Part shown: positions 1-64,000 of the stretch, in pieces | Layout: the number at the start of each line of letters is the position of its first letter | Position numbering within the stretch: position 1 is the stretch's first letter | Assembly (NCBI RefSeq): GCF_009914755.1 | Contig: NC_060939.1 | Reading direction: 5' to 3' (one strand) | DNA length: 64,000 bases | Source: the human T2T-CHM13v2.0 reference genome, Homo sapiens | The notes under the pieces: model-generated | Databases searched by the model: none | What the model was told of the DNA's origin: nothing | Seen by the model: only the letters and a program-made list of their open reading frames with translations | Program-made: the position numbers and the translations under genes

Positions 1-535
1 AGCAATCTTAATAACTGGACATATACCCAAAGGATTATAAATCATTCTACTATAAAGACACATGCACACATATGTTTATCGCGGCACTATTCACAATAGT
101 AAAGACTTGGAACCAAGCCAAATGCCCATCAATGATAGACTGGATAAAGAAAATGTAGCACATATACACCATGGAATACTATGCAGCCATAAAAAAGGAT
201 TAGTTCATATCCTTTGCAGGGACATGAATGAAGCTGGAAACTATCATTCTCAGCAAACCATCACAAGATCAGAAAACCAAACACCGCATGTTCTCACTCA
301 TAAGTGGGAGTTGAACAATGAGAACACATGGACACAGGGAGGGGAATATCACACACCGGGGCCTGTGGAGGGTGGGGTGCTAGGGGAGGGATAACATTAG
401 GAGAAATACCTAATGTAGGTGACAGGTTGATGGGTGCAGCAAACCACCATGGCACGTGTATACCTATGTAACACAACTGCGCATTCTGCACATGTAACCC
501 AGAACTTAAAGTATAAAAAATAAAAAGAAATAAAA
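1..535 (+). mobile_element. L1PA-type LINE-1 3' end (end of ORF2, 3'UTR, A-rich tail)
   Basis: Classic L1 3' sequence (ATGTTCTCACTCATAAGTGGGAGTTGAACAATGAGAACACATGGACACAGGGAGGGG...CCCAGAACTTAAAGTATAAAAAA), G-rich tract at 364-390; truncated by window edge. Confidence 0.95.
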
Positions 536-997
536 CATGAGCCACAAATGGAAGCCCCATGTATAAATTTAAATTATTTAGTAGCCACATTAAAAAAAAT
601 ACATAGTAGACAAAATTAATTTTAGTAGTAAATAGATGCTCCTTGACTTACAATGGGGTTATGTCCAGATAAAACTACTGTAAATTGAAAATCTTTATCT
701 GAACATAGCCTCATCATAAGTCAAGGAGCATACTGAATAAGTATCACTTTCACATCATGGTAAATTCCAAAAATGGAAAGTGGAACCATCGTAAGTCAGG
801 GACTCTCTGTATTGTATTTAAACCAATATATCCAAAATGTAATTTGAAAATATAATGAGGTATTTTGCATTCTTTTTTTCATACTACATCTTTGAAATCC
901 AGTGTGTTTTATGTTTGCAGCACATTTCAAATCAGACTAACCAGTTTTCAAGGGCTCAGTAGCCACATTTCTCATGGCTACCATTTGGCCAGTGCAG
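536..997 (-). mobile_element. hAT-Charlie MITE (MER33-like), interrupted by a Tigger-type MITE
   Basis: TAGTAGCCACATTAAAA...TCTTTGAAATCCAGTGTGTTTT...AGTAGCCACAT...GGCTACCATTTGGCCAGTGCAG resembles recalled MER33 consensus. Confidence 0.7.
633..809. mobile_element. Tigger5/MER47-like MITE nested in MER33
   Basis: Inverted termini (T)AGATGCTCCTTGACTTACAATGGGGTT ... AACCATCGTAAGTCAGGGACTCTCTG followed by TA. Confidence 0.75.
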
Positions 998-1559
998 AAA
1001 TTTGCATTTCCATACAATCCTATAAAGTACAGACAGCAAACCCTTCTCTTTAAAGATGTATTTCTACTCTACTTCAATTACATTTAAAACATCTAGTCTT
1101 TGTTTTACTAATGTTATTATTCCCAGCACATGTAATATGCTCAAATATTTGCTGAACTGAAGTGAACCTGGGCCTACAGCCCAGTATTGTGTTTGGCTGG
1201 CTCGCCCCTGTTTTGTTCAGCACAAGAAAGTGTTTTCTCAAGTTTAAAAGAAATTGGCAAGATCCTGGCAACTCGCCAGGAGGTCCTGCAACTTTCTGTA
1301 AAGGCCTAATTGCTCTGACATTTTGTTATTCTAATAATGATAGTAAATCCCAAAGCTTGTAGAGTCCAAAAGGAAAGTCCTGATGCATCCCTCTCTGATG
1401 ATCAGATTAAAATGTATAGATTTAATTTTAATCAAGGACCTAGCACAGAATAAATGCACTTTAATTTACATGGTATGCGATAGTGTAAATCCAAATTGTT
1501 GAGCTTTCTTTGCAGTGCAAGCAACTGCCTGACCAAGATACAGGATTATTCTTCTAGTC

Positions 1560-1777
1560 CAGTGGTTCTCAACCTAGGGCAATTTTGCCCTCCAGGGGAC
1601 AATAGGCAGCATCTGGAGATATTTCTGGTTGTCATGATGGGGAGGAGTGCTATTGACATCTAGTGAGTCTCAGAGGCCAGAGATACTACTAAATATCCTT
1701 CAATACACAGGACAGCCTCCCACAACAAAGAATTCTTTGGCCCCAAGTGTCAGTCATGCTGAGGTTAAATAACCCTG
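1560..1777 (+). mobile_element. MER20 (hAT-Charlie)
   Basis: CAGTGGTTCTCAACC...GCTGAGGTTAAATAACCCTG, ~218 bp, degenerate 8-bp TSD TTCTAGTC/TTCTCATC. Confidence 0.85.
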
Positions 1778-1948
1778 TTCTCATCCAATATTGGGACTTC
1801 TCGTCTTCCTTCTTCCTGTCTTTTCCACTGTAAAAACAATTAAAATAGTTCAGAACTTTTTTGTTCTACTCCCCAGAAGCAATCACTATTAGCAGTTTGT
1901 TTTTCATTCTTCTGGTTGTTGTCTTTATGACTTTAATTAAAGTGGTTA

Positions 1949-2068
1949 CTGGCTCATGCCTGTAATCCCAGCACTTTGGGAGGCCGAGGCAGGAGGATCA
2001 CTTAAAGCCAGGAGTTCGAGACCAGCCTGGGCAACATAGAGAGACCTGTTTCTACACCAAAAAAGAAA
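1949..2068 (+). mobile_element. Alu left monomer (FLAM-like)
   Basis: Single Alu arm with A-tail; TSD AAAGTGGTT at 1939-1947 and 2069-2077. Confidence 0.85.
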
Positions 2069-2070
2069 AA

Positions 2071-2225
2071 AGTGGTTGTCAATCCTAACTGCACATTATT
2101 CACCTGGAGAGCTCTTCAGAAATGCAGATGGCCATTCCACAGCCTCAGAGATTCCGATTTAATTCATCTGGGGTAAATTTTTTAAAGCTCCCAGACCATT
2201 CTAATGTGTGGTCAATGTAGAAAAC
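2071..2225 (+). mobile_element. MER5B-like hAT MITE
   Basis: AGTGGTTGTCAATCCTAACTGCACATT...TCACCTGGAGAGCT...AGAGATTCCGATTTAATT. Confidence 0.6.
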
Positions 2226-2642
2226 CAGTAATATACAGAAATTTATATTTTTCATTTATCATCTTAGAAAATTTTTTATTCTCTATTATAAAAGATGTGG
2301 GTAGTTCTATACTTAATTTTCCATTCCTCCTTTCTCTTCCACTTCCAAATTGTAGATATTCCATTATTTTCACACATTTGAGCTTTATACATTTTCTGTA
2401 ATTATATTCTGTGTTTGTATATAGATTGATTCCAAAAATTAACCTATTAGCAGCATTTACAATTATATGACTTATATAAATATAAATCTCCATTCTCATG
2501 GGCCTTACAATGTAGTGACTAGTGCTGACCTGATTTTTGATCCTTTGCAGGTAACTTGTTTTTCCTTGCTAGAAATTTTTAGTACTCTCTTTCCTCTTGG
2601 AATTCTGAAATTTCACTTGTCTGTTCACTTAAGAGTCATTTT

Positions 2643-2949
2643 GGTCCGGGTGCGGTGGCTCACACCTGTAATCCCAGCACTTTGGGAGGCCAGGGCTAGT
2701 GGATCACCTGAGGTCAGGAGTTCGAGACCAGCCTGGCCAACATGGTGAAACCCCGTCTCTACTACAAGTATATAAAAAAAATTAGCCAGGCGTGGTGGCC
2801 CATGCCTGTAGTCCCAGCAACTTGGGAGGCTGGGGCAGGAGAATTGCTTGAACCAGGAGATGGAGGTTACAGTGAGCCGACACAGTGCCACTGCACTCCA
2901 GCCTGGGCAACATGTCAAGTGAGACTTTGTCTCAAAAAAAAAAAAAAAA
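2643..2949 (+). mobile_element. AluS (Sx-like)
   Basis: Full dimeric Alu with poly(A) tail. Confidence 0.93.
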
Positions 2950-3070
2950 GTTTTTTTTATTCATTCTGCTGAGTGTCTAGTTATTTCCTTCAGATAAAGA
3001 TCCGTAACTTTCTTCATCTCTGGGAAATTTATTTTTTCTCCTTAATTATTTGATAACTTCTTCTCTTCTG

Positions 3071-3120
<50 letters not shown>

Positions 3121-3121
3121 C
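3071..3121. repeat. (CTTT)n tetranucleotide microsatellite
   Basis: About 12 CTTT units seen directly. Confidence 0.95.
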
Positions 3122-3996
3122 CTTCTGGAACTCTTCTTAGATGAATGTTGAATCTCTGCATCTTTCATCCACATCTCTTAAGGTTTTCTCATAGTTTCTA
3201 TCTTCATCTTTTTGCTGTATATCCTTGGAAATATCCTCAGTGTTATCTTCTAGATCACCAACTTGGTCTTCAGCCATGCTTATTTTGTAATTCTAGATGT
3301 CTATTATTTTCTTTTATTTCAATGTAGTTTTTTTAAATGTTCAAAATGTTTTTCTTTTCTCTGTCTCTCTCCGCCGCCCCCCACCCCCCGCCCGACTTTT
3401 TCTCTCTTTCTTTCTTTTTCTTTTTCTTGTGGGGCAGGGAGGAAAATAATACATAATCAGAATTTTTAAATTTGTGTCTGTTTCTTCTATGGCATATTGA
3501 CCTGCTTGGTCAACTTTATTCTTTCATGATGTTGGTTTTCTTAAAATGTCTGGCAATTATTGGTTCCCTGTTTATATTTTTGAATGGAGAGCAAGGTTGG
3601 TTTGTATAATCCAGGATCATTTCTCCTGCAGTTGTATCTATCTGTTTTACCAACAGACCTCTCCCTTAAAAAGGAGGCCCCTTTATTTTTCTCCATTTGT
3701 CACCATCTGATAAGCTATATATTTTATTTATTAATTTATTGACTCTGCCCTCTTGCTCAAATATAAGCCTCTCTGAGGACAAGGATTTTTGTTTTCTCTT
3801 ACTGCTAGAGCACAGTAGAAGCCTGACAAATAGTCTTTTTTGAATGTATGAGTGAGAGCTTTTTTTCAGCAGCAGGTGTGCTGACCTGCCACCTTCTCTG
3901 CAGTGTGTGTATAAGGAGCTCACAGGCAGCCTGAGAGTCCCCTGCAATCGCTACAGTTAGGAGGACTTCATTCTGGGAGGGGCACCTTTCAATGTA

Positions 3997-4646
3997 TAGT
4001 AGTCCCCTTATCTGCAGAGGTTTCAGTGGATACCTGAAACCACAGATAGTACCAAACCCGATATGTGCTATGTCTTTTCCTATACTACACACCTATAATA
4101 ATGTTTAATTTTTAAACTAGGCACAGTAAGAGATTAACAGCAATAACTAATAATAGAACAATTATAATAACAATATGCTGTTATAGAAGTTGTGTGAATA
4201 TGGTCTCTCTCAAATATCTTACTGTACTATCCTCCTCCCTCTTGTGATGATGACATGAGATGGTAAAATGCCTGTATGATGAGATGAAGTGAGGTGAATG
4301 ACATAGGCAAGGGGACTGCGTTAGGCTACTGTTGCCCTTCTGACCATTTGTCAGAAGGAGGATCATCTACCTCCGGTGATCCTGGCTCATCCAGCCATGA
4401 CGATGTCAATGGTTGGATGTCAAAAGCAGACAGTGTCATTGGTTCATAGGCAGGGACAGCACGGAGATGCTGGACAAACAGATGATTCACCTCCTGGGCG
4501 ACATAGACCATAAGATTTCATCATACCACTCAGAACAGCATGCAATTTAAAACTTATGAATTGTTTATTTCTGGGGTTGTCCATTTAACGTTTTCCCACT
4601 GCGGTTGACAGCAGGTAACTGAAACCGCAGATTGCAGGGAATACTG
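3997..4646 (-). mobile_element. MER44 (Tigger7-derived) DNA transposon
   Basis: TIR-like ends TAGTAGTCCCCTTATCTGC ... GCGGTTGACAGCAGGTAACTGAAACCGC...ATACTG, TA on both sides. Confidence 0.8.
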
Positions 4647-5684
4647 TACTTCATTCCTGGCAGAGCTGCCTTTCCCATTTTCCCCCCACACTGTACTGGT
4701 GTGAAGGTCTGGAGGCGCCTCCGTTTCCGCACTGCTTCTGTCACAGGTCGCAGCACCTTCACCAGAGGCTCTTCCTGGGAGACTTCATTGATTGTGCTGG
4801 CAGCTGCTCTTTTTCCTGGAAGGTGCTGGGAGGGATAGTGTACTCTCCATCTGCCCTAGCTGTTCCATCTGTTCCTAAGGCGGTTCTTTAAGGAATTGCC
4901 CCAAATGGGACCTATCTCTAGCAGCTCAGGCAACAACTTGCTTGTGCTAATTTATCTGTGAATCTTTCTATTTTCTGTATTTCAGCAATTCCTCAAGATA
5001 ATGGCCTTTTGTTTTGTTTTGTTTTCTTGCACTGTGAGAATTCCAGTCTCTTAAAAATTATATTATTTCTTCCTGGTGGTGGGAAACTCTGGGAGTAAAG
5101 AGAGCCGGCAGGTGCACGTGTGCAGTCCGCTGTCTCAAACTGGAGTCTCCCATGGGTTTGCCACCCTCAGTGGTGATTTTGTTCCAAAAGTTATTTTTTA
5201 AAAATTCTGATTTATACATGATCTGAAATAATATAACTAAATCACTAGTTTCCAAGTGCTAGTCAATGGTAAAGTTTTTTTTTAATTAATTCATAGTAAA
5301 GGAAAAAAACTGGGTTTTCTGGGATTATGTCCTTTCTACCTTTTTTCTAATGTTAAAATGTGTTTTCTCAAAAAAAAAAAAACAGTAGTGGTTTTTTTTT
5401 AATGTCTCTACTTAACAAAAAAAATCTGTAATCCTATGTCAGTATCTTTTTTAAAAATAGTTTTTGCAAGTATGTGAAATTTATGTCTAGACTGCTGGAC
5501 TGAAATATTTTAATTGTGGTTTTAAATTGTATCTTTGTTACTTGGAGGTGAAAGTATGATTTGATGAAGGTTTTCTTTAAGTGCTAGAAAACATCTGTAT
5601 TTAATTTGGGAGTGAGGGGTTTAGTAAATTAATCTTTAGAAATTCTAACTTAATTCTAAGTTTTTTTTCTTTTTGCATCATAAG

Positions 5685-5828
5685 GCTTTTGCAGACATGC
5701 TGAAAGTAAACAAGACCTTGACAAGTCTAAACATAGAATCCAATTTTATCACTGGAACTGGGATCCTGGCCCTGGTAGAGGCACTGAAAGAAAATGACAC
5801 CTTGACAGAAATCAAGATTGACAACCAG
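5685..5828 (+). CDS. TMOD2: Tropomodulin-2 internal coding exon (third-last, probably exon 8), LRR domain
   Basis: T-rich tract + AAG acceptor (AG 5683-5684), CAG|GTAAGG donor; 144 nt, phase 0; [48 protein letters not shown] matches tropomodulin LRR. Confidence 0.97.
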
Positions 5829-7475
5829 GTAAGGAAGGCCAGAGAATAGGCAAAGTCAACTCACAGGGTGTGCAGTGAGCGGGGGAAATGCCACAAGGAA
5901 TGAGTTAAAAGACACAGTTCTGTGTGTGACTCAATTTGATGTACTGGATTTCCTGTAAGTTTTAGAACCATTTCTGGCCCATGGAGGATGTGCAGAAGAG
6001 CATGTTACTAATCAAACAATGTACAGTGGGGCAGCCTGGGACATAAAGAGCCATCTATCCCACAACCCTAGGCTAGTCAGGCTCCAGAAGAGAAAGCAAG
6101 GAGGTGGTGGCAGAGGTGTTGATAGCTGCTTTATTCAGTCTCATCATTGTTGCCTTTTGGCATGTATCTCTGCCCTGTACTATCCCAGCCTTACTTTTGC
6201 TTCTCACTGGGACTGTTGCTAACAGAGAAAGCAGGGTAGCCGTGTCCAAAGATTCAGATTTCTTTTCCTTGGCTGAAGACTTCTAGAACCAAAAGAGCAG
6301 ATGCAGGCTCCTGCAGTCTGATGCTGGCTGCAGAGAGCCTATTTAAAGGAATCAGGGTTCTAGAAGATGGTCTGGCTTAGAGTAGCAGGCCACACCCATG
6401 AGATTGTGGTCTGATCACAGTCTCATTGATCATGACCACAGCATTTCTCAGGTTCCCATCTGCAGCCAAAGCAAGGTGCTTTTCCCTAGAGCCACCTCTT
6501 CCTGCCTGGCGACCTCTTTTTCCCAGCGTCAGCCTGCAGTGCCTTCCGAGTTGCTCTGCTGGCTTCAGCTGACTCCTGCCCACAGACAGCAACTCTCAGT
6601 GATCAGCCATGATGTAGAGCCCTGCTCCTCTGGCCATGGGGAAGGGTCTGTGATGGGGTTCCAGACACTATATCTTGAAAAGAAAGGGCCTTGGAAAGGA
6701 GAGACCAAGGAGACTTGTGGTATGAGCATTCGTTCCCCTGTGGGATGGTGGGAGAGACAGTTGGGGAAGTGACTGCTCAGAGCATCCTTTGCATGTCTGG
6801 GGGCCATCTCTGGGAAATTTCCTGGTGCAGACCCTCCAAGATCTGATAAAGCCGCAGAGTGCCATCCAGGACTGTTGCCTAACCCTGGAAACCCTCAACA
6901 GTTCCTATGGAGGCTCTATTCTCTGTCTTTGCTAACCAGGACAAGCAGACTGTTTTCAGTGCAGGCCCTCTGGCCCTGGACTAATGATGTTTGTTGCCAG
7001 GGGAACACAAAAGCCCACTAGGAGAGAGGAACTTTTACATTCGCATCCTGCCAGAAGGAATGTGCCACCAAAACAGCTTTCCTAGACACAGAGATGTGGA
7101 GGCAGCACCCCAGGGGATGTGCCACACAGGGCCCCGCACACTCAGGAAGTTCGATGCTGTGTATCCTAGCATATGTCCAGCTGCTAGTAAATTAGAAAGT
7201 GGCATCAGGGTGTGGGGGAGTAAGGAAACAAGCCAGAGAGAAATATGAAGGGAGAGAACAGAAGTGATCACTCAGGGATATTTGTTGAATAGACTCATAT
7301 CAGGAAGAAGCTAAGTGGGCACTTAGTAAATATTTCCAGGGAAACTAACACAGAAGTGGATACCCTGTTCCAAAGTATATTTAACTTTGTTTACGGATTT
7401 AGGCCATTGTGAAACCCCATATCTGAAATAATATCACACACTCTGTCCCTAGTTCCTTACAAGATACCACCTAGC

Positions 7476-7657
7476 TAAGGTTGCCACATAAAATACAGTT
7501 AAATTTGGCTTTCAGATAAATGATGTATAAATTTTAGCATGTGTCATCAAATATATGGGATACCTTATACTATACTAAAAAAATTATTTGTTGTTTATCA
7601 GAAAGTCAAACTTAACTGGGTGTCCTGTATTTTTATTTGCTAAACCTGGCAACTCTA
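7476..7657. mobile_element. MER53 palindromic hAT MITE
   Basis: TAAGGTTGCCACATAAAATACAG ... CCTGTATTTTTATTTGCTAAACCTGGCAACTCTA; degenerate TSD CACCTAGC/TGCCTAGT. Confidence 0.85.
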
Positions 7658-7759
7658 TGCCTAGTATTGAGTTAGAATTAGCCTAGAATGAGCTAGAATT
7701 GTGAAAATTTAGAACAGAGCAGCTTTTGACAATGCATATAAAGAAGACCCTGAAGTACA

Positions 7760-8036
7760 GCCTGTAATCCCAGCACTTTGGGAGGCCGAGGCGAGCAGAT
7801 CACCTGAGGTCAGGAATTTGAGACCAGCCTGGCCAACATGATGAAATCCCATATCTGCCAAAAAATCCAGAAATTACCCAGGCGTGGTGGCACATGCCTA
7901 TAATCCCAGCTACTGGGGAGGCTGAGGCGTGAGAATCACTTGAACCCAGGAGGCAGAGATTGCAGTCAGCCAAGATCATGCCACTGCACTCCAGCCTGGG
8001 TGACAGAGCAAGACCGTGTCTCAAAAAAAAAACAAA
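7760..8036 (+). mobile_element. AluS, slightly 5'-truncated
   Basis: Starts at GCCTGTAATCCC; TSD ACCCTGAAGTACA at 7747-7759 and 8037-8049. Confidence 0.93.
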
Positions 8037-8179
8037 ACCCTGAAGTACAAAGAATTTGCTCCCTAAAATCCCCTCTAAATCAACCTCATCACCCCTCCTC
8101 AGCCATCTAGGAATGGATTTGTGTAGTTTTTCAACTTTAGTATTTCATTTTGCTTCTGAAATGGCTTCTCTTTATTTCT

Positions 8180-8496
8180 TTTTTTTGTTTGTTTTTTGTT
8201 TGTTTGTTTTGAGACAAGGTCTCACTCTATGGCCCAGGCTAGAGTACAATGATGCAGTGTGGCCTCACTGCAATCTCCACCTCTCTGGCTCAAGTGATCC
8301 TCCCACTTCAGCCTTCTGAGTAACTGGGACTACAGGCACACACTACCATGCCCAGCTAATTTTTAAATTTTTGTAGAGACAGGGTCTCACTATATTTCCC
8401 AGGTTGTTCTCAAACTCCTGGGTTCAAGCCATCCTCCTGCCTCAGCCTCTCAAAGTGCTGGGATTACAGACATGAGCCCCACCGCGCCTAGCCTGG
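8180..8496 (-). mobile_element. AluJ
   Basis: Antisense dimeric Alu with T-rich tail; TSD-like TCTCTTTATTT on both sides. Confidence 0.9.
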
Positions 8497-8543
8497 CGTC
8501 TCTTTATTTGTATACGACAAGGAGGATTAAGATTTTCTAGAGA

Positions 8544-8690
8544 GGCTGGGTGTGGTGGCTCACACCTGTAATCCCAATGCATTGCAAGAATGAGACAGGA
8601 GGATCACCTGAGCCCAGGAATTCCAGGTTGCAGTCAGTTATGGATGTGTCACTGCATTCCACCTTGGACAACAGACCTAGACCCTGTATA
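8544..8690 (+). mobile_element. Alu monomer (FAM/FRAM-like)
   Basis: Single diverged Alu arm; TSD AAGATTTTCTAGAG at 8529-8542 and 8806-8819. Confidence 0.8.
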
Positions 8691-8694
8691 TTCA

Positions 8695-8695
8695 T

Positions 8696-8774
<79 letters not shown>

Positions 8775-8800
8775 GTCTCTCTCTCTCTCTCTCTCTCTCT
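8695..8800. repeat. Compound (CT)n(CA)n(CT)n microsatellite
   Basis: Seen directly. Confidence 0.95.
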
Positions 8801-9305
8801 AAGAAAAGATTTTCTAGAGGAATTGGAAAAAATTGTTTGCTTTACTTGAGAAATGAGGGAATTCGGGGTCAAAACTTGTCTTGCATCCAAATTGTGTTCA
8901 TTGACTCATAGACTGTTAGAAGTAACCTCAGTTTCCTTATCTATCTAATGAGGGGTTTGAAATAAAATAATCTGTAAGACAGTTTCCTCAGGCAGAACCA
9001 GAAGCCAAGACCAATTTAACAGCACAGCAATGGGCAGCTGCACCAAAGCGAAGGCCTGCTGAGAATCCACCACTGGGGGCAGGCTGCTGTGGCTAGGCTC
9101 CAGGTCAATGTGCAGTGATTTAATCAGGTGCCCCCATGGGAAGAACAATCGGTGATGCATATTAAAGAAACAGATGGGGAACTGCTAAATAAATTTGAGT
9201 AGATAAAAGAGGTCACTTAGAAAAACACAGAAGGCGATTTGAAGATATGCTTAAACATTTGTTTCTATTTTTCCCCCTTTGTGTTTGGTGACTTAAAATA
9301 TAAAA

Positions 9306-9415
9306 AGAGCCTGGGCCTCTAGTCCCAGCTACTTAGGAGGCTGAGGCAGGAGAATCCCTTGAGCCCAGGAGTTTGAGTCCAGCCTGGGCAACATAGCAAG
9401 ACCTCATCTTTAAAA
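9306..9415 (+). mobile_element. Alu monomer fragment (FLAM-like) followed by AT-rich low complexity
   Basis: TAGTCCCAGCTACTTAGGAGGCTGAGGCAGG...CCAGCCTGGGCAACATAGCAAGACC. Confidence 0.8.
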
Positions 9416-10509
9416 TATATATATAATATAATATAACATAACATAATAAAAGTTATATAATTTAATACACTACATACTTAGATAATTTAAGTATATATAA
9501 AGACTGTATATCCAAATTATAAGAAATTTTGATGCCCATCTATTGTCCTGGGTTTATGTAAGACCTCAAATCCAAAAAAAGATGCAGGCTGAGGAAGAAA
9601 CATAGTGTATGTTACATTAATTCCTCCCCTTTTTTATATGCCCCCCAATTTAATTTTCTTTAGCTTCTAAGTCTTTTATATAGCTATTAGCATCTCCTTC
9701 CTCCCCCTCAAAAAAAAATAAAGCTATTATTCTATTATTAATATTTCCTATTTTTGATTCCAGATTATATTAATGGTTTAAGTTAACATAAAAGCAGAGT
9801 TGGTGTTTCTGTTTCACTACTTTGCCAGAATGTCATCCAAGGTTCATTACAAAATAGAGAAAACCCTAAAGAAATTACAGTTGACGTCTATATAAATAGA
9901 ACATTCAAATCAAGGATGAATAAGTGTGGATTTGTCTTTTATTGCAAAACAAAGCAGCTGTAAGGATGCTGAGCAGAATTTAAACTACTAGGAAAATAGC
10001 CAGCTACTTGGAGAGGAGGGACTCAGATACTTGGAAATATAGGTGATTTGGGGTAACTTTGGACCACTGCATTAACACTGCAAGTTATCCAAGTCCAGGA
10101 CTCAAATGCTCCAGGGGCACAAGCCGTAGTAGTGGCAGCCCTAACCTTAGCTCAGGGCTCATCCCTTGATACGGTCCCACTCTTCTAAACTATGTCATTT
10201 GCTAAAGTTGCTCATGAAACTCTGAGGTCAGCATCTCTTACTTTTTTGCTGCCACTCCCTCCCATTTACTCAAAATGCTTAGAGCGTTAATCTCTACCAT
10301 AATTATTATTGTCTAACTGGAAATACCACATTGTGTTAAGTTCTTGAGGAGAGACTCGTTTGAGGGGTTGCTGGATGACAAGAAAGAGAGAAGCAAAGAG
10401 ATAAGCCTTAAACTTGCCTGGGACGCAAGAGTTCCTCCATAAACTTTTCTTCTTCATCCACTCCATACTTATATTTTCCAAATTTAAAAGGTATATATTT
10501 TTAACTTAT

Positions 10510-11960
<1,451 letters not shown>

Positions 11961-12019
11961 CTCTGTGGGGAATGGGGATGTTGGAGTAAGGAGACTTGCA
12001 TATTTTATATACATTTTAA

Positions 12020-12378
<359 letters not shown>

Positions 12379-12429
12379 TGATGACTGTGTTATGAAAAAA
12401 TATACTTTGTCCCTTAAATTAAATTGTAA

Positions 12430-12750
<321 letters not shown>

Positions 12751-13029
12751 TCCGTCTTAAAAAAAAAGAAAAAAAAACCCTCTATTTTTTATTTTTTCAT
12801 TAGTTTATGTCTCAAACAAAAAAACCTCTTCCCACCAACTTAAACAAGTTGGAGATTTTTTTGTAGTCCAGGAACCCCCTTCAGAGTTTGCTGATTTCAT
12901 CCAAACGTGTACATGGTTCAAACCACAATAAAGCTGCTCAGAATCACCTAGCAAGATTCTGCTGAGAGACAACAGCCCATAGGTTGAGATGTTTAATTAT
13001 CATTGGATATGGATCCCAGAATTAAAAAA

Positions 13030-13420
13030 TTATATTTGATAGCACAAATATAACATGTGCACAACACAGTGACAATAGAGTTACTATAGTCAACAATAAC
13101 ATTGTGCATTTTAAAATAAAAAAGTAGAATTTGATTGATTGTAACACAAAGAAAGGATAAATGCTTGAAGTGATGGATACCCCATTTACCCTGATGTGAT
13201 TATTATGCATTGTATGCCTGGGTCATAATATCTCATGTACCCCATAAATATTATATACCTATGTATCCACAAAAGTCAAAATTAAAAACATTTTATAAAA
13301 AAGAAGAAAAAGTATTGGAAATGAATAAAGGTAATGGTTGTACAATATTGTGATTGTACTATATGCCACTGAATTGTGCACTTTAAAATGGCAAAATTTT
13401 ATGTGTATTTTACCACAATA
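13030..13420 (+). mobile_element. L1MA-type 3' end followed by an older L1M 3' end
   Basis: GTAACACAAAGAAAGGATAAATGCTTGAAGTGATGGATACCCCATTTACCCTGATGTGATT; then GGTAATGGTTGTACAATATTGTG...CACTGAATTGTGCACTTTAAAATGG. Confidence 0.75.
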
Positions 13421-13867
13421 AGTAAGTAAGAATTCCCAAAGTAAAAAGTAAAAAATAAAATAAAAATTTAGTAATTGGATTGGCTGCTACAAAATAGTTT
13501 CATTATTTTTAAAACACCCTTTGTTTAAACCACAGATACTGGGATGAATTCAAAACACCAAATATTAGTTTTGCTTTCATTTTAATTCTGGAATTATCCT
13601 TTCCTTCATAAACAATTTGCTTAGTTTTTTTCAGCTGCAGGACACCAGCAAACTCAGCTATCTGTCTGTTGGATTTTGCTTCTAGACAAGGAGCAGGACT
13701 CAAATGACTGTGAGAGAAAACTTCTCAAGTGACGCTGTCCCTTTCAGTTTGAGACCTTTGCCTCTTTGCCTTTTTGTCCAGCAAGTAGCCTTGTCTTTTT
13801 CCTGTGCAAGTAACTGTTTCCTCTTCCTTCTTGGTCATCCTGTGCATGTGTCTGCACCTGCAACCAG

Positions 13868-14012
13868 AGGCAGCAGTTGGGAACAGCTGTAGAGATGGAA
13901 ATTGCCCAGATGCTGGAGGAGAATTCAAGGATCCTCAAGTTTGGATACCAGTTTACCAAGCAAGGGCCACGAACAAGGGTGGCAGCTGCCATCACAAAGA
14001 ATAATGACCTGG
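13868..14012 (+). CDS. TMOD2: Tropomodulin-2 penultimate coding exon (probably exon 9)
   Basis: CCAG| acceptor, G|GTAATT donor; 145 nt; [48 protein letters not shown] in frame with previous exon. Confidence 0.97.
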
Positions 14013-15910
14013 GTAATTCAGCCATAATATTTGCTGTTAACAATTAGAAGAGCATGAGCATTCACTTCTCCACTTCAGACGCAGCATCTCACAGATACCA
14101 TTCCACTGGCCTCTGATGTCACTCACTTCTTCATATAAGACGCATTATTATAATACATGGTCATAGGAGTCTTTGTGGTCCTCGCAGTGTTAAGATTCAT
14201 CATAGCATTTTCTCAAAAAAGAAGTTTGTTCTATTTTCCAGGCAGTCTTTGATTTTTGCTTGATTTCTTTTGTGTATTTGTTTCTCTTTTACTTACATGT
14301 AATCTCCTTCTGTTTTTATCTGCACCAGAAAATGGGCACAAGGACACTGAGATTCCAAATTATGTTTGACTTCTGACTGCTTTGGTACTTAGTTCTAAAT
14401 ATGGATATGTCTGATACTTTGGCACTTTACATGTGATATAAACATGGAGCTACATTATGAAGTTTAAACTCACAGGTCGCCTTTTCAGTTAGCCCCTTCA
14501 GTTTTTCGTGTGGCCACTTGTTGCTGAGGATCCCTGGCATTTCTTCTGTTAGGATGAGGTGGGGCATGTCCTGATCAACCATAGCAAAGAAGAAAGGAAC
14601 TGGGAAAGCTTGGTCTGAGGATATCCCAGCCACCTGGAGCAGCCTGGCAAAAGGACACCCAGGAGCAGACATCCATTTGGCAAGTGGTCAGTCAGTCAAT
14701 AGCAGGCTTCAATCCCCAGTTTGAGGTTCAGGGACAGAATGCCAGATCTTGGATGGAGGAACTGGGCAAGGCGTTCCACCAGGTACAGTGCTGGCCTCAA
14801 GGAGGACTCAGATAGTGGGCAAGATAGAAGCTAAAGGTTAGAACGGGAAGGGGCAAATAAAGGTTAGCCTCCAATTCCTTGTCCAGACAGGCTTTGCCAA
14901 GACCCTGAGGCGTAGGAAAGGTGCAGTGTGTGGCATCAGGAAGCTGGCTGGACACGTGACAGTGCTTACCTGGGGGGTGCACAGGGTGAGGCCAAGGGAC
15001 AGACAGGCAAATAGGGATTTGGGGAAGAGTGGAAGCAGCAATCAGAAGGCACCTAGGAAAAGCACATTGGGTCCACAACCAAACAATATAGAGACCAAAG
15101 GAAAACAGGCAAAATGAGAGGTCTGAAGAAAATGGACAGGGCAGCCTACGTCCAAGAAGCAGCAACTGTGGGCAAGAGCCTAGGTAGGAGCTAGGCTATT
15201 TAAAGTGGAGAGTTAGAGCAAGACCACAGCCAGGGCACCTTTTTGCCAAATCCAAGAAAGTTCAAATAGCCCTCTTCCCAGTGACCAGGAGAGCCTGCAG
15301 TTGGGAGAGTGAAAGGTGGAAGAAGAGGGTTGCAGGAACTGGGAAACGGCAGTCTCGGCAACTTCTTCGGTTCTAAACATCAGGTTAAAAGAACATTAAT
15401 CTCTGAGTTTGCTTGCCAAGTGAATCACACCTTCCTGTAGGTTGATACTTAGAAGTTTTTATTTAGAAGAGTTTCAGAAACTTTGAACTATTTGCAGCTC
15501 CTTCCAGACTTCATCCCATAATCAGAATTAAAAGATTGTGATTGTGTTAACCTGAAGAGTTAGTTAAAGCCAGTTGGTGACAGAGTTGCAAGTGCCGTGG
15601 ATAAACGGCCATGAAAATAGTCAAAGTGCACTGTTTCACGGGTCTCTTCTGGAATTTCTATCCCATAGAAATTCGAAGGTTCTAACACTCGAGTACCCAA
15701 CTATCAGACATATATGTATTTAAATGTAAATTCCACCAGACACTGGATGAATTTATCATTTCCATTGATTGTCATGGTTAAGTATTAAAATTTAAGATAA
15801 CTGTATCCTCAAGTGTGTGAGATTGTCATCTTATGTGATTAATGTTGTTTATCTGGAATTTAAGGAATATCCCTTCAATTTGTCTTTTTGTTCCTTTCTT
15901 TCTTACCTAG

Positions 15911-15945
15911 TTCGTAAGAAGAGAGTTGAAGCAGACCGAAGGTAA
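15911..15945 (+). CDS. TMOD2: Tropomodulin-2 last exon, coding part (V)RKKRVEADRR*
   Basis: Long pyrimidine tract + CCTAG acceptor; phase-1 join gives GTT (Val); TAA at 15943-15945; C-terminus matches recalled TMOD2. Confidence 0.96.
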
Positions 15946-16045
15946 ACTTCCTTGAGGAGAAGTGAAGTTTCACTGTGGTATGGCCATTGAAAAACAAAAA
16001 CTCTTCTTCTTCCCCATCAGGACCATTTTATCAAAGTTCGTTCAT

Positions 16046-16053
16046 TTCCGTTA
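16046..16053 (+). promoter_or_regulatory. miR-191-5p 8mer site (TTCCGTTA)
   Basis: Complement of seed AACGGAA plus A1; second 7mer-m8 site TTCCGTT at 22279-22285. Confidence 0.7.
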
Positions 16054-17670
16054 ACCACATAACTAATAATTTAATTGTTATTCTTTTTTAGCACTACTTA
16101 TTTATCTTGGATTTTGTAATATATGCAATTGTTTTATTTGCTCATGGGCACTTCTGGCAACTTGACAAATGGACCGATGCAGATTTTAGAGAGTGACGAC
16201 ATGGAAAATGAATTTAACCACTTTCTTATTGGGTTGTCTTGCTTTCTTACATGAACTTGTTTTTTTAATCACTGAAAGGAATTTAGTGTATAATATGTGT
16301 TTGTAACTGTGATTATGATAGAGGCCTATCTCTGTTTACATGCATAGCTTTGAGTTAGGCTAAATACATCAGAAGTGTTCTACTGACCACATAAGAAGTT
16401 AGTATTGCCAATCTTTCACTGCATGTGAAAATGTGACCAATTTAGCACAAATTCTCTCTTAGTTCCAGAAAAATCAGTAAATGCACATGCCCTGTTGATT
16501 GGAGATCAGTAGTGTCATCTTCATAAAGCAAGACAACATTATGACACTTTAAAACAGTAGCAAAGAAGTCTATTTATTAACCCACAAATGTAGCATCAAG
16601 CCAGACTCACAGGTAGCAAAATGAATTACACACCTACTTTTACTGACTATTCAACATAAATTGAATCTTTAACATGACCTTAAAGGCTATTTACAAAGCT
16701 GTTTTAAAGTTTTTCAAACATGATAGAAATTTTCTAAATTTTAGTAAGAGAGAAGCTTTTAAAACAGTACATTCCTGAATAAAACAACAATATTGTATCT
16801 TAATCAAGGCTGTCTGATGCAGATGATTGCATTTTTTGGCAAATTTTAGAAGCATTTATTGCTTTGTCTTTAGTGTAACAAGATCACAGGATTAAATATA
16901 AACATTCAGGTTAATTATCTAGATTTTTGTCCACAGTATATGATCCATCCAGACATTTGCAAACGTCAGGAGAAAAATGTGAATTATTTATCCAGATGCA
17001 TGTCATCTCAAGGACAAAGCCTGTGAAAGTACAAGTGAGATGGTTGCATTGTAGTATGCATTAATCTTTCAATGTAGTGGTGTAAAAATGCAGTGCTAAA
17101 CTAATGAAGCAGGTGACTGCAGCCTTTGGCTCAAGCTCACAACTCTGATAACTGTCAGTGCCTGAGGTTGTGATTGGTGACATTCTGACACTGCCCAAGG
17201 CAACTCACCCTCTATTCCTCCTTTCTCCCCTCCCTTTCTTCCAATTCATTGTCTTTTTTTTCCTCTTTTCTCTGTAATTTGTTACTAAACAAATTCCAGA
17301 ATTTGTTTAGTAGCTGAGTGTTCCTGAGTTGCCTAGTAGCAATAAAACAAGTGAATAGGAAAATAATTAATATATTATTCTATTTAGCTTGTAAAACACA
17401 TGGAATCTGTTTAAGATAGCCCTTGTAAAATTGAACATTTACCTGTATTGTAAGTACCCACATCTGTGTCTCTGAAGTCCTTTGAAACATCTCATTATCT
17501 TGAAATTTTTTTAATGTTTGAGAACACCATAAGCAGAATATTCTAACACCTTTGGCCCCTGAAAATCCTTTAATTAGTTTATGGCTTCATCTCCTTATCT
17601 ATTTAAAAAACATAGTAAATAATGTTTTATGGTTTTCAGTCTGATTTTTCCTTCCCTTTCACCCATTTAG

Positions 17671-18087
17671 GTGTGATGTGTTGGAGTCAACTTGTACAGG
17701 CTTGCCAACTGTTATATTTTCAAGAATTTTGCAAACTGGTTGTTCAATACAGCCATTATTTAAAATTAAATGATGTGCACTTACAACTGAATGAATTATA
17801 TTAAGGACAGAAGTAACAAATACTGTACTCAAAAATCTTACATTTTACTATTTTCTAACCTCTTAGATTATTTACATCTAGTAGGTATGTATGTAGAAAT
17901 ATTACCAAACAGTATGCTACTGAACGTATCCTCTCAACTCCATGTTCACTACCTTCTTGTTACTACAGTGGCTTGAAATTGGCCATGGTAGAAATATTTA
18001 CACCACAGAAATTAGCAATATGTAAGAAATTGGGGTTTTCTCCCTCTCCAGATTGCTGGTTGATAAACATTCATCAGCACACCACTG
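17671..18087. mobile_element. MER63-like (hAT-Blackjack) element within TMOD2 3'UTR
   Basis: AAGAATTTTGCAAACTGGTTGTTCAATACAGCCATTATT...GGCTTGAAATTGGCCATGGT...CAGCACACCACTG resembles recalled MER63 consensus. Confidence 0.7.
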
Positions 18088-18619
18088 GGTGAAATTATAC
18101 ATTTTTTTATACATATGTTTCGCTTATCATGTTGCCGAAGGGAAGAACATTTCTCTTAGATGTCTTTTCTCCTCTTTGGATTTGTTACAAACCTGTTTAA
18201 GTGCTGAGTCCCTGACCTGCCTCTCCAAGTAAGCCTTTTTCCTTTTTTTTTTTTTTTTCTTACTCTCATTCTTGCCTTGACTCTTAAAATCCTGGACCCT
18301 ATAGAGCATTCCTTGCAGCCCCACAGTGCTGTGGGCTGGGGGCTAAAGCAGTTCTTGGCAAACTCTGGCAGAAAGCAAGAAAAAAAAAATCAGAATTCAA
18401 TCATGGCTGTTTCTTTTGTACAAGCAGTTGTTGATAGTATTAAAGCAAGATAATGGGACATTATCAAAAATATAGCACTGTTTTTACCTTATGAAATAGT
18501 TGGGTTGCATGCAACAGAGTCTATGAAATCAAATGTTTTTTACTAATCAGTTTGTTTTCTTATTACCTGTGTTTTTAAAGTGGCTTGAAAGGTGGCATTT
18601 CCATGAGTGTGCACATATT

Positions 18620-19720
18620 GATGATAACCCTTAGAAAAACATACACTTGAGGAGCCTATCCATCATTTAATTAGCCTAGGACTTCATCTCCCTCTCTGCC
18701 CAAAGTGTGGAAGTGGTAGCTCTTTCATGATCATGGGCACAGTTAATCCTTTGCTATCCATTGTGATGGGGCATAATGTATATAAAATATTTTTCTATGT
18801 ATTTGTTCTGCCAGATACTGTGTTGAGATATTTGGCAATATCTGGATAACTGACTGAAGGGAGATAACTTCTCCCCAGGCCTATCTCCCTCCCCCTTTTA
18901 GAGTTGTGCAGGTCCACTTTAAGTGTAAAATCACTCACCTGGACTTGTGGGCTTGTATCACCAACATCTATTATGGCACATGTAGATGACATTTAGGAGA
19001 AAAACCTTAGAAGTCTAGAAATCATATGATTAGTTCAGCACTGCAGCTCCCCATCTGCTTATAGTGTATAACTGGAAGCTCTTTCATCCTCATCAGCATG
19101 ATTAAATGACTTAGTTTCTTTCATCTTTGGAGGGTATAATGTAAATAAGTGTCGTGTGTGTATGTGTGTGTGTACTGTCAGATATCTAACTAGGTATTTG
19201 GCTACATCTGGACAACTGATTGAAGGGAGATGCTCTCTCCCCAGTCCTCTTCCCTTGTCCTTTTTAGAATTGCTGCAGGCCCAGGTTAAATATGAAATTA
19301 CTCCCTAGGCTTTGCAGTTTATGTTACCAACCACCACATTTTATAGCTATGTAGAGGATGACTCTTAGGAAATAAATATTAGAAGCCTAGAAATCATTTA
19401 GTTGTTCTAGCACCAAATCTATCCATTTGCCTAATGTATTTAACATTCCATCCTCATCAACATGATGAAGCCCCTTTCTTCCATCTTTGTAGGGCACATT
19501 GTATATAAATATTTTGTACATAAAGATCATCAAATACCATAATGGGGTATTTGGCTTCATCTGGAAAATTGACTGGAGGGAGATGCTGTCTCCCAGCCCT
19601 GCTTCCCTCGTCCCTGTCCAAGTTGCTGCAGGCCCAGGTTAGAAGATTACCAACCTGGAGGGGCATGCAGTTCATCTTACAATAAAAGCCCATTCATTTA
19701 AAAACTCAGAAATCATCCCA
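18620..19720 (+). repeat. Diverged ~360-nt tandem triplication with one PRE and two hairpins per unit
   Basis: Anchor TATTTGGC..ATCTGGA.AA.TGA.TG.AGGGAGAT at 18829, 19195, 19548; TGCAGG(T/C)CCA at 18907, 19274, 19627; TGTANATA at 18777, 19140, 19500. Confidence 0.9.
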
Positions 19721-21115
19721 GTGCCTGTACTCCTCAAACCAATTTCCCTAAGGGAAGACTGGCACACCAGCCCAAAGAGCAGGTGCTTCTCTTCCAACAG
19801 AAACATGGCCCCTGACAGGGCACCAGCATTAGGGAAACCAATGTCCTCCGAATAGCTGCCATGAGAACATTTCAGATGCTCAAACTGAAAATTCTTAAAA
19901 CCAATATTAAGCATCAGCATGCTTTAAGTGTAAGATAGCCCTTTGGAATTTACAAACACATGTGCAGCTATTTCCTTCTTCACAGATATGATGTACTCAG
20001 CCCCCTCCTAGGCACTACGAAGAAGACAGAGGAAGCATAAAAATTCTGGACTAATATAATTTTATATGTGTTTCTGAGATTGGGGAGTAGACTGAGTGCC
20101 TTTTTTACAAAGAAGATCCCATATTTAATTCAAGTATTTATAGCATCAGCAAAAATGGGCAGAGGGCGGGAAGTTGAGAACACTAGGTTCTGTGCTATGT
20201 TACCTGTATTCAGTAGAAGTGTTTCTGGAGTCAGGTTTTAAGTCATGATCCTGAAGCTTCCTTCCCCTCTTCCACTAATGATGCAATAATAGCTGTTTTC
20301 ATTTTAACGAGCAGAGAACTAAGAGGAAAGGTCCTAGCTCTGCCTTCCACTTGCAGCTTCCCTTTACCTCCTCTTATTGCTTTCATCTCAAATATCCCTG
20401 CTACTCAACCAATCCTAAAGCTAAAGTACTGAGATGCACACAAAGGAAAGGTGTGAGAGTGCTTGGAAGCATCCAGCTGAGCCCACTGGATGAAAATCAG
20501 ACGATAGGGCCTCCTGTTGTAATATACTAGCCAGAGAAAAGCGCCAAGAACTTCAGGGATATTATTCACTGCTTTCTTGCTCCCTAACCCTAGATCAGAT
20601 TGGATTTTACTTTGTAGTTCAGGAGTTAAGAAGTCAAATTGCTGACCGAGGTGGGGAAGGATGATGGAAATTAAAGGTTTACATTTGTTTAATGGCAGAA
20701 CTGAGATTTGCTCAGCTTATCTCTTTCCCATCTGTCTGTAATAGCAATGACTGAATAATCAGTAGACCAATGGAAGAGGAGTTGCAAGTTTAAATTTGTA
20801 ACCTGACTCTGGGTTCTGTTCTAGGAATAGTGCATGTTTTAGAGGCTTTGCCAGTTGGGATACATTGTTGACTTGGGGGAGGATGAAGGAGAGAACTGAT
20901 GACCTAGACATAGAAAAGAGTAGTTAACTAACTAGATGTTCTTCTGATCTCTTCCATGGTAGACATTCTGAGCACATTGGCCCAGTTAGTTGGTATGGTG
21001 AAGGGGCACCGTACTAACAGATTTGGAGACTGAAACCTAATCCCATCACCAACACTTAGCAGGTATATGATCATGGGCAATTCATTCAATTGCCTGCCAA
21101 TTATAGACTATATAG

Positions 21116-21350
21116 GGGGAAGAGCACTGGATTTGGAGTCAAGAAACCTGGACACTTGGCTCCACACTTCCTTAGCTGGGTAACTTTGGGCAAACCGCTT
21201 GGTCTCTCAAGCCTAAGGTTCTTCAGCTATAAAATGGGAATAATACTTCACTAACTACCTCACAGAGTTGTGGTAAGAATATAATCAGATAACTGGATAA
21301 AAACACTATATAAACTGGAAAGCGCCGTACAAATGTGAGAGATCAGTTTT
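21116..21350 (+). mobile_element. MIR in TMOD2 3'UTR
   Basis: AAGAGCACTGGATTTGGAGTCAAGAAACCTGG...TTCAGCTATAAAATGGGAATAATA...CCTCACAGAGTTGTGGTAAG. Confidence 0.8.
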
Positions 21351-21954
21351 ATTATCAAATCACTGTTTTCCACTGCCTCTTGAATCGGCTTTATTCTAAC
21401 CAACCATTACATCTTTCTCATCTTTTGGAGTATGGGTAATTGAGGCTTGGGTGTGTCATCAGGGACTGGAGTTATTTCAGCTCCCATGTAGAGGTGGGAG
21501 AGGTGGTTGATGGGGCAGTGGAAGTTAGATACCAGCGATGTATATGGTAGGACATTTTCCTGGGTCACTTTGACAGTACCTTGGGAAATTGTCAATCCTT
21601 GCAGAGGGCCTAGGCTGGGCACAAGGGAGAAAGCGAACAGTTGACTAAGAATTGAGGGGAGGGTCTGGAGCGCTACTGCCCTCCTGTCATTGCTGTGGGT
21701 GGGAGAGGCTAAGACTTCAGGTTTGACTGGAGGCCTAGGAGAGAAGAGTGTCCTTAGGGTTTCAAGAATTTTAATGCCTAGCAGCTGAGTAACAGGCATT
21801 AGTTCTGATAGATAGTGAAGGGGAGAAAGTGCCACCTGTTGTGAGATCACCTCTCCAGGGCAGCAGCTGCCTTGTTATCACCAGCAACCTTAGCCCTGGT
21901 CAGTAATATTTCTGCTAAGAAAGGTTTTGAAGCATGGCCTCCAATGACTTTCAT

Positions 21955-22270
21955 AAGCCCTTGGAGGCAGGACTGTGTCTCATCCATCTTTGTATCTTCA
22001 GTACCATCTTGTAAGGTGCCTTGTACATAGTAGGTGCTTAATGAACAAATGTTGCTTGAATTTAGCTGTCGTCCAGCCCCACAGAGTTATGCTCCATTTG
22101 CCACCATGTGATATTTTTGAGAAACAATAGTGATTTGGATGCCAGCTCTATGTGACTTTGGGCAAGACTCTCCATCTATCTTGTCTTCATTTCATCTGTA
22201 AAATGAAGTGAGTAGATTCAATGCTCCCTAAGGTCCCTTCCAGCTCCAATACTTGACAAGCTTGTGATTC
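21955..22270 (+). mobile_element. L2 3'-end fragment and MIR fragment
   Basis: GTGCCTTGTACATAGTAGGTGCTTAATGAACAAATGTTG (L2 end); TGTGACTTTGGGCAAG...TCATCTGTAAAATG...CTAAGGTCCCTTCCAGCTC (MIR). Confidence 0.7.
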
Positions 22271-22466
22271 TAAATCGTTTCCGTTGCCTCTGAACATGGG
22301 TGAGTAATGCCTCCACTGCAGCTGTTTCTCTCCAGGAGGCTTTGTTCGGAGGAGGTCTGACTATTGCACAGCCAGTTTTTTCTTCCTCTTCAGCAGTTCT
22401 TTACTGTCTTCAGAATAGTTCTGGATAAGCGGCCTTTTCTGAAAGGATATTTAAAAATATATACTA

Positions 22467-23109
<643 letters not shown>

Positions 23110-23829
23110 TCAGTTAAGAAGTAAGTTATTCTGACCTAAAATTCTTATCTCTGCCACTTTGGTTTAAAAACAAAAACCCTTATATACATGGAATAGTTAT
23201 ATTTTAATTAAGCATTTATTTTAGTTGTTTTCATCCATTCAAGCAAAATGAATAAGCAGCATTTTTCATTGCACTTAAAAATGTAAAATACCTGCATGCC
23301 ACTAATCTGTAACATTTTACCAGTTCAGATGCCTGTAATGTGTGACTTTATGTGTGTCTGTGTTGTTTTGAAGAGAATAAAGGAAATAATACTTTGCAAA
23401 CTGTTTAAACAAGTGTTTAAACTTCTATTGGCAACATTTATTGGGCTAAGCAGTTATTGAAAACTCCGCATAGTTTTATTTTCCATTTGAAACTTCAATC
23501 AAATCAAGACTATTATATTCATTAGGGAATTAAAGACTAATTTGCTTTTTAAATGTGAAGTTGAACACTGTGTGGAAAGTAAATGTGTGATGAAGCAAAA
23601 TGTATAAAGTATGAAATATTATACTTTTACCCTGGATAATTATTCAGGACCCCAGTTGGCCCAAATAGGTGCAATTTTTAATCCTTTGAAATTAGCCAGC
23701 CAGACCTAATGCTAAGGTAAATGTAAACTGTTTTAATTAATTAAGATCTTTCTGCTTTCGAAGGTATAATGTATCTATTTCTGTCAGGAATGATATTTCC
23801 AAATGAAAATGTAAAGAACATTGGGAAAT

Positions 23830-23835
23830 AATAAA
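23830..23835 (+). terminator. TMOD2: TMOD2 distal polyadenylation signal AATAAA
   Basis: AATAAA with upstream TGTA elements and downstream T-rich tract (GGTTTTTATATGG...GTGTTTCTTT). Confidence 0.75.
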
Positions 23836-24454
23836 CTTTCCTTTCAAAGTAAAAGTAAAGACTGGTTTTATATGGCTAATTTTTAGACAGTGTTTCTTTA
23901 AAACAAATGGTTGGCATCATGTTCTTAGATGAGCACATTTGCAGAAAACTATTAAATGCCCTTATGATGAAGAAACAAGACAACTGCAAGTAGCCATAAC
24001 AGAGAGAAATAACTTGTTATCAAACAAAAATGAACACATTTGGCTAAATAGTTAAAAATTTGTTAGAATGAATGGGAACAGGAGTACAGAAAGCCCAAAC
24101 AGGTTGACTATTTTACCCTGAATTTTTTACACTAATTTTGGATTTACATTATTATTCTCTTTAAAGCTCTTCTGATAATTTGTAATACTGAACACTAAAA
24201 ATGATGAAGTTATGTTGTAAAGGTTTGACCCTGGAAAAACAGGAAAAACTGTTCTTCCTGCCCTTCTGCTGAACTCTGTCCCAACTCTTTGACCCTTGGA
24301 TTTCAGTTTAGACTGATAAGGTTCAACTGAGAAACATAAAGGGCCAGTGTCTAATTTCTATATTTGCTGTTTCACACCTTCTCTTGGACAAGAAAGTATA
24401 GTAATTATTTTGTTTAAAAGATTCTCCCTTTCAGCCTATTGGATTATAATGAAT

Positions 24455-24655
24455 AGAGTGGTTACAAGTGTGCACCCTGGGGTCACACCTGCCTGGTTCA
24501 GATCTCACTTCCATTAGTTACACGAATTTGTGCAAATTACCAAGCCCCAGCTTCATCTGTAAAGTAGTAACAATTATAGCATTTTTCACGGTAGTACTAT
24601 TATGCAGATTAATGTGTAAAAACATTTAGAACAGTGTCCGATATAGAAGGCACTT
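24455..24655 (+). mobile_element. MIR
   Basis: AGAGTGGTTACAAGTGTG...CTGGTTCAGATCTC...TTCATCTGTAAAGT...AAAACATTTAGAACAGTG. Confidence 0.7.
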
Positions 24656-24691
24656 AGAATTTTTAAATTCTAACCTAAATAAATATCTATG

Positions 24692-25532
24692 TGAAACAGG
24701 AAATGTTCCCTTGTCCCCCTTGCAGGGCATGCGACAGGGCGAGTTGCTCGCTTCTTCAGTGCCCCGCTGCTCAAATGTCTAGGGGAGCATACAGACAGGC
24801 AGGCTGTGGAGCTCTGACCCCACGGCAGCGTCTAGGGGTGAATGTTTACAGCTGAAGCCCCAGTGGGCGTGTTGCAGGGTGCTTTCTTAGTTTGCCGTCT
24901 ATAGGCGGCTTGTGTTAACCACTCAATTAGAACTTATTACCTTGCCTCAAGGACAGAGGGCTTTCTGTATCCTGGGTTCTTGCCTTGGTGTGCCGGAAGA
25001 ATTGGATCACAAGTGGGCTTGGAGAATGAGTGCAAACTTTTATTAAGTGGAAGTAGCTCTCCACAGATGGGTGAGCCAGAGGGAGATGGTTTTCCCTTGG
25101 AGTTCTGGCCGCTCGGCCGGCTCTCCTCCGACTGCCCTGGCCAAACTCCACCTCATCCCACTGGTGGATGGCCGCATGGCCTGCCTGATGCATGTCAGTG
25201 TATTCTTCCACCGATGTGCTCTCCTCAGTGGCCTATCTACAGCCCAGCCACTTGTATCTTCTTCCACCAACCCTCTCCTAAGTCCAGCCACCGTGTCTCA
25301 GCCTTGCCAGTGTCTCAGGTTTTTATAGGCCCAGGATGGGGGCGTGGCGGGCCAGGGTGGTCTTGGGAAATGCAACATTTGGGCGGGAAGGCAGGAGTGC
25401 CTGTCCTCACCTAGGTCCGTGGGGGTGGACCCCTAGCCAGAGACCACACCGACCTCTGCCCAGCGCTTCCCTAACCCCGTTCCGTATCATTTAAAGGGAC
25501 TACACTCTTCCCTTCCCAGCACTCCTGTATCA
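24692..25532 (-). mobile_element. ERV1 solo LTR (LTR1-like), antisense to TMOD2/TMOD3
   Basis: TG...CA termini, 841 bp, 4-bp TSD TATG/CATG; minus strand starts TGATACAGGAGTGCTGGGAAGGGAAGAG; TATAAAA (plus 25321-25327) and AATAAA (plus 25039-25044) on minus strand; subfamily from recall. Confidence 0.85.
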
Positions 25533-26442
25533 CATGGATATTAACGCCAACAAAGCTCTCCATTTTATGCCAACAATGTCAAGAATTTAAACAGGATCTA
25601 GTGAATCTTACTCATTTTTAAATTTCTACTGACCATTCCCCTCTAGCACACAGGCCCTCCCCCATCACTCCAAGAACTGAATACAAATAAGAGAACTGAT
25701 GCAGGCGTTACTCCTGACCCACCTTCTCATTAGCTCAGCCCTGGTGATTTCCCTCATGTTTCCCTTGTTTAGGCTTGCTCTGCCTTGTGGGTATCCTCTT
25801 TTGGATTTGCCCATTTGGCTTCTGGAGTGACTCCTTGAATTTCACATCTGTTTTGTGTTAGACTTGACTTTGTTATGGACCAACGTCTCTCAGCTTGATA
25901 ACTCAGCCTTTTTTTATGGCTTTCAGAAGTAGTGCTCTGTGTCCCCTCTTCTCTGGTTACCAACCCACTGCCTGCCTACTCCCAGCAGTCGGGGAACACA
26001 ATCAGATACCATGGCCTCTGACAAATGTCCCACACATCCAAGGACCTCACTAGAACTAGACGTATGTGTGCTTGCATGAGATTGGGCTATGCTTCCAGCC
26101 CCACCAATCTAAGAAGGGAGATTATGTAGGAAAGTCAGGCAGGCGTATGACTCAAAATGTGTGGTGGTGGGGAGGAGATTCTACAAACTGTTGACCACTG
26201 GCTATATAAATCCAGAGCAAAATTTTAGAAAAGTGTATTCTCCACTTTAGTGGTTTGTAAGCAGTTGGAAGTGAAGCAGTGACCTCTAAAAGCCAGCACA
26301 GATTCACTTAAAATAATTGATATGAAATCTTGAGAGCAAAGTCAAAAAACGCACTGTGTTTGGATTACAGCAAGACATTTGACAAAGCCTCACAGCATCC
26401 TTGAGAAATACGGGCTACGTAACAGAGAGTGGCTAACTAGTT

Positions 26443-26847
<405 letters not shown>

Positions 26848-29113
26848 CAATGTGGCTAACTAGTTAAATGACTGGTTTAGACAATTGATCATAAGTAAAT
26901 GCTAATGGATGGATTAATTTTGACCAGGTCTTAGTAGCCACCACAAGGCTCTTTCCTAGACATGTCTTGTTTAGCAGTTGATTGGTGTGTGATACTGATA
27001 GAATGCTGATGAGGTATTCAGCTGATAGGCACTGGGAGGGACAAGGAATACTTTGATAGGTTCAAAAATATATGGATAGGCCAAAGTACAAGTCTGTATC
27101 TAATTGGATAAAATTTAACAGATGTAATAGTACACTTTTTTACTTTTAATTTTAAAAATCAACTTAAAAAGTAGCATGAGGAGAATATAACTCAACTGCC
27201 ATCTGTGTGGAGAAAGACTTTGATGTTTTAGTTTATTAAAAGCTTAATGTGGATACACACAAAAACACACACACATGGAGCAATAAGTTAAATCATGCCA
27301 CCAGAGAAAATCACCTTCACTAAAAGGAAGACAGGAAGGAAGGAAAGAAGGAAGAGAAGACCATAAAGTAACTAGAAAACAACAAAATGGCAGGAGTAAG
27401 TCCTTACTTAGCAGTAATAACATTGAATATAAATGGACTAAACTCCCCAATAAAAAGACATACTATCTTTTTATTGGGCTGAATAACATTTTTAAAAAAG
27501 ACTGACTGATCTGTTGCATACAGGTAATGCTTTACCTTTAAAGATATACATAGGCTGAAAATGAAGGGATGGAAAAAGATATTTCATGCTAATGGAAACC
27601 AAAAAAGAACAGAAGTCACTATACTTATGTCAGACAAAATAGAGTTCATGACAAAACTGTAAGAAGAGACAAAGAAGGTCATTATATAATGATAAAGGGG
27701 TCAATTCAGCAAGAGGATATAACAATTTTAAATACATGTGCCCCCAGTACTGGAGCACCCAGATATACAAAGCAAATATTATTAGAACTAAAGAGAAAGA
27801 GAGAGAGAGAGACCTCAATGCAATAATAGCTGGGGACTTCAACACCCCACTTTCAGCATTGGACCCATCTTCCAGAGAGAAAATCAACAAAGAAACATTG
27901 GACTTAATCTGCTCTATAGGCCAAATGGACCTAAGAGATATTTACAGAACATTTTATCCAAGAACTGCAGAATACACATTCTTCGCAGCATATGGATCAT
28001 TCTCAGATATAGATGCTTTGTCACAAAACAAGTCTTAATATACTTTTAAAAATTGTGATAATATCAGGCATCTTCTCTGACCACAATGGAATAAAACTAA
28101 AAATCAATAGCAAGAGGAATTTTAGAAACTATACAAATACACGGAAATTAAACAATATGCTCCTGAATGACCAGTGGGTCAATAAAGAAATCAGAAAGAA
28201 AATTGAAAAATTTTCTTGAAACAAATGATGATGGAAACAGAACATACAAAACCTGTGGGATACAGTGAAAGCATTACCAAGAAGGAAGTTTATAGTGTCT
28301 ACATCAAAAGAAGAAGAAAAACTTCAAATAAATAATGAGGGATCTTAAGGGACTAGAAAAACAAGAGCAAGCCAAACCCAAAATTAGTAGAAGAAAAGAA
28401 ATAATAAAGATCAGAGCACAAATAAATGAAACTGAAATGAAGAAAATAACATAAAAGATCAATGAAACAAAAAGTTGGTGTTTTGAAAAGATTAGGAAAA
28501 TTGACAAACCATTACCCAGACTAAGAAAAAAAAAAAAAGAAGACCCAAATAAATAAAATCAGAAATGGAAAGGGAGACACTACAACTTATACTACAAAAA
28601 TTCAAAGGATCATTAGTAGCTACTATGAGCAACTATGTGCAAATAAATTGGGAACCTAGAGGAAATGAATAAATTCCTAGACACATAAACCTATCAAGAT
28701 TGTACCATGAAGAAATCCAAAGTGTGACCAGACCAATAACAAGTAACGAGATTGAAGACATAATAAAAAGTCTCCCAGTAAAGAAAAGCTCAAGACCTGA
28801 TGGCTTCACTGCTGAATTCCACCAAACATTTAAAGAAGAACTAATACCAATTCTACTCAAACTGCTCCAAAATAATAGAAGAGAAGGGAATACAAACTCA
28901 TTCTACAAGTCCAGTATTACCCTGAGACCAAAACTAGACGAAGACACATCAAAAAAAGAAAATTACAGACCAGTGTCTCTGATGAGTATTGATGCAAAAA
29001 TCCTCAACAAAATACTAGCAAACTGCATTCAACAAGACATTTAAAAGATCATTCTTCATGACCAAGTAGAATTTATCCCTGGAATGCAAGGATGGTTCAA
29101 CATACACAAATCA

Positions 29114-29378
29114 GGCCAGGAGTGGTGGCTCACGCCTGTAATCCCAGCACTTTGGGAGCCTGGACAACAAGGTGGAACCCTGTCTCTACCAAAAAACAAA
29201 AAATTAGCCAGGCATGGTGGTGTGCACCCATGGTCTCAGCTATTAAGGAGGCTGAGGTGAAAGAATCGCTTGAGCCTAGGAGGTAGAAGTTCCAATGAGC
29301 CAAGATTGTGGTACTGCATTCCAACCTGGGTGACTGAGCAAGAATCTCACTCAAACAAAAACAAAAAACAAAAACCCA
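29114..29378 (+). mobile_element. AluJ-like with internal left-arm deletion, inserted in L1
   Basis: TTGGGAG joins directly to CCTGGACAAC; short TSD AAATCA. Confidence 0.85.
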
Positions 29379-29517
29379 CCAGAAATCAATCAATGTGACA
29401 CACCATATCAACAGAGTGAAGGACATAAACCATATGATCATTTCAATTGATGCTAAAAAAAAAATTGATAAAATTCAATGTCCCTCCATAATAAAAACCC
29501 TAAAAAAACTGAGTATA

Positions 29518-29981
<464 letters not shown>

Positions 29982-30402
29982 TAAATAAAGAGCATCCAAA
30001 TGAGAATAGAAGAAATCAAATTATCCTAGTTTGCAGATGACATAATCTTACATTTGGAAACACCTAAAGATGCCATCAAACAACTATTAGAACTGATTAA
30101 AAAAATTCCGTAAAGTTGCAGGAAACAAAGTCGACATATAAAAATCAGTAGCATTTCTATATGCCAACAATGAACAACCTGAAAAAGAAATTTAAAAAGT
30201 AATCCCCTGATGGTGCTTTTCACGTTCTAGTAATGCACACATTTTGGCCCAGCCTCCTGATACCACAAGTTTCTTTTATGTACTTAGGCTCACTTATGGA
30301 TGCATCACTTTAAAAGCCAGGAATTTAGGAAAGGTTCATAACATTTTTATAGAACCTTAAGCTTTTTGAAGGGTAAACACTTGTAAAACTTCTCTAAAGA
30401 AC

Positions 30403-31005
<603 letters not shown>

Positions 31006-31172
31006 TAAAAGACAAAAAGAAACAATTATTTAAGACTTTTAAGCAAATAGGAAAATAAGCTGACAATCACTACAAATATCAAGAAGGAATCCATTGGCTA
31101 GATAACCTAGAAAAAACAATACATTGTTTTCAAGCCAATAAATGTTTATAAAAAATTCAAATAATACAAGGA

Positions 31173-31522
<350 letters not shown>

Positions 31523-32070
31523 TCACAACTCTGGTCTTGGTAGAAGGGTTTGGGGCATCTAGCATTTATCATTTAAAGACCTGAATTTAATTCTTATTTA
31601 ATTCCATTTATGACAGGGATCATATTCATTCACTCACCTGAGCTGAAATTTGGCTTTCTGCAGTGACTGTAGGAGAGTCTAACAATGGACAGCACTGGGA
31701 ATTTATTGCTTCTATAGTAAATGTTAAACTGAACAGTTTTAGCACTAACATTTTTAATATTATTAAAATAGTATTAAAATTTGGGGATAATATTTTAGGT
31801 TTATGTGCATATCCCAGAAGTTTATTCTTTAATAGTGATGTTTGTCATCAACTTTGGCTTCAGCTGAAGAGTGACTTATTTTTTGGCCCTTTTGGCATTT
31901 GGCTGAAATGTGTATTCAGTGCACTTCTAATGGAGGCATAATGGGGTATGAAAATATGGGAAAGGCAAAATTAATTCCAGCTGATGGCATTAGTGAAGGT
32001 TGAGTGGGGAACAGACATTTGAGATGGACAATGAAACATGAGGAGGCTTCTAACAGGCAGAGATGGGTTA

Positions 32071-32544
<474 letters not shown>

Positions 32545-33799
32545 TCAAATTTTTGTCTTTAGTTTTTCTCAGCTCTCCTATAAATACACGTTTTTACATA
32601 CACACAAAATATGCTTACATATACCAAAGTAACTATTTCCTAAAGGAACTCTTTGATAACAAGAAAAGTGCTGCTGTTATTAATTAGCATACGATGATTC
32701 AGTGTGACATGCTTTCTGAGTTATTCTGGCTGGAAGTTTAGAGATAACACTAATTAGAGCTTGTAATATTAACACATAAAGTAGAGTTGAAGTGTCATTT
32801 TATCAATCACTTTCACTCTAACCAAACCCTGAACACTAATGGGAACCATACTCTGTCCCTTGTTCAAATATTTTACCTGAAGGCCTCAGATTTGTTCTCT
32901 GTAGTGTGTTAGCCTGTTGAACTTCAACTGTTTTCCATTACTTGAAGTGGGTTAAATGCAGAAGGTTGGGGGTGCCATACCACTTCTAGTTCAGATCATC
33001 ATGTTTCTTTGATTAGGCACTATAGTAGTCAGCTTTTGCTAAGTGAGTCTATAGTAACAAACGAACCTAAACCTCAGTTTCCCCTTCGCTCACATTATAT
33101 ATTATGTCAGCTAGTGGCTGAGGCTCTGATCCATGTAATTTCTTATTCTAGAACCCAGGCAGAAGGACCAGCCTCTATTCAGAACTTGTCTCTCTTGGTG
33201 GAGGGAAAGAGCAGGCACACTAGTAGAGAAAGGCAGTGACTCTTAAAGCTTCCACCCAGAACTGTCGGATTGTCCCTTCCACTTATATTTTATTGACCAA
33301 AGCAAGATTCATGTTTCTAAACTTTGTGATTACAATATGACATTTAACCGAAGAGAGGAGGAAAATCCCATCATGGGATCATAGCCAAGCCTGGAATGCC
33401 TGCGGGGCAGCACTGGAAGTCACATAGTAGTGGGCAAGCCTGTCTATTCCTCTAAAGGAGAGCAAATATGTGGGAACAATATTTCAATCTACCACAGGTA
33501 TTTAGTGGACTTACCTTTTCACTTATTTATGTAAATCTAATTTCCATGTTTTTCCTGTTTGTTTTCCTCCAAGAATTATGTTTCCAACTCTAAGGGAATA
33601 GTGGCAACCCTAAATTATAGCCTTTTTAAAAGAGAGCTCTGTCTCTATTTCAGGACTTTCACAGGATCTTATTCTCCTGTGTAGTCAACCCTCTTGCAGC
33701 TGGTGTTTACATCCAAATCAGGTCACTGGCTGGCATTTACAGGTGAACCTTCTGGGTCTGTGTCCCAAGAGGAGAGTAGGAGAGAGAGGGAAGAACCCA

Positions 33800-34650
33800 A
33801 CATTCATTTATTTACAAATATTTATTGAATACTTTCTGTGTGCAGGCAGTATTGTAGATGCTAGGGATGGAGGAGTAAACAAAGCAAAGCTTGTTGAGCT
33901 TCCACTAAGGAAACAAGCAATATGAAGCTATGTGGTAAAAGTGCTATGACGACAAGTAAAGAAAGGAGAGAATGGCAGGGTAAGGTGATAAGAGGAAGAC
34001 TTTCAGAGGTAACATGTGAGCAGAACCTTCATTAAAATGAGGGCATGAGCTAGAAGCATCTGGGAGGAAAATCATTCTCCTGCACAGCATAAAGACTCTG
34101 AGATGGGGAGAAACTTGGCAGGATTAAGAAACCTCAGGGAGGCCAGTATGACTAGAGCAGTATCAGAGAGAATATGTGGTAGGAAACAAAACAATCATAT
34201 ACAGATTTGTGGAGGTGTTAATTATGGATTTTATTCTAAATGTGATGGAAGCCATGAACGGTTTGGAGCAAGATGGTGATATGATCTGATTTGTTTTTAA
34301 AAGATCATTCTGGGCTGGGAGTGGTAGCTCACGCGTGTAATCCCAGCACTTTGGGAGACCAAAGTGGGCAGATCACCTGAGGTCAGGAGTTCAAGACCAG
34401 CCTAGTCAACATGGCGAAACCCCGTCTCTACTAGAAAAATACAAAAATTAGCTGGGTGTGGTGGGGTGGGGGGCCTGTAATCTCAGCTACTAGGGAGGCT
34501 GAGGCAGGCAGAATTGCTTGAACCCCGGAGGCAGAGGTTGCAGTGAGCAGAGATCACGCCACTGCACTCCAGCCTGGGCGACAGACAGAGACTCCGTCTC
34601 AAAAAAAAAAAAAGTCATTCTGGCTGCTAATATAGCGAATGTGTTATAGC
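33800..34650 (-). mobile_element. L2 fragment interrupted by AluS (34312-34613, +)
   Basis: CATTCATTTATTTACAAATATTTATTGAATACTT (L2 3' end, reverse); Alu TSD AAAG(A)TCATTCTGG. Confidence 0.8.
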
Positions 34651-34998
34651 AAAGGAGTGGAAGAAGTGAGGAAGGTTCTACCTCTTCAGTGCTATCCAAT
34701 ACTAAGGTATTACTCTTAACATCTCTGGCCCCATATGTGGTATTTAATGTACACGGATTTAAGAGATTCATGTTTATAAGCTTTGTGATAAAAATATGAT
34801 AATGTATGCCTGAAGAAAGGAAAAAATCCACCATCAAATTGCATTATTTTAGAAAAAGGAACTAAAATAAGATGTATACATTCGTTAGGAAAAATTTGAA
34901 ATGAATAGCGAAAATATATTTAATATATGCCTAACAGCCCATATTGGAAGGTGAGAGAGGAAAAGTGTAATAGATTAAGTCAGTCAGACACTGAATTA

Positions 34999-35378
<380 letters not shown>

Positions 35379-35429
35379 TTGATGAGATTTAGGAGACACA
35401 TCAGTCTGATCAGCAGTGGAAATCACATT

Positions 35430-35640
35430 AGAATTTGACTCAAGAGAACTGTGTCTCATCTCTGGATCTCCAATTACTGGCTCTGGGACCTTATACAAAT
35501 TACTTAACTTTTCTGAGTCTTCATTTTCTTATCTATAGAAATGGAGGATACCAGTTTATTCTTTATAGAGTTTTGAGGACTAGATTAGTTTTGAGGATTA
35601 GATGAGATATTACAAATGAAGTGCTGGCCCAGTGGTTGGT
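35430..35640 (+). mobile_element. MIR
   Basis: GGACCTTATACAAATTACTTAACTTTTCTGAGTCTT...TATCTATAGAAATGGAG...GAGGATTAGATGAGAT. Confidence 0.65.
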
Positions 35641-35815
35641 ATGTATTATAAGTATAAACATTCTTATGAACCTGAATTCTGTAGGAAATTGCTCTCAGGA
35701 AGCTGTTATCTCCAAGAGATTGACCCAAAGATGGTATAGAAAATAAAATGCAATGGCCACAAGATTGAGTGTTGACTGTCCTCTAAGTATTTGCAATTGA
35801 GAAGGGTTTTTTCCT

Positions 35816-36130
<315 letters not shown>

Positions 36131-37106
36131 TTAAAAACCTAAACCATCAGTGATCTCCATTGCTGAAATTAGTGGGTGCCAGTTGCATGAAATTCCAGGA
36201 TGTTTATCTAACCTAGGGTCCTCCCTCCTCTGAGGGGAAGAAGTAGATGCCAGGAGAGGTTTAAACCATGAAGTGGCTCGCACACTGGGTGTAGCTGGAA
36301 TGTACCTCAAGCAGGCACGTCAGTCCACTTCTTTGGCTGCATTTTTGAAAGGTGTGTCAAAGTTTAGCATTATTCCTGGGGATGGTCTACTCCTGAAGAG
36401 CAGGCCAGGAAAATTCCCAGTAAGTGACTAAATGAATAAATGGAAAAATGTCGCAGTTCCCTCTCCTCAGAGCCTCGCACAAAAGGTAGCCATTACATAG
36501 GCCACTGTCAAACAGTCCTCTGAGAGATTCCCACACTCTTCCTCTTCCCTCTAGACTACCCATCTGCCCCAATCCCCCCCTTGAGCAGCCTATTCTGTTT
36601 TTTCTCCCACTACAGCAGCCAGCCCCACCGCCTGGTGTAGAGCTTGAAGATGGAAAGGGAAGATAGGATGGGCAGAAACTGCCCTGCAATAGCTACATCA
36701 TCCCCGAAACGCATACCTAAGAAAACCACTAAGGTCACCACACCCTGGAGGTGACATTCGCATGATTTATGCCTCTCTTGGGCTTTAGATTTTATTCCTT
36801 TACTTTTCTATAACTCTGTCATGACCAGTTTAAAGGCCCCAATGTCATGTCCTCGCATTAACAACCAAGGCTACAATGCAAGCCCTGCCATGTGCGCTTC
36901 TTTACAAAAGGTCAAAGTAAAAAGGAAATCTATACCAAAGAGCCTCTAGATACTATTTCCAGCTTCGGGGAAGTCCATAGTAGGTACTTCCACGGGTAGA
37001 GAACATTATCTTAGACTGGGATAAGGGTTGGTATTCGCAGTCCCCTTCCTACGTTCTGCCCATTGTAAAGACCAGGGTCAGCGTTGAGCCTCGCCCTTCT
37101 TGCTAG

Positions 37107-37132
37107 AACTACAACTCCCAGGATGCCCCGCG
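37107..37132 (+). promoter_or_regulatory. ZNF143/THAP11-HCFC1 composite motif (ACTACA-n-TCCCA)
   Basis: AACTACAACTCCCAGGATGCCCCGCG closely matches the ACTACAnnTCCCA + SBS consensus. Confidence 0.85.
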
Positions 37133-37141
37133 GCACGGGAG

Positions 37142-37153
37142 TGCGCACGCGCG
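37142..37153. promoter_or_regulatory. NRF1 site
   Basis: TGCGCACGCGCG = YGCGCAYGCGCR consensus. Confidence 0.8.
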
Positions 37154-37159
37154 TCGGGG

Positions 37160-37345
37160 GCGAAGGAGGAACCCACCGCACCTACAGGGCGGTCGAGTGA
37201 GGGAGCTGCTGGCGGGTGGGTCTGGCAACTCTTTGGGAGGCCGACGCGGGCGGACCGGCGGGTGCTGGGAACCGAGCCTCGGCTTGCGGCCGGCAGTTTC
37301 CGTGGGTCTGTGAAGAGGTCGGCGGCCCCTGCGGGCGCCAGTCAG
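37160..37345 (+). other. TMOD3: TMOD3 non-coding exon 1 (5'UTR); TSS approximate; intron 1 continues past window end
   Basis: ATG-free GC-rich segment ending in strong donor CAG|GTAAGC (GT 37346-37347); identity from known TMOD2-TMOD3 tandem arrangement, no TMOD3 coding exon seen in window. Confidence 0.8.
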
Positions 37346-39408
37346 GTAAGCCCAGCCCGGTGCTTTCCAGGAAGTCCGTCTGCGGGCGCGGGTAGGGAGT
37401 CGCACCGGCCATGGTGGCTGAGGAGGGAGAGGTTGCTGCCCGCCGGCCGCCCGACTCCAGGCTCCTTCCCGACGGGTCCGTCTCGGGGAGCAGGGGTGCG
37501 CGGGGGCTGCTTCTGCGCGAACGGCCCGGGCGGGGGACGTGGGGCGCGCTGGGCGTCGCCCGCCGGTCTAGGCGCGCGAACCTGGCGTTCCCAGTGAATC
37601 ACCCGCGGCCCGGGCGCCCGGGTTCGGGACCGGCCCCCTCCCCTCCCGCTGAGCCGCGGCCGAGCTGGCTCCCTGCACCCTACCCAGCGTCGCCGGGACG
37701 CGATCACACCGAGATGGCACCGAGCCTCCTTCAAAGGCTTCGGCTTGTTGAAAGTGGGGCGGCGGAGTGGGGGAGCCAAAACTTAGGGCACACCCTTTTT
37801 GTGATTGAAATGTGGCTGCCCTTGCATTCACCGGTTTGATCTGTCTGCTCTTAGAATTAAGTTCCTAGCTCCCAGGCAGCACAGCTGGATCCGGCTGGGA
37901 AGTTTGTGTGTTAGTTTGTTTTGAGGACGTGACTGTGTCGTTATATTTTTGCTTGCGGGGGATGGTGTGTTTCCTCCGCAAGCCTGCATTCTGATTACAA
38001 ACAGAAATGGGAAACAGCCACAGTTTCTTTTTTTCTTTTTAATGTTTAGTTAAGAATCGCATTTCCAACTTGCCCTTGGCCTCTGTTAAAACCAAAAGTC
38101 ATCTGGCAATGAACACTGCAGTAAAACTTACCCCAGGAGGCCATACTTCAACAGGAAATAAGCCTGTGGAGATTTAAGTTAGTTATGTGCAGCCTCCCTT
38201 GGTTTGTAACATTTTCATGCAGCTCGTGTCTCCTCTCCTTTTCTGAGAAACCTTCAGATTAATTTTTTTGGCAGATTAAATTGATTAATTGGCCCGTCAA
38301 AAATATATTAGGCTTGGAAAAATAGCTTTGCCAAGTCTCATTTACTCTTGCTAGTTTCTTCTTCCTAGGCACCTTTTCACCTTTAAGAGTCAGCAATCAT
38401 AATAGTTACAGTCCCCTTTCTTACACATTCCTACGAAAGGAACAAAACGAATTAAAATGTCCCAATATATTTTAATTCTTTGAGCTTTCTTTGCTTTTGC
38501 AACTCTCAGAAATTGTAGTTTGCTGATCTTTAAAATTAGGTTGTTGGACCAGATGACCCCCAAGATTATTCTGCCCCTAAATATCTCTCGTTTTTAAAAG
38601 TTCATTTATTTTGCTCATTCAGGAAACACTGGCGATATGCATTCCAAGTCCTATGATAGACATGAGAAAGAGCAAACATGAGTTCTTGAGAATGCTGTAG
38701 ACCTACTGCTCAATTTTATTTAATCATATTTTTTATGATTAATTCCTAAATTTTGTGGTATATCCAATATGCCAACCTACATTGTAATTAATAACTTCAT
38801 CTGAAATTAAATAGGTACAGGTCAAATCCCATTCAAAGATTTTTCGTGTCTTAATTACTGGCCCATTGAAACAAAACAGGTTTGGTACAACAGAAAGGCC
38901 CTGAATGGTGGAGGGCAGTCTTTTCAAACACTTTAGCATGCATAATTCATTCAGGATATTCTAGGTTTGAAGTAGAGTCCAAAGTCTGTATGTCTGATGG
39001 GTGATGCTGTCAGAGACCATACTTTGAATGTCAAGTGTGGGGAGGTAATTTTAGAGGTATTTTCAGGTGTTTTTAATAGCAATTTAAATACTGGTACTGA
39101 TAACTGATATTAGATACATAATTGATGACTTTTTCAACTCTCAGTTTTTTAAAATACTGTAGTCCTATGAACTCTAACAAGAACAATTGTCATCATAAGT
39201 TTTTCTCCTTCTTTCCTTTTCCTTTCTCTTTGCTAGTTTTTCTTTTTTCTCTTTGCTTTTTTTTTCTCTCCTCCTCTTCCTTCCTTAATTGTTTTCATTC
39301 ACATTAATTTGGCAATTCATGAATTCAAGTATGTGTCTTGCCCCATTCTGTATTCTGTACAAAGCAATGTTTCAGGCTCCTGGTGAATATGTATAAGACA
39401 TGAGGCCA

Positions 39409-39707
39409 GGGCCGGGCCTGGTGGCTCACACCTGTAATCCCAGCACTTTAGGAGGCCAAGGTAGGAGGATTGCTTGAACCCAGGTGTTTGAAATCAGCCT
39501 GGGCAACATAGCAAGACCCTGTCTCTACAAAATAAAATAGATTAGCCAGGTGTAGTGGTGATGCCTGTAGTCCTAGCTACTCAGGAGGCTGAGGCAGGAG
39601 GATTGCTTGAGCCCAGGAGTTTGAGGTTACAGTGAGAGACAATGATTGTGCCACTGCACTCCAGCCTGCGTGACAGAGTAAGACCCTGTCTCTCTAAAAA
39701 AAGAAAA

Positions 39708-39711
<4 letters not shown>
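39409..39711 (+). mobile_element. AluJ
   Basis: Full Alu with J-type motifs. Confidence 0.9.

Positions 39712-39712
<1 letters not shown>

Positions 39713-39770
<58 letters not shown>
39713..39770. repeat. (TA)29 microsatellite
   Basis: Uninterrupted TA run at Alu tail. Confidence 0.97.
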
Positions 39771-39774
<4 letters not shown>

Positions 39775-40089
39775 TGACATGGTTCCTGTCTAGGACCTTA
39801 TTCTCTTTGGGATTAGGCAGATATACTTATGTATAGTCCACAGCACTTGTAAGAGCCACCTGTAGGGAATAAAAACGTGGTAGATATTCAGGAGAGATAT
39901 TTTCCAGTTGCAGGAGTGGGGAACAACTAAAGTCAATATTTTTTTCCATTCACTGGTCATCTCTTTCCCCAGGCTATACTGTCTATACTGTTTGAATGTA
40001 TGTGACATATCTACATAGAGTATAGTGGAATTCTGTAAATTTATTTTATTTGGAACCTGAGATGAGCCAGATACATGAACATAATTAGA

Positions 40090-40225
40090 ACCGGATGTGG
40101 TGGCACGCTTCTGTGGTACCAGCCACTTGGGAGACTGAGGCAGGAGTACCACTTGAGCCCAAAAGTTCCAGGACAGCCTGGGCAACATAGCAAGACCCTG
40201 TCTCAAAAACTAAAACAAAAGAGAA
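40090..40225 (+). mobile_element. Alu monomer (FLAM-like)
   Basis: Single diverged arm with A-rich tail. Confidence 0.75.
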
Positions 40226-40914
40226 AATCAATTATATCTGAGCAATATCACAGGGAGGATGAGAGGCTTTGCGGATAAAAATATACCTGGATAGAGGGAG
40301 GGAGAAAGATAAAGAGGAGGATCCAGTAAACAGTAGAGGAAAAAAAGGCTTTTAGTAAGGTTTTCTGGTGTCAGTCTGATGTATACTGATATTTAGGCTG
40401 TGTTGTAGCTGGCAAACTACTCTTCACACTTTTCAGTTGCTCTTTAATATGCATGAGCTCTCTCGATTAGAATAGATGAGGAGGGCATTATTCTCTAGGC
40501 CGTGTGGCTAAAGCGCTATCATCCCTTGGTCATTGATAGTCCTTGCTGACATTTGATTTACATGCAGTTTTATGTCAGATCCTTTAAAATCACAAATATA
40601 TGGAGAGAAAAATGGTATAGACAATAGAATATTCTACTGGGCCTATAACTGGTCCATTAAGTGCTTATTTAAATTGTAAACAATCAAATTTAATTTGGTG
40701 TTTATAAAAAATTATGTATGTGAACATACATTCTGTTATCTATATGTGTCTGTAATCCATTAGCTTATTTACAATGATCAAAGAATAGAAGTGTGAATAA
40801 ATCAGAATGGCACATGATTGAAAATGCTGTGTAACTGAAGATGCATTTGTGTAGTCTTGAATTTCATTTGAAACAAAATTGTTAGTCTGTATCTTGAAGC
40901 ACATTGCTACTTTG

Positions 40915-42430
40915 TATTTTTATTGATGTATAATTAACATTCAATAAAATGCACATAATATCCAGTTCAAGGAGTTCTGACAATTGTATACACTGTAACT
41001 TCTACCAAAATCAGATAGAAAACATTTTTTTTAAGTCACCCTAGAAAGTTCCCTCACCCACCTTCCTCCAAAGGCAATCACTTCCTGACTCCATAGATTT
41101 CTGACACTACAGAGATTTTTTGACTGGTCTTGGACTTCACATAAATGGAATCATACAGCATGTGCTTTTTTTGTGTTTGGCTTCTTTCATGTAAGAAAGA
41201 TTCATCTATGTTGTTGGCAAGTATCAGTGGTTTGTCCTTTTAAGTTGTTGAATAGTATTCCATTGTATGAATGTACCCCAATTTATATTTTCTCCTTGAT
41301 GGATATTTGGAATAAGATTGTTATGAACATACTTTTACAAGTTTCTTGATAAATACCTAGGAGCAGAGTTACTGAGTCATAGGGTATGTGTATGTTTAAC
41401 TTTATTAAAAATCTGCCAAACAGTTCTCCAAAGTGGTTTATACTGAGTTCTACTTGCTCCGTATTTTTAGTGTTGCCAATGTTTAGTATTGTCAGCCTTT
41501 TCAATTTTAGTCACACTACAGGATGTATGGTTGTACCTCATTATGGTTTTAATTTACATTTTTCTGATGATTAAGAATGTTGAGTGCTTTATCATATGTT
41601 AATTGGCTATGCAGTATCTTTTTTTGTGAATTGTTTGTTCAAGTCTTACCTAGTCTTTCATTGGGTCATTCATCTTTTTATTGTTTGTAGGAGCTCTTTA
41701 TATATTCAAGGTACAAGTTCTTTGTCACATATAGAGATAGATGTGTTGACAGTTTTTTTTTATACAGTCTGTCCCTTGTCTACTTTCTCAATGATATTGT
41801 GATGAGCAGAAATTTTTAATTTTTATAAAGTCTGTTTTATCAATTTTTTGTATTATGGCTAGTGTTTTTTGTCCTGACCAATAAATTTTTACCAGTGCCC
41901 AGGATTGCAAAGAAAGCTTTTTCTTCTAGAAACTTTATTTTTCTAAGTTTTTCATTTGAGTCTGTGATTGATCTCAAAGTAATTATTATTGTGTTATGAT
42001 ATAAGATAGGAGTTTGGGTTCATTTTCCACCTGTATAGATATCTAGTTGTTCCAGCAACATAGGTTTAAGAAAAACTTCCCTTTCTCGGCCAGGCACAGT
42101 GGCTCACACCTGTAATCCCAGCGCTTTGGGAGACCAAGGCAGGCAGATCATTTGAGCCCAGGAGTTTGAGACCAGTCTGGGCAACATGACAAAACCACAT
42201 TTCTACTAAAAATACAAAAATTAGCCGGAAGTACTGGCATGCACCTATAATCCCAGCTACCTGGGGGGCTGAGGCAGGAGGATCATCTGAGGGAGGTGGA
42301 GGCTACAGTGAGTTGTTACCATGCCACTGCACTCCAGCCTGAGGGCCAGAGTAAGACCCTGTCTCAAGACAAAACAGAACACATCTCTTTTTTGTTTGTT
42401 TTTCTCCATTAGATTGACTTGGCATCTTAG
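40915..42430 (-). mobile_element. Old L1 (L1ME/MB-type) 3' part, antisense, interrupted by AluJ (42088-42378, +)
   Basis: CATAAATGGAATCATACAGCATGTG, TAGTATTCCATTGTATGAAT, CTCATTATGGTTTTAATTTACATTTTTCTGATGA, TCTAGTTGTTCCAGCA. Confidence 0.8.
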
Positions 42431-42837
42431 CGTGTCAGCTGAGCTACTTTGCATTTTAGTTGTGCTTATATTGTCAGTTTCTTAAGCACGGACCCTGACC
42501 TTAAAAATTAAATGTTTATGCTCCTCTTCCAGATTGGGACTTGACTGAGATTGATCCAGGGCTAGTTACCACGTATTTCCTGATGGAAGAATGTTAAGTA
42601 TGAATTTGAATTTTAAATGGCTTTTCTGTGGGTCGAGTTAATGGAGACAACCTCATTTTAGAAGCAATTGCATCTTCCTTATAAAATAGGCAGATGTTTA
42701 GAATGAAGGAGATGTAAGCAAGGAAAGATCACCTAGGACTCCAACATAGCAAGCTATAGGGAGCTTAATATTTCTTGTTTATTGGCTTGATCTAAATAGA
42801 TGCAATTATATATAAGCCATGTGTTTTAGTTTCCATC

Positions 42838-43147
42838 TTTTTCTGTTTTGTTTTGTTTTGAGACAAGGTCTCAATTTGTCACCCAGTTTGGAGTGCAGTA
42901 GTGTGATCTTGGCTCACTGCAGCCTCGACCTCCTGGGCTCAAGCAGTCCGTCAGCCTCAGCCTCTCAAGTATTAATAGCTGGGACTACAGGCATGCACCA
43001 CCATAACTGGCTAATTTTTGTATGTTTAGTAGAGATGGAGTTTCATCATGTTTCCCAGGCTGTCCTTGAACTCCTGAGCTCAAGCAAACTGCTCACCTTG
43101 GCATCCCAAAGTGCTGGGATTACAGGCGTGAGCCACCACACCCAGCC
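42838..43147 (-). mobile_element. AluJ
   Basis: Antisense Alu; TSD TTAGTTTCCAT. Confidence 0.9.
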
Positions 43148-43664
43148 TTAGTTTCCATGTTTCTACTCCATTGTCTATTCCAATCCTTTGTGATGCAATT
43201 TCTGAATTTGCCTTGGAACAATTTTTAGGGAGACAGTTTGGTTATTTTTTTCTTCTAAGTTTATTTGCTGATAATACACTAAGTTTTAAAAAGAATGTCA
43301 CCCCAACCTCATTATTCTTATGTAGCTATTTTTACTTTTCCTCATTTCTTTCCAGGCCTGATTCATTCTCATACATATTTTTATATGATTGTAATCATAG
43401 TGTGCATATTGTTTTTTGTTCAGAGATTGAGTTGTAACTAGTGAATGCTGTCTCCCTTAGGTAGATCACCCTTGTTAGTAAAGACAAAGATTAGAGATGG
43501 AGAAAAGACAACTGGGGACTTACCAGTGAGGAGTCTTGAATCCTAAAGCTTAACTAAAATAGAAGCAGAAAAAAGCTAAGATTTTCAAAGACAGGATTAC
43601 CTTTCTGTGGAAATGCAGGACAACTTTGGTTTCCTTATTCATTCCTTCCCCCTTTCTCTAACAT

Positions 43665-43975
43665 ATAACAGCTTTAGTGAGATATAATTCGCACACCATA
43701 CAATTCACCCATTTAAAGTGTACAGTTCAGTGGATTTTGCTACATTCAGAACTGTAGAACCATCACCACCATTTTAGAACATTTTCATCACACCAGAAAT
43801 AAACCCCTTACCATTAGCAGTTACTACCTAATTCCTCCCAATTCCCCCCTGGTCTCCCCCACCCAGCCCTAGGCAACCACTAATCTACTCTCTCTTAAGA
43901 TTTGCCTCTTCTGGACATCTCATATAAATGGAATCATATAATATGTCATATTTTGTGCCTGGCTTCTTTCACCCT
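43665..43975 (-). mobile_element. L1MB-type 3' end
   Basis: CAGCTTTAGTGAGATATAATTCGCACACCATACAATTCACCCATTTAAAGTGTACAGTTCAGTGG...CCCTAGGCAACCACTAATCTACT. Confidence 0.85.
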
Positions 43976-44000
43976 TATACTACTCTTAAGAATTCGTTTT

Positions 44001-44460
<460 letters not shown>

Positions 44461-46695
44461 CTACAAATAAACAGTTTCATATCTGGGCATAACTAAGCAT
44501 GAACATCATGATAAGTACATACAAGTGAACACAGTTCCTGAAGTGTCTGTGAGAAAGTGAATAAAAACATGGTAAACTAGAAGAAAATGAGGGCTGGGTT
44601 TGATATATATATATATATATAGACTTGTAGGTAAGAAGATTGTTGTATTTCCTTAACCATAGCATAGCAATTCTTCTGAGCAGGATATTATTAGTGATAC
44701 TTATACAGTAGGGGATTTCCATCCATGTGGAAAATTACAGCCAACAAAATATTTTCATTCCCTGGGTGTGGTGGTAAAACTTTGATGAGGAGTTAAGGAA
44801 TATTCAGAAGAAGCCCCTCAAATGTATATGAGTCTGGCTTATATTCAGGCAGCCCTTACCCTGAGGCAAACGTGACAAGATATGATACAACCCCCAAGAT
44901 TTATTTTCATTCATGGTGGGCTATAATTAACCCAGGTTAATACTCTTAGGGAACTATTCTTTTTTTTTTTTTTCCTCTTTAATGTGCCCACTTGAGTGCT
45001 AGACCAGCTGAGGAGTTGGGGGTCTAATTTCACTGGAAATAGCAATAAATATGTGATGATTTCAAAGTCATGCCCACCCCACTTTTGTTTTTCTCCTGTT
45101 GTCCCTAAGATTTACAGTTTCTTGGTGAAAAATTACAGAACCCTACACAGAAATGGACCAAGGCAGATGTGTAGGATTTCACCTCTGCAAGGCCTTCGGG
45201 GCAGGTGGGCTCTTCTGTTAGTCCTCAGCACACCCTCTGTGCTTGCCTTTCCTCTGCCACTTTTCTTGAACCCCCATTATTATTCCTTGTCAAGTCATCT
45301 CACTTCCTGCTTTCCTTAGACATTGGCCAGCATTCCAAGTGATATAGTGTGCCCTCCACCAGAGAATAGCTGGCACTGCTTTAAGCCCCTTAGCCTTCCC
45401 TCCTACCTCAGAAGAAACTGTTTCCTCTTTTCTTCTCCCACTGCCTGAATCTGGTATAGCACACAAGGGGAGCCTCTGCAGAAATGTTACTTGAACTGGT
45501 CCCTGAAAGATGTGAAAGGATTTGAACATGAGAAAGAGTGCAAAAGGACATTTCCTGTGTAATGAACCATGTGATGTAAGGGCTGCAGGCGGAAGAGCAT
45601 GGAGGCGTACTTACTTCTGTGTAACACAGGGTGTGTGAAGATCGCTCCTTTCCCTTTACTTTTCTTCTTCTTGCCCTGGATTCCCTCCCAGCTCCAACCT
45701 TTTTCAGCCTGTGCTTTGATCTCTTTGTTTAGTATATACTTCTCCACTCCTCTCTGTGTAGCTAATTCTGTCCCTCCCTGACCACCCACAGTGATCTCTG
45801 AATTTCTGTACACTAATAGCCAGTACCATTCTTTTGGCAGTTAATTATATATTTTCTTGAAAAAAACAAAAAGCACTTTATGTGCATGTCTCATTTTCCC
45901 AAATAGAGTATGTTAGTCAAGGTGTTTAGGTCTCCGGGAACACAAACCCACTTAAGCTATCTTGCTAGATGGTATGGTGGCAGAGCTGGGAGTTGTACTG
46001 CATTACTATTGTAAGGCTGCTGAGGTCCGTGAAATGACCTACCACTGGTACCCAGAGCAGACACTTTGAAAGTCTCTGTCCTCTCTCTGCTTGTAGGGCT
46101 CTCTTTGGCTTCTTTCTGTGCCTCTGCTCCATTTTAGGACATTAATTTTAATTTTTAAAAAATAGTATGCATTACTGTGTAATTTATCTTGATTGCTGAG
46201 CTTTTTTGCACCCTATTAAATACTGAGACACCCTGAGGCAGGTGCCTCCTTTACTTTTTCCCTGTAGCCCCAGCCCTGCTTCATTCTCTTCCCTGCAGAC
46301 TGACCTTCTGTGCTTTCCCCTTAGCTTCAGCTTCAAGGTGACTAGCTTGTTATGGTAGTGCCTCCAGACTTGGTGATACCTTATGTCTCAACTTGAGTTT
46401 TGTCTCCCAGCTTTCCAGATTTCTGGAGAAGAATTGAATTTGATCCGTCCTGGTTAGATTGAGAGTGGTGACCCCTGTACCAAACAGCTGTGAAAGATGT
46501 GGCTTTGTTATGTTGTTTCTTTGGCTGTATATTTCACAGGGACTGGAATAAGGGGTGGGTCCCCCCACACAAGGAGGTTTGGGGTTGTTCATCTCAAAAC
46601 ATGCTTATTTTGATGTCAGAAGGAAGTGACCATGCCTTCTCTTTTTTGGTATGTTCCCTGCATCTGGCAGATTGACAGCTAAGAAATAGGTGTAT

Positions 46696-46698
<3 letters not shown>

Positions 46699-46737
<39 letters not shown>

Positions 46738-47030
46738 CCATTTTGTTTGAGACTGGGTCTCACTCTGTTGCCTAGGCTGGAGTGCAGGTGTGATCATAGG
46801 TCCCTGCAACCTCCGCCTCCCAGGCTCAAGCAATCCTCCCACCTTAGCTGCCCAAGTAGCTGGAACTAAAGGCACGTACCACCATGCCTGGCTAATTTTT
46901 TGTAATTTTTATAGAGATGGGGTCTCTTTATGTTACCCAGGCTAGTCTCAAACTCCTGGGCTCAAGCAGTCCTCCTGCCTTGGCCTCCCAAATTGCTGGG
47001 ATTACAGAGGTGAGCCACCACACTCAGTCT
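46699..47030 (-). mobile_element. AluJ with T39 homopolymer
   Basis: Antisense Alu; pure T run 46699-46737. Confidence 0.9.
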
Positions 47031-47115
47031 TCTCTTATTTGGTGTCTATTTATTCCTATGACTTGCCATTTGACCATTAGGATTAACTTTTAGGTATAAT
47101 AGTCAATTCAGAGCA

Positions 47116-47280
47116 ATTTTTTTTTTCGAGACAGGCTTTCGCTGTCATCCAGGCTGGCGTGCAGGTGTGATCATAGCTCACTGCAGCCTTGAACTCCTGA
47201 GCTCAAACAATCCTCCTGCCTCAGTCTCCCAAGTAGCTGGGACTACAATTTGTACACCACCACACCTGGCTAATTTTTCT
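47116..47280 (-). mobile_element. Alu right-arm fragment (J/FRAM-like)
   Basis: Antisense single arm. Confidence 0.8.
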
Positions 47281-47954
47281 AGTGAGCAATATTTTTAATA
47301 CTTAAAATGAATTACTAAAATTTGTGTTATCATTTGGAAATTTTCTAATTTTATAGCAGATTAAATATTTTTTAAACATTTCTTTTTGGAATTTGTTTCT
47401 CAGTTCAGAAAGAATAGGGGAGTAGAATATTGATAATCAAAGAGTGACAATACAGTACAACTTTACTGACTCCGCTCCCAGCCCCATTAGGATATGATAA
47501 AACCAAGTTCTCACATCATTGACCTCAATGCTTACTGAGTCCCCTTATATTACTTTATTTTATGTTAATTTAGTGTCTACCATGTTGCAGGCACTATATT
47601 AGGGGCTGATAATGTAAAAATAGGTCCTTGCCCTCAAAGTGCTCACAATCTATGGTGGAAATAGATTGTGGTCTCTCTGTCAGAGACATGGAGACTGATT
47701 ATGGTCTGGTGAGATAAATATTGATAGAAGTGTGGGCAAAGTGGTGGGCTAGCACCTCTCTTCTATTGTTTTCTTTGTGTACATCGATCTCTCACTCTTC
47801 TGTATTCTCTTTAGTCTCCAACTCTCTCAGTCTCTGCGCTTAATTGCTTATGTTATGTGGATCAGAGTATAGTATGAATAATATCTCATTTACTTAATGT
47901 GAACTAATGAAGTGTTCCTTAAAAATGAAGATAATATTTAATGAAGATAATGAC

Positions 47955-48150
47955 TATTAGCTAACATTGATCACATGCTCTGTGTTAGGTACTGTTCTAA
48001 GTGATGTATATATGTTATCCTCATTTAACAAATTAACATATCAATCCCATGAGATGGTTACTCTTATTATTCTTATTTTACGGATGAGAAAACAGAGGGA
48101 CAAAACAATAGTTCAATATCTTGCCCAAGGTTATAAAGTTAGCAAGAAGT
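47955..48150 (-). mobile_element. MIR
   Basis: TAGCTAACATTGA...GTGTTAGGTACTGTTCTAAGTG...ATTTTACGGATGAGAAAACAGAGG...TTGCCCAAGGT. Confidence 0.8.
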
Positions 48151-48542
48151 TGAAATCTTTTTTGTAAGTTATTTTAAATGTCATTTTTAAAATAAGATGT
48201 ATTATAATAATTTCTCCTGCCCTTCTTAAATGGAGTCCCTGATGCTTAATTTAGCCAAAATGATGTGGGAAATATCGACTTTAGAATTCATTTTTTTGCA
48301 TCATTTATTGTACCGTGCTATTGAATTGCCTTCTGAGATTGTTGACGTTTATAGGCTCTTAGAAACTGCATTAAATTGTCCCACACTTTTGTGTTTTGGT
48401 TACTTGGTAGCTTTTCCTTTTCTTTTATCTCCAGCTGTGGCTTCTTGCTATCACCTAATATCACTTAATTTACTTCTGTTAATGTGTAGTGTCTAGTATC
48501 ATAAAACTAAAAACATGGCAAAAATTGAGTATTTTTTAGAGG

Positions 48543-48740
48543 AAGTGTGATATTGTGTAAAACGTATGGCTTTTAGGGTCAGGTTCAAATCTCACATCCA
48601 CTACTGAAAAGTACATATCCTTGAGCAGGCTCTTAGCCTTTCTGAGCTTCAGTTTCTTCATCTGTAAATTGGAGATAGAACTATTTTGCAAGGTTATTAT
48701 GAGGAGATGTGTATGATAAAGTGCCTGGCATATAACAGGT
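48543..48740 (+). mobile_element. MIR
   Basis: GGTTCAAATCTC...CTTTCTGAGCTTCAGTTTCTTCATCTGTAAATTGGAG...GTGCCTGGCATATAACAGG. Confidence 0.8.
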
Positions 48741-49327
48741 ATACAAACAAAAATTGATTCCTTTCTTTTTCACTTCATTATAATATGATATGGGACATGA
48801 TCCCTTTATTCTGAGAGACTAAAGTAAAAAATGAAAGAAATGTTTTCCTATGATGTAATTAAGATATAACCAGTTTTATTCTATCACTAAAGGTAATAAT
48901 TGATAGTTGTTGTCATAAGTATTAATTTCAGATATATTATCCTGAACTCCTGTTTTGGGTCCTTCTAAGCTCTCAGCAACCTCCTCTCTTTTCCTGCATT
49001 ATTTTCTTTTACTTGTATGTGGCTCCCTTGATTTCCCTCATTTGATATTAAAGGAAAAATGTCCTTTAGCCCCCTTCTAAAGAACCTATCCCAAAGCAGA
49101 CCTTATGTCCTGGAGACTGTGAACCAAGCTTCTTGGCCAATAGCAATGATTTCTAAGACTTCCCTTCTTTCATCAGTTCTGCTTTCTTCAGTTATCACCA
49201 GTCTTAAGTATTAATTTGTTTTTCTTTCTGCCTCCACCCACTCCCATTTCTTCTTTCTCTGAAACTATCCCCAATCGCCACTAGCTGTATGGTTCTCATT
49301 ATTTCAGTAGTTTTTTATGGTTTGGAG

Positions 49328-49704
<377 letters not shown>

Positions 49705-52700
49705 TAGTGAACTCTCCTGTCTTAACATCATGAGGCATTTCTGCTTCTGTGCCAGAGGTTTTGTGCCTGCTATCTTGAAACTGCCAATTAAAACCTAGTG
49801 AATACCCCTCTCCCCTCACTTTACTGGACTGCATGCTGCTTCTCCATAGGCGAATACCCTAGCTCATGTCACCAGATTACTTTTTTAAAAAACAATTTTA
49901 TCAAGGCATAATTTATATACCGTCAACTTTACGTATACAGCTTGATGATACCAAATTACTTTTCCTAGCAAGCCCTCTTCAGTGCTGTCTGTGGTGTGTA
50001 AGTCATCTTGCCCTTTCTCTTTGTGTTCCAAAAATTGCTTATGGTGGGTTGTGTGGATGTTGATTGTGGCTGCTGTGTGGTTACTTACAAGTGCCCTGTC
50101 TGTTGGTTATTTTTCAGCTATTCATTCTGAATATCATAGTACTTCATTAGGCATGAGGTTTTCTACATTTAGGGCCTAAGGTCAAGGTAGTGGGGCAGTG
50201 TCATTTTCTTGAAGAATTGACTCTCTTTTGCCCTACTATTGACTGAGTTCGTGCTTTTATCCCACCTCATGAGAATTATACCCTAACTCCAGGAGTTACC
50301 AAATCTCTTTTTGAGTGGTATTACATTCCCCACCTCCCTCATGAAGTACAAAATACATTATGCAAATTTTAGGCCTTGTGCCTCTTGAAAAACCTATTGT
50401 AACTACTACTCCCTTTCAATCTGAAAATTAATCATGATAATAAAGCTTGATGTATCTCCAGGCCCCTGACGTTGATTAGAGTAATACCAGTGGTATCTCT
50501 AAGTCAGAAGTGTGCTGTGTCTCTGAAGGTGCATATAAATGCCTTCACCATGTAAGAGTGAGGCATGGTCCATTGAGGAGCATTCATTCTTACCAGCTGG
50601 GGCACCGTACTCATGACTCAGTGGTGAGCAATGGGGCTAGATGGTATGCCATACCTGGAGCACTGCTGATCTTGAGAGGAGGAAAAAGAGTAGTCAGAGT
50701 TGGAAGAGCTAGAAAGGCTTTGGAGAGGACAGACTTCAGCTAGTCTTTGAATTGTGCAGCGTGTGGATAAGATAGAGAGGTGAAATTCGGGCCTGGGGTA
50801 AAAAGGATTGTTTAAGAAGAGTGACATCATTGTGGGAAACAAATGAGGCGGCCAGCTGAAGATGAACTTTGGATATCTGTGAGGCCCTGAGGAATCTAGC
50901 CTGATTAAAGCAGAGGATTCCTAGTGATTCTTAGAGCAAGTAGGAAGGGGAGTTTTATCAAAATCACCCGAGAAACTGTCAAACTACAAACACCTAACAA
51001 GAAACATTTCTAAGTAAAGGAGTAAAATGTTAAAAGCAGTGTTTTAGGTGACTGTAGGCAAGATACAGATGTTAGAGCAGGAAAACAGGAGCTTAGAGTC
51101 AGTTTGCTTGTCTAGAGCCTGGTCTGACAGAGGGCTTAGTAAAGCAGTATTTTTTACTTCCTCTTTTTATGAGGTTCCAGAAGTTTCTCTAGGTCTTAGA
51201 ACCTTTCCTGGGAAGGGGCAGGGCTCAGAGACATAGGGCTTTGAAGAGCCTGCATAGGACTTTAGAAAGTTGTTTCTCTTGATGTTTCCTTAGGGAAAAG
51301 GTTTTGAGAAAACATACCCCAAAACTGCCCTCAATCCCAGTTTCAGGATTTCAATTAAATAGGGCCTTTGGTCCAAAGCTGTGGAACTTGGGAGAATATA
51401 TAATTACATATTTCTTAAAATGAGCTTTGCTATTGGTTTCGCAGATTGCTAGTTTTTTTTTTTTAATAGCATTCTGAAATTCTAATATGACTGTATGATG
51501 GCCGATGGTTCTTATTTTGTTTTTTCTACCAAAGCACTTCTTGCTGTTACCTGAGTGTGGCATGCATAATTCTAAAGTCAGGGATAATATTTGTTATTTT
51601 TTCATATGCAGCATCAAACTGCAACAAATGATTGAATTGTCCTTTAAATTAAAAAAAATCAATAAATGCACATGGTACAAAACTCCTGGGGTCCTCCTGG
51701 ATATATAGCAAACACTGAGTGAACCCTCTCCCTTGTATTCTCAGCTAACTAGTTTATCTCTGGTTCTTGTGGATCCTTCCAGAGTTATTCTCAAGCACTT
51801 ATTTTTAAAAGTTGATTGTTTAGATTTGGAAGGACCTTGGAGGTCTTTTGTTAACCAGTAGACTTTCTTGAGGTACTAGAAAAAAGTGGGTCACAGTTGA
51901 GGAATAGATGTAAATGAATGATGGGGGGAGGAAAACCCTCCGAAACTCCTTAAAATATCACCTTCTGCGGTTAAAGCCTTTATGAAACCTGTTTCCCAAA
52001 GGCCTCTTTCCTAAATTCCAAGTCAATTTTTCTAACCTATTTTTTCTTATTCTGAAGTCTTTTTTCTAATATCTTTCAGTACTGTTCTCCTCTTGAGAGT
52101 CTTGGTTATAAAATTTAATTAAAGAGAGGCAGTAGTTAAATACTGTTAAATTTATTTTAATAAGAGGAAAGGAAATAAAGACCAAGGCAGAAATGAATGT
52201 GCTACTTTAGTATTCTTACTACATTGACAGAATTTATATTTAATTTTGTGATTGAATCTTTTTTGCATTAATTCCTATGATTTATGATTTGTAGGGAATT
52301 CATGTTTTCATGGAAACATGTCTAACTTTATTATGGAAATCAATGTGAAAATAGAAAATTAGCTGTATAAGTTTGCTTTATTTGGTGAGTTTTCAGGAAA
52401 GCATTTATTAATACGGTCATACTACTGTTAACTTTTTTTTCCCCTCTACTACTTAACAACATTGGCTCATGCTTGACTTCATTATTTACTTTGTTCATTT
52501 TTTAAGTCTATCTGGTTCTTGTTTTTCAAGTCACTTTCCTGCAGTATTTCAGCTTTTGTATGTACATATCTAGCATGATTCAGCTTTCATATTTTTCCTT
52601 TTTACTTATACATTGTTCACCTTGGCAGTGATGAGGGCAAGTCAGTATTTTTTTCCCCCAAGATTGGGTTAAATGGTGTTTCCTTAAAATCATAGACAAT

Positions 52701-53033
52701 TAGAATTAGAAGAGACCTGAGTCCATCAGGCTCAGGGATGAAATGACTAGGTTTCAACCTTTGCCAAGTCTCATCTACTGGTAGTAGCTGCCTAAGGACT
52801 GAGGGAGGATCTGTGCTCAGTGAAAAAAAGGCTGTTTGATTTGCCGTGTTTGTCATGGACGTGGAAGAGCCACCTGTCAGAACCAGGACTATATTTTAGC
52901 TATTCTTCATCTAGCCCAGGAAACTAAGAAGAGATTAAAGTCAGAACCCCTAAGTCCATAGATCCGCTCACCCTCAGTCTGATGCTGGGAGCTAACTAAG
53001 TGCTAGACTTTTTCTCCTGAAGAATTTTGGTTC

Positions 53034-53318
<285 letters not shown>

Positions 53319-53593
53319 AGGAAAGAATTTTGGTTTCCTCTGGGTTTTGTTTGTTTTTCCTCCTCTGGTGATAATTGAATCCTATTAATTACATAGGTTT
53401 GTCACAGTTTGTTATAGAGCTTGGAGAAGGACTTCGGAGTAATCAATCAAGGAGTCAGAAGGTACAGAAAATTCTCCTTATTCTAGCAAAGAAAGGGAGC
53501 TTCAGTTATATAATCTAGCTAAAATTAAAAACTTTTAAAAATCTATTTTTAAGACTGAAGATTTTTCCATTAAAATTTAAAAGTACACTACTG

Positions 53594-53912
53594 ACTGAGC
53601 GCAGTGGCTCACACCTGTTATCCCAGCACTTTGGGAGGCAGAGGCAGATGGATTACTTGAGCCCAGGAGTTTGAGACCAGCCTGGGCAACATGGTAAAAC
53701 CCCATTTCTACAAAAAAAAAAAAAAAAATACAAAAATAAAAATTAGCCAGACATAGTGGCACGCACCTATTTTCCCAGCTACTTGAGAGGCTGAAGTGGG
53801 AGGATTGCTTGAGCCCGGGAGTTTGAGGCTGCCATGAGCCATGTTCATGCCACTACACTTTAGCCTGGGTAACAGGCTCAAAACAAAACAAAACAAAACA
53901 AAACAAAAAACA
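53594..53912 (+). mobile_element. AluJ with (AAAAC)n tail
   Basis: Dimeric Alu with expanded middle A tract. Confidence 0.88.
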
Positions 53913-55196
53913 AATCTAGTTTGAAGCCCAGGAAATTTGGAAGGATTGAAACTGAGGAAAAATAATACCTTTTGTTCACTGCGTAACATTCAACTTGCTC
54001 TCAGCATGATTTCTTTTAGACCTGGCCTAGTTTATTTTAGGTTTTATGTGTTCTTCAATGCTTACTAACTTGGTGGATTAAGAAAATTCTTGCAAGAGGA
54101 AAAATGAGTCATGGTGATACTTCCCTTTGGGGGAGAGAAAGAAAACTCTCAGATTAATCTCACCATTATGCACTTGGCATGGATTCAGCATTTTGATTGA
54201 TGGCTGAGCATTGATAAATCTTTCCCTGTAAGCCACTTCATATCATATTTGGTTTTGTTCACAGTAGGACTGGTAGAAGTCTCTTTTTCAGTTAACCAGC
54301 AGAGATAAAGAACTCTGTAACCTTATTACCGTCAGAGACTTGTTCGTATGATGTCATTTCTTTTTTTTGAAGATATTTTGAGTTTGCAACAACTGGGAAA
54401 AAACATTTCCCAGTCTACCCAGTCTATTAAACAAACAAACCAAAAAATTAAAAACTGAAAAACATTTGGTGCTGAGAAACTGGGTATGCTAAGGGTGTGG
54501 CTATTTTGGCATCCATCTTTGGTATGCACAGAGTGGGTTCCTCTTTGACCTTGCCCTGTGTCTCTGATGCTGCAGCTCCACTAAGAAGAAGAAAAAGGGG
54601 AGGTGGGACAGAACTGGGAGCTGGTTTGCTACTATTCGTCAGAAAAGGAAGTGGGGCACCTACAAGAGAGCCACGAAGTCTCTCAGCAGGGTCTTGTTGA
54701 AAGATTGTTTTTGAAGTGGTATGAATAACCTGTCAAGTATTTTCTTGTAATAATCACAGAACTAATCTGGCTACTTTCTACTTTAAGGTAGTCCTCCGTG
54801 ATCTGCTTCTAATTACATCTCTTCTTTATTCTAGCCCTAACAAGTTTTTCTGCACTGCCTTCAGATTTCAAACTATTTTCTCTGCAATCTATAAATTTCA
54901 TTTTTTAAAATGCAAGATGGCATTGGTAGCAATGGCAGGAAAGACAGGGCTACTTAGGTTGATTAGTTTCCATGGGACTTTTACACAGAATAATCAACCA
55001 CTATTTTTTCAACTACTGTGTGCAAAGCAGCTATCTCACTGAGCTGTGCTAATATCTGAGTCAACAAACCGTAGCATCCCCAAAACGCCACAAAAATTAT
55101 TAAAATACTGTCTTTTAAGCTTCATTATATAGAAGAATCAGTGAACCAAACAAAAGGATAAATTTAGCATCCAGTATATTTCCTTTAAAAAAGTCT

Positions 55197-55305
55197 TAGA
55201 CAGGCATGGTGGCTCACGTTTATAATTCCAGCACTTTGAGGGTCTGAAGCAGGAGGATCACTTGAAGCCAAGAGACCAGTCTGGGCAAAGCAAGACCCCA
55301 TCTCT
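55197..55305 (+). mobile_element. Alu left monomer fragment
   Basis: CAGGCATGGTGGCTCACG...CAAGACCCCATCTCT. Confidence 0.75.
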
Positions 55306-55419
55306 ATCCTCCTCCATTTGCTATCAAAGTAATATACGTTATATACAACTAAAATAAAATGGGCATTTTTTAGAAGGTAAATATGTGTGCCAATACAGTG
55401 CTTTGAGCGTGGTGGGTAT

Positions 55420-55773
55420 TGCTACGGTTTGAATGTCTGTACCTTCCTAAAATTCATATGCTGAAACCTAATCACCAATATGATGGTATTAGGAGGTGGG
55501 GCCTTTGAGAGGTGAGTAGGTCGTGAGGATAGAGCCTTCATGAGTAGGATTCATGCCATTATAAAAGAGGCCCTAGAGAGCTGCCTTGCATTTCCATCAT
55601 TTCAGGACACAGCTCCATCTGTGAATCAGAAAGTGGGCTCGCACCTGACTCTGAATCTGCTGGTGTCTTATTGGACTTCTCAGCCTCTGGAAATTGTGAG
55701 AAATAAATTGCTGTGGTTTACAAGCTACCTAGTTTATGGTATTTTGTTATAGCAGCCTAAATGGGCTAAGACA
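55420..55773 (+). mobile_element. ERVL-MaLR solo LTR (MLT1A-like)
   Basis: TGCTACGGTTTGAATGTC...GGTATTAGGAGGTGGGGCCTTTG...GTGAGAAATAAATTGCTG...GTTATAGCAGCCTAAATGGGCTAAGACA. Confidence 0.85.
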
Positions 55774-56610
55774 GACACTGAATATATTCTTTGTTTATAA
55801 TTAGTGTTATTTAGAATTATAAGCTTATAAAAAGGAAATGACCTTATGAGAGTCTTGAAACTCCCTTGCCTTTGAGGAATCTGCCACATTGTCCCTGACA
55901 GATATTCATACTCAGCCTCAACAATCCCAAGAATACATAGATGACTGTCTTTACCTTAGCCTTCTCCATCAAAGAGAATGTTCTTCAAACCAGCAGAGAT
56001 GAAACTCAACCTTAACATTAAATAGAAGAGTATTTTGATGTTTTGAATGTTAAAATCTCCAGCCGGAGATAACTTATTGTTACATTATTTCCAGATTAAT
56101 TTTGAACCATGCCAAACAGAAAAGGGAATGTCAATTTGAATTTTTTTAATTGAAGTAAATTGAAGCAGATACTTGGGAAATTGTTGGCTAGTGAACCGTA
56201 TCTACTTCAAAAGTTTACATGGATATTCATCCAAAGGGAATATTTTGATCCTAACTACTATTAATATGTGTCAACACTGAAATAGTTTTATTTAAAAGTA
56301 AACATATATAATCACCAGAAGTTTTCTTCAGCATGAAAGGATATGACTGCCAGTCAATATCTGAAACAAAGGCAAAGCTGAATTTAATGCTTACTGTAAT
56401 AAGGGAGAGCAATGCTGGCTAGACACAGTTTCTCTAAGAAGAGCAGGCCAATTTCTAATTTTGGGGAATTGTGGAATTCAGGGATTGGCAAACTTTCTGA
56501 GGCTGTAGTGGGTTAACATAATCTGTAGAAGTATGACTATGATTGGCTGGCACTCAGAGGAGTGTTTATTGGAGTATGTTCCCGATCAGCTTCTTTCGGA
56601 AGTTGGGAAG

Positions 56611-58280
<1,670 letters not shown>

Positions 58281-58289
58281 AGAGTTAGG

Positions 58290-58586
<297 letters not shown>

Positions 58587-60759
58587 AGAAGAGTTAGTTT
58601 TAACCAGATGTGGGGTTTTGCCAGAGGAGTTCCAGAGAGACACAGTCAAAGATGTTGAGAGTTATGGAGGGGCACACTTATTGGTAAGGATAAGGACTGC
58701 TGGGGGGTGATAACCATGGGGATGTGGAGCTGAGGTAAGCTGAGGACTGGGCTGTGAGAAGAAAGAAGGTCAGGGAACTCAGAGTAAGGGGATCATCACT
58801 ACGGTTCCTGGGTGCCAGATTCATGACTCTTCAGCAGTTTGACCAGTAAGCATTGAAAATCTTGTAAAGAAAATAAGAAACAGCAATTGTGTAAAAATTT
58901 TTTAAGGCGTGACAAGTTATTTGCTTGTTTCACTTTTTAGACTCAATCTTTTGCAAAAAATGATACCAGAAATGGCATTAACAAAAAGACATGTTCTTTG
59001 GTTTAGACTGTGAATATGTTTAAGGACAGCCAGCAAATGTTTTATTTAGTAACTTTTGATTGGTTGATTTTGTTTAGTTAGTTGATTATCATTATTATGG
59101 GTTTGTTCATAAACTGTCATATTAGGACCATTCACAATGTGGATCTCAAAACAGATTACGATGAAAATATCAACCAAGAAACTCTTTTTAAAGCAGGCTG
59201 AGAAATACAGGTAGCATAGGGCAATGTTCAGCTCCTCAGGAAAAAAATAGGTGTGGAATAAGAAATATTATTAAATACTAACTGAAATTGACTTAGAAGT
59301 CATCCTTCGTGCAGCTCGTGTTTTTATCCCCTACAGCCAACCGCTGTGTTTCCAAAACATATCACGTTTATCTACTTCTCTCCATCTCCACAGCCACAAC
59401 TCTAGGCAAAGCTGCCATCATTTCTCACCTAGATTGCAGCTATTAGCGTAGTCCTAGGCTGAGAGAGCTGCTTGGAGACCTCAGGTCCTAGCTCAAAAGT
59501 CATCTTTCAGAACAGTCCTTCTGAACCATTTAAGTTAGCCTTCCTGATCCTCCCCACCTCCTTTGCTTTAAGTTTTCTTCCTTATAGTACTTATTGCTGT
59601 CTCGTATTACCTTCTTCCTTTATTAATTGGTTTTTGTCTGTATGCCACTTTTAAAATAGGGCAGGGAGCTTGTCTGTCTTGTATACTGCTTATGCCTGTT
59701 GTCTAGAACAAGTAATTCATGGCGTAGGAAATGTTCAAAAATATATGTCAAAAGAACAGTAAGTATATTGAAAAACAAATATTCATCTGGGAATCTTGAG
59801 ATCAAAAAAATTCTCTGATCTGGTGGGTTGTGGAGATTGAGCACCCAGGGATCCTAGGAGAAGCCAGTGAGGAAAAGACAGCATAACAGTCTTAAGCCTA
59901 GCGCAACTGAAGAGAAGGCCTCCAGCACCTGAAGTGGAGTTAACCTGAGGCCTGGTGTCTCCTGAAGAGGAAACTCATTTGGTTACCTAAAAAAAAAAAA
60001 AATCAAATTTTCATTTAATTTCAGAGATGACTGATGAGCAGATTTTTTGTTTTGTTTTTAGCTGGGGGAGATTAGACAGCAGAGAACTCTGAATACTAAG
60101 CTCAAATGAGTTGATAGGGAAGAAAAGGTGAAGAAGGGGCTGCAAAGGATCAACGGAAGTATCAAAAATTCATTTTCAGCCCCCCCTTTAGTTGTGATAA
60201 GGGGATTAGAGTTTGGGAGCAAGAGGATACTAGGTAGCTGGAGGAGAAAGAGGGAACTACCAAAGAAGGGAAAGCAGAGATTGATGTGTGATCCAAGTAT
60301 ATCAAATTTGTGTTAGCTATGTACTGTACCTGGCAATGGCAGCCCAGTGGGGAATGAGATCTGGGAGAGATTCTCTGCTCTTCAAGAGCTTTACAGTGTC
60401 TAGTGAGAGAGACAGGTGAAAGACTAACTCCAATACAGCATAATTGTTGGTTTGAAGTAAGTTTGAGGGGTGTCTTTATGGAGTAGCTGGCCAGCCAGCT
60501 CTGGGATAGGATTTCAGGTGATGGCCCACAGCTTTATCTTTACAGAGACACAATTTCAATCAACTGGTAGGTGTCTAATCTCTTAAAAACTGGCATGTAG
60601 CAACCATACTCATAAAAAAGACTTATACGTAAGCCAAAATATCAATTTATTAATATCTAGTGAGGAAAGCTACATGAATAGCTGAATTTTAATTAGAAGA
60701 TATCTTGGTGAACATTGAGAAGAATAAGAGGAAATAATTGGATGATGAAATATTGCCTT

Positions 60760-61060
60760 CTTTATTGTTTATTTATTTTTAAGACAGAGTCTCACTCTGT
60801 CACCCAGGCTGGAGTGCAATGGTGCAATCATGGCTGACTGCAGCCTGGACCTCTTGGGTTCAAGTGATCCTCCCACCTCGGCCTCCTACTAGCTGGGCCT
60901 ACAGACGTGGGCCATCATGCCTGGCTAGTTTTTTGTATTTTGTAGAGATGGGGGTCTCACTATGTTGCCCAGGCTCGTCTCAAACTCCTGGACTTAAGCG
61001 ATCCTCCGTCCTTGGCTTCCCAAAGTGCTGGGATGACAGGCGTGAGCCACTGCACCTGGA
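60760..61060 (-). mobile_element. AluJ
   Basis: Antisense full Alu. Confidence 0.88.
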
Positions 61061-61221
61061 CTTTCTTTAGTTATGGTACTGTCATTTTATATATCTGATT
61101 TTCTAGGAAACACTCTTACCATTTTATGTCAGTATTTTCAGTTACACCCTTAAGTTTTGAAGTTACCGATGTACATACAACCTGTGGTTATAATGGATGT
61201 ATATATAAAGATAATAACAAC

Positions 61222-61371
61222 AGTTTGGGCATGATGTCTTATGCTGGTAGTCCTACCTACTCAGGAGGCTGAGGAGGAGGGATCACTTGAACCTAAGAGT
61301 TTGAGGCTGCGCCGCTGCACTCTGGCCTGACAGAGCGAGTCACTGTCTCTTAAAAAAAAAAAAAAAAAAAA
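61222..61371 (+). mobile_element. Alu monomer with internal deletion
   Basis: Right-arm-like monomer plus poly(A); TSD AAAGATAAT. Confidence 0.75.
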
Positions 61372-61709
61372 GATAATGGCAACATCATTAAGGAAATCAT
61401 TAATTTTGCCTGGGTGTGAGAATGGAGACCAGGGAAATTTTCAGGGAAGATAGGACATTTTCAGCTAGGTCTTGAAGAATATGTGAGGTTCAGTTGAGGA
61501 TAGAGGTAGATGGGAATGAATGCATTTTTTCTAGAGAGAGGGAACATAATAAGCAAAGGAATAGAGAGGCCTAAAGTTTGTGGCCTGTTTGGAGTATAGG
61601 CTATGTGATGGGGAGCAGTCCGAGATAATATAGGAAAACTAGCTAGTCAGGACCAGCTTCTCTGAACTGTGTATCTTATGCTGAGGAGATTGGACTTTCT
61701 CTTGTAGGT

Positions 61710-61925
61710 CAGGGATGGGCAAACTTTTTCTGTAAAGGGCCAAATAGTAAATATTTTAGCTTTGCAAGCCATCTGGTCTCTGTTGCAATCACTCAGCTCT
61801 GTCATTGTAGCACAAAAGCAGCCATAGGCAATACATAAATGAATGAATGTGAATGTGTTCAAATAAAACATTTACAAAGACAGGCAGCAGGCCGAATTTG
61901 GCCCCCTGTAGTTTGCCTAACCCTG
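61710..61925 (+). mobile_element. MER58A (hAT-Charlie)
   Basis: CAGGGATGGGCAAACTTTTTCTGTAAAGGGCCAAATAGTAAATATTTTAG...GTAGTTTGCCTAACCCTG; 8-bp TSD TTGTAGGT/TTGTGGGT. Confidence 0.9.
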
Positions 61926-62792
61926 TTGTGGGTAATATGAGTTATATAAGGCTTTTGGGCCAGAGAGCAATATGATCACATGTATGTATTAAAGAGAGAA
62001 TGGATAAGAATCTGAAAACTCTGAGCCCACCCTATGGAAATGGTGGTGAAATGGAGGTTAACAACTCATAGACTATCTCTCTGAATCATATGATTCTACA
62101 TTTTAACAAATATAGTCAGTGTCGATACCTTACTCCCTACACAAATATAAAGCTTGAAGAAAATAAGTGGAAATTGGTTGAACAGAGTAGAACATTGGCT
62201 TCTCAAACTTATATATAGATCCCTTTTAAAGGAAAAAAGCTGTCGGGCCTCCTAGTGTTAATTGACAATCAAAACAAAGCAGTTCTCCCAGGTGCTGGTG
62301 CAATGATAAATATAAATGTAAATATGGCAACTGAAATCCCACAGCATTGCTTCTTTTTAAGTGATCCAGAGGATCTAGAATATGGCTATTAATTTTTAGA
62401 AATTATTCTTATAGAAAGCTAAAATTTAAAACTCTTAGCAAAATGAGATTGCTGAGATTCCATTAAAAAATTAGCATGGTCCTGGAAGTCCAGTGTGAAA
62501 AATAAGGATTCTAGAAATAAGTGATAAATGAAAAGGAAGATGGTAAATGGAAGAAGACTTGGCCAAAAATATACCAGGAGTTTCTTGATGTCCTTAAGTA
62601 TAGCCTCCACTAGCTGAAGTTCAGTGAAGCAGTGGGTGAGTGGAAAGAAGAAAAGCAACAGCACCCATAGACTTTGGGGAATATTTAAACAAATTTCTTC
62701 AGCCTTCGAAGACTTTTGAGTTAAACAGAATACACTCTGCCACACAGTATGAGATGTAGTTGTCAGAACTGATGAGGGGAGCACCTCTAGAG

Positions 62793-62978
62793 CAGTAGAT
62801 CTCAAAGTATAGTTCCTGACCAGCAGCATCAGCACCACCTGGCAGCTTATTAGAAATGCAGATTATCTGCCCACCCCAGACCTACTCAATCAAGAAACAC
62901 TGGGGGTGGGCCCAGGAATCTGTGTTTTAGCAAGCCCACCAGGAGATTATGATGCACTCAAAAGCAGGAGAAACACTG
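62793..62978 (+). mobile_element. MER5A (hAT-Charlie)
   Basis: CAGTAGATCTCAAAGT...CCAGCAGCATCAGCACCACCTGG...TTAGAAATGCAG...CCCAGACCTACT...GAGAAACACTG. Confidence 0.88.
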
Positions 62979-63537
62979 CTGTAAAAAGCGAGTTAAGAAG
63001 GAAAATAGTCTGAACATATCAGAATTCCAAATTAAAAATTCTTAAGCTTTGCCTAACTTACCTGGCAGAACTTGCTTATTTACAAAAAGTTGTGTTTTTC
63101 TTAAATGATCGTGAGAATGTTATGCTTTGAAAACCAATTCCCATATTCTTGTACAATGCAAATTGTTTTTTACTTTTATATGAAATACATTTTACATTAG
63201 CTTAGAGATTAAAAGTTTCTGTAGACAAAGTGTAGATTTAAAGTACTTTTCTAGCACACTGGTTTCACCTCTTCTTCATTCAGAATTTGTTCCTCTTCTA
63301 GAAGGCAGATGTCAAAGGACAAGCAAGAGAGACATGTCATCCCAGAACAGAAAGAAAAGCAAAGCAAAGCACTCCTTCCAGAACTTCCCTTCCTAAGCAG
63401 TTTCTGAGCTCCTGCTGGCACTTGGAACATTGTCAGTATACAAATGTTCCTCAATAAAGGATGAGAGTTGAGAGGGAAGGTAAAATCAAGTTAGAGAATC
63501 TGATAATGGGAACATCTGAGGAAAGAATGCTAGTAGT

Positions 63538-63889
<352 letters not shown>

Positions 63890-64000
63890 TTATTTGCTTT
63901 TTATTGAAGCAGAATTGAAACTTTGAACTTTGGTGTATTACCCAGAAGTTCTTGCCTCATGGCAAAATTCTATAATCTGAATCTGAAGGAAATTCATTTT

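What the first reader, a model, noticed from the sequence alone, without database searches (positions are those of the whole stretch)
18620..19720. NORAD-like triplicated 'Pumilio element + two hairpins' module in the TMOD2 3'UTR
Seen: three diverged ~355-367-nt tandem units (anchors at 18829, 19195, 19548), and possibly a trace of a fourth near 19700. They match no transposon I recognise. Despite many substitutions and indels, each unit keeps a perfect Pumilio response element at the homologous position: TGTATATA 18777-18784, TGTAAATA 19140-19147, TGTATATA 19500-19507. Only the degenerate N position varies, and unit 3 has an extra TGTACATA at 19515-19522. Each PRE is followed by a U/UG-rich spacer and two stem-loops. 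Established: UGUANAUA is the PUM1/PUM2 site, and the NORAD lncRNA consists of repeats combining PREs, U-rich stretches and short stem-loops. Inference: this is a multivalent PUM-binding RNA module in a neuronal mRNA, controlling TMOD2 stability, localisation or local translation, or acting as a PUM sponge or condensate seed. I do not know of a description of it.
Basis: partly seen in the sequence, partly recalled or inferred. Interest (0 to 1): 0.88.

Follow-up and report, generated by a model that had tools for sequence, protein, structure and literature searches.

The report
Ancient triplicated Pumilio-site module, TMOD2 3'UTR
The long 3' untranslated region of the neuronal gene TMOD2 carries three very old, diverged copies of a ~360-base segment that each still keep a Pumilio protein binding motif and two small RNA hairpins, which makes it a plausible but untested repressive control module.

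Summary
Window 18611-19700 consists of three tandem ~360-nt units: 57-68% pairwise identity, 166 invariant columns of 400. All four Pumilio response elements (PREs) are at the stated coordinates. Three of them sit in the same alignment columns, and only the degenerate N position varies.

Two hairpins after each PRE can form in all three units, with 51 of 54 cells paired. They show no covariation.

Conservation is clustered. The PRE is one of five conserved blocks. The best-kept stretch is not the PRE but a 45-column core running from the 3' arm of hairpin A through hairpin B.

The units have no other copy in the genome and no sequence homology to NORAD. "NORAD-like" is therefore an analogy of layout, not membership.

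Most likely this is an old, selectively retained cis-regulatory module of the long TMOD2 3'UTR isoform, acting partly through Pumilio-mediated repression. A sponge or condensate role is unlikely with four sites.

Binding, cross-species conservation and function could not be tested here. I found no published description.

The parts
18611..18975 (+). Repeat unit 1 (365 nt)
   Evidence: profile E 5e-106
18976..19347 (+). Repeat unit 2 (372 nt). It has the fewest unique changes: 29, against 67 for unit 1 and 61 for unit 3.
19348..19700 (+). Repeat unit 3. Similarity to the unit profile ends at about 19698-19700.
18777..18784 (+). PRE of unit 1, TGTATATA
19140..19147 (+). PRE of unit 2, TGTAAATA, in the homologous columns
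19500..19507 (+). PRE of unit 3, TGTATATA, in the homologous columns
19515..19522 (+). Extra PRE, TGTACATA, found only in unit 3, inside the spacer
18809..18837 (+). Hairpin A of unit 1. The stem pairs CCAGAUAC with (G)AUAUUUGG; the loop varies between units.
19177..19202 (+). Hairpin A of unit 2
19530..19554 (+). Hairpin A of unit 3
18859..18875 (+). Hairpin B of unit 1. The stem pairs GGGAGA with UCUCCC. All 12 stem bases are invariant in the three units; the loop varies.
19225..19241 (+). Hairpin B of unit 2
19578..19594 (+). Hairpin B of unit 3
18829..18875 (+). Most conserved core, shown for unit 1. The equivalents start at 19195 and 19548. It runs from the 3' arm of hairpin A through the conserved linker (AUCUGGA.AA.UGA.UG) to hairpin B. 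34 of 45 columns are invariant.
   Evidence: permutation P=0.0004
18870..18900 (+). C/U-rich tract of unit 1, 84% pyrimidine. The equivalents are 19236-19266 (87%) and 19588-19620 (79%).
18904..18916 (+). Conserved block TTG(C)TGCAGG(C/T)CCA of unit 1. The equivalents are 19270-19283 and 19623-19636.
19149..19173 (+). (GT)n microsatellite that fills the spacer of unit 2

Best explanation
A ~360-nt segment of the TMOD2 3'UTR was duplicated in tandem to three copies a very long time ago. From its divergence I infer that this is at least as old as placental mammals.

Since then the copies have drifted apart. Each has nevertheless kept the same ordered set of RNA elements:
- a Pumilio response element;
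- a variable U-, UG- or AU-rich spacer;
- a 9-11-bp hairpin;
- a conserved single-stranded linker;
- a 6-7-bp GC hairpin;
- a C/U-rich tract;
- one further conserved block.

The module sits only in long-3'UTR TMOD2 transcripts. I think it works in cis as a repeated repressive control element. PUM1/PUM2 would bind the three or four PREs and recruit the CCR4-NOT deadenylase, lowering the stability or translation of the long isoform. The hairpin core and the C/U tract would bind other, unidentified proteins.

What is shown: the repeat, the motif retention, the clustering of conservation, the foldability of the hairpins and the uniqueness in the genome.

What is inferred: the age, the selection, Pumilio binding and the repressive effect.
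For: Repeat and units.

PREs. They are at homologous columns, 7 of 7 specified positions are invariant, and the only change is at N. About 0.44^7 = 0.003 would be expected from the unit's own invariant fraction; that figure is my arithmetic.

Conservation is non-random.
- 21 eight-column windows have at least 7 invariant columns, against 5.8 in permutations (P=0.002).
- The 45-column core has 34 invariant columns against 26.9 (P=0.0004).

Hairpins. 51 of 54 cells are paired, against 31-56% when partners are slid. Stems are conserved while loops vary. The 75-nt windows fold with z-scores of -2.99, -2.02 and -1.01.

PRE density. The module has 4 in about 1.09 kb. NORAD has 15 between positions 761 and 4599. 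The densities are similar.

Not a dispersed repeat.
- BLAST-level genome searches with each of the three units find only local copies.
- The 35-place core pattern with up to 3 mismatches gives 3 of 3 hits local and 0 control hits.
- The unit profile against 264 kb finds nothing else below E 0.02.

Transcript context. The module is inside both RefSeq mRNAs. AATAAA hexamers at 16778 and 17341 could give short isoforms that lack it.

Literature.
- A passage in PMC12742782 (passage only) cites earlier work that TMOD2 3'UTR shortening goes with increased protein. That fits repressive elements in the distal UTR.
- The abstract of PMC7962487, seen in the listing, gives the mechanism of PUM repression through CCR4-NOT.
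Against: - No binding or functional data were reachable. Supplementary CLIP tables are closed, and no main text links TMOD2 to Pumilio.
- No other species could be examined, so selection is inferred from three paralogous copies only.
- The hairpins have no compensatory support. All five measures equal their shuffles.
- The minus strand folds almost as well: -21.8, -18.9 and -19.8 kcal/mol, against -24.3, -23.8 and -21.8.
- The 146-148-nt windows of units 2 and 3 fold no better than shuffles, with z of -0.39 and -0.22.
- Predicted PRE accessibility is only moderate, at the 64th to 91st percentile.
- The PRE is not the best conserved block, so Pumilio may not be the main reason the module is kept.
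- By the stricter motif UGURUAUA used for NORAD, only 2 of the 4 sites qualify.
Confidence: 0.5

Rival explanations
1. The module is kept mainly for something other than Pumilio. The conserved 45-nt core (3' arm of hairpin A, linker, hairpin B), together with the C/U-rich tract, would be a repeated binding platform for other RNA-binding proteins. Candidates are poly(C)- or polypyrimidine-binding proteins, or a localisation factor. The PREs would be accessory.
For: - The core is the most conserved stretch: 34 of 45 columns, P=0.0004.
- All 12 stem bases of hairpin B are invariant while its loop varies.
- Each unit has a tract of 79-87% pyrimidine. That is at or above the 95th percentile of 31-nt windows in the UTR.
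- TMOD2 mRNA is reported on RAB7A late endosomes in neurites of human motor neurons (bioRxiv 10.64898/2026.01.19.700337, passages).
Against: - No known motif or Rfam family matches the core.
- The preprint assigns the endosome targeting of TMOD2 to its 5'UTR and GEMIN5, not to the 3'UTR.
- The PRE is itself one of the five most conserved blocks.
Confidence: 0.2
2. This is a neutral relic. An old tandem duplication in a long 3'UTR is decaying, and the shared PRE and stems are what happens to be left. The module as such has no function.
For: - Pairwise K2P distances of 0.42-0.65, with a transition:transversion ratio near 1, show deep decay.
- The hairpins have no covariation.
- Short windows are not significant on their own. 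For 8-20 columns the maximum-window P is 0.11-0.26.
Against: - Invariant columns are clustered beyond permutation, with P=0.002 and 0.0004.
- The single PRE difference falls on the one free position.
- The stems are kept while the loops change.
- The 3'UTR is nearly free of masked repeats: 4%, against 22-32% in the flanking intron and intergenic DNA. That fits constraint on the UTR.
Confidence: 0.2
3. This is a true functional analogue of NORAD. The TMOD2 long 3'UTR would act in trans as a Pumilio sponge or condensate seed in neurons.
For: - PRE density in the module is similar to that of NORAD.
- The grammar of PRE, U-rich stretch and two hairpins is repeated.
- NORAD and TMOD2 RNAs are both listed as enriched on RAB7A late endosomes in human motor neurons.
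Against: - The module has only 4 sites, against 15-17 in NORAD.
- Tichon et al. estimate about 1,200 sites per cell for NORAD. TMOD2 would need hundreds of long-isoform copies per cell to match that.
- There is no homology to NORAD.
- From recall, not from a call: high valency is what lets NORAD out-compete ordinary targets. The paper (PMC8266761) was not held.
Confidence: 0.05
4. The units derive from a rare ancient transposon or another DNA-level element such as an enhancer array, and the RNA reading is incidental.
For: - The minus strand folds nearly as well.
- The mask file covers only 19% of the window, so it probably marks high-copy repeats only and says little about old families.
- Dfam was not available.
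Against: - There are no other copies in the genome or in 264 kb of neighbourhood.
- There is no tRNA-, 7SL- or other RNA-derived head.
- No RefSeq enhancer or silencer is annotated in 14000-25000.
- Of the 13 plus-strand PREs in the whole 64-kb window, 4 lie in this 1.1 kb, and none of the 15 minus-strand PREs does.
Confidence: 0.05

Closest known systems
NORAD lncRNA repeat units (Tichon et al. 2016, PMC4947167; passages read)
   Same: - Both are old tandem duplications of units of about 300-400 nt.
- Each unit keeps a PRE at a fixed place, followed by a U-rich stretch and two predicted stem-loops.
- Further conserved sequence of unknown partner is present.
- PRE density is similar, about 3.7-3.9 per kb.
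   Different: - There is no sequence homology.
- TMOD2 has 3 units and 4 PREs. NORAD has 12 units and 15-17 PREs.
- Order and spacing differ. NORAD has a 4-bp stem 2-5 nt after the PRE and then an 8-10-bp stem. TMOD2 has a 24-30-nt spacer, then a 9-11-bp stem, then a 6-7-bp stem.
- The TMOD2 module lies in a coding mRNA's 3'UTR, so the default expectation is cis-repression and not sequestration.
- TMOD2 units add a C/U-rich tract.
Ordinary multi-PRE 3'UTRs of Pumilio target mRNAs
   Same: - Perfect UGUANAUA motifs lie in the 3'UTR of a neuronal mRNA.
- The expected outcome is PUM-dependent deadenylation and decay (abstract of PMC7962487, listing).
   Different: The sites are not independent scattered motifs. 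They are homologous copies inside a repeated, multi-element unit.
Repeated C/U-rich 3'UTR control elements bound by hnRNP K / PCBP (the DICE of 15-lipoxygenase mRNA; recalled, from no call)
   Same: Tandem repetition of a 3'UTR element that contains a C/U-rich tract.
   Different: - DICE units are about 19 nt and near-identical.
- Here the tract is one part of a 360-nt unit, and it is conserved in composition more than in sequence.

Membership tests
NORAD repeat unit | Sequence homology to NORAD units | tested here: not met
   The TMOD2 unit profile against the NORAD locus L003 gives a best E of 21. The best blastn hit is 31 nt at E 0.056.
NORAD repeat unit | One or two PREs at a conserved position in each unit | tested here: met
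   3 of 3 units have a PRE in columns 171-178. Unit 3 has a second. By the authors' stricter UGURUAUA motif, 2 of the 4 sites qualify.
NORAD repeat unit | Short 4-bp stem-loop directly after the PRE | tested here: not met
   The 24-30 nt after the PRE differ in sequence and length between units. The consensus fold pairs them only with the PRE itself. NORAD shows a GGAC/GUCC stem there.
NORAD repeat unit | U-rich stretch between the elements | tested here: inconclusive
   Unit 1 is 56% T, unit 2 is (UG)n and unit 3 is AU-rich at 38% T.
NORAD repeat unit | Stem-loop of 8-9 bp | tested here: met
   Hairpin A has 9-11 bp in 3 of 3 units, with 28 of 30 cells paired and no covariation.
NORAD repeat unit | Units older than the eutherian split (orthologous units more alike than paralogous ones) | not testable with these tools
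   No other vertebrate genome is reachable. K2P of 0.42-0.65 between units suggests great age, by inference only.
NORAD repeat unit | PUM1/PUM2 binding and relief of target repression | not testable with these tools
   No CLIP data were available, and the supplements of papers are closed.
Pumilio-regulated mRNA | UGUANAUA in the 3'UTR of the mature mRNA | tested here: met
   There are 5 sites in 15946-23854, and both RefSeq mRNAs run to 23854.
Pumilio-regulated mRNA | Change of mRNA or protein on PUM loss; CLIP peak | not testable with these tools
   Text searches found no statement on this.
Interspersed repeat (transposon-derived) | Dispersed copies elsewhere in the genome | tested here: not met
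   Each unit as a BLAST query finds only local hits. The core pattern gives 3 of 3 hits local. The profile against 264 kb finds none. The DNA search skips very common words, so this is not proof.
Interspersed repeat (transposon-derived) | Match to a curated repeat library (Dfam/RepeatMasker) | not testable with these tools
   Only the assembly's mask was available. It marks no repeat of 100 bp or more between window positions 14000 and 22440, but it covers only 19% of the window.
Minisatellite / VNTR | Head-to-tail copies alike enough for Tandem Repeats Finder | tested here: not met
   TRF at minimum score 30 reports only T16 and (GT)n.
Structured RNA family (Rfam), miRNA or snoRNA cluster | Covariance-model match | tested here: not met
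   A cmscan of 15900-23900 at E<=1 gives 4 hits, all in the Alu at 22472-22755. ARAGORN finds 0 genes.

The most novel reading that the evidence does not exclude
An mRNA-embedded module that converged on the NORAD design. The three TMOD2 units would be an independently evolved 'PRE plus hairpins' platform that assembles several Pumilio molecules and hairpin-binding partners into a higher-order particle. That particle would direct where the long TMOD2 mRNA sits and when it is translated in neurites, possibly in the same late-endosome-associated RNA pool in which NORAD is found. This would mean the NORAD architecture is a recurrent solution and not a one-off.
Probability: 0.08. Interest if true: 0.75.

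Novelty: new variant of a known kind. Interest (0 to 1): 0.45.

Why it matters
Pumilio proteins and tropomodulin-2 both act in neuronal morphology and plasticity.

A repeated, apparently constrained multi-element module would give a defined 1.1-kb handle for asking how the long TMOD2 3'UTR isoform is repressed or localised.

A second, unrelated instance of the 'PRE plus hairpins in old tandem units' layout would also make the unexplained hairpins of NORAD easier to study by comparison.

If it proves to be a decaying duplication, it is only a curiosity of 3'UTR evolution.

Tried and rejected
Homology to NORAD: rejected.

Known RNA family, miRNA, snoRNA or tRNA-derived element: nothing found in the repeat.

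Coding potential: 8 ORFs of at least 40 aa overlap the region. The longest is 82 aa, and none is repeated unit by unit. Rejected.

Paralogue inheritance: rejected. The last exon of TMOD3 (L027) and the last 5 kb of TMOD1 (L028) have no match to the unit profile; the best E is 2.4. They have 3 and 0 PREs. The TMOD2-TMOD3 UTR similarities are all at the Alu position.

Strand test by folding: the plus strand is 2-5 kcal/mol more stable in 3 of 3 units, but z-scores are similar. Not decisive.

Covariation test: no signal with three sequences.

Fourth unit: not established.

Mosaic origin of unit 2. Unit 2 is nearer to unit 3 in columns 1-150 (29 sites against 16). It is slightly nearer to unit 1 in columns 201-374 (41 against 32; my sums). 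This fits an unequal-crossover origin of the middle unit, and it would explain why the distances are not clock-like. It is a weak trend that I did not test further.

Literature. I made seven searches.
- TMOD2+Pumilio: 10 papers, 8 listed.
- TMOD2+PUM2: 11 papers, 9 listed.
- TMOD2+UTR+CLIP: 13 papers, 11 listed.
- 'NORAD-like': 3 papers, 2 listed, both on Toxoplasma.
- Pumilio / tandem duplication / UTR / repeated units: 36 papers, 15 listed.
- TMOD2+alternative polyadenylation: 8 papers, 7 listed.
- NORAD / Pumilio / repeated units / stem-loop: 98 papers, 15 listed.

I judged most papers from the listing and the start of the abstract only. I read passages of PMC4947167, bioRxiv 10.64898/2026.01.19.700337, PMC11294396 and PMC12742782. 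None describes this module. Supplementary CLIP target tables, which were closed, may list TMOD2.
Full report
**What is there**

I read window 18300-20100. The repeat finder shows three direct copies with a period of about 360 nt.
- Family D1 has 96-nt copies at 18827, 19193 and 19546, with spacing 366 and 353 and 70-80% identity.
- Families D3-D7 cover the rest of the unit.

I set the units at 18611-18975, 18976-19347 and 19348-19700. Their alignment has 166 invariant columns of 400.
- Pairwise identities are 67%, 57% and 68%.
- K2P distances are 0.44 (U1-U2), 0.65 (U1-U3) and 0.42 (U2-U3).
- Transitions and transversions are about equal.

A profile of the three units recovers each at E 1e-104 to 1e-113. 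Tandem Repeats Finder sees only a (GT)n run at 19149-19173 and a T16 run, so the copies are too diverged for it.

The proposed fourth unit rests on a single 19-nt, 79% match at 19698-19716. It is not seen by the profile.

**The Pumilio elements**

The 7,909-nt 3'UTR holds five in all, the fifth at 22022. Markov simulations expect 0.8-1.5 for the UTR and 0.16-0.59 for the 1.1-kb region.

Because the units are copies, the three homologous PREs are one ancestral site that has been retained, not three chance events. The right question is therefore retention. In my alignment the PRE occupies columns 171-178. All seven specified positions are invariant, and the only difference is at the free N position. 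With 44% of columns invariant overall, seven out of seven is about 0.003 by my arithmetic. Predicted accessibility of the four sites lies at the 64th to 91st percentile of the UTR's 8-mers, which is moderate.

**The rest of the unit**

Conservation is clustered.
- 21 eight-column windows have at least 7 invariant columns, against 5.8 in column permutations (P=0.002).
- They fall into five blocks: the PRE, TATTTGGC, ATCTGGA, AGGGAGAT and TTG.TGCAGG.CCA.
- The best stretch is a 45-column core with 34 invariant columns against 26.9 expected (P=0.0004).
- Short windows of 8-20 columns are not significant alone (P 0.11-0.26).

The core spans the 3' arm of hairpin A, a linker and hairpin B.
- Hairpin A has 9-11 bp and hairpin B has 6-7 bp, pairing GGGAGA with UCUCCC. 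Both form in the minimum-energy fold of all three 75-nt windows, with z-scores of -2.99, -2.02 and -1.01. Both also appear in the consensus fold.
- Counted on the alignment, 51 of 54 cells pair, against 31-56% when partners are slid.
- All five measures, covariation included, equal the shuffles. The only support for structure is that stems are kept while loops vary, plus four pairs in hairpin A that change on one side only, three of them with all three units still paired.
- The longer 146-148-nt windows of units 2 and 3 are unremarkable, with z of -0.39 and -0.22.
- The minus strand folds nearly as well.

Each unit also has a tract of 79-87% pyrimidine right after hairpin B, which is at or above the UTR's 95th percentile. 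The spacer after the PRE differs between units. It is U-rich in unit 1 and (UG)n in unit 2. In unit 3 it is AU-rich and carries the second PRE.

**Origin**

The units are not a dispersed repeat.
- Each unit used as a genome-wide DNA query finds only the local copies.
- The 35-place core pattern with up to three mismatches hits only the three local sites, with no control hits.
- The unit profile finds nothing else below E 0.02 in 264 kb, which is the window plus twenty 10-kb neighbouring stretches.
- No Rfam family, tRNA-like head or repeated ORF is present.
- The assembly mask has no repeat of 100 bp or more between 14000 and 22440. It covers only 19% of the window, so it says little about old families. 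Dfam was not available.
- TMOD3 and TMOD1 have no related sequence in their last exon or gene end.

Unit 2 has about half as many unique changes (29) as unit 1 (67) or unit 3 (61). It leans towards unit 3 in its 5' part and towards unit 1 in its 3' part. This is what an unequal crossover between two older units would leave, but the trend is weak.

The depth of divergence is comparable with what is established for Mesozoic-age repeats; that comparison is recalled, not tested. From it I infer that the duplication is at least as old as placental mammals. No other genome could be examined.

**Comparison with NORAD**

I fetched the NORAD locus from the same assembly.
- It has 15 UGUANAUA sites between positions 761 and 4599, or 3.9 per kb. 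The TMOD2 module has 3.7 per kb.
- There is no sequence similarity. nhmmer gives E=21 and the best blastn hit is E 0.056.

Tichon et al. (PMC4947167, passages) define the NORAD unit by four features:
- one or two PREs;
- a 4-bp stem-loop;
- a U-rich stretch;
- an 8-9-bp stem-loop.

They date the duplication to more than 100 million years ago. Folding three NORAD units shows the 4-bp GGAC/GUCC stem 2-5 nt after the PRE and an 8-10-bp stem about 10 nt further on. The TMOD2 unit has no conserved short stem after the PRE. Its long stem comes first, after a 24-30-nt spacer, and its GC-rich short stem comes second. The resemblance is one of grammar, not of descent or exact layout.

**How it probably works**

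The module lies in both RefSeq TMOD2 mRNAs. AATAAA hexamers at 16778 and 17341 lie upstream of it and could give isoforms that lack it. Whether they are used was not tested.

A passage in PMC12742782 cites earlier work in which TMOD2 3'UTR shortening accompanied higher protein. That fits repressive elements in the distal UTR, though it does not point to this module in particular.

Perfect PREs in a 3'UTR are the established recognition sites of PUM1/PUM2, which speed decay through CCR4-NOT (abstract of PMC7962487 in the listing). My best reading, at confidence 0.5, is a cis-acting repeated repressive module. Pumilio would be one reader, and unidentified proteins would bind the hairpin core and the C/U tract.

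A sponge or condensate role is unlikely with four sites, against 15-17 in NORAD.

One curiosity comes from a 2026 preprint (10.64898/2026.01.19.700337, passages). It lists both NORAD and TMOD2 RNAs as enriched on RAB7A late endosomes of human motor neurons. The authors assign the TMOD2 effect to its 5'UTR and GEMIN5, and they do not mention Pumilio.

**Novelty and verdict**

Seven text searches gave no description of this module. Most papers were judged from listings only, and supplementary CLIP tables were closed.

I rate it a new variant of a known kind: a multi-PRE 3'UTR whose sites are homologous parts of an old tandem multi-element unit. The sequence facts are solid. The function is inference. 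Interest is 0.45.

Noticed in passing
window 17337-17600 and 18435-18697: An older, separate duplication. About 265 nt just upstream of unit 1, plus the first ~90 nt of unit 1, recur 1,098 nt upstream, which is three unit lengths. Identity is 59% at blastn E 1e-9. The score is 55.4 bits, against a mean of 18.7 and a maximum of 32.6 in 200 Markov shuffles. The upstream copy has no PRE. It may be a relic of a longer array or an independent duplication.
   Followed up: partly
window 17283-17312: A perfect 14-bp inverted repeat with a 2-nt gap (TACTAAACAAATTC / GAATTTGTTTAGTA). It would form a strong hairpin in the 3'UTR about 30 nt upstream of the AATAAA at 17341.
   Followed up: partly
window 19681-19686: An AATAAA hexamer sits right at the end of unit 3. 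Another lies at 19371 inside unit 3. The downstream G+T content is low, at 0.38-0.45. Use as a poly(A) site was not tested.
   Followed up: no
window 19149-19173: A (GT)12 microsatellite fills the spacer of unit 2, where units 1 and 3 have U- or AU-rich sequence. UG repeats are a known kind of protein-binding site; this was not pursued.
   Followed up: no
window 22441-22782: This is the only masked repeat in the 7.9-kb 3'UTR. It is Alu-like: partial Rfam matches to Metazoa_SRP, plus sub-threshold mir-3135 and mir-1268 matches. The UTR is 4% masked, against 22% for the upstream introns and 32% for the intergenic DNA.
   Followed up: partly
L027 (TMOD3 last exon, chr15:49716361-49723313): The TMOD3 3'UTR holds at least five mutually similar ~300-nt copies that also match the TMOD2 Alu. 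It has 3 PREs and no relative of the TMOD2 unit. This contrasts with the nearly repeat-free TMOD2 3'UTR.
   Followed up: partly
window 18243-18258 and 18380-18389: A T16 run and an A10 run lie about 105 nt apart. They form an imperfect inverted repeat just upstream of the module.
   Followed up: no
literature, not sequence: A 2026 bioRxiv preprint (10.64898/2026.01.19.700337) reports TMOD2 mRNA and NORAD together among RNAs enriched on RAB7A late endosomes in human iPSC-derived motor neurons. TMOD2 is lost from them in a FUS mutant, while NORAD stays (passages).
   Followed up: partly
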